In this document: positions 1 through 39,364 of the stretch, in pieces | Layout of the letters: each line of letters starts with the position of its first letter | Position numbering within the stretch: position 1 is the stretch's first letter | From: Blastocystis sp. subtype 4 | Taxonomy: Eukaryota | Direction of reading: 5' to 3' | Assembly (NCBI RefSeq): GCF_000743755.1 | Contig: NW_014569478.1 | Coordinates: forward strand, 1 to 39,364 | Length of the DNA stretch: 39,364 nt | Made by a program: the position numbers and the translations under genes | Notes under the pieces: generated by a model | Told to the model about the DNA's origin: nothing | What the model saw: the letters and a program-made list of their open reading frames with translations, nothing else | The model's database searches: none

Positions 1-301
1 AGATGGAAGTGAGGGATATCTTGATTTCACTATTGGTTCTTCTGCTTCTGATTTGAAAATTGATGGTATTGAGATTATTGATCGTGAAAGTGATGATGGC
101 TGCACTGAGCCTTCACAAGCTCCACCAGAGGAAACCAATATTAATCTAATTCTCATTGTTATTCTGATTGTAGTTATTCTGGTTATCATCGTTATTATTG
201 TCTGTTGTTGTATATATAGAAGGAAGCGCGTGAGAAGGTTTAGAACCTTACCAATTAAGTCTACTCCTAATTCACATGGTGTTGAGTCTGTAACCGTATA
301 G
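1..301 (+). CDS. 3' end of a single-pass (type I-like) membrane protein, 5' partial
   Basis: Hydrophobic helix LILIVILIVVILVIIVIIVCCCIY followed by basic stop-transfer RRKRVRR. TAG at 299-301, with a TATTTGTT motif variant at 311-318. Confidence 0.7.
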   Translation, partial: DGSEGYLDFTIGSSASDLKIDGIEIIDRESDDGCTEPSQAPPEETNINLILIVILIVVILVIIVIIVCCCIYRRKRVRRFRTLPIKSTPNSHGVESVTV

Positions 302-336
302 CAACTACTATATTTGTTGTTCGATACAAACATAAT

Positions 337-2181
337 ATGACTTCTTTTTCGATTTAGGAATACAAAACTTTACAACACTCAAATCTGTTTCGTTATTCAC
401 TAGTTCCTCTTTAAAACGACTGAACAAATCCCCATTAAGCGATCCATTGGTCGCTTTCCGATATTCCATGAATCGTTTCCGTAATGATGAACTACATTCA
501 ATTTCACCTTCTAATCCTACTGAGGATGTGGCATATCAACTCCAAATCCATATGTCATTACAGAGAACTGATAACCTCGATATCGTAAGTGTTCAATCCA
601 TTGCACCTTGTTGAAAGCATAATTTACAAATCGCTCATCGAACGAAGGAAGGCTAGGAGATTTCCGAACTACGACATACGGTTCTTGTGTAAATCCCTTA
701 AAACATGTCACAGGAGTCAACAATTCACGATAATTTGCAGAATACCACTTAGCAAAAAAATAGTCATGAAGTTGATCATATGGACGAAAGCGGCTGCAGC
801 GACGTGAACGGATACACTGTAGCAACTTCAGTTTCGTTCCAGGGAATCGACGAATTGCTCTAGAAATCATGTGATACGATAAATCAAACCCTTGTGTACA
901 TGACTCAAATTGTACACATTTCGTTTGATGAATCTCAAAAGCTGGTACAATAATAGCCAGTTTTGGATCCTCTAAATACCTCTTTGGAAGGGAAATAATG
1001 GCTTCATACAGTCCATCTAATCTTAATGATACACATTTATAGAACCTGAAGGCCAAAGATCCATATCTGTTAACCAGAAATGATTTGTTTTTGTGTTTGC
1101 AATGGCAATGTTACGTAGTTTGTTAATCGGATAAGTGGAATTATCAGAAGCAATATACTCAACAATTGATAAACGCTTATCAAAATCACTTGCCGACAAC
1201 TTCTTTCGAAATTCATCCAGTTCATCTGCTACTATAAACATAGCGATGGACATAGGACTAGAATCATCAATCTTATTGTATCGTTACCCAGACCACTTAT
1301 CTAATAAGTAAGGCAGATAATAAAAACGAATAGGTCTGAACATCATGTAATGCAATCAACCTTACGTTCCCTGGCTTGTAAACGTCACATCCTCACCTTC
1401 AGTACGTGAGAATTGAGGCGTAGGAAACAATATAGGAGACTTGATAATCACTGTGGAAGGCCCCGAATGAGGAAGAATCACTCCTGGTTCTAACATGTAA
1501 TGATTGGAAGTGCGGTAGGTAGTGATGCGAGGTCGGCTCATTGGCGCGTGTACCAACGATTTAGCCCTATTCACTGTAACAATCTCCTTCTTCATCTGTT
1601 GATTTGCTTTAGTTGGAATGCTCGTGGAAGGAGTTTCGGTCTGTTGAGTTGGTTCCCTAGACACTATCACAGGCTGAGGCTCAGTTTGTATAATGGGTCT
1701 TAGAAAAGCCTCTGCAGGCGGAGCTATAGTCTCCTGAATCGACCCTGTAGATTCTTCTGATGGAGTCTCGGTCTGTGAAACAGTAGGAATGGCAGTTGGT
1801 GATCCAGTAATTGTGTTAAAAGAATTACCTCCGTGGTGTACTTGATGTTGATGTTTTGTTACAACTTGAAGCGAATTCAACTGTTCCATAGATGTACCGA
1901 TTTCTTCATCTGTAGACCTTTTATATCGGTCCGATACACCTCTTACATCTTTGTGTCCATTGCCTAGATACGAAACATCACTAGACAAGGTGAATCGAGG
2001 AAGAACAGTCTTCTATCCTTTATCTCACTAGTCAACAAATACGAGACTCCATATATTAGACCATACAAGATAGAAATTTACATATAATCTATGTGATACG
2101 AACAAACCACATATACAAGGAAAAGACAACAGCAAAAATAAAGAAATAAAAGACATAATGAATACGACGGGAATGGGCCAT
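337..2181 (-). CDS. GT49-family (LARGE/B4GAT1-like) glycosyltransferase, type II membrane protein, multi-exon
   Basis: ATG at 2181, N-terminal TM segment and Thr/Pro/Ser-rich stem (ORF 1362-1988). Catalytic motifs YPINKLRNIA, TDMD (DxD), AIIVPAFEI, EPYVVV, FDERFVNYAFNKVQ. About 30-nt GT-AG introns join the ORFs. It ends either at a poly(A)-made stop at 337 or at the genomic TAG at 308-310. Confidence 0.85.
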
Positions 2182-2231
2182 CACCAGAAAGAAAATGACA
2201 CTTCTAAAAACAAACAGTTCCACTAAAAGAA

Positions 2232-3302
2232 CTAATAGAGAGACAAAGACGAATCTGTATGAGGAGCGGGGGCCTGAAGCTTTTCCAAGTTCTTCGTCAC
2301 CAAATCATACAATAAAGCGTAATCATTCCGTAGACTCTGCAACGATAATTTGATGTTGAAGAACTGGGTCTCATCTACCTGTGATATGCATGAAGCATAG
2401 TCCATAATTGAAGGATTTGCTGCCATCTAGAATTCACATCCAAGCACATCACACACCTGCACAATGTAATTACCTCGAGTTGAATGATACGTCGAAATCA
2501 TATCGAGAATGTTGTAAGCCTCTTCCTCTATCTCAGAGATGGTATCAACACACTCCTCTTGAATCGCAACTCCAAAGTCATTCCCATCTTCCATTCTCGG
2601 GATTTTCAAAGTAATCCACATTTTGATGGAACTGCAGAGTATCACACATTCGCGAACTTCTTTCTTCATGAATTCAAGTATATCCACTAAATGCTACAAA
2701 TCAAACACCAGAAACATAAATACTGGATTGATAGGAATAGTACACTCCTGTGGGAATGGAATAGGCTGCTTGGACTTCTCCTTCTTTGGAGACTTCATAG
2801 AGTCCGATTTACTGCTCGAATGAGTCTCCTTTTCATGATCCTTGCTTGGAACATCCTCAGCCAGAGAGAGATGCTTTTGCTTTTTCCTCCAATCTTCAAA
2901 GGAAACATGTGTGGCCAGAACAAAACGCTTCAGTTCCTCTTCTTTCCGCTCCGCTTGATAGGCCAATACGTACTTGTCAACAGAAAGATTCTGTTGTATC
3001 TCCGAAAACGGTAGTTTGAGGAACGGTTGTGTCTACAAGAAATTGACAACAACAAAATCCACTTTCATATACTCCGTGAGCTCTAGAATCTTCTGAGGTA
3101 AACGTTCAAAAAACATCACTTCACCATCTCTCTCCATCTTCTTGTTGATCGATTTCACATCTCGATTGAGTTGAATAGTCTCATCAGATCCCAGAGACCG
3201 CTTTCTTTGTAGCTTTCGCTCTGGTGAGAACACAGCAAGGCTTAATTTCTCCTCCTCAATGCGTTTGCTCTTCTTTTCCTTTGACTTCGACTTAACCTTC
3301 AT
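2232..3302 (-). CDS. PSME3: Proteasome activator PA28/REG (11S) subunit, multi-exon
   Basis: Activation-loop region KMWITLKIPRMEDGNDFGVAIQEE and C-terminal LRNDYALLYDLVTKNLEKL. Four ORF fragments joined by short introns. TGTTTGTT at 2209-2216 (-). Confidence 0.9.
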
Positions 3303-3663
3303 AGAATCGATACGAACGGAGAATAAGTATCAAAAAGGAATTGTAAAATTCCCGTGGGAATCCTATTGATATCCAACAAAGCATTGAACCCGGCTTATTT
3401 CCTATTGAATGGGTCTATATAGGTAGTTAGAGAACAAGAAGAGGAAAACCACCAAAGTGAGGTTCATTGTCATTCAGAAAGACGATAAACAATAATCTGC
3501 TGACCGATGACAAGAAACCTGAACAACAAAGGATCTGTGTTTCTATTTCAGTGTCTTACAAAACAACTAGAATAAGTCGATTTACCTAGAACACAGTGTT
3601 TACGAATAGTGAGGATACGAATTAACACAATTAATCCAAAGAGAGCACAATCAACTTCAGTGT

Positions 3664-4902
3664 ATGTCGTTGACCCCAGATGAAAGCTTTAATTGGGTAT
3701 TGAATTCGTTGTGCGTCGGATTGTGTGTTTTGTGTGCTCTATTCAGCTCAGAAGTGTTTACATTTTCCTGGTATTTCTTGTAAATCAGTAATATTATTTG
3801 TTTTCTTGTGATGGTGATAGGATGGCTGGCTTTTTGCAGTATATCTACCCAAGTGATCCCAATGCAGTCTATAAGGTGTCGTCCATTTGCGCCGAATGGG
3901 GGTTGGTGTCAGCATTTAGATTTGAGTTCTAGATCGGTTGGTGTTCTCATTGCTTCTTTCCTACGTGAATTGATTAACAATTATGTCTACGGAGGTTTTG
4001 ATTCAACCTTATGCAGCGACGAAAAGATTAAGGTAGGAAAAAGAGTTAGAGTTGAATGTAGGCTTTCGATAGCACATGTACTGCGTATATTCTTGGAAGA
4101 AGGGCTAGCTCTGCTTTCTGGAACCAGGTATCGCATTTGATTGGTAGGACTTGGAATCTAGACTGACTTGTAGTTATGCTTTTCGGTCTTGTTACCTGCC
4201 TTCCCTTCTTTGTATCTGTTGGGTTGGAATTGTCATGTATAGGCTATGGAAGATTTGTTTAGTGGATTCGAAGGAGCAGGCATGATGCGTGATTGCTTGC
4301 TTCTGGGAACTGTAATGGAGATTATGGATTCTGCCTTTAAGGTGGGTGTCCGTTCTTCCTCTGGAATCATTTCTACTATTTTCAGACCTAACACTGATAA
4401 GAAAATTGATCCTTATCCTTCATTCATCATGGGAGCCGGTATTCTGAATAGTTCGTTAACTTGGGTTACCTTCCTTCGTGATGCTGTGTTGGCTTTTGGA
4501 GTGTATCTTACTTGCATTTACGATCATGAGGTTCAGGCTATTGGTGGTACATGGCAAATTGTTGGTTGGGCTACTGTTTTCTGTGGAGTTCTGAACACTG
4601 TCATGGAATTCTTGAAGGTTATTAACTTTGGCTTCTTCGATGACAAGTCAAACTTCACTTACTATGTGTTCCAACTGGTCTTTACTGTCTGGCTTTTCAT
4701 CTTTGGTATGCACTGCAAGTCCTTGGTGAGTGGTGAGGAGAAGGGTATGTTGGATGGTGATGCTTCTTCTGGTTCGGATGTTAGTGATGGTGAGGCTCCT
4801 ATTGCTTCTGCTCCTAAGGAAGAGTCTTCCGAAGAGGAGGCTCCTAAGAAGCATAGAAGACATCGTAAGACTAAGGAGGTTTCATCGGATGATGATGTTT
4901 AA
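3664..4902 (+). CDS. Hypothetical multi-pass membrane protein with acidic/basic C-terminal tail
   Basis: ATG at 3664, several hydrophobic segments in ORF 4246-4902, short introns upstream. TAA at 4900-4902 and TGTTTGTT at 4914-4921. The 5' exon structure is uncertain. Confidence 0.6.
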
Positions 4903-4940
4903 TTGAATTATTCTGTTTGTTGGTGTGACATGATTGCTGA

Positions 4941-4948
4941 AACAAACA
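4941..4948 (-). promoter_or_regulatory. TGTTTGTT polyadenylation-positioning motif (RNPS1 3' end)
   Basis: Exact motif separated by 4 nt from an in-frame T. The same motif occurs after many genes: 2209, 4914, 8125, 14775, 18252, 19678, 20573, 22209, 24373, 25953, 27282, 28609, 29481, 37184. Confidence 0.85.
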
Positions 4949-4952
4949 ATCG

Positions 4953-5652
4953 ATCTTCTTCGACGATAGGAGTTTGAATGGGAACGAGAACGACTCGATC
5001 GACTATAACTACGGGAAGGGCTGTAACTGCGAGAACCACTATAGCTTCGCGAGCGACTGTAACTACGCGAAGGACTATAGCTCCGACTATAAGAGCTGTA
5101 ACTCCGTGATGAACGAGAACGGGAATGAGAACGTCTGGAACGGGAGCGACTGGAACGAGAGCGAGAACGAGAGCGACTGGAACTGAGTGAACTGGAACGT
5201 CTGCGCTCAGGACTCTTACGACGAAGAAGAGGTTTCTTAGGAGCCGCAGCACGTACAGGCCTACAAATAAACTATTATTTGATTTCAGACTCAGCATATA
5301 TTTCTACAATGACAGAGAGTCCTAAACATCAACACTACAAGACAAACACACCATCAATGAATCCCTTGTTCATTCCATCAACACATTTCTTTGCATCCTC
5401 TTCGGATTCCATAGTTAGAATAGCTATCCCCTTTGAAAGATGAGTATTTGGACGATACTCAATCGATACTTCTTGGACATGCCCAAAGCAGTTGAAAATC
5501 TCCTTCAGATGCTCTTCGTTGACATTCCTAACCAACTCACGTTTCACAGCTAATAGTACGGAGAGAGATTCTTTACTACAATCTTCTTGCCTGTAATAGG
5601 TTTTTCGACTGATCTATCACTCAATAAATGCAGAAATAATCATACTTGCCAT
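4953..5652 (-). CDS. RNPS1: RNPS1/SR45-like RRM plus RS-domain splicing/EJC-associated factor
   Basis: RRM LVRNVNEEHLKEIFNCFG...HLSKGIA...MNKGFIDG. After 30-nt introns comes an Arg/Ser-rich exon (SRSRSRS, SRSYSPSRSYS). The frame ends AGA AGA T|CGAT TGTTTGTT, so the stop is predicted to be made by polyadenylation. Confidence 0.85.
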
Positions 5653-5930
5653 TATCTCTTCTATCACGATTGCCACTTCGATTTTTGCTTCTAGATGATT
5701 AAACAGACAAGGAAACTGCAATACCCCGAGTTTCTATCTGTAGATAACGATCTGCTTCGGGATCCACTATCTAGATTTCACTAAATGGAATCTGAGCTAT
5801 ACATGACGATGAACGACTTCTTGAGTGAGATATGGCCATCGAATCAAACGAATAGCACACAATAGGAATTCGAAACTCCGCCAAAACTGTTGAAGAACCG
5901 TGGAATGACTCCTTTGGTTTTCAGAAGAAG

Positions 5931-8122
5931 ATGGAACAGTATTTGAATCCCCAAAACATCGAAGATTACAACAAGAAGGAGTTCTGGGAAGATGCATTTC
6001 AGAAATACAAAGCCAATTATGATTGGTATGGCAAATATGATGATTTCCAAACGTACTTTGCACAGTACATCAAGAAGTCAGACAGAATTCTAATGGTTGG
6101 ATGTGGTAATAGTACACTCGGCGAAAAACTGTTGGAATCACAAATATGTATTATAGTTAGATATGACCATGGCTATCATAATGTTTTGTGTGTTGATTAC
6201 AGTGAGTCAGTCATTGCAACGATGAACAAAAGAAAGGGAGGAAGAAAGACGTTGATTTATCAAGTCATGGATGCAACTAACATGACGTTTGCTGATGAGG
6301 AGTTTGATGTGGTTATTGATAAGGTAGATAGTCTCTGAAAGACTCTTATATTAGGCATGCTTAGATGCTATTTATGCAGAAGATAATGAAAAATGCAAAT
6401 CGGATGCCACTCAATACCTGAAAGAGACAATTCGCGTTCTTCGTCCTAGTGGTTATCTTATCACAGTATCCATGTCTCAGGATTTCATTTGTCGTCTTTT
6501 CCATAGTATTCATTAGAGTAGTGTAATAATCGCACAGCTGTTTTTCATTCGTTTTCCACTGACGTTTATCTCCTTCCTCAGCCTGTAAATACTCTTCTAA
6601 CCAACCCTCTCTTCCTCTATGTGACTGCCAAAGCGGAGACAAAGAAACATTTCTGTTTCCATTTCGGTACTACGGATGGTTTTCTGTTGGGATTCGTGTT
6701 AAGACTGACTTCTAGACGTGATACATCGGATTTCACTTCTGGACAAATTCCTGATGTCTCGTCTCCAGATGCATTTGCTTCGGTGATGACAGAAACGAGA
6801 CACTATTTCTTAGGACGAAATGCTTTAAGAACTATTGCTGTCTCTTCATCTTCAAGTGTTCTTTCCATGACTCTCTCCTTGGGTACTGATAGTGAACACA
6901 TGGTAAAAATCGAAGGATATTTTGACATCCAGAATAAGTACCGTTTTGATATCTGGGATCATCCGTGTTCAAACAAGCAACAGCCAGTTACGTGTGCTCT
7001 TGTTGTTCCTGTTGGCAATGAACAGTCCCTGACCTTCACTACAGCAGTAAGCATTCATCAGTTGTTGGAGAGTATTCCAAGTGATCGAATGATTGTAATA
7101 ACACGTATGAATGGAATGAAGAATCGATCGATCTCTGATGAGGAAGTGAAGAAAGATTGTTCTTCAATTCTATCGTGTATGGTTCCAGTCAATGGTAAAC
7201 CCACAATTACAATATATTCACCTCCAGCAGAAGTTTCACAAGCGTAACATTGAAATGTGATTCTTCCTATTAGTTGCGAGATTGCTTCTGGAACTACAGC
7301 CTGTGGTGATGGATATGTCATTCAAGATGTGAAGAGTGAAGAAAGACGAGGTACACGACAGTTGGTATTTACAAGCAATTTGCGTGCTGTTCAATCAGAG
7401 ATAGGTTACCATATAGTCGGAACAAAGAAAAGGAAGAAGATTTTTGAATTTGAGTATGAAATGAGACTTGTTTATATTGTAGTTCCTTATTCTTCTCAAT
7501 TCATCAGTTAATGGCAACAGCACTTCTTCATTGTCCTCCTTTGACTCCTTCTCCTTCATTGTTGGTACTTGGATTAGGAGGTGGATGTCTTCCTTCATTC
7601 CTTCATACTCAGTTGCCTGAAGCTTCTATTACAGCTGTTGATATCGACAATACAATTATTGATATTGCTCATCAATACTTTAAATTAGACACTCACATCA
7701 AGACAATTGCATGTGATGGAGTGAAATATGTGAAAGATCTCGAAATGAAGAATGAGACTGTTGACTATCTGTTTGTAGATATTGATAGTAAGGATACACA
7801 TGGAAATGTCTCATTTCCTCCAATGGATTTCTTGACGGTCTAAATGAAAGATTGAAATGAGTTATAGAAAGCGTTCTTACAGAGTGTTAAGCATGTGGTA
7901 GGAGAGGAAGGAGTTGTGGTATATAATGTTTGCACACGTTCATTATCAATGTATGCTGTGTTCAAGAAACAGTTTGAAGGAGTCTTTAAGCATGTGTATA
8001 TGGAGGAATCAAAGGATGTGAATCGTGTTTTGATTGCTTCAAATCGACCCATTTTGGAAGGAGAGGCAATGGAGCAAGGACGTAAGGAATGGACGAAGAA
8101 CTATATGAAAAGTTCGAAATAG
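5931..8122 (+). CDS. METTL13: eEF1A lysine and N-terminal dual methyltransferase (METTL13-like), multi-exon
   Basis: N-terminal MTase: EFWEDAF, YDWYG, ILMVGCGNS, VMDATNMTF, FDVVIDK. C-terminal spermidine-synthase-like MTase: LLVLGLGGGCLPSFL, AVDID, LFVDIDSKD. Linker contains RQLVFTSNLRAVQSE. Confidence 0.9.
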
Positions 8123-8155
8123 CTTGTTTGTTGGAAATAAGTTGCCATACATTGA

Positions 8156-11023
8156 ATGAGTTATACTGTAGAAGTAATAATTGAATGAATAGCTGACAGA
8201 ATAGCTAACTTCGAGAGGTGATTGTGTTAAGGTATCAACTCTTGGAGGAAAGGGATACAACCTCCTTGTTTTGGCTCAAGGAGGTTTTATAGTTCCTAGT
8301 GCATTCATTGTAATACAAGATGCATTTTGGGAGTTCCGACAAGAACTCGGATTTGACTTCTCTACACAGCAGGATTTGCCTATTTCAGATGATACAATTG
8401 ACTATATCCGTAATCTTGTGGACAACCATGAGTTGAAAGAAGAGTTGGTAGCCGAAATCAATACCCGATTGCATGACTTACGGAATCAGAGTCCAATTGC
8501 ACACCCTCTATTGGCTGTACGATCAAGTGGCGTTGCTGAAGATCTGGATAATGCTAGTTTTGCTGGAATGAATGAAACTGTATTGAATGTAGAATGTGAC
8601 TGTTCCTCAGTATGTCATGCTGTCAAAGAGTGTTGGAAATCCTTATTTACGCGTCGTTCAATCGAGTATCGTGTCAAAAATGGCTTTCCTGCTTTCGATA
8701 CATCAATTGCTGTAATTGTCCAAGTAATGATTCCTTCTGAAGTGGCAGGTGTTGTTTTTACTGTTGATCCACATACAAGTTCACGCGCTCATTTGGCACT
8801 GGATGGAGTACAAGGAATTGGTGAAGCTCTTGTGAGTGGAATGGTGGTTTCGGATCATTGGACTATTCGAAAGCCCTACGGCGATTATGATTTCTTTGTG
8901 GAGGAGGCCATTATCAATCAACAGGAATTCAAATTGCAGTCAAACTATCCCAAAGAAGGTACTTCGAAGATTATCCTTTCAGAAGAAGAGGGAGGCAAGC
9001 CTAGCTTTACTCCAGATCAAGTAAGCATTGATATTGTAATTCATTTGAAGATTGATCACATTGTGAGGAGTGCGATAGAGATTGAGAAGTATTACCAAAA
9101 ACCTATGGACATTGAGTTTTCCATTTATTGTAATGAATTGTATATCCTTCAGGCTCGTCCAATAACTCATCTTCTGACTATTCCTAATTGTAGGTTTCTT
9201 TAGTTTGACTCATAGTTAGGTATTAACCCACTGATTCACCCCTATAATAATGAATGGTCTGTGTTTCTAAATATGGGTTATTTCCAAATGTTGACAGATC
9301 CTATTTCTCCCGCTGGATATTCGTATATCAAATATCTCACTGGAGTGAGTGAACGATATCTGATTCATGTAAATGGATATGTCTTTATCAATGTTGCTAC
9401 TATCTTACAGTCAAAGTGTGTTCGTAAACTCCTTTTCCGTTATTTCGCTCTTTGAAGTTTAATACATAGGATTTTGGCGAACTGGGATCGAAGAAGAAGT
9501 AGTGAACATATTTGAGGAAATCTACAAGAATGATTACAAGAAATTTGACCATATTGTCTCAAAGAAAGGGAAAAAGAGTATTTATCAGCAGGTACTCTAT
9601 CCTCTGTTGAAATCACATATAAAACTAAAGTTTGAGAAACCGTCTGCAGAAATAGTTAGAGATCGTCTCCAAAAGAGTTTTGATGCTTTAATTTCTGTGG
9701 CCGACTCTATGCAGACAGTTCTCGATCAGGATCCTGCAAACGTGAAGCTAATTCATATTCTTTGTGTTCCTTTTGATCCTTTGCATTTTCTCATGGATTA
9801 CAAACCATTGCTGAATTATTGTCTGTCAGCAGTTCAAACTATCAAACGACTTCTCAAAAAGGCAGGAATTGATGAAGTAGAAGCAGAACGATTGTGGTCC
9901 AATCCAAAAGAGAATCTTGTGAAACAGCAGAATGATCTTCTGATTGCTATAGGTCAGAGTCTCTTACAACTTCCATCTCATGAAACCCTTCAAGTAGGAT
10001 TAGTCTGAGTGCATTTATTCATAGAAGTCAGTCGAAGCAAATGATCAACAATCCGTCCAGCTGTGGCTTCAGACCACTCTCTCAGCAACTGACTCCATCT
10101 CCCAAACATTTCAGAGAGTCTGGCATGAATTCATGAAAGCCTTTGGTTGTCGATGCCATGGTGAGATTGATCTGAGTTCACCTCGTTGGGAAGAGACTCC
10201 AATCGAAGTATTACGGATGGCATTCCAACTGGCTAACGAACCAATTGTGACTGAAGAGACCAGTATTGAGCAGCGGACAACAGCATGGGAGACGATGCGA
10301 GTAAAGTTGTCACCAAGGACGAGACGAAAGATTGAACACATGTTACCTGTGGCTACGATTTATCTCAGTTATCGGGAACACCATAAATATGGACTAATTC
10401 GTATCTTCAATGTGATTCATCATGTATTGAAACGAATGGGAGAGAAATTGGAATCCCTGGATTTGATCGATCATTCTAATGATGTGTTCTGTCTTCAATT
10501 GGAAGACTTGTTGTGGTGGGAAGAGGGTCGAAGTGATGGGAAAGATTTCAGAGATATGGTGCAGGTTAGTCGAGCAGCTCAAGAACGGATATCATTGGAT
10601 GAATTACCTCGTCTGATTGTTGGTCCTGAGTGTAAGATGTGTTTGTTGTCTCGCCAAACGCGAGAGAGTTTGAAGAACTTACCTCCTACAATGATGAGAG
10701 GAATGCCTACATCGCCTGGAGTGGTTGAGGGAGTGGCTGTAGTGGCAACGGATCCAGCCACAACTGTTGTTCGACGGGGTGATATCTTGATAGCCAGAGC
10801 GACCGATCCTGGTTGGACACCGTTGTTCGTGCCTGCAGGAGGAGTGGCCATTGAGATTGGATGTCCTTTGAATCATGGGAGTGTTGTGGCGAAGGAACTA
10901 GGGATCCCATGTGTAGTAGGGATAGTGGGATTGATGAAGAAGGTGAAAAGTGGAATGAGGATACGTATTGATGGAAATCGAGGAATAATTGAAATCCTTA
11001 GTGAAAATATAGCTGTGACTTAA
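8156..11023 (+). CDS. Rifamycin phosphotransferase (RPH)-like PEP-synthase/PPDK-family kinase, about 904 aa, 5 introns
   Basis: ATP-grasp motifs GGKG, AVRSSGVAED..ASFAG, AVIVQVMI, GIGEALVSG, DIEF..YILQARPIT. Central domain FQMLTDPISP, FGCRCHGEIDLSSPRWEE, YREHHKY. C-terminal His-swivel TDPGWTPLF..EIGCPLNHGSVVAKELGIP. Removing introns 8174-8204, 9021-9050, 9190-9219, 9439-9469 and 9994-10024 gives one continuous frame. Confidence 0.88.
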
Positions 11024-11089
11024 TTGATGTTTGTGTAAATCTATGTGGATGACTTGATCGATTCAAGGTAGAAGGGAGTGACATAAGTA

Positions 11090-12786
11090 TCAAGAAACAA
11101 AAGATCCTTTCTTAACAAGTAGAGAATCACGAATTGATTGATCCAAACGATGTTCCATCTCTTCCACAGAATGATTACCTAAGACCTCTTGAACAATTTT
11201 TTGATCATCCAATAAACTGTCTTCTTCTGAAAAGATCATTCGTGTTACTGGTTCTTCTTCTTCCATTGCAGCATCATTTTGTGTTGAAGGAGTTACACTA
11301 GAAGAGTGTCCACACTGAATAGGCAGACTCCTCACTTGAATAGCAGGCACAACAATATTTCCCTATCAGTCAGTCTCTCCTCTCACACTCACATTCTCAT
11401 CTACTCCTTCCAGATATCGGGGTTGCCATACAGCTCCTGCTACCATCCGAGGACGTCCCACTCGTTCAACAAAGCGGACATTGGGATTAGCATGAGGGCT
11501 CAACATTTGTTGGCGAACGATACTCTGAGCCTTTTCCAGATTTACACGCAATTTAGAAGGAACTCCAATCACACGTCGTTTTGCTTCAGGCTGGATTGTA
11601 GACTTATAATGTGCTCGTGGTGCTAATGCATGCCCCATAGAACGTGAAGATGATTCTGAATCCAAATAGTCAATCTCATGATCACCAGCAGGAATAGCAA
11701 CTGAAGAAGATTCTTCAACATGAAGAAGAGATGAATGTGAAGCGGGAACCAGATGAGCTCTTGTTGAGAGAACCGAGAGAAACTTGTCAATTCGTTTCTC
11801 AACCACGGTTTTCCGAGCTTTGTTATCATAAACAGGACTGATTGGATCCACACCATGGCGTAACATCCACTCCTTCTTGCGATCTTGTTCTGATACTTGA
11901 GGGCTATTGGTATATTGAAGAGATGTGTCAGAATGAGGAGAATGTTCGATGCATGAGAAAGGTGGATTGGGCTGGATATCTTCATAGGGTTGTTCTGTTT
12001 GTATCTGAAGAAACTCTTCTGGTTGTGCTTCTGGAGGAGATACATCTAATTGTACTGTCTCTTGTTGAATGTTATCTGAAGATGATTCTCGATGGCATAA
12101 ATGAGTAGTCATATAATCAACACACTTATCAACACCATCTGACTCTGCTTGTGACATGATTTGTGATACAGATATCTTGGAGGATTGATTTGAAATACCT
12201 CTATTCGTCATATACTCTTAATGTAACAACAGATTCAATACCCAAACGAGAAATGTGAATAATCCAGAAACTAAGAGACTGGTATTCTCATTCTCAAAAT
12301 AGGACGGAGTAATCAGTAATACATCTGGAATACCTATGGAGCGACATGCATTTGTGAACATGGAAATATTCTCATGTTTCAGTAAGAAATTTAAATCTGC
12401 ACTTCATTTACATCCAACAGAGTCCTACTTGATGTATGAGGATCTTTTATCACTCCATTTGGTATAAGTCGACGAAATAACCGACATAATATCTACATGA
12501 ATTAATTCATGATATCTGCACAATACAATTCCATCACTCAATTCCGATAATAGCGAGCCCCTCAACTCCACACCAAGAATCTTCGAAATTACTTCTCTCA
12601 ATATAATCTCTTCTTCCTAATCAAATTAATAAATACCCTATACTATACGTTTGTCTCATCCTCCTTGAAACGAGCGATTTCATCATCCATACCCATATCA
12701 CGATTCAAACTTAAGGCTCTCTGATTTTTGATATCATTAGATCGGAAATCCATTGAACCCCCGTCATCGTCTTGAGTTGACAGCAT
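11090..12786 (-). CDS. Calponin-homology (CH) domain protein with low-complexity C-terminus, multi-exon
   Basis: ATG at 12786. Exons encode LLSELSDGIVLC and HENISMFTNACRSIGIP, typical CH-domain motifs, and continue via ORFs 11366-12211 and 11090-11350. Confidence 0.65.
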
Positions 12787-12878
12787 TATAGGATTCAAAT
12801 AGCTAACGTAGTGCAGAAAAATAGACAAAGCACAAACGTAACACAAGATTAGATGAGATGAATAGGAGGGAAAAAGAA

Positions 12879-12951
12879 AGCCCCAAGTGGGATTCGAACA
12901 CACGACCTGCCGCTTACGAAGCGGATGCTCTACCAACTGAGCTATTGAGGC
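12879..12951 (-). tRNA. tRNA-Thr(CGT)
   Basis: Cloverleaf GCCTCAA TA GCTC AGTTGGTA GAGC A TCCGC TTCGTAA GCGGC AGGTC GTGTG TTCGAAT CCCAC TTGGGGC T, followed by a T-rich Pol III terminator. Two stem mismatches. Confidence 0.9.
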
Positions 12952-13010
12952 ACCTACTGATATTGTTATTGGCAATATATGAGTAGACGATAGTGGCACA
13001 TCTTCATAGA

Positions 13011-14626
13011 ATGGATGATTGCAGTCTTGCTGAGGTGAATGCCGATATACTTTTTCATGTGTTCTCATTTTTACCTCCAGTTTCTATTCGAAAAGAGGTG
13101 GTTTTCGTGAACAAGTATTGGAATGAGACTGCTGGAAGAGAGTACTGAATAAATCTGAATTGATAGATAGAGTTATTTATGTCGATGATAAGAATCAAGA
13201 AGACGGGAAATGGGTATTTTCGACTCTCCAGAGGGCAATTGATTCTTGTACTGATTATTCAACAATTATTATACGAGTTGGTTCTAGGATTGTATTTCAT
13301 TATAGAATTCGTTCATTCGCCCTGTTACAATTCATAATAAGCATGTTGTGATCTCAACAGAAGGTGAGAAAGTAGTAATTGATTCAGATGATCCGATTAT
13401 CTTTGATATAAAGTCGAGTAAAGTTGAGACAATGAACTGAAATATAGGTGGAGTTCATTTCTCGAATTCTCTCTTTCGTGTAAATGGTCATCCTCCATTA
13501 AATGTCATTGAAGAGGCAGAAGGAGTCGAACGGAGTTTTACAATTATCAGTGCATGCAATAGTAACTTATCTGTGACAGATCTGAAGTTGGAAGTGAAAC
13601 ATCCTCATCTTTGGCGGTTTATCACAAGTAAGACTTCATCTGTCAGGTGAAGCCTACTATGATACTGTAATTGTCTAGAATGGATAATGTGTATCTCGAG
13701 AAACTGAATTCAGTGGTAATCGGCAGTGGTTCTCTCTCTATTCAGAATTGTTATTTTACTCAGTTGTTCAATACAGGAATTGATATCCAAGAAGGACCTG
13801 TTGCCATCCATCATTCTGTTTTGGAATCGAAAGAGGATTTGGGTAATGCAGGAATTCTGTTTGAATCAACTCATCATAGTCAGCAACTCAGTGATGTAAG
13901 AATCCAACGTTTTCATGTTGGTGTGGTTTGCCATGGAACTAGTATCTTTCAATCGTGTTCGATCCTTCATTGTGGTGCGATTGGGATTTGCATTGATAAC
14001 CCGTCTGATCCGTTTCTTTGTGAAATCGAGAATTGTGAAATCGATCTTTGTTCTAGAGGAATAAGTGCTAATAACTGCCTGTTATCAGTTCTCACATCCC
14101 ATGTTCGACATTCCAAATGTGCTATTTATGCTACATCTTCTATGACTGTTCGGATTGAGAATTGCTGTCTTCATGATTGTAAGGAGAGTATACTGAAGTG
14201 TCAAAATGTTCAATCACTTCAATCTTCTTCCAATAGCTTATATGATAGCAAAATTGGGTATGACTTGGATAATGTACTCTATGTGGGTATGGTTCATAAT
14301 CATTTTATGTATGTTAGCAACACTGTATTCTCTTTAGCCGGGTCAATCGTACCAACAAGTAGAGCAAATCATCAATAGGAACGACTATATCTATGTGACA
14401 ATACTATTATCATGAATTGCAGACATGCCTCAGTTCAGCGTACAGCAATGACCTTCCATGTTGATGAAGCCGAGTTTTTGGGGAATCGCCTTGTTTCGGA
14501 TGGGACTATCGAGTAGAGTTGTTGAATCTATATTAGAATAGATCTTCATTATTAGATGATGGAGATTGTCAACGAATCAACCAAATGGTTTTGATTAGTC
14601 CAATCAAACGTGAGGAGGGACTGTAG
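13011..14626 (+). CDS. F-box-like plus right-handed beta-helix (pectin-lyase fold) protein, FBXO11-like architecture, multi-exon
   Basis: N-terminus LAEVNADILFHVLIFLP..VVFVNKYWN is F-box-like. FSTLQRAID..STIIIR and repeated IxNCxI/GI beta-helix units occur in ORF 13671-14378. Short introns lead to TAG at 14624-14626. Confidence 0.65.
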
Positions 14627-14864
14627 TAGGAATGTGATATTGCATGTAATCTAGTATTGAGAAAGTCGAAACCATGTATTCTTTGAAGCTAGGTGGTTTG
14701 GGCTCCGGAATATTTGTTCTTCCAGCTGTTGTCGGAGTTCTTTTCTGTTTTATCCTTTTTTCGCATCGTTTTAATGTTTGTTCATAACAGATATTGATAT
14801 TCCCGTGGGATATACATCCGTCTCATTTTTACTGTAGGACGAATCCTCCTTGAGTTCTCACCAT

Positions 14865-16361
14865 ATGAGTGCATTAACAGGCGATAGGAAACAAGTACCT
14901 CCAATATTCGATAGTATAGTTGGTGAAGTGGGTATAATCTAGGTAATGGAATGCAATCTATTGAAGGACCAGAAGTATTCAGTAATGATGGGATTCTCGA
15001 AAACGACAAATCTATTGAAGTGTTCTTTGCATCAGAAAAGAGTACTCCAACGACTCCTAACTTGCAACCATTTCCAGTGATTGGTGATGGGATTGGCACA
15101 GGTGTAGTTGGAGATCTCTCCGATATTCCTCCATTGACGTCCGAAGACATGTTTGAGTCGAATCACCGTGAACTCGAGGTACCACGAGATGTTTCCAAGG
15201 ACAAAGAACGAGGAACAACCAAGCGGAGAGGTGGAACGGCAAAAACTGTACGGAAACGGGGTCGAGCTACAGGAAAATCCGAAGACAATATTTCAATGAA
15301 TGGTCGTGGCGTATTTCTACAACGACCGGAATCTCTCCCATCTGGGTCATTACCAATGCTGGATAAAATTCCTGTCTACTCCAACTCGGTAGAAGTGATG
15401 AATCCTCCATATCGGCAATCCTTCCCGAATCATTCGTCTGCCTACAATGGTGGTAATTCTATGTTTAGCTCTCAGATGCAATCTTCGTCTGCACACTATT
15501 CACAACGTATTGCCTCAAGACCTCCTTTGATGTCGCTAGTACCTCAAGGCTTAGTGCCAGTTCAGCAAATGAACCCCAATTATAAACAAATCAATTCAAA
15601 TATCCCTGTACGAACACTTCCCGTGAATCGAGGACATCTTCAGCGCGTTCAATCCTATCAAGACAGATCAGTTCACATGGAACTACCAACCTGTCAGGAG
15701 CAAATACAAAATTTGGAGTCAGACAATCCAAGATTTCGATCTTCGAGTTACTATGGGATCGAAGGCGAAGGGGTGGGTATGAATGATTCTAAGTCCGAAT
15801 CAGGAAGTTATTCTCCTGCTGTGAACCAGATGGGCAATCAAGGCAATCCCAACCAACTCCAACCTAATCAACAGGAGTCAATTGATCTAAATAATTATGT
15901 TCCAGTGTCTCGGAATGATACGATGTTACGACATGATTCCGGAATTGCGATGGGCTGTCGCCAGGTTCAACGCATAGGACGTGGCCAGCAACGTGATAAT
16001 CAAGTCCTTCTCCATGTTGTAGGTTCTATGGAGCCGTTTGGTGTTGTGATAATTGATGCCCGGACAGATAAACTTGATTTTGTTCGGAAAGCGATTGAGA
16101 AACATTTCCAGGATCTAATTCATATGTCTGTTTTTGAATTTCTCTCAAGAGATGGTGTTCCGATTAGACGAAGTCAGGAGAAGGAGGTACTTGTGTGGAG
16201 TCAGACATATGAGAAGGTAAGGGTAAATTGAGTGGAATAATGAATAGCAATGGAAGCATCATACCTTTGGTGATCTCTGTGTTCGTTATCATCTATTTAT
16301 TCAAGCTGCTGATACAGCTAACACTAAAGAACCAGTAATAATTGTAAAGAAAGAAGTATGA
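14865..16361 (+). CDS. Hypothetical protein, long disordered N-terminus and small globular C-terminal domain
   Basis: ATG at 14865 and intron 14914-14942 join ORF 14951-16231. Intron 16217-16247 leads to TGA at 16359-16361. Contains a basic cluster KRRGG..RKRGR. Confidence 0.65.
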
Positions 16362-16398
16362 AATGTATTATGTGTATTGCTTGCTTTCAGAAACATGT

Positions 16399-17537
16399 TT
16401 ATTTGGAGTAGAGTGACCTGTATATCGCTAATAGGCCCTTATTGTTACGAATAATAAACTCAGCATCTGACTGGAAGCGTTTCAGTAGAGATTGGTAGAT
16501 ATTAGTTGTGTCAGCAACAAAGTCTACCTGACACTCAATAGGAATGCCACTATGAGGATTCTGATGTGGAATAGAAGGTATCACAACTGATTTGAATGCA
16601 TTTTCAAAGAACAACCGCTCTTCATATCCTCGTAACAGATCATAGTTTCCCTAGTAGTTACGCTGATTCAACACAAAAACTTGAATCACAGTAAGAATCT
16701 CTTCATCACATGGACGAGCGTCTTTCGAAACATTCAGCATGGACAAAACAACATCGCAAAGTTTTTGTGAATAAATTCCTGGAAACGAAACCACAACTGG
16801 ATTCCTCTGCTCGATTATCTGTGTCACCAGTTCAGAATAGGACCCCTTATTAAACAACGGCTTTCGCCACATCATTTCATATGCTACACATCCAAGAGAC
16901 CAAATATCTGCAGAGAAAGCATATGGTTCTCCTTTTATCATTTCTGGTGCCATATATTGAACAGTACCGGTACAAGTCTGCTGACCCGTTGAAGCAGTAA
17001 AGGTAGCCGCTACACCAAGGTCCCCAATCTTGACTCTACCATCACGAAGAAACAAGTTCTGTGGCTTGATATCTCGATGAACAACTGACTGAGAGTGCAG
17101 ACATTGCAGGCCATACATACAATCACGCAAAATCTGCAGAATCACTTTCTCAGGAATGAGTCTTAGAATCATCCACTGACCAAATTTCTACTGTTCATTT
17201 CGTTTGAAATAGTCAATGAAGTCTTCCAAATCGCCAGAAGGCATGTATTCCAGAATCATACACAAGTAGCTTCCATCAATGAAGTAGTCAAGACACTGAA
17301 TCACATTCAGATGATGAATAGACTTTAATAGGCGAGCCTATACTGAAAGAGAAAGAACGATACTACTTCTCTGTAAGCCATCTCAAAGATATCATCTGTT
17401 GATTTTGAAATACTTCGATAATATGAAAGATGGCATTTCTTCATCGCTACAAGTAGATTGGTTTCCCTATCCTTAACGAGCCAAACAGTCGAACTAGATC
17501 CTCTTCCTATTTCCTTAATGCAAGAATAACGGTTCAT
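16399..17537 (-). CDS. Ser/Thr protein kinase, NEK/NIMA-like, multi-exon
   Basis: IGRGSSS, VAMKK, HRDIKPQNLFL, KIGDLG, GTVQYMAPE, DIWSLGC. Confidence 0.9.
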
Positions 17538-17679
17538 GAAGGGTTATTGGTCAATTCTAGATTCACGTGATCATACTCCTTTTTCGACTCTGTTGTCACC
17601 TTCTAAACGTCATCTAGAACCAAAATTATCAAGAATAAATAATCAAGTATTCTCATTCTTCTATCAGTATAGTACTTCA

Positions 17680-18243
17680 ATGGAAAGGTATCCTTCTGTA
17701 AAATCAAATGAAAGTATAGATTCCCTAAGGAACAAGTCTTTGAGATTATCAACAAGAAACTAGAAACCATCAAAACTTCGTTGTCCAGTGACCAACAAAT
17801 GGATATGGGGACGTTCTACGACATTTTTACACGCAGTAACGAACTCATTCACATTGTGGATTGCCGAAGTCAAGAAGAATTTGACTCTTGTCACATTTCT
17901 AGATCACACACTCTTGTATGGATGTAGATTGGAACTGATCTGTAGGAAGACTATCACAGTCATACCGAATGGAAGGGTCTTCCGATCCGTACTTTCTTCG
18001 TTTCTCGAATTGGAGAACGATCGGCTGCCATAGTGAAAGAGGAGTTAAAACAGGGAGTGAAAGCATACAATGTGAATGGAGGAATTATTGAGTGGTTGCA
18101 TTACAAGGGGTAAGGGAATTTCCTCCTAGTTATTCTTTAGATACTGCGATTTCGCAGATCCGGATACAAAATCCGTGAATATTGTCAACAAGGAATTTGC
18201 GCCTCTCATTCCTGAGGGTTACACTCCAGTATTTAGCGCCTAA
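17680..18243 (+). CDS. Rhodanese-like single-domain protein, multi-exon
   Basis: Spliced frame gives IVDCRSQEEFDSCHI ... SRIGERSAAIV ... AYNVNGGIIEW. TAA at 18241-18243 and TGTTTGTT at 18252-18259. Confidence 0.75.
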
Positions 18244-18303
18244 ACGGTCATTGTTTGTTTCTATTCTTCCTTCTTAAGGAACATGGCGTTTTATCAAGAG
18301 GAA

Positions 18304-18376
18304 GCCTTTTTAGCTCAGTTGGTAGAGCACCCGCCTTGTAAGCGGAAGGTCCGGGGTTCGATTCCCCGAGGGGGCA
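18304..18376 (+). tRNA. tRNA-Thr(TGT)
   Basis: GCCTTTT TA GCTC AGTTGGTA GAGC A CCCGC CTTGTAA GCGGA AGGTC CGGGG TTCGATT CCCCG AGGGGGC A, followed by T-runs. Confidence 0.93.
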
Positions 18377-18396
18377 ATTCCTTTTTATTTTTCACT

Positions 18397-19671
18397 ATGG
18401 AGTACAAAACTAACACGTATGAAGCCTTAACCAGACACATGTATGTCAGTTGGGCTCTTGTTTTAGATGTATGTTTCACTGAACAAGAAGTCATTGCTGC
18501 CTTGAAGCATGTTCATGCAAAACACCCTCATTTGCGCTGTCGTATTCATGAGGGAACTCATCCAGGGGATATGAGTCTTTTAGAGAAGGAAGTTGGTGGT
18601 CCTGTCGTTTCTGTGCTTCCTGCATGTGTTCAGAACGTGGATGAGTTTCTGGAAAATTGTGTTGAATGGTTTTCAAATGATAGAAACGTTGATGATACAG
18701 TTCACTATTGGCTACTACTTGACAGTGAACAGAATCAATGTGTACTAGTTGCCTGCTTTTGCCATTCGTGTGTCGATGCACTCTCAAGTCTGCGTGTGGC
18801 CACAGATTTCCTATTGTATCTCGATTCTCCTTCGCTTTCAATTCCAAATTCTCGTCCCTTTGTTTCCGTTCAGAATGAAATCGTTTTGAAGAATCCAGAT
18901 GGTAATAATACTCCATATAAGAACCAAACAGAGGTGGTGTGGATAGCTCCGATTCGTCTACACGATGATGGTGACGTTTCTGGTCTTTTTAGAACGAAAC
19001 AAATTGTGTTGCCTCCAGAGACCATTGATGCCATTGTGAAGATGTGCCGTGATCATGGATGTACGTATCAGAGTTATCTTTGGCTATGCATTTTAATTAC
19101 CCAGATGAGGCTGTTCCAACGATCGTTTCCTCTCTCTGTGCGGTTTAACACACCTGTAACTACCATAGGCAGAGCCACTTTTGCCCATCCAATCTCCTCG
19201 GAAGATCTCGTCGTTGGGGCCTATTCTTGTTTCGTCCAGACTCATCTAGAAGGTGAACAGTCGTTCTGGGATGTTTGCCGGAGACTGACTGCAGCATTAA
19301 AACAGGAGATTGAGAGTGGAGACCAGATGAATGACTTCTTTTCTGTTTGCCAAACACTTGACTTTGGTAAACTCCCCTCAGCTTCATTCAATGGTTGTAC
19401 GCTTGGTGTAACGGATCTTAAACACCAGTATTCACATTTCTCTCTTAAGAATATCTATTTCCTTCCTGCTACTTCAAGATCTCCAGGGATGGGAGGTATG
19501 AATGTGCATGCATTCACTGTTGCTGGACTTGGCTGTTTCGTAAATTGTACCTATTGGTATCCTGGTTTCACCTCCCATGAGATGGCAGAGTACACACAGG
19601 ACTTGCAACAAATATTCAAGAGAGTATGTGAAGGAGATTGTACTTTACAACAAGTTCTCGATCATTCATAA
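18397..19671 (+). CDS. CoA-dependent acyltransferase / condensation-domain superfamily protein (alcohol acetyltransferase or PapA5-like), intronless
   Basis: KHPHLRCRI, HxxxD motif CHSCVDALS, IVKMCRDHGCT, FWDVCRRL. The true start is ATG 18397, downstream of the tRNA. TGTTTGTT at 19678-19685. Confidence 0.75.
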   Translation: MEYKTNTYEALTRHMYVSWALVLDVCFTEQEVIAALKHVHAKHPHLRCRIHEGTHPGDMSLLEKEVGGPVVSVLPACVQNVDEFLENCVEWFSNDRNVDDTVHYWLLLDSEQNQCVLVACFCHSCVDALSSLRVATDFLLYLDSPSLSIPNSRPFVSVQNEIVLKNPDGNNTPYKNQTEVVWIAPIRLHDDGDVSGLFRTKQIVLPPETIDAIVKMCRDHGCTYQSYLWLCILITQMRLFQRSFPLSVRFNTPVTTIGRATFAHPISSEDLVVGAYSCFVQTHLEGEQSFWDVCRRLTAALKQEIESGDQMNDFFSVCQTLDFGKLPSASFNGCTLGVTDLKHQYSHFSLKNIYFLPATSRSPGMGGMNVHAFTVAGLGCFVNCTYWYPGFTSHEMAEYTQDLQQIFKRVCEGDCTLQQVLDHS

Positions 19672-19835
19672 GTAAATTGTTTGTTAATTACTGCAACATG
19701 AGCTCTCTATCTTGCAAGGTCTGTTCGACCTATTTCGAAAACTTTAGACAGATATAAGGGCGTTTCATCCAACTAAAACAGAAACGCCCTCCAATTGATT
19801 CTTCAATTGGCAGATAATAGACGCATACTTTTTTC

Positions 19836-20525
19836 ATGAATCCTGCTGCTTTGGAAAGAATTGCAAAATACAGCGTCTATCCAGTGAAGGCTACAGGTTT
19901 TTTGTTACGAAAGTCTTCGTTTTACAGACGAGACTTTTATTGCATGACTCTGGGAAGAAGAGCGGAGAACAATGCTAGAGTGTTTATGGAGCGAAACAAG
20001 AGGATTCTTGTAACTCCTGCACGTCATGCATCAACAAATGCCTTTGGAGCATCTTCGACTGCTGGAACTATGTCTTTATTATTGGGATCTTCTGCTGCCA
20101 TCGCAGGAGGTATTTACTATTATTCTCATACGCTGATGGTGAGTTTTGTCTGAGAAATTAATGAATAGAACAGTGTGGTATTTAGGAAGGCATTGGATAT
20201 TATGAACCGATGTCCTTTGATTCTCGATCTCCTTGGAACTTCCACCCTGAAAGTAAGTATTGCTCGTGGAAGCGTCCATAATGGACGAGTCAAGATTACG
20301 TTTGTGTTGAAGGGAAACAATACACAGTATCTAGTCACCCTTCAGGGAAATGAGGATGATGAATCCATCGAGGTGTTGTCACTACACCGTCGTGCTGAAG
20401 TTCCGGCTACCGAGTATTTCATTTACCGTGATGGCAACTTGGTTGTTGAGTTGAGTGAAGAGAAGAAAAGCGAGATGGTATTGGAATCAAATGTGAAGGA
20501 GGTAGCCGATGAGCTGAAGGAGTAA
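19836..20525 (+). CDS. Probable mitochondrion-related organelle inner-membrane protein, Tim21/Coa1-like
   Basis: Arg-rich, acid-poor N-terminus resembling a presequence, one TM segment (LLLGSSAAIAGGIYYY), then VFRKALDIMNRCPLILDLLG and VKITFVLKG. Intron at about 20139-20168. Confidence 0.5.
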
Positions 20526-20696
20526 GAGTTTCTTTTATGATGCATTCTGTTCAATCGCAATAATATTGGAGTTGTTTGTTTGAGATGCCCCAAATTACAA
20601 AATCCCTTTGTATTCCTATAAACTGGCTTCCCAGGGGTGCAACTCTTGGTTTTGATTCTCTCAGTATTTGGTATTTCTCCCACTGTTCACCAAATA

Positions 20697-21141
20697 ATGA
20701 GCGCTGAGAAGAAGGAAATGGTTCCTGTCACTCGTGATTATACCGTCAACCTCCACAAGGCATGTCACAAGGTGTAGGTTTTGATTTGTGATTGAAAGAG
20801 TTTACTTGATCCTTTTGAATTTGTCTAATCATTCATATAGTGCTTTTAAGAGAAAGGCTCCTCGTGCTATGGATGTTATCCGCAAGTTCGCTCAAAAGGC
20901 TATGGGAACTGAGAAGGTTGTAATTGATACGACTGTCAATCACTATGTGTGGAACAAGGGTATCCGCAACATTCCACGCCGAATTCGAGTTCGTCTAGCT
21001 CGTAAAGTGGATGGAGAAGGCGAGGATGAGAAGACTGTAGGGTTTTAAGTAGAGGGAATGATTATTTAGTTTTATACTCTGGTTCAGGTTGTGGATGTGC
21101 CTCATTTCCATGGACTTCAGACGAAGGTTGTTGAGGAATAA
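20697..21141 (+). CDS. RPL31: 60S ribosomal protein L31 (eL31)
   Basis: VTRDYTVNLHK, FKRKAPRA, VWNKGIRNIPRRIRVRLAR, FHGLQTKVVEE. Introns 20774-20840 and 21037-21069. Confidence 0.97.
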
Positions 21142-21217
21142 AGTGACTTGTAATGGAGATTTGCCTTTGTGTTATGTTTCTTTGGATACACTAGTTTCTT
21201 TCATCTGGATAATCAAT

Positions 21218-22206
21218 ATGTATTTTCATATAAATGTACATCGAGTCGTATCTCTCCTATGTTTTGTCTTCCGACAATGTAGAACATATCTCAACGATGG
21301 TGGAAACGTTGGATCGGTGTTCGTGATTGTTTTCATGACTATTCATTCATAGTGGGTTATGGAGGAGTCGTTCTTGTAAACGAAGTAGATCGACGTCTAT
21401 TAGAAGAAAAAGATGTTTTCATTTTTGTTTGTTGGCTGAATCGTAGAAAGCTGACCATAATGTACATGGTATTGGTCTGTGCAAACAGCAAATTGCTGCT
21501 CTTGTTCGAGACCAAGGAATTGGAGATTCTAAGGAGATGCGTGTTTTTACTCGTTTGTCTGTTGTTACTGAAAAGAAAGCACAAGTTTATGCGATTGTAC
21601 TGGTTGAGTTTTATCTGGTGAACGATAGAATAGCGAGATTGGACGGACATATGATCTTGTTTCAGTTAGACCGATGAATATGGAGACCTTCGAAATGGCA
21701 TGTGATACAGTGAGTCAACAAGCTGATTGTGACTGTTTAGTCCTATATTGATATCATTGAAGTTGATGTGGAAAACCGTTCAATGTATCCAATCACCAAA
21801 AAGGTCATTGATAATGCTCTACGACACGGAATTATGTTTGAATTCCGTTTGAGTGCATCATTTCGAGGTAGGAACAGTTGCATTCTTCTCCTCAGATCGT
21901 TTCAACTTGAAGAACCTATTTATTGTAGCAAATATACTTACATATTACACACGAGGACGAAATATCATATTTGGATGGCATGTGTATGCATTTCGGATGA
22001 CTTCTAGTGATCCCATTAGTCCGATTGAGTTAAAGGCACCATATGAATATATAGCAATTGCCAGACTATTAGGTTTGCCTATGGACAAGGCTTATGCAGT
22101 TGTAACTCAGAATGTGATAGATGCGATCGCTCATGGAGGTTTGGTTTGGATTCAGCTATAAGGGATAGAAAGACGTCGATATGAAAGTTCAGGTGTGATT
22201 CTTTGA
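21218..22206 (+). CDS. RPP30: RNase P/MRP subunit p30 (Rpp30/Rpp1), multi-exon
   Basis: YDLVSVRP..FEMAC, IDII, ALRHGIMFEF, TRGRNIIF, PIELKAPYE..LLGL. Ends CTT TGA TG TGTTTGTT. Confidence 0.85.
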
Positions 22207-22247
22207 TGTGTTTGTTTCACATTGTGTTTTGTTGTGACAAAGAACTG

Positions 22248-24361
22248 ATGGAACTCGTTCTCTATTGGAAGGGAGATCCATTCTACCTAAAGGTGTCGGA
22301 TAAATATGCCTTCCAACATCTGGCTATGGCATTTCTGGCAGTAATCTGATTTGAAATGGTCCTTATCGGTGTAGAAAAAGCCAAAGGGTCTAGCAGCTGG
22401 AAGTGTAGGTAGAATCCGGCTTTTACACAGAGGAGTGGAAATGGATTTTAATCAAGTCTTGTCTACATACAACTTCAAAGGAGACTATAATCTTACTGTA
22501 ATTGATTTGGAACGACCCAGCGAGTCTCCAGCTCTTCCTTCTACATCTCCTTCTTCACGTCAAACTGCAACAGCAGAAACTGTATGGATTGGGTGGTTTA
22601 GATGAGTTATATAGCGGATCCAACTATTCCTTGTAAATGTGATTTCAAATGTTATCTATAACCAATCTGTTTCGAGTTATTCTCTTGTCAGTCGTATCAT
22701 TGAGAATCTGCGAGTAGACGTTCCAGGAACCTCTAATCTTTTAGGCAACGTTGAATATCAATCACAATATAGCCCTTTTCAATGAGAATGGGATTCTTAT
22801 TCCTTCTCAGACTATTCAAGCTAATGGAGTGCAGGATGGAGATACTGTTGGTATATTATATGTTTAGGCTTGGTATATGGATTATATCTAGTATTCGTTA
22901 AGCGGACTTGAGATGCTCGATCTTCGAGATATTCAAATTATCGGTGCAACAAGGAAATCTCGATTTACTGATTTACTCCGAGTATCTGCAAGTGGTGTTA
23001 TTCATCGGCTTCTCCTTTCCTGTACATTTTCTTTGTGTTATATGATTTAGTTTCATTTCGTCAGTTATCTGATGTTCGTAGTGTTATAATGGCTCTCTCT
23101 AGTCACCCTGTTGTCTCCATCGTGATCGATCGTTTTCTTTATTGCTATCGGTAATATCTAGAATCGATTGATGGGATCGAACTTTTACCCGATGGAACAA
23201 GAGCCACGCAAATACAAGTCGTTCAACAGTTTCGTCAAATTCGTGTTTCTTGTACCTATCTGCGGCAGAAGTTACAATTAGGGAATGCAGTTCAACAGCT
23301 CCCTCTAGATGCATTTTTCTCCATGCTCCCTCAATTCAGTTTTTCGTTGCTTTCCACATTAGAGATATTGAATCCAACTCTTTCTGAAGCTGAACGACGC
23401 AATTTGACGTTTGTTCTTCAAGCTCATAATTTGCCGCTATATATACTAATTAACCGTGGGAACGACATGAGGATGTGAGTATAGACATTCCATTTACATC
23501 GATCTCTTCATATTTGGATCAAATTGCGTCTGTTCAGCAATCATCCCAACAATTAACACAATCATTACGTTTGGAGGTGGATGTGTGGAAGAAACAAACA
23601 GGAGAACAGGAGACAAAGTTACGCGAGTTAGTCGATGCAAATTTGGAGTTGAAATCAGAATTGACAAAGGAACAAGAGAACCGGAGACATGTCACTGAAG
23701 CTGAAGCGAAACGGAAATCTGAGTGTGAAACACTGATTGCTCAGATCGGGAATTTGAATGCTCAAGCAGTGAAGGAGATGGAACTGGTGAAGTCAAGAGA
23801 AGGAAGTGTGTCTACCTCCATAGCAACAGCTCTAACGACAACTGAACGTGTAACTCATGCAGTTCAGAGTATCCAGTCTGACTTCCAGCAACTGATGGCA
23901 GGTGGAGTGTTACAAGCTGGGAATTATGAATGGAGTGTGCGGAATATCACAGGTGCGGTGAATTTCGTGATTGGACAGTTATCAGAGTTGACACGAAGTC
24001 TTGAGGGAGGGGTAGGAATAAGGAGCAAGATAAAGAATAGAGAGAACAGTTGAACCAGCTCTCTAGTGGAGTTGTCTCGAATCTGCCGACCGCAGGAGTG
24101 ATTCCTACCGCTTCTTTACCACAGTCTACTCCCGCACCTCGTCCTAATTCAACTCTCCCTCTTTCTCCTGGGCGTCTTGCTCAACCTTCTGTGCCTCTTC
24201 CTCAGTCTTCTGTGCCTCTTCCTCAACCTTCTGTTCCTCTCACACAAGTACCCAAACCCATTCCTCAACAAGCTCCCTATCCCATTCAACCAAAGATAAA
24301 GCGAAATCGTCGATCTCGCTTTGATATAGGTCCAGAAGTATCATTGAAACGAAGGCGGTGA
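22248..24361 (+). CDS. Hypothetical protein: putative N-terminal ubiquitin-like domain(s), coiled coil and Pro-rich tail (could be two genes)
   Basis: IRLLHRGVEMDFNQVLSTYNFKGDYNLTVID and LIPSQTIQANGVQDGDTV look Ubl-like. Coiled-coil ORF 23475-24053; tail RRSRFDIGPE. Many short introns, so the model is uncertain. Confidence 0.45.
24181..24240 (+). repeat. 21-nt coding tandem repeat, about 3 copies (QPSVPLP)
   Basis: tcaaccttctgtgcctcttcc / tcagtcttctgtgcctcttcc / tcaaccttctgttcctct. Confidence 0.85.
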
Positions 24362-24372
24362 AACATTTTGTT

Positions 24373-24380
24373 AACAAACA
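24373..24380 (-). promoter_or_regulatory. TGTTTGTT polyadenylation motif (galactokinase 3' end)
   Basis: Exact motif, 4 nt after the in-frame T at 24385. Confidence 0.85.
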
Positions 24381-24384
24381 CTAC

Positions 24385-25760
24385 AATCCATATGGTGTAC
24401 ACAGGCTCCTGCTCCTGCCTCCTTAATAATCATTACATCACAACTATTCTCCTTGTGGAGACGCTCATTACACTTCTGTTGAATAATCGGAATCAATTCT
24501 TGTTCCATTCCCTTCTTTACAATACACAATACAGAACCACCCCAACCTCCTCCAATCATTCGACCTCCATATACACCTCCATCCAGACCAATCTCCTTCA
24601 ATACATCAATGCATGCAGTGATATCAGGATGATCATTCTTGAAGTACTTCACACTATCATCATATGATTCAAAGAACAGTTCACCAATTGTCTTCCAGTC
24701 TGCCTTCACGATGAGATCGGCATAACGCAATGTACGTTCAGTTTCACGAATCATCTACACCTTAACAACACTCTCCTTATCATACATGGAAACATCGCTT
24801 GTACACATCCACACTCATCTGATCCTTCACTCCTTCCAGCATTTCCATTGTCACCCCTCGACAAAGGGCCTTCACAGGTTCCTTTCCATCGATATTATAC
24901 TTGGCTTTCAGGATTCTTTCTCCTTCATTACTCTCTCGGACTCGATCTGCAAATGCTGAGTTCACTAGCTTGTGTTCCACATGAACATAAAGTTTCAACA
25001 GAGTTACTGGCCACTCACAGACTTCACTATTTGGATCCTGAACAGGATTGATAGGATAATCCTTCATATCCAGAGAGATACAATCAATAAGAGAAACATG
25101 CCCATATTTCCCACATGCAGAAATCATTTGATCCATTACACCACATGGCATCTGAACATACTCGTGTTCTGCATGATAGCTACGCATTGCTCGATCCTTT
25201 GGATCCAAATCAATTCCCAAGCATTGTTCTATGAAGAGGGCACAAGAGAGCTATGAGTAATCCACCTGATCTGCTCCCTACTTCAACTGCTGCACTACTA
25301 CTAATGCCTCCACCGATTGTGACATTCGAGACAAACACCATATCAAAACCCAGTTGACCATTTTCCATTTCAGGAAGGTAGAAATGACATAATCCCTACC
25401 ATGAATATATGGACGAATTCATACCTTATAGTAGTTCGCCCATTCTCCCTTTGGACCTCGTACAAGATCCTTATCGCAATCAAACTCAATTATTTCGTCA
25501 AAATACTCAGAGTATACACGGCAGTGCTAAACATAATCTTCAACTGGCATCATTACCTTTCCCTCAACTTTTCTTCCAGCAGCTACACCTCGGAGTACGG
25601 TGGCAAATGGTAACACATATCCACCCATGTAATCACAATGCTCTCCTCCGAAATTGAGTCGACCAGGTGCAGATGTGACAATCTCTGGTTGTCCTCCAAA
25701 TACCCTTGTATAAACGCCAATAGCATGAGGAACAAGATCCTTAACAGGAATATCAGTCAT
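24385..25760 (-). CDS. GALK: Galactokinase (GHMP kinase), multi-exon
   Basis: APGRLNFGGEHCDY, GGGISSSAA, EHEYVQMPCGVMDQ, GGRMIGGGWGG. Ends GAT T|GTAG TGTTTGTT AA, giving a poly(A)-made stop at 24385; the genomic TAA is at 24371-24373. Confidence 0.93.
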
Positions 25761-26003
25761 TGAGAAGAATTATAATGATGGATTATTCTGCGTCATTTGG
25801 CATGTCATTTTGCTAACAACCATTGTCCCCCTTTGATCCATTTCTTTCTTATTTTTTCGTAACAATCACTATTTGTTTAATGAATCCTTGTTTTAAATCT
25901 ATTTCACAAAAAACACAAATGGGGGTCTTCAACAACACAAATGGAAGTTTATAACAAACAACATAATAAGTACAATAAATCACGCAAAAAACAATAAATT
26001 ACC

Positions 26004-27187
26004 TTACGAAGGATTCGGTCGTTCTTCTCCTTCTTCCTACAAATCACTCTATCTCTTTACAATTACATTCACAGGTCGGGCTATCGTCATTTCAACATTG
26101 CCATTAACAGGTGTATACCCTCGAGGACCTTCCATCACATTCACACCCATGTTTACACCAACAGGGAGTGGCATTTGATTTATCGAATTCACGGGAATCG
26201 ACGCCATATTATTGAGGTTGATTTGAGGGATATTCATACTCATACTATTCATTGGCAGACTCATTCTCTGCTGGTTCTCAACTTCACGCCCTGAAATCAT
26301 AGCAGCAGGAACTGCATTTGTCATCTGACCCATATGTTGCATCACAGGAACTCCTTCGTAAGGAATTGGCATACTGTTCATGCCTAACATATTTCCCATT
26401 GTCGGAATCGTCGCCATGCTTCCAATATCCGCCATTGATACTGTACCCGCACTTGGAAGTACCTGATCCATCACCAGATGCGTATCGGGAAGGCCTCCAT
26501 GCAATCCATATACAGACAGGGCAACATCCACATCATCTTCATCTTCATAGCGACACTCACCACTTAATAGTTTCTTCCGAAGTGCTTCTTTGGAGGCTTT
26601 GTTTCGAAGCAGTTCGTTTGCCGAACGGCGGATGAACGAGAGATTGTCATCACTAACTTCGGACGAAGGCTTCTTATAGAAGTACATGCAACATTTGTCA
26701 ATCAACTCGTTGAAACGAACTGACTTCATGATAGATTCGTTCTGCATCACTAACCAATCCGCCACTGCCTGACGTTCCTCCTCACTTGTATTACGTATAT
26801 GCTTCATTAAAACTCTCTATCGTATAATCCATTGACAATAGGACAAACTTTAACAGCCTGTGTGTTGACCAGCTCAACAGAAACTGCGATTCCAAGATCC
26901 TTACTGAGACTCTTAATCGCACGATCCATATGATCTCCATAACTTGTAGGGTACAAGATTCCATTATGATACTTCCGATACTGGTCAGAAAGGGCATCTA
27001 CGTTATCTACACAATCATCACCTTATCCATAGACATCACCTTTCTCAAGCTCGTACGGCAACAAGTTGTCCACTTCACTGGTTATACCCTCAAGAGTATT
27101 GATCGCAATAACGCCGTAGAGTTTGGCACGCATAATGTGGAGGTACATTCGCTTTGTTTCCTCGCGTTGTCGTTCCTGGGCATCCAT
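26004..27187 (-). CDS. Hypothetical protein with Met/Asn/Pro-rich low-complexity C-terminus, multi-exon
   Basis: ATG at 27187 (MDAQERQREETK), introns join ORF 26049-26807, last short exon ends at TAA 26004-26006. TGTTTGTT at 25953-25960 (-). Confidence 0.6.
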
Positions 27188-27281
27188 TTCAAGTTTGAAA
27201 TCTTGTGGCTATTTAAAACCGTGGTTCTTTATTCCATTCTGCCGTTTTGATGGCTTTTTGAAAGAAAAAGCATTTGGGATT

Positions 27282-27289
27282 AACAAACA
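27282..27289 (-). promoter_or_regulatory. TGTTTGTT polyadenylation motif (hypothetical gene 3' end)
   Basis: Exact motif, 4 nt after the in-frame T at 27294. Confidence 0.8.
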
Positions 27290-27293
27290 TTGA

Positions 27294-28583
27294 ATTTGAG
27301 GTTGCTGACCTTTTCTTTCATCTGGGAGAGAAATCCGCTTTCATTGTCTAATGGCGTAAACGATTCCTTTCGTAGTGAGTGAAGCATTCTACGGTTAATC
27401 GGATGAAAGCAGCTCAACAGATCAAATTTCAAGTCTCCTTGATCGAGTTCGGTGGAGTGAGGTTCTGAAACTGTTATAATTTGATCTCTACAAGCCATTC
27501 TACACAAGAGACCAGCAAAAGTGGATTCTTTGGAGGGGACTAGAATGAAGGTTTCTTTTAATCCAATCTCTAGGGATTAACGAACCTTGGGATGGTAACT
27601 TCCATTGAAACATGAAAGGAGAAGACATGATGCCGTTGAAGACAGAAAACGAAGGAGCGAAATCCATCGACTTGCATTCGCTGTGTCTTGGAGCTGGGCC
27701 ATGCAAATCCAGAGAGGTAGAACAAGAGATAGATCAACTGCTGATTGCATGAGAACACATTGAACAGTAAACGATGCTGTTCCTGGATGAACGAATGAAG
27801 AGGATGAAATTGGAACAAAAGGACGTTCCAATACATATGCTGGTTGGAAAAGGATGGCAATAGAGTACTCAGGAGCATGAAGAAATTGAATGGTTGACGT
27901 GTGTTTCGTGTATGAATCGATTAGCCAAGAATGGATTCTTTACCTCATTTCGGGATCCACCTCCTACAATCGATCGATTTCGAGTTCTGTGCAACAGACA
28001 TACGTGATTTGTGGATCCGTTGGGGTAGGGTTCGAACGAAGTTCCTGAATACATGCCACTTTACAGAGTGAAACGTGAACAGCAGATGTGTCAACCATCT
28101 GCAAGACTTGTTGAGGGGATATAGATGCTACTGGATCGAACTGGATGTAGTACAGAACCATATCGTTCACTTTCTCATACAATAAGAGTGAAGACATGGT
28201 AGATGAAATCGTATACGTTGGAGTAGAAACAGAGGACTGGTTTTGTTCAGGGATTGTTCGTAGTGTAGTGGTAATGGATTGAAGAGTTGTTTTTGATAAT
28301 GCAGTGGGTCGAAGAAGGACCGTAGATCTAATTTTCAGTAGTAATTACAACTATACGTGATAGGTGACTTGACAATAACAGCAATTCGCTTATGCTGTGT
28401 GTCTTGAATACAGAATTTGTATAGCACTAGATATGAGAACCTTGTTTCTTCCATTCCATAGTTGATGAGTGCTTGGGAGATGAGTTGTCGGAATCGCAAC
28501 TGACTTTCACTAGAACTGGTGGCTTCAGAAGTATCAAGCACCTAAAGCTCATTCGAGAAGAGTATAGTAACGATAAGAATCAT
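27294..28583 (-). CDS. Hypothetical protein, N-terminus vWA-like (MILIVLDTS), multi-exon
   Basis: ATG at 28583 plus a 30-nt intron gives MILIVLDTSEATSS. The last exon ends AAA T|TCAA TGTTTGTT AA. Internal exons are uncertain. Confidence 0.5.
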
Positions 28584-28655
28584 TTGTTCAGAATACAAAG
28601 TTGGAGGGAACAAACAATAACTAGTATTTGTCCAAAAGAACACAATGGAGCCTTT

Positions 28656-29326
28656 TTATTCCTCAGGAACCTCAATCTCACCGTTATCGATCTTCTCAAT
28701 GATGGCAGAAGGATGCTCTCCATTCACAGTGCAGCCCACAGAATAACAAGTTCCCAACACCTCCTTCACAGTTCCAGCAAGCTTGTTAGCATAAGAACGC
28801 TCACGGAGAATCTTAGCTACCTTGATCACTTGATCAAGAGTGATGTTTCCACTGTGCTTAACTAATCATCAATTAACTCCATTCACTCTCTACTGTTCTT
28901 GTCCTTCTTACGATCTCTGGGGGGCTCGTTCAGCTCACGAATGATCAGAGAAGAAGCACTAGGAACAACTTCCACCTGCACATTATTGGAATCAATTCAC
29001 ACATTACAGTAGCCTGACGGTTCACCACAGTCAGCTTCACAGTGATCTTCAGACCTTTCCAATCCATAGTGGCCTTCTGGATATCATCACCAACCTTCTT
29101 AGGAGCCTAAACGATTACCTTGCTTGTCGTTATCAAATACCATTCCCAGAGGACCAACCTTAGGAGCCAGAGTGGCAGGAGAAGCACTTTCTCCACCAAC
29201 AGCACGCAGATAAACTAGAATGTGGTTAGTTCCCTATTCTCACAGAAAACAACAGATCACATATCAAAACAACTCTAAACTTCACCTACTAATAGTTGCA
29301 GGGCCAGCAGGAGCAGGGGGAGCCAT
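28656..29326 (-). CDS. RPL12: 60S ribosomal protein L12 (uL11)
   Basis: [75 protein letters not shown]. First intron 29215-29289; TAA at 28656-28658. Confidence 0.96.
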
Positions 29327-29523
29327 TTCCGATTCTACTTTGTTGTATTGGACAAATCTGAAGAAACCAAAAAGAATCAATGAAACGCCTATCCAGGGGA
29401 TTGGGTTTTGTTGTTGGTGAGATTGGGGAAACCAATTATCCTTACCCCAGTCTCTATTCATTTCGAGTCAAAGTTGACCTAACAAACATTATTCTCCACC
29501 AAAAATTGAAAAGAGATCTATCA

Positions 29524-31320
29524 CTAACCAAACAAGCAGTGATAGATGTTACGACTTAATGCAGAACCGATCGGATTCTTCCCATTTTTATCACACAGAT
29601 TCTTCAGCAGTTCTTCTTTCTGCTGTACCGTTGAAAGCGACTCATAGACTTTCAACAAACTGGCGAATGTAGGATACTTGGAGACGATGGCTTCCACCTT
29701 GGCTACCGTACACCGAGGAATCTGCTAATAAATATGAAGAGACTTCCTACTTGTCTCAGCTGTCTACACCAAAGATGCCTCAAATCCATCTCGCGTGTTT
29801 TTGCATAGCAATTTTGGAAATCATCAAACGACAATTTCTGTGGATGAAAGCAAGTCCTACAATTCATTCAAGGTTTGACTTGTACGTATCTCCACTCTCA
29901 AAGTATCGATGAACACTAGCTATCACTTGGTCATGTAAACCCTTCAGAAACACAACAGTATCATCAATTGAAGTACTCATGTATACATACAGATCACGAC
30001 AAATAAATGTGGTCACGATCCCACTCTGTAAACTCTCTCCCGACATAACATCTTGAGAACGCACATCCCCTTCAATCAGATAGACAGGATGTCGACACCC
30101 GCACTGGAGTAAGCGATACTGTTGTTCATTGAAACGCCCATCAATGATACTCTGAGCTAAATCCCGAGTATTCTTGCGTTCTACAATAGTGGTTAACATG
30201 ATCTCTCTGTTAGTTGATGTATGTCGTAGGATCCACTGCATGTCTCCTAGAGCCAGAGGTCGTTTCTCACACATCACACCCACTTGATGAAGCTGATTAT
30301 GCAGGAACGACCGATCTTGAAGTGTTCGCACTTCGCGTGTATCCAATAACATTACCACTTCCCAATCCTTTTCCACCCCAGGAATGGGAGTAAAGTCAGG
30401 GAGAGGAGAATCATCATCTTTACGTTCTCCTATGTGCTCACCAAAACGAAGATTAGAAGGTTGAACCGATAATGGCCAGATCAGACGAGGTAATGAAAGA
30501 GAAACTTGAGGAGTTGAAGAAGAATATGCTGACTGAACTTGTTTTGGAGAGGATGGAGTAGGAGAAGTGACATCAGTAAAGAGTTCATTTAATTGATCTA
30601 AAAGACATTCCTGCATACATGTTTCGATGTCTGGATAATCAATCCGACTCTCCTCAAACAGCATCCCTCCTAATAAACGACCTGAATCAGTAAGTCCCAT
30701 GGTATCTCCTTCTTGCCATATCAACCCTTTAGAGCACAGAATTCGTAGTGTATCTCGAAACTTACGATAGAGGAGATTTGTTTTTGAAATGACCATAATT
30801 TCCTGTAAAACATGATCTTGTAACACTGATTTACTCTTTTCTGTACATGTACATTTCACTGTAGCCAACAGAATCAAATGGGCAGCTATAATCACATTGA
30901 ACAACCACATTTACGTCCTCCAGACCGTGGAACATAATTACAGATATCAGTTTTTTTCAGAGGACGTGGATTCACTTCTGCCTCCAATTCGCTTGATACT
31001 AGATATTATCTCACCAACTTTGATTACGAGGAGTTACATTCAGGAGATCTTCCTTTCGAAGATAATACTCGATTCTAGAGGCAATGTAATCACCGACGCC
31101 CTTCAGTTTGATCGCATCTTCCTTGCAACGAATCGGAAAGGGACATCTATACTTCAGTTTGCCGCACTTCTCACTACTCTCTTACAGATCGAATTGCTCG
31201 ACGAAATGTCATAGCTAAACGATCCTTCTGGGACTCCATATGCATTGTTTCCTCTCCTTGTAGTTTTTCCACCAGCATCTTGTTTGCTTTACATTGAAGA
31301 GTATTCCTTTGTGGTGGCAT
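29524..31320 (-). CDS. MUS81: Crossover junction endonuclease MUS81, multi-exon
   Basis: N-terminal HhH (AIKLKGVGDYIA), winged-helix-like segment, ERCC4 nuclease LLDTRE..LALGDMQW..VERKNTRDLAQSIIDGRFNEQ..YLIEG, C-terminal IGSALSRNIY. Confidence 0.93.
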
Positions 31321-31466
31321 ACTGAATCGAATGGATTCAGTATTGTTAGATTTCGGACAAATAGGAAACAAGAAATATGATTAACTTACAACCGCGGGAA
31401 TTGGATACTGTTAGCAAAGAGATGTAAACATTGTCTTGTCCCCTAAATCATTGATTTGAATACCTA

Positions 31467-34400
31467 ATGACAGAAAGGGACCAGGACTCTCTTATTGAAG
31501 AAATCTACAGTGTCATTGACAATCTGGACTATGAACAGAGGAATTCGTCAATGATAAGTGGTTCTTGTGACTTTATTTTGAAACATATCGATCTGTTAGT
31601 CGATAATAGCAAATATGAGATTCTTGGTTCTGCAAACTTGTACGCAACGTAGTTTGGTTTCATTAACCATTTAGAAATGTCACAAAGATGAGCGAGAAAG
31701 AAATCACAAAGAGAGTTAAGGAATCGGTCGTTCGTTTCCATTGTGTGAATCGGCTTATTGATGTTTGTAATTCTCATTTGGATTTAATTATAGATATTCC
31801 TTTCACATATTCATCGAGAGCAGGAAGACTCTATGTTGATTCGACACTTGAAAGCGGTATTGTCGACTCTATTTCAACAAAATTACATTCAAAGTGCTTT
31901 AGATACAATCTGTGATCAAGGATCGAAGTTTAAAGACTTGAAGGCAGAACATCGTGTTCTAGCTATGCAAATACTTCAAGAATCTGCCTATTCGTTAGTA
32001 TCTGCATTTACTCTTGCTCGGGTTCGAATATAAAGGAGACTTGATGCATAGAGTAAGGAATCCGTCCTGTTTGCTGTTTCAGATACTGTGAAACGGTTGC
32101 AGTCTGCAGATGGTATCTCTCTCTTACCAATTATCAGTATTCTCTACTGTTCGATCCTTCGTGTGTTATTGTTTCCCAGTTCATTCAATACAGATATTGA
32201 GGTGATTCATACTCCTTTCTTTTCTGAGAGCGAATTGGAACAGATGACCACCAAAGCACAGAATCAAAACGATAAGTTCTTCCTTTTTGCAGTGGGTGTG
32301 AGTAGTTTGTCAATGAACAGTCCACAACACGGTGATCACAGCCATGTGTTTGCAGATGCTGTATATGACGTACTGTTGTCTACACACTGTTACTTCTAGT
32401 GTCTCTTCACACAACAGCTCTCGCAAATTGGCGTCTTCTCTGCATCCCTCACCTATCTCACTCTCTCTCCTATTTCCCAACAGCACTGTCAGCAGACACT
32501 TTGGACCCTTCTTCAAGCTTTCATCACATCGTACCTCTTCCATCGCTTTCCTTTCTATTCCCAGAGACAGATCCAGGAACGGAGTGAGCAGCAAGGACGA
32601 GCCATTGCTACCGAACAGCTTCCAGATGGCTATGAATCACTTTGTAAGACGCTTTCAACTGTTATAGGATCGCTTAAAGTACCTCCTTCCTGCAATCCAT
32701 CCTCGCCTACGTTTAATTCTGTTCTACAACAGCTTCTCTCATTCTTATTGGATTGTCTTCATACGTTACCTCTGCTCTTTGACGATGTCCTTTCTCTGAT
32801 GGCTTCTCTTGCTCTCTCGTCCCATGATAACGCTGAAGGTGTATTCATTCTCCTTCGTGACTTCAATAGTCCTGAGGCCTCTTGGCAGGTGTTCGCCAAT
32901 GCTCTCCATCAAGCTGTTGTTACCTTCCGACAACTGAAGTCTGGTCAGAAGGTGTTGGATGAGGACTACTCCGGTCTTACAGCCGTACTCTTGTTGTATG
33001 CTGCTGTACTCACGAGCCCTATGGTACGTTCTGTTTTCCTCACTGACTCTTCCCTCGATCTCCTCGCATCCTGTTTGCAACTTCTTCCTTTGCCACTATC
33101 CCTGCGACTTACAGCTGCTGTGTGTTCAGTTCTAGCAGCTTGTTCTGAAGAGCGATCTTGTGCACAGACCGTGTGGCAACAGATGGATAGTGGATGTTGT
33201 GTGTATGCATCAAAACTACAAGGAGCGATCTGTGGCGTGATACTCCCTCAAGCAGGCCTCCAACTTGCTTTGGATCGTGAAGAATCCATTCAGAAAGCGT
33301 ATCCTCTCACAGGGTCATTTTTGAAGTTACTTCTGACACTGTTAAGACATATTGATCCGTATGTGTTACTAACCAGTCGAAGCTTATTCCCATATCTTTC
33401 GTTCTGTGTTCAAGATGTCTTTATCAAAGCAGCTACACGGGAATATACACAGGAAGAAGAGTTGTATGAGCTTCAGGGTCTGTGTGTGAGTGTGATAACC
33501 ACTTGTGTCAATTTTCTCCTTACGGATAATCCTGCTATGAAGGATACATGTATTCATGCTCTTGTTGTTGAACTCCTCTCTGGATCTCCTCTTACAAATG
33601 CTGTTCTCAATCTTCATCTCCTCACTCTCTCATCGTGGCCTCATTCCTATCCTCAGATCCCTCTTCTCTCTCCTCCAGGACAGTCATCTTGGCAGGCATA
33701 TACTATTCAGCTTGCTGCTGAACTCATTCGTACTCTTCTTTCCTTTACCTCTGCTCGTATTCAGTCCTTAGACCTTGTTCGAGCAGCTCCAGGACAACGT
33801 ATACTCGTCCAACCTCTGGCTCAACAATTATTAGCAAATCCAGTACCAACGGTGCGAATGCTATTACGACTGGGTGATGGATCTCACCCTTCATTACAAC
33901 AAACAACACTTCATATTCTATCTCAGATTGCTTCTCAAGTATCTTCAGCTACTTTAGTTTCGTTCTTTGGATCCAATCCTAATGAGGTTCGTCTCATGGT
34001 TGATGCTTGTGCGTTGATTCTCCGTGATGCCATGACACATGAGGATGACACTAATGATCAACCAGCTCTTACTTTGCTGGAGACCTTACTTATTCAAGCA
34101 TCCACCTCTTCACCTTCACTTACTTCGTTATTACTCTGTCTCCCAGCAGCCAATGAAGCAGTAGAACTGGTGAATGATGGTCTCTTGGATTCTATTTTCT
34201 CCTTATTGGCCTCTCCAAGCATGATTTTATGCCATACAGAGCTTGCTATGAAAGCAGTCCAATTACTTCATATTCTCTGCATTACTCCAAGTGAATGGAG
34301 TTCATGGATCCAGTCTATGTTGATAACACGTGAATCATGCGTTGTCTTGCTTTCCTTACTGCCATACTTCCTATCCTGTTACAATGCGAACTCTTTTGAT

Positions 34401-36236
34401 ACTCAAACAGGAACGGTTCTTCTTACTGAGGCTCATCGACAGGCCTTTCTTCATCTCCTTGCAGCTTCAGCTCGCCTAGTATCTGGTCTTCTATTTGTAT
34501 TCCATCGTGTTGGAGAGAACAAAGGGTTAACATTTCTATTGAAGGCAGTCACACAATATGATCAACGAGTTGAACGATACCTTCAAGTCCGATCTGATTC
34601 GGGTTCGCCTCTGTTGGATACTCTTGTACGGATTCCTCAATTGATGCAAGGCAAACCTTCGTTGTCTCCTTCACTGCAAGCTTGTTGTGTTGGTCTGGAG
34701 GAACATAGGATAATTCAAGGACAAGACGTTATTTGTGTGAAACGAAGTGAGATTGAAGAAGCAGCACGACGATACTGTGAAGAGCACGAGATAATGGATG
34801 TAGTGGAATTCACCCGACAGACTGTGAATGAATGTGATCAGGTGAGGAATAGATAGGATAATGATACGTAGTATAATGAGGCTGTATTGAAGCAAGCATG
34901 GGATATCGATATGTTTGGTGCTCTATTGACTGTACTTCAAGTTACAGTGGTAGATTGTTATGATTCTCTCTCTCTTCTTCCTCTCTACAAGGATGCTACT
35001 GACTCTTTCCTGTTAGCAGTCCTGCACTCGCTTCTTCAGATCCTTGTGGCACTACATTCTGATCAAGAGACACTCACTCAGCAGATTGGATGGGTAAGTA
35101 TTTCCATCATCACCACACTGCAGCAACATGGAGCTCAGCAGACTGATACTGGAAATCAAGGTGATCTTATGAAGTTGCTCACAGAAGCCATTCTTCGTGA
35201 GAATGTCCCTGGTAAAGCGGCAGCCACACGTCGGAAGACACTCTACATCATCATTCTCCGTCTAATCTGGTATTCATCTTCATTGCATCTGACCTCTAGT
35301 TATCTACAGAATAAGATGCATCTCAGTCACATTCTTGCTCCTGTCCAGGCATCAATGCCCTATCTAGTTGTGACATTGGCACATGATGTATCCAATCAGG
35401 ATCTCACTTGTCGATCTGCAGCTACACCTCTCCTTGCTCTTTTGATTCGGTCGGATAAGGCAGGCAGTATGATTCAATTGCTTCTTCAGCAAGGTGACCT
35501 CATACTAGCCCTCCTCTCTCTTCTTCAGTCTGTCGATTTGACCCTCTTTGAGGATTCAGCACAACAACAACGTCTGGCAGTACGGCAACTATTGAGTCTC
35601 CTTACCGACATCGCTACTTCTCAGGCGGGAGCTGTAGCTCTCCTTTCTATGTCTATCTTTGGTGCTCTTATCCACTGTCCTCTTCTTCTAGCCTTGCGAG
35701 ATCAGTTTCAGACTCTGGTTCCTGTTTCTCTTCCGCCTCAACACAAGGATATTCTGCGGTCGATTCTTCATCAGTTCCTTCAATTAGCACTGTGCCTTCA
35801 TCATGCAGTCGAATCTATTCGATCTGTACAAGCTGAATTGACTGCCTTTGTCCAAGCTCTAATTCCGTTGTCTTCGTTGTTCTTCAAGGACCGAGAAGGA
35901 GATCAAGAATTGGCAGTTGATACTCTTGGACTATATCTGGGAGTATTAGTATTGTTAGCTGAGAATCGTGAGCAGTTCAGTAAGGCAATGCAAGGATATG
36001 AGAGTATATTGAAGACTGAAGTCATTAGTCTTTTAAATTACGTTAGCAAGCAAGATAATTGTCAATTCATCTGTCAGCAGGTTACAAGTGGATCGAAGTT
36101 ATCTCGTGATTTATTGAAGAAATCAAAACAGGAAACACTCTATTTGATAGCTGTGGAGAATGGAATGTTGTTTATGAGTAAGATGGGGTGGAAGATTGGT
36201 GATGAATACATACGAGCATTTGGAGTGAAAGAGTGA
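31467..36236 (+). CDS. NUP205: Nucleoporin Nup205/Nup192-like alpha-solenoid, multi-exon
   Basis: Long Leu-rich helical ORFs. The segment LDREESIQKAYPLTGSFLKLL..FPYLSFCVQDVFIKAATREY..EELYEL resembles the conserved Nup205 block (E..YPLTRAF..PYLQFL..VF..RAY..EKW), recalled from memory. Confidence 0.7.
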
Positions 36237-36393
36237 TTGTCTTTGCATTGTTTGTATAATGAACCTTTGTCGAAGTCCAATGAAACTCCCGCTCCTTATT
36301 CAGATCTTTTTGTACATTGAATCTAGGTTGGTTCAAGTGATGTAGTTTAGTCCACTAGAACCTGATCTAACCTTTTCAGTAGGTTTCTTTTCC

Positions 36394-37163
36394 ATGGAGT
36401 CCGTTTCAAACCATGTGGTTCTAGCACGAATTGCAGAGCAAGCAGAGCGTTATGAAGACATGAAAGAGTATATAAAGTATGTCGCAACAACTGTTCCCGA
36501 AGGACAGAGTGACATTCGCTTGTCACCTGAAGAACGAAATCTATTGTCGGTAGCTTATAAAAATGTGGTAAGCTCACGACGTAATGCATGGAGAAGTATT
36601 TTTGCCATTGAGCAGAAGGAACGAGCCAATCCTGCTCATGCAGAGACGCTTTCTGATATCTTGGAGTTCAAGAAGAAGATTGAAGACGAAATGAAGAATA
36701 TTTGTGGCGAAGTAATCTCTATTATTCAGGATCACCTTCTTCATGACAATGACACGGTAGACAACCGTGTATATTTCATGAAGATGATTGGTGACTACTA
36801 TCGTTACGAATGTGAGTTCCTTGTTGGTGACGAACGTGATGCTGTGATTGCCAAGTCAGATGAGAGGTATTGAAGTCTGTTGATTTGTGATGGTATAGTT
36901 ACACGAATGCTTTGAAAGAGGCAACTGAGAAGAATCTCTCACCGGTGAATCCTACTTTGCTGGGTTTGTATCTGAACTATTCGGTATTCTATTATGAAAT
37001 TAAGGAGAATACGAAGTATGCCTGTGAGCTAGCTACTGCTGCTTTTGATAATGCTGTTAAGGTTCTGGATACCCTTCCAGAGAATGACTATAAGGATACA
37101 ACTCTTATTTTACAGCTTCTCCGTGACAATCTGACGCTGTGGTCTTCTGAAGTTGAGAAGTGA
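36394..37163 (+). CDS. 14-3-3 protein
   Basis: [65 protein letters not shown]. One intron at about 36867-36898. Confidence 0.97.
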
Positions 37164-37191
37164 TTTAGTCATGTAGTCTGACGTGTTTGTT

Positions 37192-37935
37192 TCAAACATG
37201 GAAATCTTCAAATCCCGCAAACCGGTTTTCTGTCTTAATTTCTGTAGCTTCTGGCTCTTGATCCTCCTTCTTCATGGATACAGAGTAAACTGCATTACTA
37301 TTCCGTTTATATGCAAATCGCATACGAGGAGGGCTATTCCATACTGTTTTTAAAACCGTTCTATCTAACACTTCACCGAACATTTCTACTCAATCTGTGT
37401 GATTACTCTTCCAAATGTCGCTGTTTTATTCCAGACGCACAATACTGATTGATTCTTCTTTGGTTTAACTGTAACAGACACTCCGCAAATCTCCTTTCCT
37501 ACATTGAATTGTTCACCAATAGTAGTCAGCAACTAGTATAACATGTAAATATTTGAACTTACTAGAGTTTCCCACAAATATGGTAACAACTCCGTTCCAG
37601 TCAGAGTTAATGTGACTCTTCCACCATTTTTATTCTCAGGATCTTCCCACAATGGCATGATTCCATCCTAATCAGTGATCTAAGCGAATCGTGCTTACTT
37701 TAAAGAAGTAGTAACTATCACAGGAACCTGTTCCAATGACAGGAAGAAAACAATAAATCTCCCAGAATTGTTCGACTGTTCGACATAATCCCAGATCTTC
37801 TAGCGCATTTTCGTAATTATCTGTCTATGGTTAATCTAACGATAGTACACATACGTTTGCATCAATATTTGAAACCCTCCAGAAGCGGTAGTAATTCCGA
37901 AGAGGATGATTTTCTTTGGTAGCTTCGGGCTCCAT
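37192..37935 (-). CDS. Translation initiation factor eIF4E family member, multi-exon
   Basis: Spliced frame gives HPLRNYYRFW, TVEQFWEIY, YYFFK-DGIMPLWEDPENKNGG, TIGEQF..ICGVSV, LCVWNK. Confidence 0.9.
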
Positions 37936-38164
37936 CTGGGACAATAAAACGGTTAACTTGAATTTAACTAGTAAACTCAAGAAAAGACTGATTTCTCTTA
38001 CATTTAGTCACTCAATTTGTGTTTATTATGGTATGTGTATCTCTTTTATAGAGAGATCTATTAATAATAGGGAACATAAGGTTGTTAGGTGTGAATAATG
38101 AGAATCGAAGAAACAACTAAAGATACACTAAAACGATATCACACTACACTCAACCAGCTAACAG

Positions 38165-38404
38165 CTACTTCCCAGAACTCTTTTCATCATCCTTCTTGGG
38201 AGTATTATTCATATCAATCCAGTCATTGATAAGCTTGCTAACATAACGTTCACTGCCCGATTTAATAAAGATATTGTTGTTATCTAGCATCATAATGATG
38301 AATTGTTGACTGCCGATTAGTTGACTGTTCTTTTGCTTTAGAAACACCCCAGTCGTTGAGTCACACTGAATTAGCATTCCCTCGATACAAGGGAGTGTTG
38401 ACAT
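38165..38404 (-). CDS. GTF2H5: TFIIH p8 subunit (Tfb5/GTF2H5)
   Basis: About 79 aa with GMLIQCD..FL..FIIMMLDNNNIFIK..INDWIDMN, matching the Tfb5 pattern. Starts at ATG 38404. Confidence 0.8.
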   Translation of the reverse strand: MSTLPCIEGMLIQCDSTTGVFLKQKNSQLIGSQQFIIMMLDNNNIFIKSGSERYVSKLINDWIDMNNTPKKDDEKSSGK

Positions 38405-38454
38405 GAAAGAGAGTATGACCCTCCAACAAACAATCCGAAAGATATGATACAAAA

Positions 38455-38937
38455 TTAGTTCTTCGTTTTCCAAGATTCAATTTCTCTTGCAATCTCTTGT
38501 GAATAGCTGTCTTTGTGATATCGTCTTCGTGAATTAAAGGATGATGGTCGTCTTGTTTTTGAAGATGGTTGAACTCGACAATTCGTAATTGGTGATACAT
38601 GAATGCCTGCTTGAATAACTGCTTGCATTGTCATTTCCACGATCTTCGTTCCGTCTGCTCGTTTGTTTACAATCTTTACAAAGAGATGCCTAATCTTCTC
38701 TACCTATAAATGATTCTTAAACTAAGCAGATACCTTGCACATCGTCAGCAGATCTTGAATACATTGACTATATGCACTATCAACAGACAAAGACTCATCA
38801 GTCTTTTGCTTTTGTAGAATGCTTGTTCGCAGAAATGTGACTCTTCCAGGATTATCTGTACAATGAATTAGGATATCATTATCTTGAATGTTCATGTGGA
38901 GCTTTCCAGAAATAGAATCTTCATGGATCATCTCCAT
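38455..38937 (-). CDS. Divergent uS11/RPS14-like protein
   Basis: Two exons (intron 38704-38733) give GKLHMNIQDNDILIHCTDNPGRVTFLR..K.K.D..IQDLLTMCK.EKIRHLFVKI..TK..QAVIQAGIHVSPI..QPSSKTRR, colinear with cytosolic RPS14 motifs. Confidence 0.65.
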
Positions 38938-39034
38938 TTCGAGTCAGTTGATTGTGAAAGGAACCAAAGACTCGTTTCCACAAAATGAATGATCAGAACA
39001 AACACTGGTCCAATAAATCAACATAGAAAACAGC

Positions 39035-39364
39035 TTAGTCTTTCTTCTCCTTCTTCTCTTTCTTTTCTTTCTTGCCTTCCTTATCCTTATGTTTCTTCTC
39101 CTTCTTCTCCTTCTTCTCTTTCTTGGCTTCCTTCTCCTCTTTCTTGTTTTCTTTCTCTTCCTTCATCTCATCCTTCTTTGGTTCTTCAATCACAGGCTGT
39201 AGCTTGTACCAGTCCACAGGTGTCTTCTCATTAGGCTTACCATTCTATTCTTGATCATTCTTCTTCTCCTCCTACCTTATCCAATTGACCAGCAGCAATC
39301 AACTGTTTCTTCTTCTGAGCCACAGGTCCCAGTCCCCAACGTCGAGGATACGTATCTCGCTCCA
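39035..39364 (-). CDS. DKC1: 3' end of dyskerin/Cbf5 H/ACA pseudouridine synthase, 5' partial
   Basis: [29 protein letters not shown], then after an intron [10 protein letters not shown] and a KKE-repeat tail. TAA at 39035-39037. Confidence 0.92.

Follow-up and report, generated by a model that had tools for sequence, protein, structure and literature searches.

The window analysed here, the whole 39,364-nt stretch of Blastocystis sp. subtype 4 DNA, carries a six-exon spliced gene which we read, with a probability of roughly 0.65, as coding for a putative ATP-driven small-molecule dikinase whose acceptor is likely other than rifamycin. The three-domain layout and the retained catalytic residues of rifamycin phosphotransferase (RPH) make an ATP-driven small-molecule dikinase likely, and it is the changed drug-binding pocket that suggests another acceptor. 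The gene belongs to a family found throughout the genus Blastocystis, which in all trees falls outside the RPH clade.

Gene structure, splicing and genomic context

Removal of five introns of 30 to 31 nt, all GT..AG and with 65-73% A+T, gives an intact frame of 904 aa (2715 nt, ATG at 8156 to TAA at 11023) with zero internal stops (Table 1), as the earlier note had read it. BLAST alignments of the window protein with P0003 and P0006 from the tortoise isolate Blastoise begin at residue 1 in both cases. Retention of introns 1, 3, 4 or 5 would bring a premature stop at aa 11, 329, 403 or 577, respectively, whereas intron 2, if kept, would leave the frame open and therefore requires outside evidence. 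One contig of 2650 nt from run X6, a run taken as RNA by guess (X5 being a DNA run), spans 8205-10947 with 0 differing letters, skips exactly introns 2 and 3 and joins the exons across introns 4 and 5 at the positions given in Table 1. Introns 2-5 are spliced out in this contig; in DNA run X5 none of its splice joints was seen, and in runs X19 and X20, where coverage is sparse, no junction was crossed in spliced form. At its loose end ahead of 8205 the contig holds the final 6 nt of exon 1 beside a sequence which we take to be adapter, so that intron 1 is supported weakly. Of the five junctions that had been proposed for an RNA check, four are hereby confirmed, and that of intron 1 has 6 nt in its favour.

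Table 1. Positions of the exons, introns and selected elements of the RPH-like gene in the window
Feature	Position	Strand	Remarks
Exon 1	8156..8173	+	aa 1-6, ATG start
Intron 1	8174..8204	+	31 nt, phase 0; GT..AG; weak 6-nt RNA-type support
Exon 2	8205..9020	+	ATP-grasp domain; K22 (8250-8252), R112, T131
Intron 2	9021..9050	+	30 nt, in frame, stop-free; omitted in X6 contig
Exon 3	9051..9189	+	ATP-grasp end; E300; QARP
Intron 3	9190..9219	+	30 nt, phase 1; omitted in X6 contig
Exon 4	9220..9438	+	N-part of acceptor pocket; F346, Q347, I361, I381
Intron 4	9439..9469	+	31 nt, phase 1; joint 9438^9470, GT..AG
Exon 5	9470..9993	+	helical middle of central domain; W400, V548
Intron 5	9994..10024	+	31 nt, phase 0; joint 9993^10025, GT..AG
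Exon 6	10025..11023	+	C-part of central domain, then swivel domain; TAA stop
R689-E690-x-x-K693	10373..10387	+	phosphate site
Perfect TGTTTGTT	10640..10647	+	inside coding sequence; read through by RNA-type X6 contig
C852	10862..10864		swivel loop
H856	10874..10876		catalytic His
Variant TGTTTGTG	11028..11035	+	polyadenylation-linked element, 1 letter off consensus TGTTTGTT

The variant TGTTTGTG begins exactly 5 bases past the last base of the stop codon, the stop-to-motif spacing given in PMC5608401, and perfect TGTTTGTT occurs 21 times in the window versus 2.5 times expected. GC/GC3 of the gene is 0.41/0.35, compared with 0.41-0.44/0.33-0.38 in five neighbouring ORFs, and the neighbouring genes are eukaryotic (14-3-3, ERCC4, protein kinase, GT49). 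By its introns, host 3' motif, host-like GC and eukaryotic neighbours the gene is integrated in the host genome, in agreement with the earlier proposal of a naturalised gene. It is present as a single copy within the window, where no biosynthetic cluster was found among the 18 ORFs scanned, and hydropathy scanning revealed no conspicuous transmembrane segment, the highest value over 19 residues being 1.9. The allele is unchanged across contigs of five runs; runs X7, X11, X15 and X17, searched for an allele divergent enough to test selection, held near-identical sequences with 1 difference listed.

Domain layout, catalytic residues and acceptor pocket

Pfam PPDK_N matches the first long ORF (exon 2, E 3e-67) and the PEP-utilizers swivel PF00391 the last (exon 6, E 2e-18), no more than about 12 aa separating the end of the swivel domain from the stop codon; none of the Pfam and NCBIfam models matched a C-terminal PEP/pyruvate barrel in the gene. 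RPH-Lm (PDB 5FBS/5FBT/5FBU, 5HV1-3; NF041857; PMC4844700) is the closest solved structure in the PDB comparisons of window exons and of relatives' models. Its entry 5fbs matches exon 2 (E 2e-39) and exon 6 (E 8e-36), and the likeness covers the domain order and, in the predicted structures of relatives, the whole-length fold: P0002 aligns with 5hv1 at TM 0.76 (E 1e-46, Z 29) and P0233, of the window protein's own lineage, with 5fbt at TM 0.70. PF27448 (Rph_4th) was found on relatives of the window protein, and the HpeI structure 9goj matches the ATP-grasp. Exon 4 matches NF004878 (E 2e-8) and NF041857 (E 1e-5), but alone against the PDB it finds RPH-Lm at just E 1.3, and exon 5 alone gave zero family matches in Pfam and NCBIfam, being the most diverged part of the protein (17/161 identical to RPH-Lm over Lm 396-565). 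The order of N-terminal ATP-grasp, RPH-type central domain and C-terminal His swivel without a PEP barrel, which had been recognised before, is that of the RPH-like dikinase superfamily. It is not that of PEP synthase or PPDK, which share the ATP-grasp and the phospho-His swivel but have the swivel in the centre, followed by the PEP/pyruvate barrel. The further suggestion that this layout is peculiar to the RPH of Firmicutes and Actinobacteria has to be dropped: the models for PigC, RedH and PRK06241 hit the window protein at its two ends, and B. subtilis YvkC, described as structurally homologous to RPH, is a flavonoid phosphate synthetase that phosphorylates many flavonoids (Hsu 2023, as cited in PMC13099321).

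Scored in separate pieces, the window protein reached 176 + 24 + 0 + 151 bits with the RPH model NF041857, about 350 in total versus a cut-off of 999, and all six full-length relatives likewise remained below it (378-455 bits). Model searches thus bear out the RPH-type layout, while membership in RPH itself fails at the cut-off. For 6/6 full-length Blastocystis-type proteins the top-scoring model was PRK06241.1 (NF004878; 485-569 bits, cut-off 945), one of the PRK06241.1-3 models, which describe uncharacterised RPH-like proteins, named 'phosphoenolpyruvate synthase', from Chloroflexota, Bacillota and other groups. The Blastocystis family, about 30% identical to the Ardenticatena cluster of that subfamily, is far under its cut-off and not nested in it. 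PigC/RedH (NF052631/NF052632) gave 291-335 bits versus cut-offs of 1300-1350 on the full-length relatives, and as the PRK06241.1 and RPH models outscore them, the family's place in the superfamily is towards RPH.

Nine of the ten catalytic or phosphate-network residues of RPH-Lm named in PMC4844700 are identical in the aligned window protein. K22, R112, T131 and E300 at the ATP site correspond to RPH-Lm K22, R117, T136 and E297, Q347, R689, E690 and K693 at the phosphate site to Q337, R666, E667 and K670, and catalytic H856 to H825. The same nine are identical in 7/7 Blastoise paralogs compared, so the ATP site, the R-E-x-x-K motif and the catalytic His of the superfamily appear to be in place. 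The single change turns T523, present in 19/19 RPH-clade rows, into V548. In the swivel loop Gly-Cys is unique to the window protein, with Gly-Gly in 315 of 327 sequences and Gly-Ser in 11 homologs. The motifs quoted in the earlier note, QMLTDP (aa 347), CRCHGEIDL (aa 614), YREHHKY (aa 688) and LNHGSVV with the catalytic His (aa 854), are all present, but they are no mark of rifamycin specificity: phosphate-network residues are kept superfamily-wide (PMC4844700), whereas the drug contacts are changed.

The rifampin contacts (Q336, Y351, T354, P356, A357, M359, V368, L387, L478, F479 and M673) were mapped by sequence alignment at 11-21% identity, the structure models being those of relatives, and on this map 0/9 aligned contacts are identical in one alignment and 1/11 in another. 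Five of six other RPH-clade proteins retain 5-8 of 11 and the sixth 3/10; P0083 passes the NCBIfam RPH cut-off yet matches merely 4/10. Q336 (18/19 RPH-clade rows) is replaced by Phe (F346), the aromatic residue at Y351 (19/19) by Ile (I361), V368 by I381 and L387 by W400. Several changes are conservative (V368I, M359L, M673L), and in RPH, whose pocket is mainly hydrophobic, Y351F has little effect (PMC4844700). As aligned, the pocket of the window protein is still hydrophobic and has lost RPH-typical residues. The validated RPH clade (clade A) shares >42% identity with RPH-Lm (PMC4844700), compared with 27.1% over 914 columns (BLAST) for the window protein. Judged by its sequence, with regard to identity, bit score, drug contacts and clade placement, it is not RPH, and a spliced eukaryotic gene of a multicopy family further sets it apart from RPH-Lm.

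The Blastocystis family and its origin

According to InterPro counts (PMC10690189, suppl. file 7), swivel-domain copies number 13, 4 and 7 in isolates of herbivorous tortoises, where the association of expansion and plant diet represents one lineage and not independent evidence, and 1-3 in the human-type isolates ST1, ST3 and ST4. The PEP-binding barrel IPR000121 is counted 0 times in every Blastocystis isolate and PPDK 0 times in 8/8, while pyruvate kinase is retained; Cafeteria and Proteromonas have 1-2 PPDK and equally many swivel copies, none extra (same file). The family is genus-wide and older than the split of tortoise and mammal isolates, so that the check on presence across subtypes that had been proposed came out positive and the view of a single gene gives way to a multigene family of 1-3 to 13 copies. 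It has a short insertion in the pre-swivel linker which is absent from the prokaryotic rows shown. Identity among seven Blastoise paralogs is 69% in the ATP-grasp, 80% in the swivel, 34% in the pocket segment and 20% at the 11 pocket positions, compared with 59%, 80%, 57% and 50% among seven RPH-clade proteins. That the tortoise paralogs are alike in the ATP-grasp and unlike at the pocket points to different acceptors; alternatively, gene conversion could account for the high ATP-grasp identity and relaxed selection for the low pocket identity. No description of the family was found in the literature searched, and it does not appear by name in the published transfer tables consulted, Lind S6/S7; a plausible reason is an alien index near the 0.2 threshold.

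In trees of Blastocystis-type and prokaryotic rows, with no non-Blastocystis eukaryotic homolog (e.g. animal or fungal) among them, the Blastocystis proteins form one clade (support 100/100) that is nested among the prokaryotic rows and in all trees excluded from the RPH clade. Joining it to the RPH clade was rejected in both LG+G4 tests, at p-AU 0.0017 with 20 rows and at 0.021 with 18. Its stem is long (1.2 changes per site) and there is no close prokaryotic sister; the sister group (support 100/97) contains a Patescibacteria protein, a long-stemmed placement that may be due to long-branch attraction. The best prokaryotic whole-protein matches are about 30% identical and of Chloroflexota type (Ardenticatena, Anaerolineaceae), the top prokaryotic matches also including thermophilic Bacillota, and the central-domain profile places Bacillota high among prokaryotic rows (Paenibacillaceae, Vulcanibacillus, Clostridium). 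A Chloroflexota donor, as suggested by BLAST ranks, was unsupported by the trees (p-AU 0.0035 and 0.055, for a group defined after inspection of the hit lists). No named non-Blastocystis eukaryote occurred among the matches listed (best 120 of 408, best 120 of 4252, 6 of 6), many rows being nameless. A word search with the central domain only yielded 6 matches among 4951 candidates, and a metagenome scan (8/64 parts; best 80 of 577 loci) gave matches of 28-42% identity and no close relative; these loci were left out of the analysis. The ESM Atlas returned Rph_4th clusters only, mostly bacterial, which is uninformative on the eukaryotic range. An old transfer from a prokaryote to Blastocystis is likely; the lateral origin proposed before is thus probable as to a prokaryotic source, while the gut-bacterial RPH donor named along with it is not supported. 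Likely one such transfer reached the Blastocystis stem and was followed by intron gain, and later by the divergence of two lineages within the gut-type sequences and by an independent expansion, with fast pocket change, in tortoise isolates.

Competing readings and proposed role

Proteins with a PEP-synthase- or RPH-like annotation occur in animals too. Some mites are mentioned in PMC9113151 as having lost a 'phosphoenolpyruvate synthase'. An older eukaryotic family, inherited with losses in relatives or passed between eukaryotes, would also fit the long stem and the low identity to prokaryotes, but we consider it unlikely in view of the supported sister group, the missing named eukaryotes among the matches listed and the InterPro counts of Proteromonas and Cafeteria, which PPDK fully accounts for. 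Transfer of an rph-type gene from gut Firmicutes or Actinobacteria is a poor candidate: it draws on the Bacillota rows of the central-domain profile and on a clade with RPH-near Bacillota that reached p 0.158 when the Patescibacteria-containing group was left out, but with that group included this clade was rejected (p 0.0066), the RPH clade proper was rejected in both tests, the best whole-protein matches are Chloroflexota-type and the family is older than the separation of tortoise and mammal isolates.

The target of rifamycins is the RNA polymerase of bacteria, so no direct selection for a rifamycin role is evident. We regard a working rifamycin phosphotransferase as unlikely, whether it inactivated gut rifamycins as a main role, which is exceedingly improbable, or through a measurable side activity, which is merely unlikely, as is inactivation of rifaximin. 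RPH-Lm as closest structure, the kept phosphate-site and His residues, a hydrophobic pocket with conservative changes in a fold tolerant of them, and the best scores from RPH-near models weigh less with us than 27% identity, about 350 bits, 0-1 of 11 contacts, the rejected RPH placement, mutually different paralog pockets and a distant C. difficile homolog that conferred no resistance (PMC4844700). A substitute for the PPDK missing from Blastocystis, interconverting pyruvate and PEP, could use the shared ATP-grasp and swivel; this is hardly credible for a protein without the barrel, since pyruvate is not an RPH substrate (PMC4844700), pyruvate kinase is retained and pocket diversification is unexpected in a core metabolic enzyme. 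Condensing ligases of the PigC/RedH type, which activate a carbonyl by phosphorylation and join two molecules, share the three-domain order, and both models match both protein ends, yet their scores are far under the cut-offs and under the RPH-near models, and their reaction sits inside biosynthetic clusters, of which the 18 window ORFs scanned show none; we hold this highly unlikely. Decay or catalytic impairment of the window copy, to which the unique Gly-Cys loop, the T523 to Val change and the TGTTTGTT within the coding sequence might point, is very unlikely given the intact frame, the spliced contig, nine kept catalytic residues, Gly-Ser loops in 11 other homologs and an allele constant in five runs.

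We therefore retain the dikinase reading. By analogy with RPH-Lm (PMC4844700), ATP would be bound by K22, R112, T131 and E300 of the ATP-grasp, and its beta-phosphate taken by His856 of the swivel domain, AMP and Pi being released; this domain would then move to the central one, where R689, E690, K693 and Q347 would hold the phosphate as it is passed on to a hydroxyl group of the acceptor bound there. The likeliest acceptors would be hydrophobic hydroxylated gut compounds, for instance phenolics or flavonoids from the diet or metabolites of microbes, which the enzyme would phosphorylate so as to detoxify or capture them. Plant phenolics specifically are a tentative choice by analogy with same-fold enzymes active on phenolics (PMC12167813). 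Among these, HpeHI, CreHI and PpsAB likewise pass a beta-phosphate via the swivel His to a phenolic OH with homologous domains, but each of them is made up of two proteins, shares about 20% identity with RPH and acts in catabolic pathways (PMC12167813). YvkC offers a precedent for a plant-phenolic acceptor.

The family is best read as diversified small-molecule dikinases with probably hydrophobic hydroxylated acceptors. As between the two readings offered by the earlier note, an undescribed small-molecule kinase is the better one, the drug-contact residues being changed; in reversal of its headline, annotation as a rifamycin-resistance gene is unwarranted without an assay. More speculatively, a dikinase from an unusual prokaryotic lineage, as the Patescibacteria-containing sister group would suggest, may have become a eukaryotic xenobiotic-phosphorylation family with a constant ATP-grasp/His-swivel engine, fast-changing pockets and as many as 13 copies where the host feeds on plants, acting on dietary polyphenols, gut-microbial compounds and perhaps drugs. 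If true, the commonest human gut eukaryote would modify diet-derived molecules by chemistry hitherto described only in bacteria. A genus-wide, spliced and paralog-expanded RPH-type kinase family is a concrete candidate open to testing, and supplies natural pocket variants to a superfamily with few known acceptors.

Gene structure and genomic setting

The gene for the window protein consists of four long open frames, which join into the single intact 904-aa frame of the earlier note once five GT-AG introns of 30-31 nt are taken out. Stops are avoided only by removing four of the five; intron 2 is in frame. The RNA check of the junctions that the note called for came from one contig of the presumed RNA run X6, which matches the window with 0 mismatches and exactly lacks introns 2-5, all four retained in the DNA run X5. 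Intron 1 is weakly supported by the loose 5' end of this contig, in which the final 6 nt of exon 1 are present.

The claim of a naturalised gene held, with spliced introns, neighbours that include 14-3-3, ERCC4, a protein kinase and GT49, and GC and GC3 values that agree with those of five neighbouring ORFs; the gene is not a bacterial contamination. GC of the window is near 40%, and its DNA is present in gut metagenomes of mouse and rat. The adjoining upstream gene (see table) presumably resembles eEF1A-KNMT/METTL13. The motif TGTTTGTT, described as polyadenylation-linked in Blastocystis (PMC5608401), occurs 21 times in the window versus 2.5 expected, and introns of ~30 nt are described as typical for human-type isolates (PMC10690189). 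Together with the named protein matches (below), these traits make Blastocystis very likely as the host, and a rodent-type subtype would be a guess. One perfect copy of the motif lies within the coding sequence and is read through by the X6 contig; if used, it would give a stop-less transcript without the catalytic His. Elsewhere in the window, a 475-aa frame possibly encodes another enzyme modifying small molecules, judged by its weak Pfam match, and two frames with 0 matches in the Pfam scan may represent the wrong strand of real genes.

Features of the window
Position	Strand	Feature	Remarks
5856-8122		Upstream gene	N-terminal methyltransferase and C-terminal spermine-synthase-like methyltransferase
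8125		3' motif of upstream gene	Inside the 33-nt gap between its stop and the ATG at 8156
8156-11023	+	Gene for the window protein	
8205-10947		Span of X6 contig	
10640-10647		Inner polyadenylation-linked motif	Perfect; just upstream of swivel domain
10862-10864		Cys codon of the Gly-Cys pair	Ahead of catalytic His
11028		Terminal polyadenylation-linked motif	Imperfect
18244-19671		Uninterrupted frame, 475 aa	Alcohol acetyltransferase PF07247, E 0.0066, below cut-off
32400-34856	+	Uninterrupted frame, 818 aa	T-rich stretch
34872-36236	+	Uninterrupted frame, 454 aa	T-rich stretch

Relation to rifampin phosphotransferase

In the Pfam scan the protein opens with an ATP-grasp domain and closes with the phospho-His swivel, and a PEP barrel was not found; this is the domain order that the note gives for rifampin phosphotransferase (RPH) types. 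Listeria RPH (RPH-Lm) was the top PDB match for both ends. The superposition on it suggested earlier was made with predicted structures of relatives in place of the window protein's own, and these matched along their length (P0002, TM 0.76, Z 29; P0233, from the window protein's lineage, TM 0.70). Because 9/10 catalytic or phosphate-network residues of RPH-Lm (lists from PMC4844700) are identical, the exception being T523, replaced by Val, the enzyme likely works as RPH does. By analogy with RPH-Lm, ATP would bind the ATP-grasp domain and its beta-phosphate would pass to His856, to be ferried by the swivel to the central domain and placed by R689/E690/K693/Q347 for transfer onto an acceptor hydroxyl, giving phospho-acceptor, AMP and Pi. 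The loop pair before the catalytic His is Gly-Gly in 315 and Gly-Ser in 11 of 327 sequences, and Gly-Cys in this one; the Cys codon is identical in contigs of five runs, so this is a real allele.

The protein does not belong to RPH proper. Identity to RPH-Lm is 27%, against >42% within the validated clade (PMC4844700), and the search against RPH models advised by the note gave ~350 bits summed over pieces versus a cut-off of 999 (378-455 bits for six full-length relatives). The motifs quoted as RPH marks are phosphate-site motifs kept by distant clades too (PMC4844700). Drug contacts are identical in 0/9 aligned or 1/11 positions, depending on which of two alignments is used, whereas other RPH-clade proteins retain 3-8; Q336, aromatic Y351 and T523, near-invariant across 19 RPH-clade rows, align with Phe, Ile and Val. 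These replacements weaken the rifamycin link and speak against a side activity on rifamycins, which is nonetheless conceivable, as the pocket appears from the alignment to have kept its hydrophobic character, the RPH pocket tolerates residue changes (PMC4844700), and the residue mapping is an alignment within a poorly conserved region. Phenols are described as substrates of related enzymes (PMC12167813) and flavonoids of one, as cited in PMC13099321. Given such relatives, the hydrophobic nature of the pocket and the fact that isolates from herbivores have the most copies, our leading guess for the acceptor, though tentative and rather doubtful, is a dietary phenolic or a comparable compound of the gut.

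Copy number and origin of the family

Among the matches listed, the top named ones were all from the tortoise isolate Blastocystis sp. Blastoise, with at least nine homologs; further gut-type sequences form two lineages, one including the window protein. InterPro domain counts in the supplement of PMC10690189, with no trees behind them, put the number of swivel-domain genes at 13, 4 and 7 for the tortoise isolates and at 1-3 for ST1, ST3 and ST4, so that the subtype survey proposed earlier found the domain across isolates and replaced the single-gene picture. In supplementary file 7 of that study, PEP barrel and PPDK (IPR010121) number 0 in all eight Blastocystis isolates, while PPDK is present in Proteromonas and Cafeteria and explains their swivel-domain counts; on these counts, PPDK loss and gain of the RPH-type family fall on one and the same branch. 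Seven Blastoise paralogs share 69% identity in the ATP-grasp domain, 80% in the swivel, 34% in the pocket segment and 20% at 11 pocket positions, compared with 59%, 80%, 57% and 50% for seven RPH-clade proteins. A constant engine with varying pockets suggests that the paralogs differ in acceptors, but such a pattern could also arise by gene conversion or under relaxed selection. One paralog (P0009, WA158_000087) is annotated with an N-terminal extension bearing PF02037, likely a gene-model fusion.

In trees from hand-picked rows (58, 65, 32, 20 or 18 out of ~320 sequences, with Blastocystis as the only eukaryote sampled), the Blastocystis clade had full support; it was nested within prokaryotic rows and stood apart from the RPH clade. 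Its sister in the mixture-model tree (100/97) comprises three sequences, one of them named Patescibacteria, with long stems on both sides. A position inside the RPH clade was rejected with this sister (p-AU 0.0017) and without it (0.021); grouping with RPH-near Bacillota or Chloroflexota-type rows was rejected with it (0.0066 and 0.0035) and kept without it (0.158 and 0.055). We hold a transfer from a prokaryote, its donor not pinned to one lineage, to be likely, with a probability of roughly three in four. Thermoplasmata archaeon SIG4 (archaeal MAG; L040 4001 region) carries an RPH-like gene ranking 2 of 72 named-genome proteins against the window protein, with which it did not group in trees. 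Since identity to tortoise-isolate proteins (34-36%) is near the 40-42% mean between tortoise-isolate and human-type groups (PMC10690189), the gene is older than their split.

An apparently undescribed subfamily

Bacterial gene transfers into Blastocystis are well known, and RPH-like proteins occur in invertebrates. A mite paper mentions an RPH-like protein name (PMC9113151). Our literature search found no RPH-like gene described from Blastocystis or any other eukaryote; 'rifam' is absent from the main text of PMC10690189 and PMC5608401, and the family is not named anywhere in Lind tables S6 and S7. Lind re-identified 67/74 events of Eme et al. 2017, using an alien-index threshold of 0.2; the best prokaryotic match of the window protein gives 368/1876 = 0.196 with a different database and program, and falling just below the threshold is a possible reason why the family was missed. 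The gene is real and spliced, and within the RPH-type dikinases it belongs to a Blastocystis subfamily that is apparently undescribed. Its interest, lowered by the weak rifamycin link and by the known bacterial transfers into this genus, lies in genus-wide spread, copy expansion and pocket diversification.
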